64,000 bases of DNA, from contig JAMDHS010000011.1 in the NCBI GenBank assembly GCA_029717555.1, positions 62,001 through 126,000 of the forward strand, read 5' to 3'. Shown in pieces: positions 1 through 64,000 of this stretch. Position 1 is the stretch's first letter. Each line of letters opens with the position of its first letter. A program made the translations under genes and the position numbers. The notes beneath the pieces are model-generated. The model did no database searches. It was not told the DNA's origin and was given only the letters and a program-made list of their open reading frames with translations. This stretch comes from Peribolospora baueri. Taxonomy: Eukaryota.

Positions 1-589
1 TCCCCGCATCTTGACCTGCGCGAGCTGATTCACCATGGTCGGGTGGTCGCTCCCACAACCTCATTTTTCTAGTCACTACCTTCTCTGCATTTTTCTCGCT
101 CCCTTCAGCACCACATCTTTTCAGCTCGTCTGCTCTATTTTTTTCCCTTCTTGCTCTGTCGCTGCTTCATCCTCTTCTGTTTTCTCTTCTGCGAGTGCAT
201 GTCAGTAGCCTCTCTCTCGCTTGTCTCTCAGATGAAAGGAAGGAAGGAAGGAAAGAAGGAGCTATGTTCGGACTTTTTTTTTTTTTTCTTTCTGCCACTT
301 GCAAGGTCGTCATGCGAAGAGCGCGGCTCACACCTGTTGCACGTCACCACCACGTTACTCAGTGTGCGACTCATGCGAAATACGAATTACATGCGCGGAC
401 TTGAAAAAAAATAAAATAGAGAAAAGAGGGCACATTGAGAAATCTCATCCGGTTTGTACCTTCCCAGTTGTTAACTTGGACCCTCCAGTCGCGCGTCCAG
501 TTGTGTCCTCGAGTGGTATCCTCTCCATTCCAACAGATCCAGCAACTCGTCGGGAAAACGCCAACTGGTCGTTCTAAGCAGAACCGACA

Positions 590-1680
590 TCAACGGGCCG
601 CCTTGCCCTCCCTCCTTTCCAGCGCCCTCCGAAGGCCATCGGGCACGGGTGCCTTGCACAGCCGGTCGTAGTCGTAGGTGACGCAGAGTGCCTCGGAGGC
701 GCACACGACGGCTTGCTGTTTAAGCGAGTAGGCGATCGCCGTGAGCCAGAAGCGGTCTTCGGAGAGCGAGTGCGGGCGGTGACCAACCAGGAGCTGAGAG
801 GTGGCGGGGCATGATGAGGACAGGAAGGACGGAGACGAGGTCATGAGAGCTCGACCACTTCCGGGATGAGAGCCGTTGGAGCCTTAGACGACTCACGGTG
901 TCGGGGTAGGTGCAGGGACGGATAAAAGTAACGTTGATCTTGCCGAGGATGAAGCTGACCCCTTTTCCTCTTAGCATGTTCATAGCCACTTCCTCGGAGA
1001 GGTCCGCAGAGAGGGCCTCGGCCCACTTCATACGGCCCGTCTCGAAGAAGCGAATATAGTGAGTGTTGTTGACGTGCTGATTTCAACAAGAGACGAGCCG
1101 AAAGAGAGTGAAAGTAGCGGCCTGGTAAGGCTTGGTATCCAACACGTTGTCCGACATGGGAGCACCGAGGCATCTGCCCTCTTGCACTGATCTGAGCGTC
1201 ACGTCCTCACCTGGAACCTGGTTGACGTGAAAAGTTATGAGGTTGTAAGCGATTCAGTCCGTACTGGCAGCAAAACGAGAAATAACCCTCGTCCCCCCCT
1301 CGGTTGTGCACGAAGAGAGACGCGGCTCACTGGTCATGATGGCCCCAAACGATCATCTGCTCCACGAGGCTTTCCTCGTCGAAGCCCTTCTCGATCATGT
1401 ACGCCTTGGCCTTGGCGAGCGCCTCGGCATATGAAGCTTGACGGGACGCTATGCGTTCGGAGACGGACGGGGACTGGGACAGGGACGGGGACGGGGCGGA
1501 CGAGGCGCCATCCTTGCGCGCAGGAATGGATGCGGTCAGAAAGCCCAAACGCCCCCTGCCATCGCAGCGGCCGAGAGAAATCCGAGGGGCCCCCAACGCC
1601 GCGCGAGGGCCAGCAGCGGAATGGAGTCGGAGAAGGCCCGCGCAGTGTCGTCGACCGGCGGCGATGGGAGATGGTAGCAT
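590..1680 (-). CDS. Hotdog-fold (4HBT-like) acyl-CoA thioesterase, probably mitochondrial; 4 exons: 1680-1331, 1217-1211, 1076-897, 793-590
   Basis: The spliced product reads ...IVWGHHDQFQHVNNTHYIRFFETGR...INVTFIRPCTYPDTLLVGH...VTYDYDRLCKAPVP, carrying the D-x-x-x-H-V-N-N hotdog motif. All introns are GT-AG. The Arg-rich N-terminus resembles a targeting peptide. Confidence 0.85.
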
Positions 1681-2281
1681 CGTTTCGGCTTTGATGTCCG
1701 GCGTCGGCCAAGGATCGTGCGCTGTTGATCTCGCTCACGCGTGCTTGGCCGTTCGTGCCCTAAGCTGATCTCGGCCACCTCGATAAGCGCGGGATCGATG
1801 TCCGCTCTTGAGCGCCCATCTCCGCTCACCGGCGTCCCCGCGTTGGGCGCTTCAGGTTCACCTCCGCTCGTGGAAGAGCGCCATGGGGCCCAACAGGATC
1901 TGTGTCCTAGTGAATCTCATCCGATGGCAGCTGAGGACCAAGCCAGGCTTCTCGCGTCGTGTGTTCACATGAAAATGCAGTCTCCAAATGCGTCTGCTTG
2001 CCTCCGGCTGCGGCGGCTGGCCCGAGCGTGGCAAGGTGGGGGAAGCGGAACAAAAAGCGAGTCGATCAAAGTGACCGATTCGTTCGCACGACTCGTCGGA
2101 GAGTGCTTTCACTCGCTGTCCTCGTCACCCGGTCTCAATGCTTGTGTCCAAGACAAAGGATGCCATCGTTGGCTCGTCGCCTTACTTCTTGATGGATGGC
2201 ACATGGGCCGACACCGCGTTGGAGGCAGCGCAGCGATGTCCCAGTTTCCGTTTGCGATCGAGAGGCCATGCTGACTGATGT

Positions 2282-3700
2282 TTGGCCAGGTGCCACAGCA
2301 AATCGAACGCTCGCACGGCGCGAGAAAGGAGTGACCTGTCGCAATTCTCCTTTGTACATCTGCGGTTGCAGCTCAAAACTCTCATCACAATACCCCTACT
2401 TCATCACCACCACGACCAAGCCATCATCCTCATCCTTACCCTCGTCATCATCCTCATCAACCGCAGCAACAGCTGCAGCAGCAGCGTGGACAACCTCAAG
2501 ATACCAGCGGACGGAGTGGGACCTCGGTCTGACCTTTTCGACCGTCCCTATCGTCCTACTCGCGCAGCTGACATGCCCAACTCGCACGACCGTCCATGCC
2601 CTCATGTGCACGCCACTCGCTCCGCTCCCCAGCAACTGCCAATGGACCATGCACGCAAATCCGTAATCGGGAGTCGCCTGAGGCAAGGAGGAGCCCCTAT
2701 CTACGGACAAGGAGGCGGAAGAGAAGAGAGCCCGGCGAGAGCGGTCGATGGCATCCTCCCAATCTTCCTTCTCTTCGCCTTCCTCTATCTTGTCCGCGGC
2801 GGCATGCGCAATTTCTTTGTCTCCAGGGAAAACGGGAGGGAAAGCGCTGAACTAGAATGGGAGCAAGGACGGGGCAAGGGGAAGGACCGGCGAGGGGTGA
2901 GGCGACGGGCCCGGATAGGTGGTTGGGAGCGAGAGGAAGAGCTGAACGCCGAGGACGAGCAACTCAAATGGGACGACTTACCCCTCCCGTCGAGACTGCA
3001 CCTCAATCATCTGCACAGTCTAGCCGACGGCGCCTCTCAGGAACGAAGGCGTGCCGACCTCATCTCCCCCTTTCGCTCCACCGCCTTCCCATTCCAGAGT
3101 CTCACGAAGCCCAACACCGGCCCTTCCGCGAGAGACGTCCACTCGGCGCACATTTCAGCATGGCGGCTCGACACCTTGAATGCATCGAGGACGACGGAGG
3201 GCGGCGCTCGAGACCGTGGAGCTGACGACCGGGATGGGACCGGAAGAGGTTTTCCCTCCTACGTCGTCGAGCGACGAACCCGTGTGCCCGGCGTGGATGG
3301 CGTCGGCGACGGCGGCGGTGGACGGCAGAATGGCCCATCCAAGAAGGATGTCGAGCATTCCCAGGAGAGGGATCCCGCTAGCTGTCCTCTTTTCCTGTCC
3401 GGCCATGCTAGGCAACCTTCGAAGACCGTCGGAGCCGGGCCTTTTGAAGCAGACTCGACCAGCGATGGCGAGGAAGGACGGAGCAGCGACGAGGAGACCG
3501 TCAGGTGGGTTCACCCCTTCCCGCAGCCATCTTCGTCCACAGTTGACCATGGGGTCCACGCGCTTGTTGGCCTTGCTCTTCGAAACAAGCCAGAGAGACT
3601 TGTTCCTGTGGCGCTGACGTTAACCTGCTCCCCCTACTTCTTCTATTTTATGCGCTCCTACCTGCTCCCCGACAACAGAGATTTCTGTAGGACACAATGA
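2282..3700 (+). CDS. Hypothetical protein with one hydrophobic segment; start and 3' structure uncertain
   Basis: 472-codon ORF filling the gap between two real genes, with a TM-like stretch (GILPIFLLFAFLYLV). No domain recognised. Confidence 0.35.
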   Translation: MARCHSKSNARTARERSDLSQFSFVHLRLQLKTLITIPLLHHHHDQAIILILTLVIILINRSNSCSSSVDNLKIPADGVGPRSDLFDRPYRPTRAADMPNSHDRPCPHVHATRSAPQQLPMDHARKSVIGSRLRQGGAPIYGQGGGREESPARAVDGILPIFLLFAFLYLVRGGMRNFFVSRENGRESAELEWEQGRGKGKDRRGVRRRARIGGWEREEELNAEDEQLKWDDLPLPSRLHLNHLHSLADGASQERRRADLISPFRSTAFPFQSLTKPNTGPSARDVHSAHISAWRLDTLNASRTTEGGARDRGADDRDGTGRGFPSYVVERRTRVPGVDGVGDGGGGRQNGPSKKDVEHSQERDPASCPLFLSGHARQPSKTVGAGPFEADSTSDGEEGRSSDEETVRWVHPFPQPSSSTVDHGVHALVGLALRNKPERLVPVALTLTCSPYFFYFMRSYLLPDNRDFCRTQ

Positions 3701-4382
3701 CCCGTGCCCTTCGTAATTCTTTTCTTGTCTCAGCCATTTCCCGAGGGAGAGGCCGAATCACCCCTTGTGCGGCTCCTCTCCGGCCTTCTGTGCGCCGACG
3801 AGCCGGCACTCGGGGTGGGACTTGGTTGGTTGGTTGAAGGAGGCGTTGCAGGCCTGCGACGCCGTGCGCGGGGTTGCCTTTTCACCCGCCTCTCCCTCGT
3901 CACCCTCGTTCGTGCTCACTTCCTCTTCACTGGCGACTCTCCCATTCATACTCACCCCGCACGCGTCAGTGCGACTGTAGCACTATACCCGTCATCCTCC
4001 ACCATTCTGTCCCTTTGATCACATTACCCGTTTTTCGATCTTTCGCCTCTGGTTTCTGTGGGGTCGAAGATCGCTCGCCGCCTCTTGTTCTTATGAAAGG
4101 CCTCGAGATGCCGGGTGAGAGGAGAAGCTGAGGTGAGCAACATGACTGAACCAATCTCAGTCAGCGTGTATCGCTCGAGGACCACTCGTCCCTATCTTCC
4201 ATATCCCTCTTTATCGTCTGTATAAGGCCTTGTTGTCTCCGTCCGACGAAGGAATCCGACAAGCTTTCGGCGGCTTTCGACAGTGGTCTCCCCTATCCTG
4301 ATCCTCTATTCTAGCTTTCTCGTCTCAAAAAACACCCAGCCGGACGAGCAAAGCAAAACGGGCGGAGAAAGAACGACGAGCG

Positions 4383-6781
4383 ATGCCGTCCACGTTTGAG
4401 ATCATCTGCAACCTCCCAGAGTAAGGCGAACCTTACACCATTCCTTTACAGTCAAGTTGGCCCCGCTCTTGGTCTGATCGTTTGCGCCCTCCCGCTTACC
4501 CCGTCCGTCCGCCTTGCTTGGCCTTCCGAGCTCAGAGAGATATGGTACAAGATCGTGGAAGATGTCTGGGAGAACGGCTATAAGGATGCGGCAAACCTGA
4601 TTCAGGTGGGTTGCATGACAGCGCTTACTCTCTTTCGTCCGACGCGGCATCTCTCTCCGCTCCAGTCCGAATCGCCGTCTCGGAATTCTCCTTCTCATCT
4701 GTCCGGCGGGTTGCGTGCCCTCGTCGAGACGCCGACACCAGAACCTCTCAGGCAGCAGCAGACTGGGCTTGGCAAGTCTTGCGGACGTTCTTGATGCCAT
4801 GCGCTCCAGAACGGGGGAAGGTGACCTTGATGGACCCATCCAGCCCGATAACGTGGTGAAAATTCTCTTTTCTCATCGTTCCTCCCGCTCTGTCTGCCCA
4901 GGTCTGCAAACTTTTCCTCTCCACGCGAACAGGACAGCTGATCCGCTACCGTCTAGGCCGCCGGAAGCTTGGCCTTCCAGCTATGCCCGCTCCATCATCA
5001 CTTCCTCCAGGCGGAATCGATATGAACGCCGAGGCGGACCTTTATCAACGTACTTCGATGTCTCAATTCGGGACGTCTTGGAGTGCGGAGAACGTCCTTC
5101 TGGCGCAAGAGGTGGAAACGGCGCGGGACAGTATTTGGCACAGGGGTGACACAACATGGGCCTGGAAGGAGGGCACTGCCCGGCCCTGCATCAAAGTGGC
5201 GATGGTGGGGTCGTTGATGGTCTGTGTGGGGAACGAGGGAATGTCCATCGACGTTATCGACACGAGCGGCGAAGACGGGGAGGGGGATTTCATATGGGAC
5301 GAGAAAGGAAAGCCGCGGGTCGCGCGCATACCGACCGACGGCAAAATTGTGGAGCTCGACGTTTGTCCCAGAACCCGTATGGCGTTCATCGGGGTTGAGA
5401 CCGCGGACGGCGTCGTGGACGAAGTTGGAGACCCGCCGTGCGTATATCTGGCAACGGTATGACGACCGTTGCGCCGCGTCGCGAGAAGGGTCGGCGCTGA
5501 TACCGGGACCGTCTTTCGTCCCCTTGCCCCTTTCCCTTTTCTGCCTCCACCGGTTAAGGTGTGGGGCCATGGTGCATGTCCACGACATCGACACCGGACA
5601 GGCGCATACCACACCGCTCCGTCTGTCCTGTATTCGTCAAAATGTGAGCCTCAGGGCGTTCGAAGACGTTCTGCTCGTCCAGGTGAATCAAATGGTCGTA
5701 CTGTACGATTGGAGGACCTGGACCAGGATATGGCAGCGAGTGTGTAGTCTCGCATCGCTCTTATTAAACGAGACGTCGTTCTCCAATGCTCACGATCGGA
5801 CGTGGACACCACCTCGTTCCTCCCTCCGTCCTCCCAGCCGGACCGGCCTGGTCGCACGCCCCTTGCCGGCACCGCTGCGCCACTGACCCGAGACGGCGTC
5901 CTCGTGCTGACCCAGGATTGGGAGCGGAATCATGTTCTGGAGCTGTATCGGACGACGCAGATGGAACCGCTCGTCGCTGAAATGGACATCGATATCCCCC
6001 ATTGGTACGGAGAGGCTGCGTGCCATCTGGAATTTGATCGCGAGGCTGACGAGTCGTTCGTCGCCATTTGCCTTGGGAATGCATCGTGAGCACCTACCTC
6101 TCCCCTTTCTGTGCGGCGAGGCGGGGCAGGGGCTGGACGCTTCTGGTCTGACTTGACTCGATGATGCCTGGGCGCTGCAGATACTTAGCACGCAAATCCG
6201 ACTTGCTTTCCGTCCTCTACCCGACGGTCGCCCTCTCGCTATCCTCCCCGAGAAGAGGCCCCACCGTGCTTCCGAACGCATGGGCGGAAAAGCATTTCCT
6301 GACGATGACGTGGGGTGATGAATCTGAGCAGACCAAAATACACTCTTGTTCCATCAGCGGATTCCGCGTGATACGGGCCATCGAAGAGGGTCGGAACGAT
6401 AGTCCGTGGATAGTGAGCGATCCGTACGGGCGGGCCTTCTTTTCTCTCTGGGAGGCGGAAAGGGACTTCTTCTCGGGGGCGAAAGAGGGTGTGGAAGGGA
6501 TGAGGTTCCGGGAGGAGTTGATTCTCTGGTCTAGCCTTAGGTCCGCCTTTTCGAGCGTGTTCATTGGGCTGGATGGGGGGTGGCGTTTGAGTGAACCGAT
6601 GACCGGGTGGAGTTCGCCGCTAGTGTCACCACCTGAGTCGCCGGTCCGTGAGGGCTGTGATTGTCCGCCCGGCGAGGCCGACTATGGGATGAGCCTGCAA
6701 GGTCCTCGCCTGGGGCTCGTGAGTCGACCTTGGGGCGAAGGTGGGTTCGGCGAGGTCGAAAGATTCCTAATCTTCGTGTGA
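4383..6781 (+). CDS. F-box domain protein (multi-exon), C-terminal region possibly beta-propeller-like
   Basis: Splicing exon 1 (ATG 4383...CCA GA|gtaagg), exon 2 (...ATT CAG|gtgggt) and exon 3 (cag|GTC TGC AAA, ~4902) gives ICNLPEEIWYKIVEDVWENGYKDAANLIQVCKLF, an F-box-like LP-EI...L-QVCK-F pattern. It continues through the ORFs at 4983-5462, 5802-6089 and 6161-6781. Confidence 0.6.
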
Positions 6782-7440
6782 GGCACCTGCACGAGTGGTC
6801 TGCCCGTGACCCATGTATGTCTGCCGAGTGGGAAGGAAGGGGGCGCGCCGCGCCGTCGTCGAAACTCTCGACGACCACAGGTTCAAGCGAGTCAAATCAG
6901 ATAGAGAGATCAATAGATGAGCACGGCCCTCGTCGAGCGCTGGACGGACAGCTTGAGTACGGCAAGAATGAGCTCGCGCCTTGAGCGCTTTGCATGCGTC
7001 ATCGTACGCAATGGATTCAGACGTGAAATGTTATGTCAAAAGGGGAAAAAAACAACGCTTCTTCCATCCGAAAGGCTAAAGGTTCGGATCGGGGGAGACG
7101 ACTTCGAGCTGAGCTAGACAAGAAGACCGGAAGGGGAGGGAGGGGGATGTTATGTGGAGAGAGCCGGGGAGGAAGCGAAGCGAATGTATGGTGCGTGGAC
7201 GAACGAAGAGGAAGTGGTATTATGGATACGACGAGACGCGACGACGGAGGGGTGTTTACTACGACCGACGAGGAGGGAGAAAGAGGAAGAGAGGAACGAC
7301 TTGCTAGCTGGAGCTGGAGCGAACGCGTGCCACCGCACCGATTCCCGTTTCCACCGACTTGGAGAACACTACACTAAGGGGAGGGAGAACTAAGGGGCAC
7401 CGTACCGAACGCGAGAAGACGCGGCGATCCTCCAGGGAGC

Positions 7441-9233
7441 TCAGTACTCGGCGACCTCCTCGCCCTCGTCACCGACAGAGTCGAGGCCAACCTCCTCGTA
7501 GTCCTTCTCGAGCGCGGCCAAGTCCTCGCGAGCCTCAGAGAACTCGCCCTCCTCCATACCCTCACCGACGTACCAGTGGACGAAGGCACGCTTGGAGTAG
7601 AGCAGGTCGAACTTGTGGTCGAGCCTGCCCCAGGCGACAGCGATCGAGGTGGTGTTGGAGAGCATGCACAGACTCCGCGACACCTTGGCAAGGTCGCCGC
7701 CGGGGACGAGCGCGGGGGGCTCGTTGCAAACGCCGAGCTTGAAGCCGGTGGGGCACCAGTCGACGAACTGGATCGTGCGCTTCGTCTTGATCGCCGACAC
7801 GGCGGCGTTGACGTCCTTGTGCACGACGTCGCCGCGGTAGAGCAAGCAGCAGGCCATGAACTGGGAGAGTAAAGTGGAGATGCAGACGTTGTAAGGTTAG
7901 AGGACGAGGCTGAAAGGCGTTCCGCTCGCCCGCCCGGCCGGCAGACTCACCTTGCCGTCACGAGGGTCGCACTTGACCATCTGGTTGCTGGCCTCGAAGC
8001 AGGAGAAGGTCATCTCGCTGACCGAGTTCTGCTCGTGGAAGGCCTTGTCGGCCGAGATGATGGGCGCGTAGGTGGCCAGAGGGAAGTGGATACGAGGGAA
8101 GCTGGAGAAAGGAAGCGTTGATAGGAGATATGGATTTAATCTCGCCGCGGTGCGACTGGATTAACCCGCGCGCGGATGCAAGGCAAACACGACTCACGGC
8201 ACTAGGTTGGTCTGGAACTCGTTGAGGTCGACGTTGAGGGAGCCGTCGAAGCGGAGCGAGGCGGTGATAGTGGAGACGACCTGGGCGATGAGCCTGTTGA
8301 GGTTAGTGTAGCTCGGGCTCTGGATGCCGAGGTTGCGACGGCAGATGTCGTAAATAGCCTCGTTGTCGACCATGAAGGAGCAGTCGGAGTGCTCGAGGGT
8401 GGTGTGGGTGGTGAGGACAGAGTTGTAAGGCTCAACGACCGAGGTGCTCATCTTGGGCGCCGGGTAGACGGAGAACTCGAGCTTGGACTTCTTGCCGTAG
8501 TCGGTGGAGAGGCGCTCCATGAGGAGAGCACCGAAGCCGGAGCCGGTGCCACCGCCGAAGGAGTGGAAGACGAAGAAGCCCTGGAGGCCGGAGCAGTTGT
8601 CGGCAAGCTTGCGGATCCGGTCGAGGACCGTGTCGACGAGCTCCTTGCCGATGGTGTAGTGGCCGCGGGCGTAGTTGTTCGCCGCGTCCTCCTTGCCGCT
8701 CACCATGGACTCGGGGTGGAAGAGGGAACGGTAGGTGCCGGTGCGGACCTCGTCGATGACGTTGGGCTCGAGGTCGACATAGACGGAGCGGGGGACGTGC
8801 TTGCCGGAGCCGGTCTCGGAGAAGAAGGTGGAGAAGCCATCATCGTTCTCCGAGGGGGAGCCCTCCTGGATGCGGCCATCCGGCTGAGAGAGGTTGGAGG
8901 TAGTGTATACGCGTATGCGAAGAGTCAGCGGGGCAGGAAGGAGAGGGGACGGAAGGGGGGGCGAAAAGGGGCCGGGGGGCCCGGAAGACTCACAGAGAGG
9001 CCGTGCTCGAGGCAGTAGAGCTCCCAGCAGGCGTTACCGATCTGGACACCGGCCTGACCGACGTGGACGGAGATGACCTCACGCACTGAGGGGTGCGAGA
9101 AGATAGGGAGGGGGAAGGAAGAGGGGAGGGAGAAGCGGGTGAGCAGAGACGCGGCGCATGTGACGACGCGGCCGTGCGGAAGCGAAAGGACGGGTAGAGG
9201 AAGACAAAGGGGATGGCACGAGGGCGACTCACT
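7441..9233 (-). CDS. TUB1: Alpha-tubulin; coding exons 9233 (A of ATG), 9085-8994, 8883-8198, 8101-7951, 7860-7441
   Basis: [25 protein letters not shown], the GGGTGSG tubulin signature, [35 protein letters not shown] and a terminal Tyr (...EEVAEY). Confidence 0.98.
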
Positions 9234-9451
9234 GGTTGAAGAGAGATGAAGAGCGAGGGATGGAAGGGTGGATGGGGGAAGATGAAGGGATGGGTGGTGG
9301 GAGTGGTGGAGGATGGAGAGCAGGCGTCGGCTGGATGGCCACCGCAGAGATGCGTTTCTTCACTGGGCCCGCCTCGAGCGTCAGCCGCGAGCCGGCCCAG
9401 GCAGGCCAGGCGCAGGCCACCGCCAGCCTAGTCGGCCAGCGCGCCCCCGCA

Positions 9452-9461
9452 AGCCAATCAG
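9452..9461 (+). promoter_or_regulatory. CCAAT box in the ~380-bp divergent promoter between alpha-tubulin and NHP2
   Basis: AGCCAATCAG matches the extended NF-Y/HAP consensus and lies between two head-to-head housekeeping genes. Confidence 0.45.
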
Positions 9462-9615
9462 AACCGCCCTCTCGCTCCCCCGCCTGTCTCCGCTCACGTG
9501 ACCCACTGCGGCACCACCGAGGAATTTCCATGCCGTGCACAGAGAGGACCGCAGATCCCAGGTCGGCCCCTCCTGCCAAGACGACAGACAGACGCCAGCC
9601 AGCCCGAGCTCAGCC

Positions 9616-10664
9616 ATGGCCAAAGACATCGACAAGAAGGAGAAGAAGCGGCGCAAGTCCGAGGCGGCGGCCGCGGAAGCCATGGACGTGGACGTGGACG
9701 TGGCCGTGACGCCGGCAAAGTCCGAGGCGGCGTCGGTGCATGTGGACGTCAAGGAGAGCGCCAAGAAGGAGAAGAAGGAGAAGAAGGAGAAGGAAAAGAA
9801 GAAGGAAAAGGAAAAGGAGAAGGAGAAGGAGAAGGAGAAGAAGGAGAAGAAGGGCAAGGGAGAGGCGGAGGAGGACGATGAAGAGGACGACGTCAAGGAG
9901 AAGCACATCCCTCCAGAGGCCATCAGCCCGATCGCCCACCCGCTCGCGCAGAAGAAGCTGGCGAAGAAGGTGTTCAAAACGATCAAGAAGGGTGGGTGTG
10001 GCGCGAGCGGGCACCTTTTTCCCCTTTCCTTCTTTTTTCGATGAGAAAGAAGCTTCTAAGTTGTTGACGTCCTTCTCGTGCTCTGTCCGCCCCAGCTTCC
10101 AAAGCGCGAGGACATGTCAAACGAGGTGTCAAAGAGGTGGTCAAGGGGATCCGAAAGGGCGAGAAGGGGTGAGCTTTTGCTTGAAGTTGGACGCTGCCAG
10201 ACCGTAGATGCCCGTGTCCCTTTCTCTGATGTCTTTTCTGCTCGCTCCGCCCGCCAGTCTGGTCATCATGGCCGGCGACATCTCCCCCGTCGACGTCCTC
10301 TCGCATATCCCCCTCCTCTGCGAAGAGTCCTCCAACCCATACATCTTTGTCACCTCCAAAGATGCCCTCGGCGCTGCCAGTGCCACCAAGCGTCCCACCT
10401 CGTGCGTCATGATCTGTCCCGCTGGCCAGAAGAAGAAGAACAGGAAAGAGGGGGAGGAGGAGAAGATCCGGCAAAAGGCCGACGAGTACAAGGAGGGATA
10501 CGAGGACATTGTCAAGGAGGTCAAGGCGCTGGTGAGTTGCCGGGTTTCGTCTCGTCCGGGACCGGTGAGCAGGACATGTTTGACGTCCCGTTTTCTTGAC
10601 ATCCGACGCACCCCATCTGCCGTATTAAATCATGTCATATCAGGACGACCGAATCTCTTACTAG
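9616..10664 (+). CDS. NHP2: H/ACA snoRNP subunit NHP2 (L7Ae family) with KE-rich N-terminal extension; exons 9616-9991, 10096-10168, 10258-10531, 10644-10664
   Basis: SPIAHPLAQKKLAKKVFKTIKKASKARGHVKRGVKEVVKGIRKGEKGLVIMAGDISPVDVLSHIPLLCEE...FVTSKDALGAASATKRPTSCVMI. Confidence 0.93.
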
Positions 10665-11310
10665 TCCCTCGCAGCCCCACCGCCTCGACACCCTCTTCTC
10701 CAGTTCCTTTCCTCTGCTCTCATGTATTAATCCCTTCTCGACGATGATCACGCTCCCACTCTCCCTCTGACAGAGCGAAGACGCGAAGGAAAAGAGAAAA
10801 AAAATGGCACCGAAAGCAGATCCTTTCGCACTGATTCCCGCGTTTCAAGCTGTCCCGGTGGGTAGGGCCGAGTTCCCTCCGGCGGACGGGCGGGCAGACG
10901 TCTGAGACGGAGCGGGGGGCAGCAGCAGAAACCGATGTGACGTCGCTCGCCAGTCCTTCGATCGTGTGTCGGGGGATAAAAAAAAGAAAAAAAAAGAAAG
11001 AGCGGAAGCCTATTTAACAAGAAGGGGGGTTGGCAAGCGAAACGGAACGAGAAAGGGAGGCGAAACGAGGCGAGAGGAAAAGAAAGGAAACGAGTCATGT
11101 CCGCAACTTCCCATCGCTGACGCGAGGCCCATGCGTGGTACGGTTCTGCGTCGCACAGACGATCACTGATCTGTCTTTGACCGGAGTCATCTCAATGTAC
11201 GATATACCATGCACTCTACACCATTACGCATGCGTCGTGCACCATGCGCATGTCGCTCCTCCTCTCCCTGCCCTTCTTGCAAACCCACTCCCCGTTGTCC
11301 TTCCGTCCCC

Positions 11311-12956
11311 TCAGTCCAGCCCACCACCGGGAGGGGTCACGCCAGCCCCCCCACCCTCCCTGGCAGCCCTCGCCTCCTTCAGCCTCCTCAATCCCCTCCC
11401 AGCTACTGGCTCCCTTTCCGCCCCACCTCCCGCCCCGGCCCCGGCCCCGCCGGGTGCGCCGCCGAAGAGGCCGGCCATAAGGTCCTGGAGAATGTTGCCG
11501 CCCTGAGGCTGTAGAGGACGGATGTTGAAATAGATCTGGCCCAGAGAGGCTAGGGCCTTAAAGAAAGGAGTAAGGACGGAAGAGGGGTCGATGTGAGCGG
11601 CAAACGAAAACGGAAGGAGGGAAATTGAAATTTGAGAGGCGAAACGCTCGGCCGTCCCGACACTCACCTCTGTCACCGCCTCCTCCCTCATGACGCCGCC
11701 CGTACCCTCGTACCTCCTCACGAGCACTCGCCAAGCCTCCCTAACCTCTCTCTCCCTCTTCCTCGCCTCCTCTGCCGTGCCCACCGCATCCACGTCTAGA
11801 TCGGCCCCGACGCTCGCGGAACGTTGGCAGGTCTCCAGCGCCAGCTGGGCAAAGTTGAGTGCAGGGTTGGTCGTCATCCAGAGCGCGTGCTCGCCCGTCC
11901 CTGACGCGGGCGTAGGGGACGCGGACAGGACGGCTGGGTTTGGATGGGCGGGATCGGAGGGAATGAGGAGGGATGAATGGGAGGGGATTAATTGAGAGAG
12001 GTAAGAAGTTAGGAAGACCCGAGCCAGGTGGATGTTCTTGTTCAAGAGGTACCTGGGTCGTTGACAGGGTCCGGGAGATGGCTCGAGTCGGTCAGTCTGC
12101 CACGAGGGATCGGAACAAACCGACTGCGATCTGACTTACGGCAACATTCCTCGAAGAGCATATCTCCCCGCCTCTTCTACCTCCCTCCCCCTGTGCTCTC
12201 CCAGCCACTCGACCATCATCTGAGCCAAGATACGCGCCCCGTCCCTACTTCCGGAGGAGAGAAGGTGCGGCTCTGCCAAGTCGAACGCTTTTTCTGGAGG
12301 TACATGGATGTAGAGCACGCATATACAATGACCGATTGGGAGTTCGGATAAGTATATCATCTCCATTCTTCGCAGTGACAGGTAAATGCAAACGTCAAAG
12401 TGTGCGCCGACCGACCTTTGTAGAGTAGCTCGCCGATGTACAGTTGCAGTGCGGGATCGCCGGCCGGAGAGGTGCCGAACTCGATAGACCAGGAGATCGC
12501 GGCGTGGATGAGCTTCTTGCGCCAAGAGCCTTCTGGGGAGGTGAGCGCTATAAGTTGGGTTACGCGGGCTGAAGAGAGGAGGGACGGGTAGAAGTCGGTG
12601 GACGGTGGGGAGCAGGCCGGTCAGTCATGGCGCCGCGTTCACGTTTCCCAACGCTCTCTCGCGTCCGGCCCGCTCATTTCCTCACATCTCGAAACCTGGT
12701 CCACCTCCACTCCGGCCTGCTCATACACCTCAATCAGGTACAGCGCCAGGTCGCTCCCGCTCCCCTGCTGATCGTTCTTGAGCAGCACGACGGCTCCGTC
12801 GAAGAGCGTCTCGATCGCCTGCCGGTAGCTTTTACGCCTCAGCTGCCGCACCGCTTTCGTGCGCAGCCGCTGGTGCAGTTCGTAGCCTTCGCTCACGCTC
12901 ATCGATGGGGCCGGAGAGACATCCTGCGTGGCCGACGGCGCCGTTGTCGCAGCCAT
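11311..12956 (-). CDS. GET4: Golgi-to-ER traffic protein 4 (GET4), multi-exon
   Basis: YELHQRLRTKAVR...GSGSDLALYLIEVY, WSIEFGTSPAGDPALQLYIG, AEPHLL and LGQIYFNIRP...GNILQDLMAGLFGG. Consistent GT-AG introns. Confidence 0.9.
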
Positions 12957-13363
12957 GGTGGTGGGAGTTCTGGTCGAGGTGGAAGAGCAGCTGGCGAACG
13001 TGACCGCAACGCGACGTCTTGGCTGCTGTGCTGGTTCATTTCGAACGAGACTGACACGTGGAGAGCACGTGCGGCGACCGATTCCTAAATGCGCTGTAAT
13101 GGCGAGTTGTAATGGACGTCATCCCCGCACGTGCCCCACTGGGAATGATCGGGCCCTACGTCGAGCATTCCGATGTCGGAATAGCCTTCCCTTGTCGTCA
13201 TTCCGGGGCGACCACCGCCGAACGCTCAGCGCACCTTGCTCACCGTCCACGACACTTGCTGGTTCAGCTTGCTCGCCTTTTGCGGCACCGTGCTGCTGTG
13301 CACCGCTTGCCGTGCGCTCACCATCCGCCCATCCAGCTGCATATCCAACCCATCACCCAATCC

Positions 13364-16300
13364 ATGATGCCGGCTTCGGCCGCCGACGACTCGTCCAACT
13401 CCAGCTCCACCGCTACCACGAGCTCTAGGACCAAGCCTTCCTTCTTTTTTGGCCTCCCCAGACCTCGCCTCCCAAGCTTCTTTTTTGGCCTCCCCAGACT
13501 TCGGCTCCCAAGCTTCTCTTGGCTCTTTCCTCGTCCCTTCGCCTCCGCTTCGAACTCTTCTCCGCCTTCCCCATCCTCACCACGCTCACAACGTTCCCCA
13601 CCATCTCTCCGCTCTCCCCGCTCCCTAACTCGCTCAGCCAGCACCGCGTCCCTCGCTTCTTCTTTATCGGCTACACGCTCACGATCACGCGCTCCATCTC
13701 GTCACCCTCCTCGGCCCCGTCCGCCGGATTTTGATGCCGATTATGCGGACCCCCGACACATCGAGGCGTTCGCTAAGGCGCTCTCTGAGGACCCAAGCGA
13801 TCCGCAGGAGAAGGTCCATCACATTGTCGCCGTATCGGACTTCGCGCCCATAAATGAGAAGACGAGAAGGTGAGCTTCCGGGACTTTGATCGTCGCATTT
13901 CGTTTGCTTAGGAAAGAAAGCAAAGCGACCGGAGAGAGGCTCATTCCAACGCTTTCACTGCGTGCCAAGCTAGGCTCCGCTCGCTCACCCTCCCGGCTCC
14001 ATTCTCGTTGTTGTCCCTTCGTTTATTTGCAGGAATCGAAAGCGCCCTGCAGAGGATGAGCGAGCTGGTTTTGCGCACAAGCTTCTCCGCTTTCCCCTCC
14101 TCTCAGTCATCTTCCTGGTCATCTCCATTCAGTTCTTCTTCTACGTCTTCGTCCGACAAATCGTCAACGTTGTCGAGTGGACCATTGCCTGGAGGGGCCA
14201 GAAGGGAAAGTTGAGGAAGCGCCTGAGGAGGGCTGAGAGCTATGACGAGTGGAGGAAGGCAGCATCGAAGCTGGATTGGTATCAGGGGTACGATGAGTGG
14301 AAGCGCGAGGAGCAGAGCGGGTTGTACGATTGGATTTTGGTCAAGAAGGTGAGCGAGCCGGAATGGATGGTTCCATGTCGATGCTGACGTTCACATCGTC
14401 TTATTTATCGCTAACATGCCGTCCTCCACTTTGTCATAGGTCCTCGGCTCCCTCAGAACCTACCGAGAACAAGACGACGCTGAGAACCTCCTCGGTGTAC
14501 TGGATCTCTGCGTGCGCTCCAACTTTGCAGGCATAGAGGGCTTTCAACTGTACAGTCAAACGTATTGGGGCACGAAGGATATGATAGAGCAGTACATTGA
14601 CGAGGGTGAGTGCTGTGGATCGTGAACAACCCTTTGGTCGTTCCGCTCACGAACTTCACATCCAATCCCACGCCCTTATAGTCGAACGCTCCCTGGCCTA
14701 CATCACCGCGACGCCCAAACTGCCTTTAGAGGCGAAGCGACAGTTCTTCCGAGCTATATCAAAGACCTATGGCCGCTCCGCGCTGTGCCTCTCCGGCGGC
14801 GCCACGTTCGCTTATTACTCCTTCGGTGTTGTCAGGGCTCTATTGGACCTTGACCTTCTCCCGCGAGTCATTACTGGTACGAGGTAAGCTCGAGAAGATT
14901 ATAGATAGCTGGTCCGAGGGCAGGCTTGCATTCCTCGAGCTGAGGCAACCCGAATTGTTGCTCGCTGTTTTCGCCCTCTCCCTCACCAGCGCTGGAAGCC
15001 TCGTCGCGGCACTTGCGTGTACTCGCACGAATGACGAGCTCAAGCAGATCCTCATCCCCGAACTGGCTGAGAAGATCACTGCGTGCGAGGACCCCTTTAC
15101 CGTCTGGTGGCCCGTGAGATTGCCTTCTTCGATCAATCCGCTAAGGCAAGCCTGGCCGACGTGTTTGTTCCTGCGCTCACTTCTCTGAACCGTTGCCACC
15201 CCTAACACCTCGATTGTAGCGTTTCCTCAAAACGGGCGCGCGCTTCGACACCGTGTCTTGGGTGGCCAAGTCCGCGTACTTCACCCATGGCTCGCTCACC
15301 TTCAAAGAGGCTTTTCAGCGCACAGGACGGGTCCTGAACGTCAGCGTAATTCCCAATGATAGACATAGGTGAGTTGGCTGCTCGTCCCTTCGTTGTAGGC
15401 ATGGCTCTGTCTGACGTGCATCTTTGTCCCCGTCTTCCCGGGCCTCAGCCCAGCAAAGCTCCTAAATTATCTCACCGCCCCCGACTGCGTCATCTGGTCC
15501 GCTTTGCTTGCTTCGGCCGCCGTGCCGGGCATTTTGAACCCTGTACCGCTCATTCAGAAGAGGTTGGACGGGAGCGTGGTACCTTGGAACATGGCTCATC
15601 GGTTCAAGGACGGGTCGCTTCGGTGAGTCGCCCTTGCTTTCACGACTCCCAGCTCAGAGGACGTTATTACACTGTTCAACTCCACCATCTCTATCAGCTT
15701 GCTGAAATGCCAATTGATTCGGTCGTCCACCCCGCGTCACAGATCCGACATACCTCTTCAAGCCCTCCAAAGTCTCTTCAATGTCAACTTTGCCTTCGTC
15801 TCCCAGACGAACCCACACGTCCACCTCTTTTTCTTTGCACCCACTGGCACGCCCGGTCGACCTGTGGCCCATCGCCAGGGCAAAGGGTGGAGGGGAGGGT
15901 TCGTGCTCAGTGCGGCGGAACAGATATTGAAGTTGTCTTTGAGCACGCATTTCAAGGTGGGTTTAATATGTCGGTTCTGCACCTTCCTGTCCGGGGGCCT
16001 ATCTTTGGTTCGAGTCTGTGGAAAAGGTGACGAAACGATGTCTGCTGACGCCCCCCTCTCTGTCCATCTCCTGGCCATCGATAAGATCATCCGCGACCTG
16101 CAACTCCTACCCCAGCTACTCGGCCAAGATTGGTCATCCGTCTTTCTCCAGCCCTTCGGCGGCGCTGTCACCATCTGGCCCAAGACGCGGTTTTGGGATT
16201 GGATACGGATCCTCAGCGATCCCGACGTGTAAGTTTCACTCGTCCTTCCGCACATTTGCCAAGCGCTCCCTCTCGGCGCTCCCCCGAGGGTGAAGGAGCT

Positions 16301-16977
16301 TACAGCTTACAGGTGATGTGATTTTCCTGTTTGTCTTCGCAGCAAAGAGCTGGACAGGATGATCAGTGTAGGACAAAAGGTCACTTGGCCCAAGGCGCAC
16401 ATGATCGAGAACCGAATGCGGTGAGTCAGCGTCGTCCCTTGCACTCCTTCTTTTGACTCCCACTGCGCTTCAGATCGAACGGCCTTTGTTTCCGCTCTTT
16501 ACACGTGTGCGGAAAGGGAATTGACGAGACTCAATCCATTTACCCATTTCCCACATTGCAAACTCGCCGATTCACAGAATCGAGGTCGCCATCGCTCAAG
16601 GACGCACCGTCGTCCGCCGCGCTATCCGCGGGCGTCATCTGTCCAGCAGATCGGGCAGCAAGCTTGCGCGCGACTCCTCGGAGGAGACGCTGGCGGCGGC
16701 CGCTACCAGAGCTGAGGGCGCCAACGCTAACTTGACAGATACAGATTTCGGCTCTGAGGTCGAAGGCTCACCTACGGGCGGGAGGTCTGGGGCGGCGGGC
16801 TTGATCCTGGAAAAGGGTGGGAAGAAGAAGTGGTCGGCGGACGACCTGCGCGAGAGGCTCCTGCACAAGCGTGTCGCCGGGAGCAATAGCGGCGGCTCTT
16901 CGCCCCAGATGGGCCATATGAGGGAGGACGCTGGCGATCTCGAATCTCCGCCGAGCTCGAAGGAGTGGAGCAGCTAA
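13364..16977 (+). CDS. Patatin-like phospholipase / triacylglycerol lipase (TGL3/4/5-like)
   Basis: YGRSALCLSGGA (oxyanion motif), spliced ITGTSAG (GxSxG), FKDGSLR (catalytic Asp) and VSQTNPH. About a dozen GT-AG introns. Confidence 0.9.
13436..13537 (+). repeat. 36-bp in-frame tandem repeat (2 full copies plus 1 degenerate) in lipase exon 1
   Basis: Encodes PSFFFGLPRPRL / PSFFFGLPRLRL / PSFSWLFPRP. Confidence 0.85.
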
Positions 16978-18145
16978 TGCCATGCCCGTGATACGGGGTC
17001 GTATTTGATGGCATGGTGTTTTCTTGATTATGTACTTCTACGGATGCGCAGCCAGTTTTATGCTTCCTTCTTTCTCTGTCTTTCGAGTCTCTTAGCATAT
17101 ACTATAACCATCTTCTCATTGGAAACGTTTCGTATGCATTGGAACGAGAAAGAGAAGTCAGAACGCGTATTGGGAAGAAAGCAAAACCTTCTCTCCTCCC
17201 TGCCTCACTCCCTCATAGACAGAAACAATGCCCCGACTTGCACAAGACGCATGTCTCGAGTAAACACCGCCATCCCTGTACGTGTCTTGCAGCGCTTGTC
17301 GGATCGTTCATACCGCTCGCATCGTCTGTCAAGGTCGTCAAATGGGTCGTTCATCATCGTCGGTGTCGTCTGGTATACGTCGCAACACGTTAGACGCACC
17401 ATATGAGCGAAGTCGCGAACAAGCTGACTAAGCGACATCGCCCGTGATAGGAGATAACCGGGCAACGCCTCACTCTTTCCTTACCATGTCGCTCGCTTCG
17501 CCTCCTTTGTCTTCTCATCTGCCCTCCTCGACGGTGAGGAGCACCAATCCAGTCCAGTCCGTTTCCAGCGCCGTCAGAGCTGATGCGGCCCAAGTGTGGT
17601 CGTCGGCACCGCCTACATTCGCGTTGTCTATTCACTGCTCTTTTGTTTGGCTTCCTCGCAACGCTGTTTACAAATCCCCACTGACTGCACTACAAACAAG
17701 TCTGCTTGCAGCCTCTGTTTGCAACACGCAATTCCCTTTGTCCCTTCTGCACTGCACAGACCTTCTACCCTTGTTTAGGAACACGGCATCATGCCGAACC
17801 GAGCGTCAGAGACGGCAAGGTTGGCCGTTTAGTTAACGAAACTCCTCGGACAGAGCCTATTGTAACGTTCAGACGCCGGCATCCCCGTCCCGTTTCCTCT
17901 GTATCTGATCTTCTCCCGGTCGGTAGCTCTTTGTCTTTTGTTCGTCTCGTCCAGTTCCCCAGGTCTGGTACCGTCTTCATAAGGACGGAGCTGCCACGAT
18001 AATTTTTTCTCCAAAAAATTGCCACACTGGAACTCCTTTCCTCCTCACCACCACCTCATTCAGCCAGTCGAGCAGTTGTCGTCCTCCTCGCGTTTACCTC
18101 GATAATCTCTGTCTTTGCCTCCACTGCAACGAAGACAACTCGGTC

Positions 18146-21100
18146 ATGTCCCCGCCATCGACGCCATCCAGCTCCCGCACCCAGCCCGCGTCCAAGTTCA
18201 CCTTGTCTCCGGGCCAGAGGTCCGAACGAACGTCCTTATCTTCTGCTTCCGTCGACTCTTTCCATTCCTCTCCCGCGCAATTCTTATCGCAACAACAAAC
18301 CAGATCCCGATCTCCGTCGAGAGCGACGGTGCCTTTGGCACCTTTTGGATCACCCACGAAAGGAGGCTACCGACCTGAGAGGGGCATCACAAAGGGCCGG
18401 CTATGGATGCCGAACGGTGGGGTTGGAGAATCTCCGTCTAGGGCATTGAGAGAGTGAGTACTTTAGATTATCGTGGCTGAAGGATGTGTGGAGGGAGTGA
18501 TACGTTGAAGGTGGATGATGGAGATGGGGACGGGCTATCTGACCGCGCTGCTTCTGGACTATCATTGCCTCAGGTCGCTTAACCCCGCGGTCTATCAAGG
18601 CGACTCGTCCATCTCACTTCCGCTTAGCTCTGCTCTTGAGTCGGACTCGGACGACAACGACACGCGCTCGTCGCCGCGCTCCTGGCCTTTCTTCCACAAG
18701 GTCGCCCGCACGAGCGCCAGCTCGCACTCGAACGTGTCCGAAAAGCTTCACCACTCCGCCGCCCGTCTCCTCAGTTTCGCTTCGTCGCACTCTCGTAAAG
18801 CCTCCTCTTCGTCTCCTCGCAGCTCTCCCCCTCTGACGCCCCCTTGGCAGATTGATTCTCCTATGGCCTTGGACCATCCGGTGAAGCTGTCTGGCGGAGT
18901 GAGAGTGGTGGGCAAGGCTACGGGGATGGGATTAGGGATCGGCGAGGAAATGGACCGAAACCGCGACTTTAGTGGGGCCATCGTTGTGCGAACACCTCAG
19001 GATGCTTTCAACGTGGTAAACAAGTACGGGAACCCAACGTTCGTCGAAGACGGCGTTTTCTCTTCCACCGCTACTAACAGGTCCGAGAACACGACCACAG
19101 GAAGCTACGAGCCGGTCTCTTCTGCAAAACAAGGACGGTCTCTGCCCTCTCCACCTCACCGAGACCCGCCGTCCAAGTCGCCTGGGGAAAGAGTGCCCGC
19201 AAAAAATACTCAGCTGCGATACGATCCTAACCGTCGTCCGGAACTGCCGCTACGTGCGCCACCGCCTCTGCCATTCACCCCCAGTCGGGGCCTGACAGAG
19301 GTGGTGTCGGTGCCCAAGTCGGTCTCGCCAGACAATGTGGATGTTTTTTTCCCTCGACGAACCCCTCCCGCTCTTCACTCACGCATGGGTTCGCAAGCGT
19401 CTTCACAACACCCAGCGGAACGAATCGTTCCATCTTGTTCAGAGCCTCCCAAAACGCCCCCTCCGTTGATGCCGGCAGCGACGCCAAAGTCCAAGAGGAG
19501 CTTTTCGGGGTTGAGAGAATCGCTGTTGGCTGTTAAGGCGGCAGAGATGTGTCCGCTGGCTTCTTGGTCTACTTCCACGCATTCCTCCCCTATCGAATAC
19601 CTCCTTCCGAGTTTATCTTCCCCTCCTTCTCCCATCGACACCTCGGTCTCGTTCCGAACAGAGGCGGTAGCGGGAGAAGACGCAGAAATGGAGATGGCGG
19701 CCTTCCCCGCGCCCTCGCCCTCAACCTCCATCACAGCGCCATCGGCGCGCAAGCATTCCAGCAGGCAGGGTCCATTCAGCGCCACCCTATTAGGCGTTCA
19801 GACTTCCTTCCTGCCCTCGCCTACATCGCCCGCATCAACCTCAGGATCCATAGCGACCATCCAAGAATCCAATACGCTCGTCAAGCTCAACATCGGAGGC
19901 ACCGTCTTCGTCACGTATTTGCACACCCTTCTCGCTCCCGCTTGCGATCCGCACAGTCGGCTCGCTCGGTTTGCGCAAGCTTGTGCGGAGGCGGGTGAGG
20001 TGTCAGGGAAAGGGGAGAAGGATCAGGGTGATGAAGAATGGAAGAGTGCGAGACGCGGGACATCGAGGAAGGTGGAGAAGGGACTGTTTCCTGAAGACGT
20101 TGGACAGGAAGCTCAGGAGGACGGCGACGGAGAGAAGGACAGGGAGCCAAATCGTTCTCCTACCTCGTTGTTCGGTATTCCTCGCCACAAGCACCGCACT
20201 CGTCTGTACGACACGCCCACCTCAACCGTTAGCCCCATCCCTACCTCCAGCACATCTAGCAGCGCCTACAGTGTCGACTCAAACCGCGAGTTCACAATGT
20301 CCTCAGCGGCGAAAGAGGAAGAGGGGGAGACCGAGTCGGAATTCACTGCCGATAGCTGGGCCTCGGCGACCTCTTCCTTCGTCTTTCACTCCATTAACCC
20401 TTTTCTTCATCCACTTTCGCCTCTCCGCTCCCCTTCGGCCGATTGCAACACCAGAGCCACCAGCACCATGATAGCTGCGAAAGGGGAGCGGACAAGGATG
20501 CCGTCGAGGCCGACGACAAACTTCGAGTTTATCTCCGGTCCCGCGGCGGACTTCGGCGTTCGACGTCCTTCGCTGGGCGACGTGCTCGTGGTCGCACCTG
20601 CTTCGACGCCAGATGGGGATGCTGAGGATGAAGGGATTTCGAGACACACCGTCACCGCTACAGCCAGTGTCGTATCTGTTGCCAAGTTCGTTACCATTCC
20701 TCCAGAGGAAGAAGAGGACGGGCCCGAGGCAGAAGCCTTCCTAGGCCCGCTCATGAGAGCTCAAAGAGAGGCCGCCAGACGGTTACCGAAATTGTCAGCC
20801 GGTGTGATGACGGCTGGGCACGAGTACGACGAAGCGGAAAGGCGAGCGGCAGCTCTTGTTTCCGCTTCTGGGTGCACTTCCTCAACGTCCTCCACCCCCT
20901 CGTCTCCTTCCGCTTTGTCGTCCTTACTCAATGAGCTAGAGATCTCCTCTCAGCCTCCGTCCCGGTTCGCCGAGCCTATGGTCTTTCCAGCGTCCCCCCT
21001 GCCACAGCGCAAATGTTATTGTACGACGACAGGAATAACCGCGTCTTGCCGCCGAGACGCTTCTAAGGCGGCCACTGCGTTCGTGTCACCACACTCGCCT

Positions 21101-21646
21101 TTGTCCGTGGACTTCGATTCGTCTCACGACGGCAACGGCCTCTCGTCATCTACTTCCCTTGGTGGCACGACCAGCTGCAAATCGATCCAGTTACCGCACG
21201 GGGTCCAAGGAAGTGCAGAGGGAAACTATGGAGGTTGCAGAAGCGCGCACGCAGACAGAATGAAGGCTACTTTCCTGGACATATTCCTCGACCGCAACCC
21301 GAAGCCGTACTCCGCGATCCTCGACTACCTCCGCCAAGGCGATGGCCGTTTACCGGATCACCTCATTCCTCCTTCTGTTCTTCCGCTCTCCCCAAAAGAT
21401 GATGGAGCTCGTCTGCGGCAGCACCACGGCTCTATTGCTCACGGTCAACGCTCACAACGAAGCTTGACTGCAGGCAACACTTACAGTGCTCTCGGCGCGC
21501 CTTCTGAGGTCCCCTCCGCCTTGAGCGAACAGCACGCGCGAAGAGCGGAGAAGGCGCTGCGGAAGCTCGAACTCATCTGCGATGAGGCCGAGTGGCTCGG
21601 TATGGACACCTTGAAGGCCAATTGCGAGGGCGCAATGCGGTCGTGA
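18146..21646 (+). CDS. Large Ser/Pro-rich protein with a KCTD/T1-type BTB/POZ domain split by long insertions; exon 1 18146-~18453, exon 2 ~18572-21646
   Basis: 1043-codon ORF containing LVKLNIGGTVFVTYLHTLL...SRLARF and, much later, IFLDRNPKPYSAILDYLR...LELICDEAEWLGMDTL. The upstream exon splices in frame (GA|gtgagt...ctcag|G TCG). Confidence 0.75.
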
Positions 21647-22030
21647 CCGTCGTTGTGCTGATTCGTTCTCATCTTGCACGGCGACGGTCTTCCTGAGTGA
21701 TTTCCGCAGTCGACCCGGTTCTGTCTGGCCCGTCTGTGCTTAAGAGTTTTCCGTACATAATAGACTTTTACTTGTTACATGGTGATACTTCCTGCTTCTA
21801 GTTTAACAGTCATCTTGACTGCAACTATGTATCATACCTTCTAGCCAGAAGACAGATGTTATCTGAGGTTGAACAGGTGAAGAGAGAGAGTGAATGCAAC
21901 GCAAGCTGCTGACTAAGCCGAGGCCAGAAAAAAGCGGCCGCCTACCGCAGTCTTCTGGCAGAGCTCACTCGTCGAATGTCTTCGACACGACGGACACTTC
22001 CTCGTCAAGGGCGACAAGCACCTCCCAATC

Positions 22031-24007
22031 ATGCCCACAGCGACACCGTCTTCAAAAACGGGCGAAGGGTCCAAGGGAGGCCTGCTCCGATACCAGGGCC
22101 ATGCGTTTTTTCGACTTCGATTAGTCCTTTCTGTTCTTAGCGGCCGGCCTGTGCGGATTGATGCCATCCGGCCGAACGATGATAATCCTGGACTGAGAGG
22201 TGAGCGGTGACGGGGTCATAAAGGAAGGAGGAGGTAGGAAGGAGGGAGCTTTGAGGTGGAGTGGGAAAGGAAATGGCTTAATGCTAATGTGTATCTGTCC
22301 AATCGGCTTCCCTCTAAGATTTTGAGGCAGGCTTTCTGCGGTTGCTAGAGAAGATTACCAACGGCTCGCACGTCGAGATCTCCTACACCGGTGAGCGTTT
22401 CTTCCTCTTTTCTCCTATCTTCTCCTCTTTATGTCATCCCTTATCTTCTTGTTGATTGGCTTCAAGTCCGATCGGAGTACTGAAGAATTTTCCATCTCGT
22501 CCACTTTTCGTCCTTCCGGTAACCAGGTACCTCCGTGCTCTTCAAGCCAGGCGTCATCTCCGGAGGCACCGTCCAGCACGACTGTGGGACATCAAGATCA
22601 GTTGGATACTATCTTGAGGCAGTTATTTCCATTGCACCTTTTGCCAAGCAGGCCATCAATTTAACGCTGAAGGGGATCACAACTGACGGAAATGATCTGT
22701 CTGTGAGTATCTTTTGCAAGTTCTCATATTGAACGATCTAGCTAGGAGGAGGTAAAGTCTTACCTGATGGTAGGCAGTGTGAGTTTGACCTTGACCTTTA
22801 CTCACCGTATCGTTGCTCTTTCGTTTGACCGTGTCTCCCATCGCGTCGTGGCTGCGCCTCATTCAAGGCGGATCTCATTCGAACGGTTACATTGCCACAT
22901 CTGCAACCTTTTGGAATCGAGGATGGACTAGAACTGCGGGTACGTGTCCAAGGAGTATTTCGTATTTGTCTCATGTTTACCTGGAGGATGTACTAGCCGG
23001 AGACGTCCTTTCAATTTAACTGACCGTGCCCGCGTCCCGAACCCATCACAGATCAACAAGCGAGGTGCACCACCATTAGGCGGGGGAGAAGTCAGCTTCC
23101 GATGTCCGGTCATCAAACAGGTCAAAACTCTCAACTTCGTCGAGCCAGGCCGGGTTAAGCGGATACGTGGAATTGCGTAAGTCTGGCGGTTCTGTCTATT
23201 GAGTCGCCCCAAACGCTGCCCGGACGGAGGACGGACAAGAGAAACTCATTGCTGGGGGCGTCCTTTATCATTTCAGACACGCCGTGCGCGTTAGCCCACA
23301 GATGTCGAACCGAATGGTCGAAGCAGCTCGGTCAGTGCTCAACCGGTACATTCCCGACATCTACCTCTACGCCGACGTCTATCGAGGAGAGGACAGTGGA
23401 CGGTGAGTGCTCAATCACTGCGTCGCAGGTTTCTGTAGAAAGCAGTTGCTTTGATCTGACATATATTTTGCGATCTGATCGCTTCCGCAGCTCTCCTGGT
23501 TTTGCTCTCACCCTCGTCTCATCCTCCACGACGACGGCTCTCCACGCCTCCGAAGCGGTTTCCTCTCCGGGTATAACCCCAGAAGAAGTGGCGCTGGAAG
23601 CCGCTCGTGGTCTCCTTGACGAGATTGCCAGCCGAGGATGCGTCGATAGCCGGCACCAGTGGCTGGTGTTGTTGTACATGGTTTTGGGAAGCGAGGACGT
23701 GGGGAGATGTCGGATGGGCGAGTTGACAGCGCATAGGTGAGCGCGAGCGACCGTGTGGTTGACGTAACTGCTGTCTTCTGTTCGCCTCGCTGCTGGACCG
23801 ATCGCAAGCACGGTTTCCAATTTGCGAAGCGGTGCTCTGACTCTTGTTGCATTCGTATCGGTTGTAAACAGCATCGAATTCCTTCGCTTACTTCGAGACG
23901 CCTTTGGCACGACATTCAAGATCAGACCGATCGCTGATTCAGAGGCTGGCGAGGTGATGGTCAGCTGTCTTGGTACGGCGTACCGCGGTCATGCACGGGT
24001 GCACTGA
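22031..24007 (+). CDS. RCL1: RNA 3'-terminal phosphate cyclase-like protein RCL1 (18S rRNA processing)
   Basis: Spliced LLRYQGHAFFRLRLVLSVLSGRPVRIDAIRPNDDNPGLRDFEAGFLRLLEKITNGS, INKRGAPPLGGGEV, KRIRGIAHAVRVSPQMSNRM and SPGFALTLV. Confidence 0.93.
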
Positions 24008-24148
24008 AGATTGTTCGACCGTATTCAGTATTGGTGTACGACTAGCGGTAGAATGGATCAAATTCCTAGGAGTACTTGTACAATTGGGCAAGGATCTTAC
24101 ACAAACGAAGCAAGGCATAGACAGGCGTGCTACCAAAGACTATCCTCT

Positions 24149-27100
24149 TCAGAACCACGGCGCCCATAGGGTATCCTGCATGGCCAAGTTTTGAGGGTTA
24201 GTGGCACGAGACATGAGATCAATGATTGATTGACAGGCCGGTGTAGTGCCATTTGGCTGTTGAAAGGCAATATAAGCGCAGCAAGTCAGAATCAACACTC
24301 TTATTTCTACGTACAGACCAATTCGAAAAGGAACGCACCTTTTCTCGTTCAAGCTTGCATGACATGAGCTGTGCCTTTTGAATGATCTGCTGGATCGCCT
24401 GCAGCGTGCAGTCACGCAAAGCACCTTCCGGAGGCTGCTTATGATTGACGTTGAACCAGACCATTACTTCGTCGCGGATGAAAATGCTAAGCCGATGCTC
24501 CAGGTCGTAGAGCTGCGGCGCACAGAAGGCCTGGTGTCAGCGCGAGATAAATCGCAGATCGTGTCGGAAAGCAGCAGCAACTCACCTCTGGCTCAGTCAA
24601 GGAGCGACCTAGCGCCATCAGAGAGCTTGTAAGCAAACCTTCTATTCCCACTGGCGTGATGAAGTTTTGGACATTCGGCGTCAGTCGGAATGGCACGCTG
24701 TCGCTGCTCGCGAAGTTAGGGCCTGCAGGCGAGAAGGCTGCGTGCGATGCGATGGGACGAACAAACGTCAATACGTGATCGGTATCCCGCTTTCAACTAT
24801 AGCAGGCCGACCCACATGGCAAGATGTCCGACATGAAGACCTGGCCGTTCGCCCGAGATACGTGCAACCGAACGGGCAAACGGTTGCTGATGGTGAAGAT
24901 GTAGGTCAAGAATATGATCGACGCCATTTGCAGAGTGAACTGCTTGCGCATGAGCCAGAGATCCGTCGGCGACGCCATTGACCGCCACATGAACTGATGG
25001 TTTGCATGATGGTCACGGAAATGTTTAGCATATGGGAAGAGACAGTGATTAATGGAGAGCATGGGGAAGGCTCACCTTGCTGAGGACATTGTCTGGTACC
25101 ATCTTCGTACTAATCTCGTCCATCAACTCCATACGCAAGTTGATGAGGCCAGCGCGCTGTTCATGGGGAGCAAGAAGGCATTAGATAGAGCCACGTTAGA
25201 AGTGTCGTCCTGGCGCTGGACTCACCCCCTTTGACTGATCGAAGGAGGCTTTGAGCTTCTCAGTGAAAGCGATGACAGGGTCGTCCTTGCTCATGCCGAG
25301 CTCCTCGCAGTGCTTCTCGTAGATGTCTTGAAGACTGACGAACGAGCTCTGACTTTCCATCAGGCGAATGTTAGGCGCTAGAGGAATAGCCGCCGGCACA
25401 TGGAAAGATAAGCTCCGCTTGCGAGTCTCCTTGCGACTTTCAAGGACACTGAAGAAAAAGGATGGGTTAGTTTAGTTGAAATAGCTTGGGACTACTAATT
25501 CACTCACCCATTCAGAATACGCAGCATTTGCATGTTCTTCTCTTCTCGACGCGAATATCTGGGCGCCGGAAGCTGAACAGAGAACGAGTGCGTGCTACCC
25601 TTGTGGCCGAGAATGGTGAGGCGGCGAGTACACGTGCCGCCGGAACGCACGACTTCGTACTTCGGCAGGATTCGACTGATTTTGACGAAGTCAGCGTTGC
25701 TATCGTCCATTTTGAGGTATTGGCCAGGCACCTCAACCTCGTCAAACTTTTGGTGCTGGAACTCAACCAAGTAGTGACTGGAGTGCTCCAGAGGCTGCCA
25801 GCGCGGCCGTCGATCGAGGATTGCCTCGTAGCGGTCACGCCAGCGCTGGAGGCGCTGTACGTAATCGCGCAATGTAGGTTTGCTTTTTACGAAGTCTTCC
25901 TCGAACGCAGCCTGTGATAAGGAATTGAGTGATGTGAGCCTTTGTGCGAATCCACATGCCCACAGGCAGAACAAGAAGCAGAACTCGCCTTCAAACCAGC
26001 AGGATGTAAATTTTCCGCGAACCGAGCCACATTTGCGGCTGATGCGGGCGCCAGCATGCCATTGTCGTTTTGGCTCAAAGCGCGGCCCACATATTGCTGC
26101 CGGCCAATAACGAGACTTCTGTCAGGTTTACCACGTAGAAGTTTGTGCAACAAAAATGACGACTCACTTGCAGGCCATCGTTCAGAAGGGCATTTGTCAG
26201 GCGATACATGTCCTCGTCCCCCTGCGCTTTGAAACGCTGTTGGATCTGGTCGACCATGCTCTCCATTGTAAGGGCGAGAAGCGGAAAGGCGGTCTTAAGG
26301 ATGTTAAGGATCTCGTCCACCAGCTCCCACGGCTGTCTCGGTACAGCGGTTGGCGTCCCAGTGGAAGAGCTAGTTGGCGGAGAGCTCCCAGCGGGCTGAC
26401 CTGCAGTTGGAGCCGACGTCGGGGTGGGAGTAGCAGCAGCAGACGACGTAGCCGGAGAGCTACCTGCAGCCTGGCCAGCGTTCGCAGTGGCGCCATTGCG
26501 TGCCGCCATTTGCTGAGCCATGATCAGCTGATTGCGGCGCACGTTGGCGAAATCTTCCTTCGTCGTCCGCAACTGGAAATACAGAGCCTGGGAAGGAAAG
26601 AGCATGCAGACGTGTAAGTAATCTCTTCCTAACGTCCAAGGCTCGCGATACTCACCTGAGGATACGTCTTGGCAATCCTCATCAGAATCACGCGAGCGTA
26701 CTTTGCCTCTCGCTGCGAGAGACTCTGCAACAGTTGCGGAATGAAGGCGATCCAGTTCCATACTGGCATGTCCCCCTTGTACCCTTCAAACGCCTTGGAC
26801 ACGGTCCCAGCCTGGTCATCGAAGCCCAGGAACCAGAGGATGCGGATAAGGAGCTTGTAGACCTTGGAATTCTTGTAGAGGCCGGCCGCTTGCAAGTAGC
26901 AGCTGACGGCGTTCCCGGCGTAAGCCATTTCGGTCGGCTTCTCCCGAAAGATGCGGTCATTGTACCGACCCCATTCCATCCAAGCCTTGGCCAAGTTCAA
27001 GTCCATCTGAATTGCAGTCGCAAAGGCCTGGTTTGCGTCGTCGTTCAATCCGAGTTTGGCCATGAACATGCCCTTGAGCGTGAAAAACTCGGCTTTTTGA

Positions 27101-30100
27101 GGAGCCGCAAAGAACATCAGGTTGGTGTTGTTGATGACATCGAGACCGGCGGACAGCTCGTTCGGGTTTTGGTAGTGGCATTTAGCTTGCTCTCGCAGCT
27201 TGAGGAACGCCTCTTGGATCTCGATGTTGGGAAGTGTGTAGATTTTGGTCAACGAGCTTATGCAAACGTCGTTCAGATGGTGCTTGCGAGCAACGTAGGC
27301 GAAGCGATTGATGATCCAGGCCGTTTCGTGATACCCGCGGTAAGCGTACGAGTTGGTGCTGGAGCCCGTCGCGCCGTTTTGTATCATGGGGATCAAAGGC
27401 AAATACGCCTTGTTGACAGCGCCAAACACGTGTTGTCGCCATGCTACGAGATCGCTCCAAGCATCGATGTCGTCCCATGAGTTCGGTAGACGCTCGCGCC
27501 AAGTTTGCATGACGTTCTTGAGCTCCTGCGAGCGCTGGTCAAGGTTGGTGGCGTTGGTCTGCGCAAGGCTCGCGAAGATCTGGCCAGCTTCTTGAAGCTC
27601 AACGAACTGTTGAAAAATCTGAAGCAGAGGTACGTGGGCCTGTGTGACGATTGTTGGCAGCCCGTGCCATTTCCGTAGCGACAGTTGTACGGCTTCGTCG
27701 CAGATCCGCGAAAACTCGCTGGCCTTCTCTGCCCCGCCTTGCGACTTGACGAGTGCCATGTACGCCTCGAACACCCTGCGCCGAGGAGTGGGAGTCGCCG
27801 CTAAACTTTCGAGGGACTGCTCGAACAGCTCGCGCTCGGCCGTCCAGTCGGAGAGGCGCCAAGCACACTCGAGAAAGAGGTCGGTGTTGACTTCGAGCTT
27901 GGCGAGGTCATTGAGGATGTCCCACTGCTGCAACTTCTGAGCGCACATGACCCAGTGATCGCCCCAGACGTTGTACTCGGACTCGGTGAAATGCAACACG
28001 CCGGACCGGGACTTTGTCTGCGCTGCCTCATACACTGCCTGAGCTTGCGCCCACATGCCGTTCTGCTCGTAAGATATGGCAACGTTGGTTTCCGTGTAGA
28101 CGCACCGACGTCGCCAGAGGCCATAGAACATGTCCTCTTCAGAAAGCTCGGCAAACAGTTCTGCGAGCGCATCCAGAGCCGTTTCCCGGATAGTCTCCTC
28201 GTCACGAGAGAGGTTTTCGAGAAGGCCTTGAAGCAGTTCGATGGAAGTGTACCACGCGTTGAAAGTCCTGCCGAGGAACTTGACCACGTGCGGGGGCAGT
28301 TCCATCTGCGGCGAGCACGCCAGGGCGCCTTCGAGCAAGGTCTGAATGACGTTGGGGCGTCGATCGACCTGCTTGAGGTGGTACTCCTTCGTCAGGGTGC
28401 CGATAAAGTAGTTGGTCAAATCACGTGGCTCACGGCGGGAGAGACAGCGCCAGGCGGCCCTGAAGAAGGTAACCCAGAATCGATGTGTAATCTCGGGAGA
28501 CGTGTACAGCAAGGCGCGGGCGGGTTGCAGGATGTCCTTGGCGCAATACCCTTGCAACTGACGTCCAAACTCTGTGTCTGGCCACGCAGGGCTCGGATCC
28601 TCTTGCAAGAGCAGGTCGTCTTCGTCTGCCGAGCCGAGGAGGAGGTCAAGGGCTTGCTGCAACCAGTCCGAGTCCGCCAAGAACTCCCAGCTTTGGTGGC
28701 CAAAGACATAGTGCAGTCGAGTTGCGAGCGAGCGTGCGCACGTCTTATCGAAAACCTCAAGGAACCGAGAGCGCAGCTTCGGGTCCGGGTTCCGGCATCC
28801 GAGCAGGAAAGCGTTCTCGAGTCGAACCGTCAGCTCCGTGCGGGCGAAATCCGGAGTCGTGTAGATACTGAGAATGAGCTCAAGGAAATCGTTCAGCAGA
28901 CTTTGGTCGCCGCGCGCCTCGAAAGACATCATCTTGACGAGAATGCCAGCCTTCTCCTTCACGGTGGGGAAAGTCTCCTTCTGCTCCAGGATGAGCTTCC
29001 TCATCATGTCGAGGATGAAACGACAGAGGTAAACGCTCGAAGACTTCTCGACTAGTTGAACCAGTGCGCTCAAGAACCAGCGACGCTGTTCCTGCAGCAA
29101 TGAGATGCGGTCCCTCAAAAGCTGGAGCACCATAATGAGGAGCTTGAGCTGAGGATCCGAGGGCAGTACTGGGCTGTCGGCGTTCAGATGGTCCTTCGTG
29201 AGCTTGGTCAGTGCCTTGATGATGGACGGCGTGAAGGGTTCAACCTGAATGAGAATGACGCGGAGAAAGATTAGCTCAGAATGAACCAGAAAAGGTGGAA
29301 ACGATGACGCATCTCACCTTGTCCGGTTTGGAAACAGCCCAGCTCCGGAGCAAAACAATGGCGCCATGCAAATTGGTCAAGCTGCGCAGACCCTCTGAGA
29401 TGGTCGTGTCGGCAAAATTCAAGAATGCTCGCATGTCATCCTGGTCTTCCTCGCCTTCATCCGAAATTGACGACGGAGCCACTTTGAGGAGGCGTTCTAG
29501 AACACCCTGGAAAGCGTCGTGAAGAGCGGGCTCTGTGCTCAGCATGCTCTTCTCGAGAAGCTTGTGTAGCTGGGGCAGGTGGGCTTGGAACCAGTCGTCG
29601 GATTTGTTTGCGACGACCAGGTTCAGTACCTCTGCCGAATTGAGCAGCATGTGGATCGTGTTCTCGTTGACTTCTGACTGCACCAGAGTCCTCTGGAAGA
29701 AGGCAAGCTTAACGGTGACGTCGCTCCAGGCCGGCAGCGAGAGCAGCTCTGTCAGCGCGGAAAGGGCCCGCCGAACATGGCGAGACTTGTCGAGCGGCTC
29801 GGCGGACATGGCGACAAAGCGAAGAAGGTAGCTGACGATAATCTCACGATGCGCCATGGCCGGGACGTAGGTGTCGGCCGCGCTCAATGAGACCGACGGT
29901 GCAGAGGAGCCAGCCGTATCGAGGCGCACACGCTTGCGAGAAGGCGAGCCGGATTCGTCCTGGCTGCTTGACTTGGGCGACCTCCTGACGGTCGTCTCCT
30001 CGTCGCTGTCTCCCGCAATGCTAGCAAGTCGGCGTTTCTCCCACTTGAGAACAAGCTCGATCAGACTGATCGTGAGGCTTCGACTCTCCGAGGTCGCTGC

Positions 30101-33100
30101 CGGGTTCAGACCGAGACGGTTGAGCGAGTTGACGAAATGAGGGACAAACAGCTCACGACACGGGTAAAATTGATCGGGGTGGCGGACGATGAGATGGAAG
30201 ATGTTCGTGAGCTGAGGCAGGTTGTGACTGTCCTCGAGCATGATGCGCCGAGTATACTTGCTCCAAACCAAAGCACCACCCTCTTGAGACGCGAGTCTCT
30301 GTGGCAGAGCCGGAGTAAGGATGTCCAGCGCTTGTCGAGCGAGAGCCTTGCCTTCTGACTGGTGTGAACGTAAGAGGCCCGAGTACACTTGCAAGATGAT
30401 CTTGCTTGGCGAGTCAAAGACTCCGAGGAACCGCGCGATGAAAACGTAGGCCGCGTTCTTGGCCGTGACGTCCTCCGCGGTGATGTTCATCCAGCCGAAT
30501 TTGATGACGTCCTTGCGCACCGGAACGATCATGTCTGAGCAATGCTCCACGATCATAGTCGACATGTGCAGGAGCTCGATGCGGTACGCGTCATCGGAGC
30601 ACACGGCTTGTGCGCTTTGCTTGGTCAAGAACGGCCGCCAGACGCGAGTCACGAGCGCTTGCGTGAGTTCGTTGTTGATCAAAGCCTCCTTCTTAGCGTC
30701 CAGCTTGGCGGTTCGGAAAGTGGCCAGTAGCATAGGATTGATGATTATGCGCAAAATTTGCGCTTTGTGGGACTGGGAGATGTCCTTGTCCTCGAAAAAG
30801 TCAATGAACTTCTTCATCGCTGCGCGCTTGAGAGAAATGTCGTCGCTTCGTGCTACGCGCTCAAAGATAAACCGACTGACGTGGGTGTAATCGATCGAGT
30901 TCCGATATGTGAAGACGTCAACGACCTGGAAGATGAGATCGAGCTCGGGTGTTTTCCGAAGGTGGGTCAAGAAGATGTCGACGAGGTGCACAGACTCGCG
31001 CATCTGCCTCGTGGGAAGCGAGCGCTCTGCACGGCGACGACGTCGGCCTTCCGGTGACTTCCAAATGGCCAGCAGGGCTTCAAGGACATCAACGTGCTCG
31101 ATCGTCCATTCGGGCGTCTGCTCGAGGAGCGCTCTGATGATCAGGAGACCTTGAACGACACGATCCCCGTCGGGTTTGAGCAGAGGCAGAAGCAAGCGTT
31201 CCTTGGCGGAGGTGATCTCGGCGCGGATGCTGGCGGCGTGCTCAGAAGCGATGACTCTGCAGAAAGTCTGCAGATATCGTCGGTCCCCAATACGTTCGAA
31301 GAAGTAGTTGACGCCTTCAGCCGCGTAGCGGTTCAGGTACTTGGCGAGCGGCGTCGTGAAAGGGGTGCTTAACGTCCTCCTGAGCTGCGTCTCAATCTCA
31401 ACCACCCCAACGACGAGGTCATTCAGGAAGCAGTTGGCTGCAGGCGGGAGAAGATGGAAGATGTTGACGATGCCTGCCATGACCTTCACATCGACATTTT
31501 CCTCCACAGACATCACCGTTGCGTTCTGCAGCGTCGCCGGCTCCGACAAGGCACGCAGATGATCCAGAAGCTTGTTGCCGATCTCGACCTTGAAATAATT
31601 GGTCAAGAGCTCGAGCAGACGCGCCAGTCCTTCCAGGCCTGAGACGGACAGACGCTTATGATCGGCGAGATTCATCAAGATCGGCCGAAGGCCCGTTTGA
31701 AGGAGGTCCTTAGGAAGCTTGCTCTGGCGGCTCAGGACGTCGCGCAGGCTGTCGTAAGCGGTTTGAACGACCTCTGGTGACCTCGAGTACAATGACTTGA
31801 AGTAGACACCGATGATTTGCATGCGCGGAGCGCTCTGCTTTGGGCCGAAGAAGTCGGTGCACGCCATGGCCGCGGAGAGCAGTTTGATACAGACGACGCG
31901 GAGGTTGTTGACGGCTACCGTGTTCTTGTACTGAGACGTCCGGCCAAGTAGGGCCTGATCGTCCGCGTCCGCGAGCGCCAGAGCTTCGTGGAGGACGCGT
32001 AGCAGCTCGTCGCTAAACTCTGGCAACGGTGGTCGCAGAGTCAGACAGTAGGTGATGGCGTCGATGTGGCCGATCTGCATTCCAAACGGCAGGGCCCGGA
32101 GCGGTTTGGCGAAAATGGGACCCAACAGACGGTCGCGCACCGGTGCCAGCATTTCGTGAACGGGGCGGCCTTGCAGTTCGCCGAGAAGCTCAAACGCTTT
32201 CCGTGTCGTTTCTCGCACGGTCGCGTTGGAGCTGGACAGCTCGGTTACGAGGAGAGAGATGAGGTGTGAACGCTTGAGCTGGCGGTCCGGCGTTTCGGTA
32301 TCTTCTCCGACCTGCACGGCCTTGCGGATGACGTCAAGCAGCGTCTGACTGACTTCCTCCACGTTGCCCGGCGGATCGGTTGGCATGTCCTTAAGCATGA
32401 AGAGAAGGGCGCGCACGAATTCGATCACCCGCTCTAACATCCACTGGCTGCCGAGATCGACCTCGTTGGTCAACAACCTGATGCCCGTCCAGCCGCCCGT
32501 CTTGCGCGTCCAAGACTGCTCGTAGCAGAGCGAGGCGAACTTTTGCCCGAGGTGATGCAGGACAATGCTCGGAATGTCCTGTTTGCCCTCGTCCTCAATC
32601 TCCACGTCACGCAGGTTGGTGACAATGACCTTGACGAGCGCGGCGGTCACCTTGAGCTCGCGTGAGACGGACAGGCTCCCGAGCGTCTGTGCAATGGACT
32701 CCAGGAATGCCATGGTCAACGCAGTCAATGGTCGAACGATAGGCGTCGTAGATACCTCCCGCTTGAGCTCAAGGCCGAAGATGTGTTTAGCGAGATCCAC
32801 TATGTAACTGGACGCCTCGTCGGTGAGCTCCTCCGCATGCGTCGTCTCGAAAAGACCGCGTATGACCTTTTGGAAGAGAGACTCGCGCTCGGCATCATTG
32901 AGCGTGCCTTCCAAGAACAGGGCGACCGCATGACGTAACAATTCGTACGCTTTTCGCCGGTAGAACTCGTTCGTGTTCCTGACGTTTGTTAGCGCCAGGT
33001 CCGTGATCGGCGCGAGCGCCAGCGATTGCGGTCGGCCGTCAAAAGCAAGCGTGAACGTGGCTTCCTTCGCGTCCTTATAAGTGAGTCGCGCAGGCTGCTG

Positions 33101-36100
33101 GAGGAGTCGACGATTTCGTCCACCCATCTTGCCTAGAATCCGCATGGTCGTATGGGAGTGCTGATGGTTATGTGGAAGAGGCTGGAGGTGCTTCCACAGC
33201 GCCGACATGATCTCGTAGCTGTAAGGTGCCATGATTGGGTCGAGGAACTCCTGGGTGAGGTTGTCGATGCAAAGTTCGAGAGTGCGAAGGCCTTGGCTAA
33301 CGAGCTCCGGCGACGACTGCAGAGCCAGCACGAGCGGCTTCATGAGGTAGCCGAGGTACGGGAGGAGAACGCTAAGTCGGACAGGGACGGTGAGGCACAA
33401 ATCGACAAAAATTTCGCGTTGCGATGGCTCGGCGTTGTTCAGCAGCGTGTTGAGGTTCTCCAGTAGGACTTGCAGGAGCGGCAAGACGTCTTTGTAGAGC
33501 AACTCAAAGCGACCACCGCCGATGCTCCTGAACAGGGCCCGGAGGAGAAGGTAGTAGTTCGTCGGCTCCTCCGCCTTGCTTGCCAGCTTCATCGACGTCA
33601 TGATGAGACGGCTGAGATGAGGTTGCAGCACCGCCTCGTTGGCCTCCGGAAAGATGGTGACCGCCATGAAAGCCATCTTGAACAAACGAAGGGTGATCGA
33701 CGCGTGCTTCTTGTCCGACTTGCCCAACTGCTCCAAGCGGTTGACGAGGAAGCGAAGAAGAATGCCGACGAATCTGTGGGAGGAGGATTCGTTGGAGAGG
33801 AGGAACTGCGGTATGGCGAGCAGATTAGGATTCTTGAGCATCTCCTCGAAGAGGAAAGACACCTTGGCGCTCAAAACCTCCTGGAAGACTTGGGGCTCGA
33901 GGAGCAAGAAGACGTTGCAGAAGAGGTCCATGGTCTCCTTCTCGTCGCGCCCATCGCGGTGGTCGAAAACAGCCCAACAACGTACGCCGTTTTCCACCAT
34001 CCGGCCGACAACTTCGGCATCCGGGCCAGGCACGCCACAGTGCTTGAGTCCGACCAGGATCGTTTTCAGGCCGAAGACGAGACTTCGGAATAAGTATCGC
34101 AGGTCTGAGACGAGGTAGAGGCAGCGTTAGCGAGGAGTGGAACGGGGGAACAAACCATATCTGTGGGACACCCACCTTTGAAAGGATCCGGAATGACGCT
34201 CGCGTCCGCCACGATGGCTGCAGCCGCCTGGATGGGCTTACTGCGTTCGACCGCGATGATGTCCACTTCCAAGTCCTCTTCCTCTTTCTTTCCGCCCTGC
34301 TCGTCTACCTCCATCTTGTCGCTATCCTCCCCGCCCTTTGCTCTCTCGTCCTTCCCTTCCTCCTTGGCTTTACCCTTGTCGCTGTCCTTCGACGCAGTAC
34401 TGACCGACTTGAACTCTGGCGAGTGCATTTTGGCGAGGTCGCGATAGAGACGCCCCACGCTCGCAATCTTGTCCACAAACGTCTCGAGAATGCTGTGCAG
34501 CACCGGAATGGCCTCTTGAGTGCCGGTGTTGATGATGCTATCCAAGAGGTTGAGGAGGAGCTTGGCGCACATGGTCTGAATGCTCGGGGCCAGAGAGGGG
34601 TCGTGGAGGATACAAGCGTAGGTGTGGGCGATCCGGATCAGTTGAGGCTGTGGAAGCTCGTTCCTGGTATGATGCGCCAGGTCGGCGAGCATGCTACAAG
34701 CCAACGGCCGTAGAGTCTCGTGCGCCGTAAGGCCCGTCCCGATGAGCACTCTTTCATCCAATAGCGTGTCAATTTGAGGAATAAAATGCGTGCGGAACTC
34801 GGTGGACAGGATGTGCCGAGTTGCGACGAGGAGCTCCTTGCGCGTGGCCGACGCCTCAGGCGGACAGTCCTTCAGAAGCCTGATACTAACTTCTGGAATC
34901 GTCGTCAGGTAGTTGCGGAGTCCAGATGCAGAACCTCTGAGGACGTATGCGAGGAAGGACATGGTCTAAAAGCGGCACACAGACAGGTGGAACACAGACA
35001 GAAAAAGGGTGAGCGCAAGTGGACCTAATACAAGGTGAATTCAAGGAAACGCGCACCTTAACCTGCGCAACGATCAGCTCTGTAAATAAAGATCGCTTCT
35101 TGATGCCAGGAGCGACCCCGACAAACACCACTCCCTTCTCTGCCGCCTCACGATGGGCCTCAGCCTGAGGAGGCGCTTGAAGCCTCAAGAACTGTTCGAC
35201 ATTGGTCCAGAGCGTTAGACCTCTGGGCACGTTGTCCGGCAAGCACGCCGTCCTAGCTCACCTCGACGATCAGGGGGACGAAAACCTGGATGGCCTGCGG
35301 TACGACGGTGCGGTATGTCTGGAAGATGAGGACGATGGCGATGGGACATTCGGTGAGGACTTTGAAGCTGTATTGGCTTCGAGCCAGCTTGCGAGGTGCA
35401 TCAGCTGCCCCAGCACCAACGGTGTCGACCGCTGGAGACATAGGATTCGCCGGCTGCTGTTCCTGGTGGCTCGAAAAGGGGCAAGCCTCAGAGTCGTACG
35501 AGAAGAGCAAACCATCCTTCCAAAACAGGTACTCACCGAAGTCGCCGAAGCTTCGTCCTCGGCCTTGAAGCCCTCGTCCACTGTAGTCTCCATGTTCTTA
35601 TACAACATCTGCACGAGCTCAAGGAAAGGCTGCACCTGATCTTCCAACACTTGTTTGTAGCTACGATGGAGATCGATCACCACTTTGAGTGCCACTACCG
35701 CATTCTCCTCGTTGTCCGTCTGCAGGATGGTTAGCATCAGCTTCATCAGTGCCGGGGCGTGTGGTCGAAGGGCGTCGTTGTGTGGAAGGCGATGCAAGAT
35801 GTCGAGGATCGTGTGACGGAGCCTCTGTGGGAACGAAGGGGGGGCGGGATGAATAGCCAACAAGAGGTGAATCCTTGCTTTCGAAAGCTCCGGAGGATCC
35901 AAGGGTTAGTGCCGGTGCCCAGCGAAGATTTACTCACATGCTCCGCCTTGTCGCTGTAAAAAGCACACGGTACGGAGCTCAAGAGCTCCATGCAGACGGG
36001 CAAGAGCGCCTCGAGGAAGCGAGCATAGATGCGTTCGCTCGTCAGCACCTCGATCAAATCCTTGAGCTCGTTCGCCGCCGTCAGTTTGGCCTTGAAATCT

Positions 36101-36391
36101 GCGTGGTGTGGGGAAGGAAGGGGAAGGAGTCAGCGCACAACTCGCGCACGACCGATGCACGAAATTCTCCCATCCATCCAGCTCACCAGCGGACCCATCC
36201 TTCAACCTGGCCGCATAACTCTCCACATCGGGGCTGGATGAGCCGTGTCCGCTCGTCCCTCCTCCGTTCGCCAAGCTCCCGGGACCCACCGCACCGGTCC
36301 CAGTGCTTCCCACGGAAGGCGCATGCTCCGTGGTAGACGGAACTGAAGACGACGTCCCCGCCGAGGTGGCGTCCGAAGAGGAGACGGCCAT
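24149..36391 (-). CDS. TRA1: Transcription-associated protein 1 (TRA1/TRRAP), PIKK pseudokinase subunit of SAGA/NuA4
   Basis: SFKVLTECPIAIVLIFQ, LFRSIGGGRFELLYK, the FAT region (IYTLPNIEIQEAFLKLREQAKC), VPFRLTPN and the FATC end ATNPQNLAMQDTLWAPWF*. About 12 kb with one ~4.8-kb exon and no frameshift seen. Confidence 0.97.
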
Positions 36392-36993
36392 GCCTTGCTC
36401 CTCCTCTCTACCCGATGCCCGATCGAGGGGAGCTAGCTCGGCCGCGTCCTCCTCGTCTTTCCCGGCGGCGCCGCAAAAAGGTTGATTAAGTGGGGGAAGG
36501 ACGAAAGGAGCGCAAAGGGAGGTGGATGCGCAAAGAAAAGCGCGAGAATTGGAGTGGGGGTGGGGGGTGTGGATGGATGATGGGATGGAGGGTCAGGATT
36601 GGAGATGCGATCGAGTCGTTCGCTCAAGACCGACTGACCGCGCGCTGCGGCCGCGACGCTCGCGAACATTTCGAGAGCGCGCTCACGAATCGACGACCAC
36701 CATCTGCTCAGACCCCATCATAAGCTTGGCGGCGTCTTACCCCGTGGCATGTTAGCAGTTCCGACGATAGATGGCACCCAAAGTGTCCTCTCAACTGTGC
36801 TCAACGGCACGTCCGACCGGTGGTGCCCGCGACCCGCGGCGAGTCGAGGGCAGCCTGTGGCCCGACCGGTCACACCACCACGCGACTGGACGTCTTTTCC
36901 CTAGCAGAGGCACGGACGATAGAATGCCCCTTCCTAACCTTATGTCGTTTCAATATCGCGCACCAAAGGCCTATACATGCATTTTTCCATCCC

Positions 36994-38622
36994 TCAGCCG
37001 GTCTCGAGAGTGCGCGTCACCTCGAGAACGGTATCGACGGCAGCCAAGCGATGTACCCTGTCTACGCGCAGATCAGCCTTTTTCAGCAACGCGGTGTACT
37101 CCTGCAGGGAGCGTTCCCGCTCCGCTAAGGGCCATGACCTGAAAACTGGTCGTGTACCAGAACCGGGGCGAGCCCTTGGGGTTGAGGATGACGTCCATCA
37201 CGAACAGCTTCGAGCCTGAACCCGAGAAGGAGGAGCCCGGGCCAAGCTTGAAAGGCTCAGGGGTCATGAGCGAGCGCAGACCAGCGAGGATCTTGACGCA
37301 CGTCTCGTCGTCCCACTCGTGGAGGACGTAAGAAGGGGGCGCCTTCGAAGGCTCTGGCCGAGGACGCGAGGGACATGAGATCGGCTGGGACGAAACTGAC
37401 TCGGTCTAGCTGCGCCCGTTTCTTCTCGGACCAGACCTGGACCGGAAATTCCGGGCGACGAGGTGTGGCAGAGAGAATAGGCGGAAGGGAGCTTCGTGTC
37501 AGTTCAGTGGCGGGGTGGTAAGCCGGCGTTGCCGACACGACGGAAAACGGGAAGCGGGGGAACACTCTCTCTTGGCGTGCCCCACCACTTCGGGCGCATC
37601 ACAGAGGGTGAAGCGAAGATGGGGAAACTCGTCCACGAGCACCATTTCCAGCGCCCCGATGCCGGCGCCCATGTCGGATGATCGGATTCGCGAACGCGGC
37701 CCAGTCAAAGCCTGAAAAAGTCGAGCGCGGACTCGAGAGAACACCGTCACCACCGTTCTGTTCTACCGGGACCGCCAGGCACTTTGGACGTCGGCACAGG
37801 GACACACTGGAAACCCACCGGCAAGGACGCCGGGAACGAAGAGCTGGTGCATCTTCTTAATGCTCACGCTCATGCGCTTGTTGAGCACAGCATGGGTGGG
37901 CTCGTTGATGAAGGCGAAGTAGTCCAGCTGGGTGTGATACACGAGCTGGAAGGCCGTCCTACCATGCGCGTCCTCATCCGAGGCAGCCTCGGCGAAGTGA
38001 GACCCGGCCTTGTAGCCATCTTCGGTGCTGGAGGGAAACGAGCCCGGGGAACGAGCCACCTGTCAATGTGACAAGTCAGTCAGCTCCTCGCCCACATCTC
38101 TTGGCCATATCCATCCCCTTTCGAGGCGATTAATTTCAGATTGCGCGAAGCCATAGAGGACAGCCCGGGTCGAGTCCGACCTCGGTCTTACATAAACTGC
38201 ACGCTGTCGGAGATGGTCTGAGGCACGCGTCGGACCTGAGCACATGGGAAAAGTCGTTGTTGGTGTATACAAGCGTTTGGTCACCTTTGTCGTCTGTGGA
38301 CCCGCCTGCAGAGCTGACAAGGTCCGACACTCGGCTTGGTTGCACGTCCTTGACGCAGGCAGACTCGCACCATGGTTACATCATTACGGCGACCGCATAT
38401 GGATGGATGGGCCTGCGCACGCCCGCCGATGTGATATCGTGCTGTCCTCGCTACCGCTCGCCCAGTCGTCGGTCGTCGTGGTCGAAGTGCTCGAAAAGCT
38501 TTCCCTCCGTGCCCCGTCGCACCCGGTGCTGATCTGCATCCGTGCCTGCCACATGCTTCTCTCCTAATCATGATCCTGATCCGGACTTGTGCGTCAGAAG
38601 CGGCAGCGCTTTGCATATCCAT
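36994..38622 (-). pseudogene. SAM-dependent O-methyltransferase (Methyltransf_2-type) pseudogene; 5' boundary approximate
   Basis: The motifs GFDWAAF...II/DMGAGIG, YVLHEWDDETCVKIL, SKLFVMDVIL and ERSLQEYTALLKKA are present but split across frames by frameshifts near 37676, 37331 and 37120. Stop codons occur in the 5' part and intron remnants are retained. Confidence 0.8.
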
Positions 38623-38775
38623 GCTTCTAGCCGTCTCCGACCGGGACGGCTGTCTGCTGGGTGCTTACGTTGGTGGATGCGCCAGGCCGTCGTAGAGTGA
38701 CTCGGGTGTTAGCGCGAGATAGAGAAGGCGACGCCGACGCCGACGCCGTCTGACCCGGCCACCCGGCTAAGTGCC

Positions 38776-38785
38776 AGCCAATGAG
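38776..38785 (+). promoter_or_regulatory. CCAAT box in the divergent OMT/hemerythrin intergenic region
   Basis: AGCCAATGAG, ~200 bp upstream of the hemerythrin ATG. Confidence 0.35.
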
Positions 38786-38981
38786 ACGGATTCATCGTTT
38801 TCCATCTTGTAGCCCACCCACCTCAGCACTTCAGCAGACGACGAGAGAAAAGGCGGACGAGGCGGAGGGCGGCCGTAGAAGATGTAGTGGATGCCCACTC
38901 TCTTTCTACGCAACTCCATTCCCTGTCTTCCACCACCACCACCCTCGGCTGTCCCTGTTCACACCCCCAGACCTTCCCAGA

Positions 38982-40467
38982 ATGGCGCAAGTGCAGGACC
39001 CCCACACTGAGGTTGATGAAGCCGTGAGGCAAGGCTTCTCCTCCGACCAGAGCGTCAAGCGCGACCTGTTGGACGACATCAAGTTGTGAGTAATGCGTGC
39101 GACAAAGAGGGCCGGACAGGATGGATGGTTGTCCATGCACTGCACTCGGACCGAGACACCTTTGCAGACCCGGTCTCATCCATCACGGCCCTGTGCCGCC
39201 GTCTTCGGATGGCTTCGACAGCAACATGATCCGCGCCCACGATGGCCTCCAACGCGGTTACCACAGCATCATGAAGGTGCGCCCGGTCGCTTGAAGCGCA
39301 ACAGCCTCGCCCGACGCCCCCCCTTCACCCTGCCCCTTTCTTTCCTCTCTCTCTCCGCCCCTTCTCGCAGCAAATTGACGATGATCACTCCGGAGACATC
39401 TATAACTGGCGTGAGCGCTTGCGCTGACAGTCGTTCAGCATCAGGCTACTTCTCTCTCGCTCACCTGCCATCCTTTTTTTTTCGGCTCCTGCATCATAGT
39501 CGGCTACGTCGGGGCGTGGACTCACGTGCTGGAGCACCACCACACCTCGGAAGAACAAATCTTCTTCCCCTTTCTCAACACCATGCTCGACTTTTCGGAA
39601 GAAGAGGCACAGCACAAGGTCATCCACGACGGTATATATGATATCAACGCTTACATCACGGAGATTGTCAATAACAAGGGTCAGGGATACGATCCTGCCG
39701 TGCTCAAGTGAGTTTTTGAACCGTCTATGACGCCCTCTTCCAATGTTCTCATCCATCCTCGTCCATTTTCACCTTCTTCCACCTAGGAGCAAGCTCGAAT
39801 CTATCCATACCTTCCTCTTCGAGCATCTCCGAAAGGAGGTAAACCATCTGAGGTATGTGCTGTCTGGAACGTCAACTAGCCGGGACGATGTGCTGACCGT
39901 TTCCCTTTTCTTCTCATCTCCCCGACTCGATCCCACTCGGCCCTTCTTCAGCCGGGACAACCTGAGCATCTTTGACCAGGAGAAGCTTGGGGCCATGTGG
40001 CGAGAGCTGGAGGAGTACGCCAAGGGACACGGGGTCCCTTTCCTCACCTTGCCTTTCATGCGAGCGTGAGATTTTTTTTCTCGCCTTTCACGCCACCCGA
40101 TCGTCGGACGGTGAACGGCAGCCGCTCATCTGTCCTCCTCCGTTCTGGACAGTCATACCCCGCCCGAGTTCAAATGGTGGCCTGAGGTACGTTGTCGAAC
40201 GGAGAGTTTCGGGTAATCTGGTGCAGCTCTGCCCGGCCCAGCCCTGCCCTGCTCTTATCCCGCGATCGTGCCTCTTGACATCTTTACTTGCAGCTTCCCT
40301 GGATTGTCTCTCAAGTCTTGGTGAGGTATCTGAGCACTTCGCCCGTGCTCGCTTACAGAAGGCTCAGAACTGACAAAAGGATCCCCTCGCCACTTGTACA
40401 GGTGCCTTATGTCTTTGCGATGAGGCACTACGGCTACTGGAAGTATGCTCCCTTCTCGGTGTCCTGA
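38982..40467 (+). CDS. Hemerythrin/HHE cation-binding domain protein, 9 exons, intact
   Basis: The spliced product has MIRAHDGLQRGY, LEHHHTSEEQIFFP, EAQHKVIH and FEHLRKEV, and ends ...RHYGYWKYAPFSVS*. All eight GT-AG introns keep the frame. Confidence 0.85.
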
Positions 40468-40585
40468 GCGTTCTCCGAAGAGAAACGAGGACGTGCGCCG
40501 CTCCGCCCCGTGCTTTCTCTTCTATCTGGATCCTATTTTCGTCTTCGTTCGTTCGTCTGCTATTCGTTTCTCTCGCTGCTGGGAC

Positions 40586-40862
40586 TGTAGGAGACTAGTT
40601 CCAACATACCTTAGATGGGAACGCCCACACTTACCGACCGTATCCCTCGGCCCGATTCCGTGTAACGGTGTGAGTGACCCGATCACCTTGGCCACGTGGC
40701 CGACCCTGTGGGAATCGCCTGTACGGTAGTCATCTCCCGCCGCCGGGGCGCTCGTCTTGGAGGAAACACCTTTTGCACATACCTTATTCTGTTATATGGC
40801 GACGCCTGGATTCGTTACATCCTCATCGACATAGCGGTCCCCAAGCCGCCGCTTCCACAACA
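40586..40862 (+). mobile_element. Putative LTR (277 bp, TGT...ACA) of a retrotransposon remnant
   Basis: Starts TGTAG, ends ...ACAACA and lies ~105 bp before a gag-like ATG (40968). No second copy was found in the window. Confidence 0.4.
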
Positions 40863-40967
40863 GTTTTAAGGTCTTTGCAGGGGTCGGCACCCAGCCTCAC
40901 GGGTCCTGTTCTTCTGTTTTTTCTAACAATTCTCGCCCACCTCCTTCCGGTCGCTACGCCCCTCAAC

Positions 40968-41960
40968 ATGGCTTCCGCCCCTCCCCATAAACGCTCTCCC
41001 CCCCTTTCACCTTCCCCCTCTCGACGCTCGCCTTCTCCCTCCACCCCCTCATCCGCCCCCCCCCTTCACGGAAGGACCGCGTGAACCAACTCATCTCCTC
41101 CGCTTTGGCCACCGCCTTCGCGCAGGACCGCGAGCAGCGCCGCCTCGAGCGCGAACGTCGTCGTGCTAGCAGGGACGACACGGATCGGGCCGGCCACGAC
41201 GCCGTTCTTGGGACGCCGCGTCGCGCCTTCGCCGACGACGACCACTCTTCCGACTCGAATTCCGATGGTCTTTCCCCCGCCTTTCGCTCGCTTCGCCTCA
41301 GTGACCGCTCCACCCCCGTCTCTCGTTTCGTGAGCGCCGCCGACATCGGCCATTACTACCCTGCCTCCGTCAACTTCCGCTCCTGGCTGCGACGCGTCGA
41401 GGTCCTCTGCGAGCTCGACGAGGACGATCCCACTTACGTGCACGCCATCCTCCGCGAACTTCCGTTTTGCATGGCGGGCGCCGCGGGCGTCTGGTACTTG
41501 AATCTCTGGGCGCCGATGGCGGAGAGCAAGGCAGGCCCCCAACTAATTTTTTGACCCGGAGCGATCCCAGTCAAGGAAGTAGATGGAAGCCGTGGACGGA
41601 TAGGCCGATGTGTCCACGTAGTCGCCGTCGGTGTCGGCGGACAAGGCGGGTCGACGAGCAGCGCGATAGATCGGCTCCAGCAGCTTGAGCTCTCGAAGAA
41701 GGGCGGAGAGACGCGGCTTGAACTCCAGAGAGGCCCGAATGTGAAGCTGGAAGTCCGCCGGGAGGCCCAGGTGGATTTGGCGGACCAAGTAACCGTCGGA
41801 GGCGTCGGGAACGACGTTGCGAAGGAGCTGCAACTTGTCGTAAGAGTACGTGATGACGTCCTCCGAATGTACCTGCCACGTACGCTGTTCAACGGCGTCC
41901 CGCGCCTTTGCCGCGGGCCGCTCGCGAGCCGCACCCGGAGGCGACTCCCCCTCCCCAAGC
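40968..41960. mobile_element. Degenerate LTR-retrotransposon gag: N-terminal half on +, C-terminal half inverted on -
   Basis: The + strand reads ADIGHYYPASVNFRSWLRRVE...ELPFCMAGAAGVWYLNL. The - strand reads ARDAVEQRTWQVHSEDVITYSYDKLQLLR...LVRQIHLGLPADFQ, ending TCA AAA AAT TAG. There is a frameshift at the C-run near 41056-41064. Confidence 0.65.
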
Positions 41961-42596
41961 CAGGCCCCTTCCATCACCGTCTCTCCCCTCTGATCCATCC
42001 CCAATCCACATTCCTATCCCCGCCCCTCTTTCCTTTCTCGCTACTTCTCATCCGACCGCTTCGGCCCTCAACGTTACGCCGCCTCTTTTCACGTCTCCTT
42101 CCCGTCCCCAGAAACTCCGCACCTGACTCCTCTCGCCCAGCCAACCCGACGCCGCGCTGACCATGAAATCCTCGCTCTTCTCTGTGACCTAGCTGTGCAG
42201 ACGTACGCTTGAGGCAGACCGGCTTTGCTTCTTCCTACGCCACCGAGTTTTTCCGCTTGGCGGCACACCTCCGGTGGAACGACGCCTCCCTCGCCGCCCG
42301 GTTCTACGAGGGCCTAAAACCGAAGTCAAGGATGCCCTAGCCATCAGCAACCAGGACCACGGGGACGAGGTGCGCGTCCTCGCCGACCTTGCGACGTGCT
42401 TCGACAACCGACTCTTCGAGCGTCGTCTGGAGGAGCGCAGGGCACCCGCCCGCGCAGCTTTCGCCCGGCCCGTTCCATTCCGGGCCACCCCAGCCCCGAC
42501 TTGGCAGCCCGCCGCGGCCGCCCCCAGAACCCCGACAGTTCAGCCTTCGCCTGGCCCCGTCCCCATGGACGTCGACGGCAACCGCCCGCGCTTCCA

Positions 42597-42993
42597 GCCC
42601 CTGTCTCCAGCGGAGCGCCAGCGCTGGCTCGCACACAATCTGTGCCTCTGCTGCGGCCGGCCCGGCCCTCGAATCCCGTCGTGCCCCGACAAGGCGGCAC
42701 GCCCACTCCAAGGCGCTGAGGCCGCCACCTCGGAAACACTCTTCCAGCAGGGAAAAGAGGAGGCCCATCAGCAGGAGGGAAAAGAGGAGGCATCTACGCC
42801 TGGAAGCGCCCCTGTCTCCAGCGGAGCGCCAGCGTCGGCTCGCACACCGCCTGTGCCTTTACTGCGGCCGGCCCGGCCATCAAATTCAGTCGTGCCCCGA
42901 CAAGGCGCTGAGGTCGACTTCTCGGAGATACTCTTCCAACAGGGAAAAGAGGAGGCCCATCAGCAGGAGGGAAAAGAGGAGGCCCAGGCGTAG
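42597..42993 (+). repeat. Imperfect tandem duplication (~190 bp; copies start at 42597 and 42808)
   Basis: Both copies start gcccctgtctccagcggagcgccagcg and end cagggaaaagaggaggcccatcagcaggagggaaaagaggaggc. Confidence 0.9.
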
Positions 42994-43041
42994 ATGCCTC
43001 CTCTTTTCCCTCCTGGAGGAGTATCTCCGAGAAGTCGGCCT
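42772..43041. repeat. Overlapping inverted repeats: perfect 32 bp (42772-42803 / 42984-43015) and 42-of-46 bp (42911-42956 / 42996-43041)
   Basis: Direct reverse-complement comparison of the arms. Confidence 0.9.
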
Positions 43042-44110
43042 ATCCCTCTTCGTTTGCTAGTGTCTGCGCTTGCTCTGACGCGCCTGGCACCCTTTTCCTT
43101 TTCTTTTTTACCCACGTTTTATCTTGGCCTCTTTCTTTCTTTCCCTTTTCCAGTCTACCTCCTTATGTTTGATGCGCTGCCTCTGCTCTTCGGCATCAGC
43201 ATTTGGGCTTTTGTCTTGCCTCATCTACTTGACGAGACGGAAGGGATCTGCTTCCCGGGCGCTGGATACGCGCTCCCAGCGCACCGCTTCGACTCTAGCT
43301 GTTTGATCAAGTCGGAAGAAGTCCGGTAGAAAGTGAAGGGTACGGTGAAACGATTGACGACTATCGAAACTCATGAAAACAGCAGAGGTGCTGCTGGTCA
43401 CCGCTTCTTTATGGTAGGCTTGCGTTTCAGGACATTACATACATGCTTTCAGGTTCGGACCTTTTGTTGTATTCAGCTCCCGCTCCCCGTTCCGTCCCTA
43501 GCATGATCGCATGACAGCCCGGGATGTAATGCATAGAAGAAACAGCGTGTACCTAGAAGTCGATATATTTTTCCTATCTGCTGAATGGACAGGCAGTCGG
43601 TTCTATAAGGAAGCGATAAGGGGATCACTATAGTGGATTAATAGTGCAGAGGCGCGAGAGACAACCGCCGATGTTGGCGGCCTACCCTCCCACCTCCGCA
43701 AAACGACTACTGCTAGCACCCGTCGACCTCCCACTCTCGACGGACTTCATGCTCGTCTTTACCATGTAACGTGCTTGTTTTCATCGTCCAACAGTGGGCG
43801 AGCATACAGAAATGGTTACAATCTTGGTTCACACGCATTTCCGGTCGGTTTGGAGCAATCCAGCGCCGATAGAAAGGCGAAGCAGTGCAAGAGCAAAATG
43901 ACGACGGAGATGGTCGCCTTTTCATGGTACTACAGCGGCTCAGTATATCCCGCTTACGAAACCTTCCGCGGTTATGTCTCCTGCCCTTGCCTGCCTGATG
44001 TCAAAAAAGCAAACTCATTCTCAGTGTTACAAAGAACTCCGCATTAGGCGAAAGTGGGGTTCCTAGACTCCAATCCCTAAACGTCCATACTACACGCGAA
44101 ACAAAAATGA

Positions 44111-46574
44111 TCACGACCCATTGCCCACGAACGGATTCTGAAGGCAGTCGCCCCAAGTATCCGGCGTGTCGAGCATGGTGGTCCACTCCTGCGATCCAAA
44201 AATGTCGTCGAGCATCTGGTCGAGCGGCATGCCGCGGTAAACTCTCACGTCCTGTTACAGCGCCTGAGTTCGTGTTTGATGACTCCAGTCAGTTGGAGAC
44301 GATTGCGACGCTGAGAAGACCTCTCCCGGTGCCCGATCGATGCCTTCGACGCAGCTTCCTTTCCAGGCGCTGGAAACCGGAATGGACGTGGAGTCGCCGT
44401 CGGATGCGGAGGCTCGGCCCATAGAACGGCTCACACTATGATCCATCTGTGGGGGCGTTTCTCGAACAAGCTGAGAGCCGTCCAATGTGGCTTCCGCAGG
44501 GAGAGAAGGGGCCACCCGGCGGATCCCCCTCCCCGCCACGGTATTCCGCCACCCTATGATCGTGTCAAGCATGGACTTTACAATCGTCGCGCTCGTGGTC
44601 GGTATGCTACCTGTCCGACGGTACAGTTGGGATCCATCGCTTGCAAGCAGTCGGATGCATTGCGCAGGATAAGCAGGAACGAGTCCGAGCGCCGGGGGGG
44701 TGCTGCCCAGTGCCTCAGGACGGTTGTGTGCATCTCTGTGATGGTCATCGCCGCCTCCACCACGTACGCGCATGTGACGAAGGTGGGAAACGCTTACGCA
44801 TGCATAGACGTCGTCAGTCAACGACCCTGGTGGAGTCGTTCTGACCGTGTCTCGTGAGGCCAGTCAACGCGCCACCTTGTTGGGATCGAGGTTTACCAGC
44901 TTCGTCAAGATATTCTCGCTCGTCTCCATGCGCTTCTCGCCGTACTTGGGGACGAAAGAATATGCTCGTCAGTCTTGGGGTTCGGCCCGACTCCGACACA
45001 AAGAAAAATTTCCGTTACGCACTAAAAGACTTCTGCCGCTTTTCTTGTAGGACCTCCATCTCACGCTCCCATGCGTCCAGCATCTCCGACGCCATCGCTA
45101 ACCTTTCCGGCTCCGCCTTGACGTCACCCACATTGCGCACCCTGTGCCACCATTTGAGGTGATTTTGGAGCGAGCATATGAGGTTCGCAAGCCCGAGACG
45201 GCCGATAGCACGTACGGAAAGATCTTCACTGGGCGGCACGCCATCCGCTGGGAGGCTAAGCGGACCGATCCCTGGTGACGCAGGCGGCACGTCTTCCACA
45301 AAGTCGTCCGAAAATGCAGAGCAGCACTGCCATGCGCAAAGGCTGTACCAGAGACTCGCATCGTTCAACGCTTCGTCAATCATGTCGCTGCTCTTCCGTG
45401 GAGGATGGCGTTCCCCCAAGGCGAAGCTGTGCTAACCGAGCAGGTGCTAGGTGGAGGGAGAGGGATCGTGCAATACGATTTGCAGCACCGAGAAGGCTGA
45501 TACCGCAAGGAACATCTGCATTAGACGGACATCCGTTTGGAGAGGGTATTGGTTTGAGAAGCGGGTATATCGCGAGCAGTTCCAGTGCTTGCACACCGTG
45601 TACGCTCCGCGACGATGTGAGTAGCACCCCTACTAGATCCCGACGGATCTGCGCCGTAAGAGATTTCAGCAGCGCTGAGCACGTCGTTGCACATTGGAGG
45701 TGTTTCAACGCCACAAAGTATATGCTGGAGAGCAGAAGCGACCTATGTATTGTCGGGTGTAAATGGTACTGAGCTCGCAGGACGGCCGGACGAGGAAGAT
45801 GCGGAAGCCAAAGGACGATGGTCCTCACACCTGGTGGATAGGTGAGCAATTATATGTTTTATCTGAAATAAAAATTGTCTTGACATGCAAAGGGAATGGG
45901 AATACGACTCCTCACCGCTGACCAAGCCGTACGCTCATTTCCTCGTCGACCAAGGCACAGACATCCCTTGCAGGAATCGCTTGCACGGTGTCCCCCAGTT
46001 CATCGTGTGAGCTGAATCCAGGTTGCCGTACGGCCAGCTCTGAAAGAAGGGTAAAAACCCGCCTTCCGGTCTGAAATTTGTGCAACAGACTCTGGATGCT
46101 TCTCAGATTGCGAGGCGCCGCAACGGTCACCCGTGCTGTTTCATCGTTAGGCTGGATAATGGTCCTGTCCAAAAGGCGTGCCTCGTTACCGTAAAGCGTC
46201 AAGTTGTGAGACAGCTTCTCATTTTCCTCTCCATCGTCGAGCAGTTGTGTTGTGCGTTCGCGAGAAGAAACAGGTCGCAACGTCGAACTCGTTGGATCGC
46301 TCGGTAATCCTCGGCTCATGCTGGTTGCTTGACTACCGACAAATGACGTGAACTGTGCATGTCTGGAGAGCCTGTCTTGCCTTTTACGCTTTTTGTTGTC
46401 ATCAGAGATTACACATGGTAGTCGAAGCGTCCTGCAGCGATGGCAACTTTTCTCCGTCGGGAGTGCCTCCTCGTTTGATGGGACAGTGAGATCAGGAAGC
46501 TCGCATCTTGTCTTTCGCTGTTGGCACATGCGGCAAGATCGCCTAGCATGGGTCCGATGCGGACGATTTGACAT
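44111..46574 (-). pseudogene. Zn(II)2Cys6 fungal transcription factor, probable pseudogene
   Basis: The Zn cluster CRMCQQRKTRCELPD...CHRCRTLRLPC is intact, followed by a middle-homology-like region (SVHGVQALELLAIY, ASLWYSLCAW). Frame breaks without usable introns occur near 45380-45420 and ~44600. An in-frame TAA at 44255-44257 is followed by an acidic tail ending at 44111. Confidence 0.7.
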
Positions 46575-46906
46575 CGTTGCCGCCGATGCTGAAGATGTGC
46601 AAGCGCCGTGGAGGACGGGAAGACGGAGAGTCGCGAGCTCACTCATGTCATCGTGCAACGCATCACGTGCACAATGGTCCGGTGCGTTCATTATCTGGGG
46701 GCTCACAAGAAAGGGCCAGATGGAAAAGGAATGACAAGCTCGATGCTCCATACCCGTTCACTCGATCGTCGCCCTTTACTTCTTGCTTGCTCGAGCACGA
46801 AGTATCAAAGTCGAGGTGAGGATTGATGGAGAAACGAAATCGATACAGGCTAAAATAGACAAGAGACGACACCAGCTTCATCAAGGTTCCCCGCCTAGGA
46901 CATCCA

Positions 46907-49900
46907 TCAGAAAGCCTGCGCAAACCGTGGCACAGCGCTGATTGAAGGCTCAGGCAAAGTTTCATTGAGCGTTTGGTTGGACCGAGATGCAGCGACCCCA
47001 ACGGCAGCAAGAGCAGCCGCGCCAGGAGGCCGCTTCACGGGCCATGAGCCATCTTGGAATTTGACTGATGCGTTACCCGTCTTGGGAGGAGCAGGAGAAG
47101 GAAGGACGTCGGTGCCGTTGTCGTCCTCCCTTCCAGAGTCCCCGTCTGCTGCCACGCGGACACCTGCTCCCATTGGACTTTCCGCATCCGCACCTAACCC
47201 GGCACCCACGCGGATTCCAGCAGATTGCTCCCCACTGTTCCTGTTCCAAGGAGGCTTGATCAGACCTCTGCTGTTCGCGCCCCCAGCCGCAATTTCACCG
47301 CCGACCTGGATGACCCTTGTAACGCTAAAGGTACCCCCACCGCTGCTCTCATCGGAAGAAGAGGGAGGAGAAGCTCCATCGGATGCTGCCCTAAGAGTGC
47401 CAGCTGCGCGCTCCCAACTGCTCTCCTTCCGATCCGCTCCTCCATCCTTCCAAAGATCGCTTTTGCTGCTCAATCTCTCGATGGGCATGCGCATGGCTTC
47501 CGTAAAGTTGTTTGTCTCCGGCATTCTCGTCGTGACTGCGGCCACGGTTATCTCCTCCACTTCGCCTCGCTGCCGCCGCCGAAGACGGGGGTTTTGAATG
47601 TGGAGGGTGCCCTCGAAGGGAAAAGGATGGACTTGGGCGGAGCGGTGGGTAAGATGATGGCGATCCTTGTAGCCGCCTGAGAGGTGGATGCCGACGTCGG
47701 CGTCCCGTCTCCCCATCGATCGTCCCCTATCTCGTTCCCACTACTGCTCTCGCTCCGATCGCCTTTCGACGTCCCGCTGGCTTTAGCATTTCGTCCGTCG
47801 CCGGCCATGTCGAATGCTGTCCCGCTCCCTTCCGTTCGAACCGGCGATGCAGGCGGCGATGCTGGATGCTCTCGCCCCGCGCCGAGCCCGACGCCGATCC
47901 GACTCCTGGCAGCGTTCGTGACCGCCTCCACTTTGTCCGCAATGGAAGATCGCGTGGTCGGCCCGAGTTCCTCCACGTCGCCATCGCCGGGATCACTCGG
48001 TGTTTGACTAATAATCACGTCCGAACGCAACTTGTCTCGCGCGGGCATCGACACAACCACGATTGGCGCAGGCGCCAGCACCGTCCTTCCTGAAAGGCTG
48101 ACCATCATTCGTCGCGGCTCGGTCGATGCGTTTCGCGCGGTGGACGGGACGACCGTCTGAGACTGGCGTGAGACAGCTGATGGCCTGCTCGGGGCAGAAT
48201 CGGAGGTAGGTGGAAAATTCTCCGAGGTCGCGAAGCGGTGAAGAGAGGAGCGGGGAAGGAAATGCATTGGAACGATAGGCGTGACGGTGTGGTTGAAGTA
48301 GACTTTCAGCGCGCATATGTGGGACCAACAGGGGCTCATGTCAGACGGGCCTCCAACGCCGTTGTCAGACAGGATGGATTGAAGCGCAGGAAGAAGACTC
48401 ACTAAGGACAATCACGACGGCCAGTCCCTGAGGAACGAACCAGGTAAAAAGCGAGCCCTTGCCAATGTCCGCAGGAAAGCTGACACCGAGCAAGGCCAGC
48501 AGGCTCGAAGCGCGCAACACGGAGAGGTTGTGCTCCGCTCGGATGGTCCTCGCTGACCGCGACGTCCACGTCCACGCAGAGGCGGCGCGAGCCGATGCTC
48601 CTCCTTTCACCTCCGTCTCCATCGCCGTGGAGGTACCGCGAAGGCAGTCCATGAGAGGAACCGACGCCGTTGGCCAGAGCACGCCCCACGCGCAGGCGGA
48701 CCAGCTCCGAGCGTCCTTCCTTGCCCTCGCCGTGCCCTTCTCATCAGAAACTCCATTCGGCATCTGCATCCTCTTAGCCTTGTTGCTCGCCCTCCACCTG
48801 ATGATCAACCTGCCGAGAAGGTACAGCGCGAGCGCCACATCCAGTGCGGAGGTGATGGCGTTGGAAAGTACAGGCCGTCTCTGCAAGCACAGCGAAGGCG
48901 TATCGGAAGGAAAAGCCACATTGGGAGAGCTTGAGCAAGAAGGGGAGGAAGAAGAGGAAGTGGCAGCGGAAGAGGCGGAAAAGGAGGACAGAGCGGCGGA
49001 GATGTTGAAAGAGGAGGGCTGGTAGATGGTCGCCGAGAGAAGACTTCCGAGGGGAACTATAACCCCTACCGACGTTGCTGCTACAACAACTGTCAGGGCT
49101 GTGCAGTGCCATTCATCATGGTGCGGAACAAAGCTGCGAGTGAGCAGATAGCGCAAACACTATCCAAATCATATCCCCTTTCTTGGAGTGCAAAACTAGA
49201 TTGGGAATAGCAGGAAAGGACAACGATCACAACGTACAACCTCTCACCTAGTCGAACTGCAACGGCGGTCAAAGTGAGCCAGAGCTCCCATCGTTTCCCT
49301 CCGAGCTGCTGAAGCTCGAAAACAAGCTTGAGCGCCGCGGATATGCGAAGTAGCGAGTTTGCAATCGTCATCCAGGCCGTCAGAAAGGCTGTAAATCAGC
49401 GAAAGCAGACAGGGAACGACATCATCAGCCTCGGTCCTCTGGGCTTGAGTTATCGTCGCCTAGAAGTGCTCCATCGATCTGCCGACCTGCCACACCCCGG
49501 CAATTCTGGAGAACATTCCCCAAACCGGACTCACCACACCCCGCAAACCCAGTAGGATTGTAAGCGAGCAACGTGCCAAAGCTGGCCACAGCAAACGCGA
49601 ACGCGGCGAGATCGAGCACGGTCACGACGTGGAAGGGATCGCGCGTTGTCTTGGCGCGCACAAGTGGGATCGACACCATCCCGTACATGACTGAGGAGCC
49701 GATGCTGGAGAGATAGATGGAGCAAAGAGTCGCTTTCTCTGAGCTTCCTACAAGGCCCGCATCCCTTTGAAGCGGCCGTGCAAAGGATGGCCCATCGACA
49801 TCGTCATCGTCCGTAGGCGATCGCTGAAACAAAGAAGTCGATTTGCGGTGGGCATTGCGCTCTAGATTGGCCAAGGCGAGCTGAAGCTCTCTTGTGCGCG

Positions 49901-50660
49901 CGCCAGGCGTGCGCTGGTCGTCTTCGTCGTCATCGTCCTCCACGCTCTCGTCGTGGCCTTGTCCCTCTCTGCCGCTCTTTCGCATCCCTCGGCCGAGGAG
50001 GGCATGCGAGGTGCGCTCGGAGAGTTGCTTTTGTTCCTCCTCTATGCCCGCGTCAGCGCCGGTGGGCGGAGCGTTGACGCGCCTCCAGCTCTTGAGCATG
50101 TCCGTATCCACGCTCGACCGCTGGACCGTCTCACCACTCCTACCGTCGCCACTTGCGGCGGATGTCTTGAACCGTAAACGCGACGCACTGGCGAGGTTCT
50201 TCATGCTCCGCCCCAGGCTCCGCAACGTCTGTCCCGTAGGCGCACGCTCAAGATCCATATCCACGTATCCGCCGTCGACGAGATCGAACCGCCGGCCACT
50301 ATCATGCACGACACCTTGGCCGTCCGGGAACAGCTCGCTGACAGTCCTCTGACTGGACCGGATCCAAGTCGGCTTCAAACCCCTTCCCCCGCTCCCCCCG
50401 TAGCCGTCATCGACGGCACGAGTGCTGCTATTTGAAAGCGCAGAGCGAAAGGACGAGGAGGAATGGACCGATCCAAGAAGAAGAGTATACACCGTACGGT
50501 CGAGGGCGCAAAAGGCGACAAGTCCGAGGACAAAAGCGGAGAAAACGGCGAAATCGGGGTGACGGAAGAAGGAGTCGCCAAAGTTGTGAGGGTCTTCGAT
50601 TATCTGGGAGGCGCAAGCGGAGGCTGCAGCAAGAGTGGCCGAGGTTGCGGACATGCGCAT
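46907..50660 (-). CDS. Hypothetical multi-pass membrane protein with long disordered loops and tail; 3' end uncertain (47548 or 46907)
   Basis: A chain of long minus-strand ORFs (50855-49425, 49371-49093, 49156-48365, 48411-47548, 47716-46907), partly joined by GT-AG introns. Several hydrophobic segments, e.g. FAVFSAFVLGLVAFCAL, LYVVIVVLSCY and ALDVALALYLLGRLII. Confidence 0.55.
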
Positions 50661-52533
50661 AGTTGCCTTTCCAGGTATTACCTTGCCGAGAGAGTGTGTG
50701 GGACGTGCGCACCGGGACGCCGCCCAAAAAACAGTGACCAAGCTGGCGGAGCAAGGAGCTTGGTCGAGAGCGTACGATGCTGACAGTTTGCGGCGGGGTT
50801 CGTGGTCGATGTTCGACACGACACCGCGGGCGAATGCGAGCCTGCTCGCTGTCACGAAGTGTCAAACAGAAGAGAACTTGCGTCTGCAGACTTGTAAATC
50901 CAAGAGAGCGTGGTGAACAAAGCCAAGCGAGGGCAGAAAGGAAAGAAGGAGAGGTAAACAAAAAAGGAGAAGGGAAAGAAGGAGGGAGGTCTGGACAGTG
51001 GAAGAGGCGGAACAACGGACGGCTCGCAACGGGATGGTGATGGAAGGAAAAGGAAGGGACTGGAGGGGTACCCGTTGAAAATGTCAGCGTGTAGATAAAT
51101 GTACGGCGTTCACGACAAGGAAGTGTCTCGAAAGACGCTCAACTCTGCGGCGACGAGGTCGACGTCTTGTTCAAAAATCGCGTACCCAAGTTGACGTGGG
51201 ATCAGCCCAACGGGGCAGGCCCATGAGTTCCTGAGGCAGGTACATCTCGGTGCAGGAGGTGAGGCTGAGCGAACGATAAGTAGTGTAACTGAGTTAGTTC
51301 AAGTACGTGGGCGGAATCTCATCTCTGCCATTTGGAGCGAGAGTAATGATGAGCAAGAGAATGGGAACACGACGTGAGTGAATAATTGAAAGTGGTCGAA
51401 TGGAGACGGCGACCGACGCACTTCGATCGCCTTGACGACGCGCGCAGTCGCGTAGATCGATCAGGTTGGCCAAGGTGGCTCTTATTCTTGTCAGAGCGCA
51501 CGTCGGACATCAGTTGGCCCACACACATGAATGGGACAACGATGATTGATTCCTCTCTGTCCTGACGACAAACGGGCGTCTGCTGACTCTTAAGCGCACC
51601 TCCGCTCGGCCGCCAAGGCTTCTCCAGTGTGGACATCATATGATTCTGCTCTTTATGCTAGCCCCTTCGCGTGATGGCTGCAATCGACCGAGAGCAAAGA
51701 CAAGGGCACATGGATGTCGATCAGAAATTTCGGCCTGGGTTCAGGGCAACGACGAAGAGGTACAACGTGAAGGTGGATATCAGCGATGTCCTCGACACTC
51801 GACGAAATGGTCTTCAGCTTCAAGGCCCGTGTCCCTCGATGTGCTCCTCCCTCCGCTGGCATCCGACGGCCGCCCCATTTGCTCCCAAGCCGTATTCCAT
51901 GTCAACCAATCTACGTGCTGGATGGCTACGCAATCAGGAGCCCGGCCGTGGAGACGCCTGCGAGGTCAGAAAATGAGGTGCTGCAAACTGACGTCGACGT
52001 CGTTCGTCGACCGGCTGACGGCACGAGGGAGGGATGAGCAAGCGCGTGCACGTGACTTTTTCGTGCTCGACGCGTCCGCGCGCCCGACAACGGACTGCCA
52101 GGGGACATGGCTGGATATGGATGATATGGACGCCCCGTCCCGGCCGGAGGCTTATGACCCTGGACGAGAACAATCAACGTACGTGCTTGAACATGGTTCC
52201 ATGCGGTGAGTGGTCGTATGTGTTTGTGACAGCGGCTCGACAGGCTTGACAGTGGGCGGCCGGAAGAAATAGCGGTGGGCGTCGCTGAAGGGAGGTGCAG
52301 ACATGATCTACGTGTAAAACTTGACACACCATGGCGCCGGTCCCGTCACCTTGCCCACTCGACTTAGGCACCACCAGCCGGCTTGTCTATACTCCACATA
52401 ATATCTAGACGTCCGTGCGGTTGCTGATACGCATGGACTCTTGTCCTTCCTCTCTGCCCGGCTGTCATCCAGTTTCGTGTAGCGCGGCATCACCGGCACC
52501 TTTCTCTTCTCTTTGATCGGCTCTCACATCACG

Positions 52534-55500
52534 ATGGCCTCCCTTTTCGATCCCGCCCCGCCACCCAAAACTCGCGCCCGGGCCGATCCGGACTCTAGGA
52601 CGCTCATGTCCCCCACCTTCTCTTCCCCACCTCCCCGTTCGCCTTCTTCGAGCCGACTTCCCAACACCCGCACCACCAGCTCCCCGTCGTCCCCAAAGAG
52701 GCAAGCTGGCGGCACGCCAATTGCCGCTAGGACCAGGTCTCGCACCATCACCAGCTCAAGTAGCCGCACAAACGGCATGGACGAGGACACCGCAACCCCC
52801 TTCGACACGTCGCAGCAACACCATGCGTTGAGGTTGCTCTCCGGCAAGGAGAGAATTCCTTTCACACCCACGCGAGGGAACAGTCTCCGGCGACAGCGGA
52901 GTCCCACGTACCCTGGGCCTGGCGGCAGTCGGAAGAAGGTGTTGCTGGACCAAACTGGCCACACAGACGGCGGCGCTGATGACGATGATGGTGCGCTCAC
53001 GGTAGGGACAAAAGACGGCATTCTTCGGGAGAGCAGAAAGGAGAACACCAGCCCACCCCAGCGCACCGCCGTGCCTTCTTCCAAACCCAAGTCCACCCTT
53101 TACAAACCTGGTCAACAGTCCAGCGTGCAGGCGCAGCCGCACCGGCCGATGAAGACGGCAGCAACGCGTTTTTTGGCCGAGAACATGGGCCCGTCTAACT
53201 CGCGTGGCATTTCCGGGTCCAGTGCGACGCCGAGTGGGGCGGGAATCACGACTCAAGGAGCTGCGGGCGGCCGTTTCTCGCCTTCTCCATCATTCTACGC
53301 CTTCTCCCGTCCTGGCTCCCCGAATCCTAACGGCGGCTCTTCTTCCACCCCCACCACACCCGTGATCCGCGCTCGCGTCACCCAAGACGTGCGCTCGAGG
53401 CTCGCCAACTCCTCCGCATCTTCCACGCCTCGTGGAACAGGTGCCGGAGCAGCACGCTGGGCGTCCGACGTGACAGGACTTCAAAACGCCGAAGAGGTCA
53501 TAGTCAATGCCGATTCGCAGGCTTGTGGGTGGGAAGGAGTAGGAGACGAGAGTATGGAGAGTTCCGCGAGCGCGGTTGGTACGGTTCCCGAGGCGGGTAC
53601 GACTATGGGGAAGGGCAAGGAAAGCGTCTTTGTTTGTGTGCGGTGAGTGGGGCATCCCCTCTTCCCTTTGCTTATTTTTCCCTTTCGTGCGTCTATGAGC
53701 GTGCAGCGGCCGAAGGTTTGCTCACCTTGGCTCTATACATTGCCTTCATCTCTTCAGCATTCGACCACCACGGCAGGACGAGAGAGACGCATGGAAGGTC
53801 GCATCCTCTGGCGCGCTAAAGCTGAAGGACGAGTACCGAGCCATGGCCAGTGAGAGCTTAAACAGAGAGATCCAATTCGGTAAGTTCTCTCTTCCCTTTG
53901 ATTTCACATAGTGTCCGAGGTCCAGTTGTTTTTTTGTGGCTGATGTTTCTTTGTCTTTCGAACTTTACCAACTTCAAGACTCGATTTTGAAAGAAGTGAC
54001 GAACAAGGACGTTTACAAGGCCGCTGCGAGGGATCTGGTGCGCAGCTGCATGGAAGGATATGACGCTGTCGTCTTTGCATACGGGTAAGCTCCCAGCGTG
54101 TTTCCTTCTCGCTCATCATGTTCTGCCCAGCGTATACTTTTGCATCATCTCGGGCAACCTGCCCATTCCCACCGTTTTCTTTACCGCCAGCCAAACCGCT
54201 TCGGGCAAGACCTTCACTCTCTCAGGCCACCCGTCCGACAAAGGAATCATCTCACGCTCTGTCGCCGACATCTTCTTCTATATTCGCCGCCATCCTGACC
54301 GAGAATTCCTTCTGCGGGCTAGCTATTTGGAAATCTATAACGAGGTGCTCAGGGATTTGCTCGATCCGGCCGGTCAGCCCAGACTTGGGGAGGACCGAGG
54401 CGTGAGTAGCTCGCTGAGAGTGGAAACGACCACATGTGGTTCTCTCCCTTCCTATATTTTGCTCGTTTCGCCGTCGCGCTCACACGACGCTCAACTTCTT
54501 GTCTCCCACCCTCCCAGCAGTCATCCAATGGCGTCTTCGTCCATCCCCTTCGCGAGGAACTCGTAACCTCACCCCAGCAGATTGAGGAGCTTTTGGCCCG
54601 TGGACAGCAGAATCGAGCCGTCGGACAGACGGACTGGAACGAGAGATCTAGCAGGAGCCACGCTTGTTTACAGATTGTGAGTTCCTCGCGATCCTTTATG
54701 CTCTTACTGATGCATAAGCATTGCATTTTGACGTTTAGACGTGCCTGACCTTACGCATTCGTCTGACTGCCCCCACTGCACCGAGCAGGTTATCGAATCT
54801 CGTGCCCGAGTCTCCACTATGGAATCTGAATCAGAGGCGTTCCTACAGCCTCGGACGCCGGGCAAAGCCCGTCTGACAAGCAAGGGCGGGCCGGTGAGGG
54901 TCAGCCAGCTGAGTCTGATTGACCTTGCGGGGAGCGAAAAGTACACGGGTCAGGCAGATCGGAGGGCAGAGGGTGCTCATATCAACAAAAGGTGCGTGTT
55001 TGCGAACTCCTGAGTGACAGTAACTGCGAGACCATAGTGTAGGAACGGGGCGAGGAGATGCCGAGTCCATCGACACTGACTTGTGTTTCCTGTTCTGGCT
55101 CTTGGGGCTTCAGCTTGCTAACTCTTGGCACGGTCATCGCGAGCTTGTCTGATGACAAAAGGAAAGAGTGGGTACACCTCGCCTCAAGAGCTGTAGGGAG
55201 GACTAGCGAGACTATCGACTGATTGGCTGACGACCTCTCCTCCGAACCTTATAACTGAATTCCAAATTACAGCGGCGCGCACATCCCCTTCAGAGACTCG
55301 AAGCTCACTAGACTCCTTCAGAACTCGCTTTCGGGCAACGCGCGGATTAGCGTGATCTGCACGCTTTCCCCCTCGCCCGCTATGTTGGCCGAATCCGCAT
55401 CCACGCTGCTTTTTGCGCAACGCGCAAAGAAGGTATCCGTTGAGGCTAGTAGGAACGAGGTGGAAGACGAGAAAGCGGTGATATGGCGATATCAGAAGGA

Positions 55501-56759
55501 GATCGAGGAGCTCAAGAGACAGGTCGGCGTGCTGAAGTCGGAGGGTGACAGGACGCCGGTGGCGAGCCCTACGAAAAGGTCATCGGAGAGCGAGGTCGCC
55601 AAACAGGAGATCCAACAAAGGCTGCAGTTGCTCGAAAAAGTTATTCTCAGTAGCGCCACGGTGGACGAGGAGGAGAGCGGCGAGGTGCGTCTCTTTCGTC
55701 TCCTTCTGGGATTCACGACGAGAGCGAAACTGACCCGTGCTTTGTATGTTGTCCGTTTCTCAGACGCTCCCGCCCCGACCGGTCAGCCCGGCCAAAGATG
55801 AAGGGTTCAGCTTCAACGACCCTCCTCTTGTGGTGAGTTAACTCGCTACGTTGGCCTGCATTGCTTATTGCTCATGGCCTTGTCATTGACGGTATGCGAA
55901 ACGGTATTTCTGTAGCTTCAACAAAAGCTTTACCTGGCGGAACAGCGAATATCGGCTCTTAGGGCCGAGCTCTCTCTCCGTCCCTCCGTGCCAGCTGATG
56001 CCTCTCCCTCTTCCAAAGACGCGCACATCCTCCAACTTGAGCGGGAGATGCGAGAGCTGCAAGTTGTGGTGGAAGGGCAGGAGGCGGGCTTGGCAGAGGC
56101 GCCAAGGAAAATTAGGGAGGACGTGGAGGTGGAGTGGAAAGGAAAATTGGAGGAGGAGATCAAAAGGAGGGAGGAGGCTGAAGCTTTCGCCAAGGAGCAG
56201 ACCAGGGAGCTTGTCAGGCTGAAGGAAATGCTTTTGAGGTTGGAAAAGGTGAGTGACCTGCTCATGTGAATAGGCTCGCTAACAGCAAGCCCTTTGCTGA
56301 CAAGACTTCTGTGCTCGCCATCCGTAGGACAATCAACAACTGAAATTGCTTGCTTGCCAGCAGACCTCTGCAATGGTCGCATCTCTATTCGGCGACGGCC
56401 GCAATCCGTCCGGCTCGGAATCCGCGAACCTCCCTGTCGTCCATCATCAGCCCCATCCCGCCACCTGCTCCCCCAGCCTCCAATCTTCAGCTTTCCCCGC
56501 CTCGCGTTCCCCGCTACTGGGGACTGGTTCAAGCAAACTTCCTGTCACAGTCGGAGGAAGTGGTAAAGCTCTTAGGACCATGATCCCTGGCCCAGGCCAC
56601 AGAAAGCCTCGCCGATCGGTCTCGACGGACCAGATTGCGCTTCTGAGAGCCAAGCACGAGAAGCAGAGACGTGGTGGGGAGGAGCTTTGGCGGACTGAGG
56701 TGAACGAGGAGGGCAGAAGGGAGGGACCAGAGGGGGAAGGAGAGCAGGAGATGTGGTGA
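52534..56759 (+). CDS. Kinesin motor, kinesin-7 (Kip2/KipA/CENP-E-like), with a long disordered N-terminus and coiled-coil tail
   Basis: VFVCVRIRP, spliced P-loop VFAYGQTASGKT, SYLEIYNE, TDWNERSSRSH, LSLIDLAGSE and HIPFRDSKLTRLLQNSLSGNARISVICT. Confidence 0.92.
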
Positions 56760-57051
56760 TGCTGGCAGAGGCGAAGCAGGTGAATGAAGGAACGGAACCG
56801 CCCGTCCAATCTTGGCTTGCATCCCGGACATAATTCGATTCGAGAGACTCTATCCCTTCTCTTCTTTTCTCTTTTCCCATACCCAATCCATTTTGTAACG
56901 CCTATCCTTCCATACTTCATATGGTTCCTCGTCTCCTGTCGCAGCTACCTTTCATAAAGCCGCACTGATGCTTAACTTTGACTCCATTCCATCCAACTTC
57001 CATGCCGAAGGGCCACCTATCGCACACGAGGTACACGGAGAAATCTCGCCT

Positions 57052-57864
57052 CTATTTTTTTCGGATGCCGTGCTGCACCTTGGGGCCCCACCTGAACAAC
57101 AGAGACAGACGAGGCAAGACCGAAGCGAGAATGAAAGGTGTGGTACGATGGTTAGTGAACGAGAAAACCTCTTCGAGCATAGATGGCTTCAAGCTGGAGT
57201 GAACTAAAGGAGCAGACAAGCTGGCCAACTAGCACGGCAGGAGTCGCTCTAGAATCCGCTAGAGTACTCACCCTCTGACCTTCTTCTTCGGCTTGAGTTG
57301 CACGGCAAAGTCCTTTGGGTCGAGGCCTTGGCGGTACTTCTCCAAAGACCACAGCAGATACCTCACATTGCCGATCGAGAAGAAATGAATCGAAGGTAAG
57401 CACCAGTGGACAACAGATGGAAAACAAGCCAGACTAATTATCGCAAGCTGATTCTCGCATATCATCCAGCCGAGGGCGACTCACCTCCTATCCTGAATTG
57501 GCAAACCAGCAGCCTTGAGGTCGTCACCCCGAACGGTGAAGAGCGACTCCCAAGACTCAGCCCACGGGGCGGACTCATGCGCCTTCATGTCCCGCCCCCG
57601 GCCAGATATAGCGGAGAGGAAGTCGGAGGGGGTGCTCATGGATCCTGCAGTTATCCAAACGCAGAATTGGTGAGCCGAAAGGGTCGTGAAAAGGTGGAGA
57701 CAAGCAACAGCGGTTCGCTTACCTCGTGGCGGCGGAGGAGCCGGCTGGGCCTTGCCGCCATGCATGCATCGGGCACCCCTGGGATGAACGATCGCCTCAG
57801 CGGCCACCCTTTCCACCCCTTGGACGAAGAGAGAAGAGGACAACGCTCTCCGGGCAGCGAACAT
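57052..57864 (-). CDS. FYV4: Mitochondrial small-subunit ribosomal protein mS41 / FYV4 (IGR domain), 4 exons
   Basis: TPSDFLSAISGRGRDM...WESLFT...LKAAGLPIQDRRYLLWSLEKYRQG...PKKKVRGWGPKVQHG, with a presequence-like N-terminus. Confidence 0.8.
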
Positions 57865-58782
57865 CTTGCTCGTATTAGATACTCGATGTTTGGAGAGTAA
57901 GAGGAAGGCCTTCGAGGACGATCACAGGTCTTCTTGCTGCGGCAACATGACAGTGGCCTCAGCAATTGACCATCATCATCTTTCCAATCAATGTATCAGG
58001 CTGAAATACGGGCCCTTGTTTGCACCCGACGAGCTTTAAAAGCCATCTTCCGGTACGCCTCTCATTCGGTGCTCGCCCATCAAGAACAGCTCGGGTCTGT
58101 TTTGCGGCACACCGACGGAAGGATATGAGTCAAGTCGGTCGAAGTCTTGGTCATTTGCCCTAACTTCACAACGTAAATATTTTTTCTGTAGGTATTGAAA
58201 CTTTGCAGGTTCGCTCTGAAAGCGAACCTCGTCAACACCTTAACGAATCTCCGCTCTTAAAGATACACTGTAAATTTCCACATCTACGGATTCTTGTTGT
58301 CCTCGCCAACAGCGTCCTCCACGGACAATCGCTGATCGCGTGTGGAAGGACGGGCGTGGGCACTGGATTGATTGGCCCCAAGGCATCTTTGGGTTTGGAA
58401 ATTTCAAGGAGTGGGCTCAACTTCGTTGTCTGGAACGCTCGTCCCACCTTGCACGACGTCCGCCTCTCAGATAGTGACATGCCGACAAAGGACAGGCTTT
58501 ACAGTCCTGGACAATGAGGCCCCAGCCGGATTATTTTGGGTCCCTCCCGTGCCTTGGGCTTCCTGGCTCGCTGGAGCAAGCTCGAGGTGGTCTGCCAGCG
58601 TTTGACCGCTTGCCCATTTGGCGGACGGTGGAAAATTGGCGTGGAGACTGGGGACGAGTGCTACGTCAAAACTGGACCGGGAGGAATAAGGACGGGACAG
58701 AAAAGAAGAAATGAAAAGAGGGACGCGGACATTGACATCGGCGAAGGGCGCCGCGTTCGCATGTCACATGCCCACGGGACCG

Positions 58783-60698
58783 TCACTCCACAGCAGCGTC
58801 GCCAGTACCACTGCTCTCGCTCTCTATCAGCTCGCTCTTTCCGTTCGCATCCCTACCACGCCTCCTAAGCCTCCTCTTCTCCTCCTTCGCTTTCTTCCTC
58901 GTCTCCTCCTCAACGCCCACGCTTTCGTCCTGAAACTTCCTCCAGTTCTCTTCCAACCTGTCCACACACTCCTCAACTGCCCATCCCCGAACTTTGGCGA
59001 TAACGCCCATGATCGACCACACCCGCTCTGCGAGATTGGACGCGGAGTGCCAATCGCTTTCGGCTAGCAGTCGGGTGGGAGAACAGGCGAGGATGGCGGA
59101 GGGAAGGGAGGCGGAACGGGAGTTGATGGTGCTGGAATAATACAGAAATGACGAAGGAATGAGCGTCGCCGTCCTTCTTTAACCCTGGAAGCATCGTGCT
59201 CGCTCTCTGCCAACTCAGGAAGCGCACGTGGAGAACGAGCAGAAAACGTTAGAATGAGCGGCCTACGTGCAGGGAACGGGGGGCGTCGGAACGAAGCAGA
59301 AGTCAGGACGAGGCGTCGCAGTAGCACCAGAATCGCCGACCTATTTCCAATCTCATCCGAACGTCCTTCACGCCACTCACCTGCAAGCGCTGGATAGCCT
59401 GAGCGCTCATGGTGCAGCTATGCAAGTCCACATTGCACCTTCGTTCCCACTCCGCTCCCCATCGTTTCTTACATCGCGCGAAAAGGTCGATGGTGGCCCC
59501 AGGCGCGCGGACGCTGTGTAGAGACACATTCCTCCCCAGTCGGAAGGCCACCTCCAGTTGGGCTTCTAGGATTACCAGTTGGTGCGAGAGCGGAGTTTGG
59601 AGGGAGGTAAGAGTGCGGCGGGATGGGTTTACGGAGGAGGAAGAAGAAGAGGCGGCCGGCGGAGCAGGAGGCGTGTAGGTGGAAGCGCCCGAGTCCAGCT
59701 CCGCATGCGTAGCCGGAGCCACACCCGCGGCTAGTCCGGCTTTCCCCAAAGCAGAAGAAAGCGGCGGTGGCTTGCGAGTGTAAGGGACCTCTGGCAGTCG
59801 GAATACTCTATCCAGCCCCACCTCTCCGAGTAAAGCCTCCGGGTGACTCTCGAGATTTCGTTCCAACGTCTGCAGGACGTCGAAAAGAGCTACCGGCGGA
59901 GGCAACTTCGAAAGGAGGCGATCTAGCTCTCCGGTGTCCAAAGAGGAATCTCCAGAAGACTGGAAGAGCGATAGGTAGTGCTCCTCTGCCGTAGGCGGTG
60001 GTGACTGAAGGCAAATAGTGTGAGCAAACCAGGGATGGTAGCCTGGACACGAAGGCGGAGACGCAGGAACCATTCGTTCGACAAAAATAAATCAGAAAAC
60101 TCAATACACAGAATCTGTGCACCGTTGACATGGCCCGTTAGGGTACCCGTCAGCTTACCAAAAGCCGGCACCACCTTTTCACCGTTCCTCTCGGCCAACG
60201 CCTTCACGAGCTCCTGATCGCCCACGGAGGTGGCCATCGCGCACACCTTGCCGAGTTTGACGTCCCTCATCTTCTCCGAAAGCGCTTCTACACACGCCCA
60301 TGGATCTGGGTCATCTGTGGGGTGGCAATGGGCTATAGATTTCACGGAGAGTCAAGTGGGAAGAAGAGTTGCCCACGTTACCCGACTGCTCGTTCACTCA
60401 ATGTAATATTGGTCATTTGCAGTTAACACCAATCGCTCACCCTGAACGACGATGGGATTGTCACAGGCCAAGGACAACAGAGAGGAAGGGGCATCAGGGA
60501 AGGCGAAGGGAGGAAAACCCTGTGAGTCCGACGGCTGCACTCTTCTCCTTTTCCACCACAGACCGTCTCGCGCGGTCGGATTGGAGCTTCGAAACCTCCG
60601 CCGCCACTCACGTCCACAAGCCTCTCCCACAAGTGATCCGGTGGGATGCTCAAAGGCGGTTCCTCCGCCTGGGTCCCGTCGCCATCTCGTGCACACAT
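58783..60698 (-). CDS. TatD-family metal-dependent hydrolase (Scn1-like)
   Basis: LVDAHCHPTD (needs the 1-nt exon at 60441), VVPAFGYHPWF, LLGEVGLDR, VSLHSVRA, DLHSC, LLAESD and LEENWRKF. Confidence 0.88.
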
Positions 60699-60938
60699 AT
60701 TAGTGGTCCTTGATCGGAGGACGGGACATGTGAACGGAGTGGGCAATCTTAGTTGGAGAAGCATAACCACGCTTGATTCTACCGGAGATCGATCGCGCCG
60801 CAGCACGCTGTTGATTGCCGCCGGGTCAAGACGGTGCTCGACTTCAGAACGGACGCTCATCACGAAGGAAGGTCAGCGCGCTTCAACGAACACACACGCA
60901 CACTAGCATTGTCCTCGCTAACCCACAAACACTCCAGC

Positions 60939-61783
60939 ATGAGCGATCCCACCGCCATCAAGCGCCAGCTTACCATCAAGGCCAACGTCGTAAAGAGGTC
61001 AGTGGAAATGGACGAACCGCGCGCGCGTTCGCATCGAGTCGTCATCCATTGACCGTCTGTCGTCGTCGCCTTCCTATTCTCCGTCTCTCCCGCCTCGGCC
61101 TTGTATTCGCTCTCTCTGGTGAACATGGGTTCCATTTGCTGAACTTACGCGGAGACAGGTTGGCCAAGGAGGAGGTCGCGTACGAAAAGGAGGCGGAAGA
61201 TCAGCGGAAGAAGGTGGACAAGATGGTGGAGGAAGGCAAAGACGAATATGACGTTAAGAAGCAGGTGAGTCGGATTGGGACAAGACCAGATTGTGTTATC
61301 AGGTCATTCGTCCGGTGCCGCCTCCATTCGCTTTGAAACTGATTCGTCTTGCCGACTCTTTCCTCGCTCTTCCCGCTTTCCTTTCTCCCGTCCTCTCCCC
61401 ACTTATCCGCTTCCCCCTTAAGCGCGAGGTTCTTCAAGACTGTCTGCAGATGATTCCTGATTGCCAGAAGCGCCTCGCTTCCGCGGTCGGCGACCTCAAG
61501 TCGCTGGTGGTAAGTCGGCGTTGGCTTGTTGAGTCCCCGTGGCGGTTGCTCTAGGTGGTCGATCGGGACTCGCCACCGACGGCGCACACGTTGTGTTCTC
61601 TTGATTGTCTGACTTTCCCACGCCGGTTTTCTTGCCTTTTTATTATTCACGGCATCCGTCCCGTCCCATATCCCTTCTTCCGGTGCGCAGGAATCTCTCG
61701 ACACGTCGCTCGCCGAGACGGAGGAGTACAAGAAGGCCTTCGAGACTATCTCCGAGCTCGCCTCTCCTTCTGCTTCTTCCTGA
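60939..61783 (+). CDS. RBL2: Tubulin-binding cofactor A (Rbl2/TBCA), 4 coding exons
   Basis: IKRQLTIKANVVKRLAKEEVAYEKE...DEYDVKKQREVLQDCLQMIPDCQKRL. A probable 5'-UTR intron ends just before the ATG (ctaac...ccag C ATG). Confidence 0.9.
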
Positions 61784-62319
61784 AGCTCTGATCTAATCGC
61801 GGGCGAATAGGGGCGCATAAAATTCGGAGTGACGCATGAGCGATCGTCCGCACCGCCTTCCCGGCTTCAACACGCTCTCGGCCTCTCTATTTCGAAACTG
61901 ATTGACGCTCCCTGCTCCCTTCCCCTTCGTTGTTCTTGACCTTGAACCTTCTTACCTCCATTGAATGCCACTCTCTTACGACCCTTGAGTCGTACTTGGC
62001 GGCGACTTTGGTGTGTCCAGCGATATACCTCGTTTATTCCTTCTGTCGTCGTTAGCGTCGTTCATCGTCTCCGTGCCCGTGTTCACAACACAATATGATC
62101 GGGGGCAATCCCAGCTCGTGAGATCCGATTCGAGAATAGGCGTGTCCTATTGTTGTGAATGCAAGTTGTGGCGTGCGGGAATGATGCAAGAAGTGGTACT
62201 TTGTCATGGGGAAGGAAGGGGTTGAAAGGGGCTAGACGTGTGGAGACAGCGTCAAATCATCCAATCGCCAAATCGATCATTGGCTTGCCGGAAAGCTAGT
62301 TTTAAGGAAGGAAGGATGG

Positions 62320-63102
62320 CTAGAGGTAAGCGAGAGTGAAGATGCGCGCGGAGGGCGCAAGCACGAGGAGAACGGGAGAAGAGGGCGCCTTGCGCGAGTG
62401 GCCCAACGGCATCTACCTCGACGACGCTATCAGGAGTGAGAGCGCTGTCGGTCTCGAGGAACCGCTTGTTGTCCAAAACGAACGAGCTGGTGCTGCTCGG
62501 CGAACTTGGACCAGCCTCACTTTGTCCAGCACCACGAGACGTGCCACCGCCCATATCTCCTTGGCAGGGTAGACCATCACCGGGTCCTGCGAGGATTTCG
62601 TCCAGCTCGAGAATGTGAGAGTCGCGAGCCAGAAGGCCCAGTGCCTAAAGTCGGAGTAGCTGGTGTCATTATTAACAGAGAAGAGGGTAGAGAGGCGCAG
62701 TGGCCCTGCTCGAGGAGCGCCGCGATGGTTTGGTAGGAAGCCATCCACGGCACTGAACCGTGGGACAGGGGAAAGGGTGAGGATCATGAGGCGTCTCTGC
62801 TCAGGGAGAAAGGAGTGAAGCCAGGTGACATGCTCGTCCGTGGACAGGAAGATGTGTTCGAGATAAGACATGCACCCAAGGGCCGGACGATGAAGACGGA
62901 AGGAAGAGGGATGAGAGGCGGAAAGACCGTAGGAAGGAAGAAAGTCGTCAGCGGGTATCCAAATTAACTCGACGCCGACGACGTCAGTCAGGGGAGCACG
63001 ACGAAAAAAACATGGCCGGCGAATTCCACACCTCCAACAGCGCCTGGAAGCCAAACAAACTCGAGCACCTGCACGAACGGTTCGGATCATGTAATGGGCC
63101 AT
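62320..63102 (-). CDS. Possible small multi-exon hypothetical protein
   Basis: 235-codon ORF at 62413-63120 with phase-compatible splice sites (GG|gtgcat...ttcag|T GCC; AAA|gtgagg...gtag). No recognisable family. Confidence 0.3.
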
Positions 63103-63381
63103 GTCGTCGCTCACGGCCACGTCTCAGCGACTTGGGATGATCGACCGATCGCTCGCAGCGGATCGACTGCGGCCACCGTCAAGAGCGACGTTCATATCCT
63201 CAAAAAAGCTTCTCCAGTCGACTGTAGTCACCCACAAACCGGTCCGCCCGCTGAAGGATTGCCCACTGTCTCTAAAACCGTCTCGACTGAATCACGCTTG
63301 CACTAAGAAGAGCTCTTATGGAATGAGCTTTTGCAAGCAGGACAATCGACGCTCTGGAGTGCTCCACCAACAGCGGCGAAG

Positions 63382-64000
63382 ATGACGGCGAAGCCGAGGA
63401 CGACCGCGGCTATCACGCATCTCTACCGTCACCTCCTCCGCGAGGCCAGCTACTTTCCAGACCCTTTCGTCGCCTCTTACATCCGCTCCAAGGCCCGCCG
63501 TCTCTTCCGCTCCTTCCCTCGCCCTCCCGAGCCCGTGTCGTCTAAACCGCCGAGGAGGATCGACCCGGAGGACGTGCTGGAAGATGCGAGAAGAAGGGCC
63601 GAGTGGGAAGAGCGCATGGACGTCAAGCTTTCAAGGGCGTCGACGATGCTGAGGAAACTTCGTGCGGCCAATCGAGGCGAGCAGCTCGCGGTGAAGAGGG
63701 AGCTCGAGGAGGCGTACGCAAGGCGGGGAAGGAGGAGGTGGGAAATTCTCGCTGTCAGTGTTTTGCAAGCTCGTCACCGTCCGCATCTAGGACACGGACG
63801 GCCACCTTAGAGAATGTGGGCTTGAACTCGTATTTCGACCATCTGTCGCTAACGCTCCCTTCCTCCGCCTTCCACATGACGCAGCCAATCCTAGCTCCCA
63901 TGGGCTCGCCCGCTCCTCTTGATCCGACCAACCCGCGCACGCGGCCGCCGTCGCTCTCCCCTCTCTTCTCGTCCCTCGTCACCTCTTCCGCCTCGCACAA
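63382..64000 (+). CDS. LYR-motif mitochondrial protein (Cup1/LYRM-like), 3' truncated by the window end
   Basis: HLYRHLLREASYFPDP...RRLFR and LRAANRG...AYARRGRRRWE. After an intron (gtcagt...gctaac...gcag) the frame stays open to the window end. Confidence 0.7.

Follow-up and report, generated by a model that had tools for sequence, protein, structure and literature searches.

A putative obligatory one-nucleotide exon in a TatD/Scn1-type hydrolase gene of a basidiomycete

The hydrolase gene and its first splice junction

The window analyzed here is the whole stretch of 64,000 nucleotides, whose minus strand carries a TatD/Scn1-type hydrolase gene between positions 60698 and 58783. In the proposed gene model, six exons including the single base G 60441 add up to 1308 nt and encode 435 amino acids with zero internal stops. 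The model consists of the following elements:

60612..60698, minus strand: exon 1, ATG at 60698, 29 codons, ends with CTT GTG GAC (L V D), phase 0
60442..60611, minus strand: intron 1, 170 nt, GTGAGT...TTCAG, pyrimidine-rich towards its end
60441..60441, minus strand: proposed one-nucleotide exon G, base 1 of codon GCC (Ala) in D-A-H-C-H
60333..60440, minus strand: intron 2, 108 nt, GTGAGC...CTATAG
60159..60332, minus strand: exon 2, CC CAT TGC CAC ... TTT G, encodes (A)HCHPTDDPDPW...VVPAF(G)
60043..60158, minus strand: intron 3, 116 nt, GTAAGC...CAG, phase 1, splits the codon for Gly in F-G-Y-H-P-W
59381..60042, minus strand: exon 3, GYHPWF ... LHSVRA ... VDLHSC ... RLQ
59263..59380, minus strand: intron 4, 118 nt, GTGAGT...GTAG
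59228..59262, minus strand: exon 4, AAHSNVFCSFS plus 2 nt
59132..59227, minus strand: intron 5, 96 nt, GTGCGC...CAG
58783..59131, minus strand: exon 5, TINSRS...LLAESDWH..., stop codon at 58785-58783

Read on the minus strand, the last codons of exon 1 run to 60612 and are followed by GTGAGT at 60611-60606. Within the sequence that separates exon 1 from exon 2, CAG (60444-60442), a lone G (60441) and GTGAGC (60440-60435) adjoin each other (ttcAG-G-GTGAGC), with a canonical acceptor AG directly on one side of the single base and a canonical donor GT directly on the other. A second acceptor, ctatAG, occupies 60334-60333, and the coding block CC CAT TGC CAC starts at 60332. An earlier sequence-only reading had described the exon 1 donor, the AG-G-GT element and the 60332 block, and we found each of them in its place. 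Its further claim that skipping the G frameshifts the enzyme is borne out as well: when exon 1 is joined straight to 60332, i.e. with all 279 nt taken out, the frame is shifted and a stop follows after 43 amino acids, and one extra base is needed at the junction.

The DNA letters at the junction are no assembly slip. Between 58900 and 60800, the window agrees letter for letter with contigs from two DNA runs of this organism, at a word depth of about 112 in one and about 90 in the other; the runs may themselves be the source of the window. A search of Rfam with 58500-61500 at up to E = 1 revealed no known RNA gene in the long intron. Comparisons of the introns with the window and with each other yielded matches no longer than 13-19 nt and no sign of copies of a mobile intron-like repeat.

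Family conservation and alternative splice paths

With exon 3 as query, 130 relatives were found. The motifs GYHPW, LHSV and DLHSC lie in exon 3 and ESDWH in exon 5. The conserved columns of the TatD/Scn1 family (D-x-H-x-H, G-x-H-P, H-S-V, D-L-H-S-C, E-S-D), which are known to bind metal in these enzymes, are invariant in 26 relatives. Scored against TatD_DNase (Pfam: PF01026), exon 3 alone reaches 23.4 bits and stays below the cut-off of 27 bits. A profile of 26 relatives matches the solved chains of YcfH, of a TatD-related DNase and of TATDN3; the search of solved structures with one orthologue as a single sequence gave no match.

The N-terminal part of the protein is conserved, too. Exon 1 encodes a start with MC and the stretch PPDHLWERLVD, and it aligns with the N-termini of the orthologues, including a distant metagenome orthologue (L001). 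Exon 2 shares 57-65% identity with the corresponding region of four orthologues. With G 60441 included, the frame reads LVD-A-HCHPTDDP, and no gap opens at the junction in the alignments with the 12 orthologues compared (for example, LVDAHCHPTDDPDPWA versus LVDVHCHPTDDPSPWA). Upstream of GYHPW, HxH occurs in 75 of the 120 relatives examined. Among these 75 relatives with an N-terminus, D-x-H-x-H is present in 73 by reading and in 72 by a scripted count, the 73rd (P0028) starting too near the motif for the scripted test. As the middle residue, 72 of the 73 have V or A, and the remaining one has S. In the gene studied here, D-A-H-C-H is present only when the one-nucleotide exon is included.

To cover the canonical alternatives, every GT/GC...AG path from the ATG to H-C-H that is in-frame and stop-free was enumerated, resulting in 17 one-intron and 730 two-intron paths (747). 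Only two of them lead to LVD-A-HCH, one by way of G 60441 (donor GTGAGC) and the other by way of G 60519 (donor GTTTTC). The competing sites are:

60518..60521, minus strand: rival AG-G-GT, with AG 60521-60520, G 60519 and a weak donor GTTTTC from 60518
60594..60607, minus strand: rival phase-1 donors, GTGGCG 60607 (leads to DVTHCH) and GTTTCG 60595 (leads to DVSGGGAHCH)

A single intron with a GC donor (GCGACG at 60682, 350 nt) also gives D-A-H-C-H; this candidate was rejected, as it deletes the conserved PPDHLWERLV and has a poor donor.

The isoforms were scored with a profile of 65 orthologues, nearly all of which have a precomputed PF01026 hit. The isoform with the one-nucleotide exon scores best (404.4 bits), followed by DVTHCH (398.5), DVSGGGAHCH (395.4) and a protein beginning with the first Met encoded in exon 2 (368.0), while the form with the G skipped reaches -1.9 bits. 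On this profile, the gap between the first two isoforms is modest.

The DVTHCH isoform would arise if a single 275-nt intron extended from the weak, shifted donor GTGGCG at 60607 to the acceptor at 60333, giving D-V-T-H-C-H with one residue more than the family motif. Such a route is an in-frame, stop-free GT-AG path with one intron only, its protein retains most of the profile score, and its donor is unchanged in a close relative, organism B. Yet the extra residue falls into a spacing that is kept in 73 of 75 relatives, and the protein stays 5.9 bits below that with the one-nucleotide exon. The donor has no G at +5 and, at 0.87-fold of expectation, is not enriched in the window; moreover, it begins 4 nt into a perfect GTGAGT that would compete with it for recognition. 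Nor does this route account for the internal AG-G-GTGAGC and the long AG-free run ahead of it. We regard it as highly improbable.

Splice signals and divergence from relatives

The AG-G-GT arrangement exceeds chance expectation: AGGGTRAG occurs eight times on 128 kb (both strands), and 0.017 occurrences are expected per 277-nt stretch. Ahead of the acceptor AG at 60443-60442 lies an AG-free run of 76 nt; runs that long precede 102 of about 8,600 AGs in the window (fraction 0.0118). The corresponding run before the acceptor of intron 2 measures 51 nt, and those of the other introns of the gene measure 55, 76 and 40. Both donors of the proposed route are enriched in the window over expectation (GTGAGT and GTGAGC 1.9-fold each); GTTTCG stands at 1.08-fold. 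Visual comparison with a loose consensus suggests as branch-like sites GTGAC (A at -20) and, farther from the acceptor, CTGAT (A at -53) in intron 1, and TTGAC (A at -20) in intron 2; the two A at -20 would correspond to branch points near 60462 and 60353. TGAC sits 20 nt upstream of the AG in both introns that flank G 60441. Five introns at the locus were placed by homology and are 96, 116, 118, 158 and 161 nt long. Hence, the 108 and 170 nt on either side of G 60441 fit this range, as the sequence-only reading had maintained, whereas a single intron of 279 nt would be the longest.

Organism B differs from the window by 30 substitutions and three indels over 1898 nt (about 1.6%). Exonic positions are substituted at 11 of 1191 and intronic positions at 19 of 608 (Fisher p = 0.0013), a rate 3.4 times lower in exons. 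The coding changes, six synonymous and five non-synonymous, introduce no stop codon, and none of the three indels falls within the coding sequence. Exon 1 shows zero changes. Intron 1 differs by five substitutions and a 1-nt insertion, which indicates that this stretch is non-coding; intron 2 differs by three substitutions, and intron 4 by seven substitutions and a 13-nt insertion. The two sub-introns (8 of 278 positions) and the other three introns (11 of 330) do not differ in their substitution rates (p = 0.82).

All signals of the 60441 route are kept in organism B, and G 60441 is unchanged. Taken alone, this retention is weak support for the one-nucleotide exon: at an intron divergence of about 3%, we estimate a chance of more than one half that the roughly 19 critical bases would all escape substitution. 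The GT of the donor at 60595-60594 reads GC in organism B, so that this rival donor is lost, and the AG of the 60519 route reads AC (G to C at 60520), which removes that site as well.

The latter observation bears on the reading that the same GAC-G-CC message is produced in another way, either through an exon G 60519 or through a one-base-shifted, non-canonical excision (GT...TA or TG...AG). The 60519 route is indeed the sole other canonical path to LVD-A-HCH, and a shifted excision in one step would yield an identical message. However, the donor GTTTTC lacks a G at +5, and the gene stays open in organism B, where the acceptor is gone. An excision in one step would leave a strong internal acceptor-plus-donor unaccounted for, and to our knowledge the borders GT...TA and TG...AG belong to no class of spliceosomal introns. 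We consider this reading very unlikely.

Little credence is likewise given to a damaged gene, in which one base was lost at an intron-exon border, or in which translation starts at the exon 2 Met, so that no H-x-H protein is made and the AG-G-GT is a coincidence. In its favor, the annotated start lies downstream of the motif in 6 of 62 NCBI-annotated relatives, but these starts are more likely prediction errors. In Ceraceosorus, one of the nearer named relatives, the annotated N-terminus likewise looks faulty at precisely this place. The reading is at odds with the slower change of the exons in organism B, where neither a stop nor a coding indel has appeared and exon 1 is intact; with the conserved N-terminus that exon 1 encodes; with the low expectation of a chance AGGGTRAG in 277 nt; and with the 36 bits that are lost against the profile when translation starts in exon 2.

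A different arrangement was found at a greater distance. When metagenomes were searched with a 5-row alignment covering the exon 2 region, L001 was the single one confirmed among 117 pattern matches. This orthologue is 39% identical over exon 2 and possesses a counterpart of intron 3 that agrees with it in position and phase. It is devoid of the one-nucleotide exon; instead, a single 46-nt intron lies 8 nt further upstream. The AG-G-GT that the sequence-only reading had suggested looking for in relatives is kept in organism B and absent from the distant L001. As far as these two can tell, the one-base-exon arrangement appears to be neither old nor widespread.

Proposed splicing and comparison with known one-base exons

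We consider it probable, with good though not full confidence, that G 60441 is an obligatory one-base exon between two canonical introns of this basidiomycete TatD/Scn1-type hydrolase gene. The sequence-only reading had proposed such an exon as the completion of D-A-H-C-H; alignment, path enumeration, isoform scores, signal anatomy and the changes in organism B are all consistent with that proposal, and from these DNA comparisons we infer the splicing of G 60441 itself. According to this model, two GT-AG introns of 170 and 108 nt would be excised and G 60441 retained in the mRNA, where it would form the first base of GCC in GAC-GCC-CAT-TGC-CAC. The predicted mRNA junction is ...GTGGAC-G-CCCATTGC..., and the encoded D-A-H-C-H would correspond to the N-terminal motif that contributes the two metal-site histidines in these enzymes.

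The arrangement resembles zero-nucleotide recursive splice sites (for recursive splicing, see the references in PMC4674806) and the spliceosomal twin introns (stwintrons) of fungi, in which a juxtaposed acceptor and donor within an apparently long intron allow its stepwise removal with no base left. In contrast to these, complete removal of the 279 nt from the TatD gene shifts the frame and brings the early stop; hence, one base must stay.

One-base exons are rare, but published for Arabidopsis APC11, plant VPS55, Fusarium CYP621A and Coprinopsis (PMC4674806, PMC8831610, PMC12940212, PMC12230235). The closest likeness is the exon of the Fusarium P450 CYP621A, which was confirmed by SRA transcript reads (Nelson and Syed 2026, PMC12940212). 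In this fungal gene, too, a single G stands between AG and GT (AGGGT), joins exons of mismatched phase and keeps a conserved motif intact; likewise, the composite 'intron' is more than double the usual length, and gene models miss the exon (PMC12940212). On the other hand, CYP621A is an ascomycete P450 in which the base is the middle of a Gly codon, and its exon is conserved in 20-24 orthologues in addition to the SRA reads (PMC12940212).

In plants, the APC11 exon of Arabidopsis (Guo and Liu 2015, PMC4674806) and the APC11/VPS55 exons (PMC8831610) similarly consist of a base that is required for the frame and placed between two GT-AG introns. The APC11 base is an A, unlike that of the TatD gene, and the plant cases were proved by minigenes with base substitutions and RT-PCR (PMC4674806, PMC8831610). 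They are conserved across land plants (PMC4674806, PMC8831610), while the TatD site is seen in two very close organisms only. In the basidiomycete Coprinopsis cinerea, a long-read annotation contains thirteen 1-nt exons in 13 genes, and omission of microexons leads to premature stops, as in the TatD gene (PMC12230235). TatD/Scn1 was not found in the accessible supplements of that study, the accessible passages of which leave the genes with 1-nt exons unnamed (PMC12230235).

As for the order of events, the two introns would most likely be taken out one after the other by intron definition, an assumption based on sterics and on the discussion in PMC4674806: the signals of the intron 1 acceptor and of the intron 2 donor have roughly ten bases in common, which favors removal of the introns one by one. 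The authors of the plant studies also favor intron definition with successive excision (PMC4674806, PMC8831610), and the plant APC11/VPS55 exons are constitutive (PMC4674806, PMC8831610). Inclusion of G 60441 is probably constitutive as well, given that skipping stops the frame after 43 codons.

The same early stop could, in principle, serve regulation, as the 'on/off switch' that the sequence-only reading had considered. If the exon were facultative, inclusion (active enzyme) versus skipping (early stop and likely decay of the message) would set the enzyme level, and alternative use has been reported for plant VPS55 1-nt exons (PMC8831610). We consider this unlikely: both sub-introns have strong signals, and short fungal introns are recognized as units, so that the donor at 60611 should pair with its own nearby branch site and AG and not with the more distant acceptor. 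It is equally doubtful that the cell adjusts its level of an Scn1-type metal-dependent nuclease through such facultative use, with the abutting introns removed in a fixed order. Should it nevertheless be true, the gene would be a compact natural substrate for an intron-defining spliceosome that faces overlapping splice sites.

An obligatory one-base exon, our preferred interpretation, would add another case from the basidiomycete lineage to the short list known from plants, Fusarium and Coprinopsis, and would leave the knowledge of splicing unchanged. Automatic callers cannot place an exon of this size, and the enzyme would appear frameshifted, N-terminally truncated or altered in its active site; that gene predictors miss such exons, as the sequence-only reading had remarked, agrees with the reports on the known cases (PMC12940212, PMC8831610, PMC12230235). 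The TatD gene would offer a clean read-out for the removal of two introns whose splice signals overlap by about ten bases. Because the single base would complete the motif with two metal-binding histidines, the activity of the whole enzyme may depend on it.

Gene model and the need for one extra base

The TatD/Scn1-like hydrolase gene is modelled on the minus strand with six exons, one of which is the proposed single base:

60698-60612, minus: exon 1, ATG at 60698, 29 codons closing with CTT GTG GAC, phase 0
60611-60606, minus: intron 1 donor GTGAGT, directly after GAC
60441, minus: proposed one-base exon, G, between cAG (60444-60442) and GTGAGC (60440-60435)
60334-60333, minus: AG of the intron 2 acceptor ctatAG, directly before CC CAT TGC CAC
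60332-60159, minus: exon 2, opening CC CAT TGC CAC, where CC completes a codon
60042-59381, minus: exon 3
59262-59228, minus: exon 4
59131-58783, minus: exon 5, the last of six including the G

Since exon 1 ends in phase 0 and exon 2 opens mid-codon with two bases, exactly one base is needed between them. The arrangement around 60441 is confirmed: read on the minus strand, the coordinates of the sequence-only reading are all correct, as are its lengths of 170 and 108 nt for introns 1 and 2. Its prediction of a frameshift upon skipping of the G also holds, for the direct join of exons 1 and 2 stops after 43 aa. With the G included, the six exons add up to 1308 nt and encode 435 aa, uninterrupted by stops.

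The window is eukaryotic DNA (52-63% G+C), and the closest proteins are basidiomycete (e.g. Tilletiopsis, Ceraceosorus, Ceratobasidium), with 35-52% identity to the full model. Exon 3 alone scores 23.4 bits against Pfam TatD_DNase, below the 27-bit cut-off; a precomputed PF01026 match is recorded for nearly all 120 relatives in the list, several of which are named Scn1 or TatD DNase, and a profile built from 26 relatives finds solved chains of YcfH, a TatD-related DNase and TATDN3. The later conserved positions (GYHPW, LHSV, DLHSC, ESDWH) are all found in the model. Exon 3 also includes a low-complexity insert rich in Pro, Ala and Ser (…PPAPPAASSSSSS…; ~59625-59665, minus strand), onto which short contig pieces from other loci map as well.

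Upstream of GYHPW, HxH is present in 75 of the 120 relatives, the other 45 having no N-terminus or leaving the pattern unmatched. By script, D stands exactly two residues ahead of the first H in 72 of these 75; P0028, whose sequence begins too close to the motif to be scored, also has this D and is the 73rd, and P0008 and P0083 depart from D-x-H-x-H. Between D and the first H, 72 of the 73 have V or A and one has S. With the G, the model has LVD-A-HCHPTDDPDPW at this point, and its alignment is gapless for 12 of 12 orthologues, which were picked for having N-termini. The predicted start codon at 60698 is supported by the MC opening and by a PPDH...LVD stretch common to orthologues.

Alternative splice paths and splice signals

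Paths from the ATG to H-C-H were enumerated by pairing all GT and GC donors with all AG acceptors, in one or two introns of at least 35 nt. Among the in-frame, stop-free paths (17 with one intron, 730 with two), 1 and 26, respectively, place D two residues before H-C-H, and in four of these exon 1 is unbroken through LVD. LVD-A-HCH results from two of the four, through the G at 60441 or through another G at 60519 (AG 60521-60520, donor GTTTTC). Single-intron alternatives use the donor GTGGCG at 60607, giving DVTHCH, or GTTTCG at 60595, giving DVSGGGAHCH; both stay in frame and score below the isoform with the one-base exon.

Isoform scores against a profile of 65 relatives
One-base exon: 404.4 bits
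DVTHCH: 398.5 bits
DVSGGGAHCH: 395.4 bits
Start at first Met of exon 2: 368.0 bits
G skipped (direct join): -1.9 bits

Relative to expectation among the window's GT hexamers, the donors GTGAGT and GTGAGC both stand at 1.9-fold, the rival donors GTGGCG and GTTTCG at 0.87-fold and 1.08-fold. The two strands of the window together contain 8 copies of AGGGTRAG, which corresponds to 0.017 expected per 277 nt, and some of these copies will be ordinary exon ends. There are 11 further AG-N-GTRAGY sites on both strands (e.g. + 14603, + 35006, - 57274, - 13991), the majority of which are probably ordinary exon ends. The AG at 60443-60442 is preceded by an AG-free run of 76 nt, a length reached by 102 of ~8,600 AGs in the window (0.0118); the run is 51 nt in intron 2 and 55, 76 and 40 nt in the other introns of the gene. 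In both introns 1 and 2, a TGAC read from the sequence as a putative branch site lies 20 nt ahead of the AG, and ~68% of the last 40 nt are pyrimidines. We found no copies of these two introns in each other or in the rest of the window, and no Rfam families in 58500-61500.

Intron lengths at the locus draw on a divergent neighbour:

60939-61509, plus: tubulin-binding cofactor A gene, beginning ~240 nt away from the start codon of the TatD gene
60998-61158, plus: its first intron, 161 nt, donor GTCAGT, read from the sequence

Pfam TBCA is matched by two exon pieces of this gene (profile positions 17-50 and 51-79), which fixes a 158-nt intron at 61265-61422, ending AAG; the AG-free runs of its two introns are 2 and 118. 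The homology-placed introns at the locus measure 96, 116, 118, 158 and 161 nt, and lengths of 108 and 170 nt are, as had been proposed, normal here; a single 279-nt intron would exceed all five. Elsewhere in the window, a Tra1/TRRAP-type gene with few introns (26632-34126, minus strand) contains two very long open frames, of 894 and 1616 aa, with matches to the Tra1 HEAT-repeat ring and to the Tra1 central and FAT domains.

Close and distant relatives

Four sequencing runs, all DNA and from one study, were compared with the window: two from its own organism (A), which may be its source, and two from a close relative (B). Both organism A runs are identical to the window over 58900-60800, at word depths of ~112 and ~90, which makes an assembly slip unlikely. 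Over 1898 nt, organism B shows 30 substitutions and 3 indels. The 60441 route keeps all bases of its three splice sites, ~19 signal bases that carry little weight taken alone at so small a distance; the AG of the 60519 route is AC in organism B, and the GT of the 60595 donor is GC. Intron 1 has a 1-base insertion after 60566.

Changed positions are rarer in exons (11/1191) than in introns (19/608; Fisher p = 0.0013), and introns 1 and 2 (8/278) resemble the other three (11/330; p = 0.82). The coding changes are 6 synonymous and 5 non-synonymous with no new stops, and all 3 indels fall outside coding sequence. The gene has thus undergone purifying selection since the split of A and B, which argues against a dead, frameshifted gene. 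The most changed stretch is intron 4 (59263-59380, minus strand), which carries 7 substitutions and, after 59288, an insertion of 13 nt.

A metagenome search with the exon 2 stretch returned one confirmed locus (L001) among 117 pattern matches. This distant orthologue likewise opens MC, and its sequence runs ...PPDHVLKHLSDAHCHPTD. A single intron of 46 nt (286-331, GTAATG...CTAAC...CAG) interrupts a Leu codon in phase 1, lying 8 nt upstream of the window's D|A junction; a one-base exon is absent from this locus. Its intron at ~512-548 shares position and phase with intron 3 of the window (F-G-Y-H-P-W, Gly codon). The AG-G-GT that was to be checked in orthologous loci is kept in the close relative and absent from the distant one, and as far as these loci show the exon is not an old, shared feature.

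Probable stepwise splicing and precedents

Taken together, an obligatory one-base exon is the best explanation of the sequence and, on comparative and sequence evidence, quite probably correct. Two short introns would each be recognised as a unit; as the donor region of intron 2 (~-3 to +6) overlaps the AG of intron 1, both could not be engaged simultaneously, and the introns would be removed sequentially, with the G remaining. Usable sites would be available whichever intron goes first: excision of intron 1 would turn the intron 2 donor context from AGG|GTGAGC into ACG|GTGAGC, and excision of intron 2 would leave the intron 1 acceptor context as it is. Such stepwise removal corresponds to the model proposed for Arabidopsis APC11 (PMC4674806), whose constitutive 1-nt exon was proved via base substitution (Guo and Liu 2015; PMC4674806). 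A plant microexon survey describes conserved 1-nt exons in APC11 and VPS55, in no reference annotation (PMC8831610), and a long-read annotation of Coprinopsis cinerea reports 13 1-nt exons in 13 genes (PMC12230235), with no mention of TatD or Scn1 in its searchable supplements. The one-base exon of Fusarium CYP621A, with read support, is the same AG-G-GT as at 60441 (Nelson and Syed 2026; PMC12940212). A full-text search of the literature turned up no TatD/Scn1 gene with a reported 1-nt exon.

Among relatives, the Ceraceosorus guamensis orthologue is annotated with an acidic stretch (…EDED) directly before AHCH, replacing the hydrophobic LVD, and 6 of 62 NCBI-annotated relatives begin downstream of D-x-H-x-H (proteins concerned: P0004, P0009, P0014, P0026, P0078, P0083, P0100). 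Prediction of the N-terminal junction may have gone wrong in several species, and tiny exons of a similar kind could be concealed there. One-base exons are already known, and the case in the window would add another example; its main value would lie in annotation and in a tidy test case, in which a single base completes a catalytic motif.
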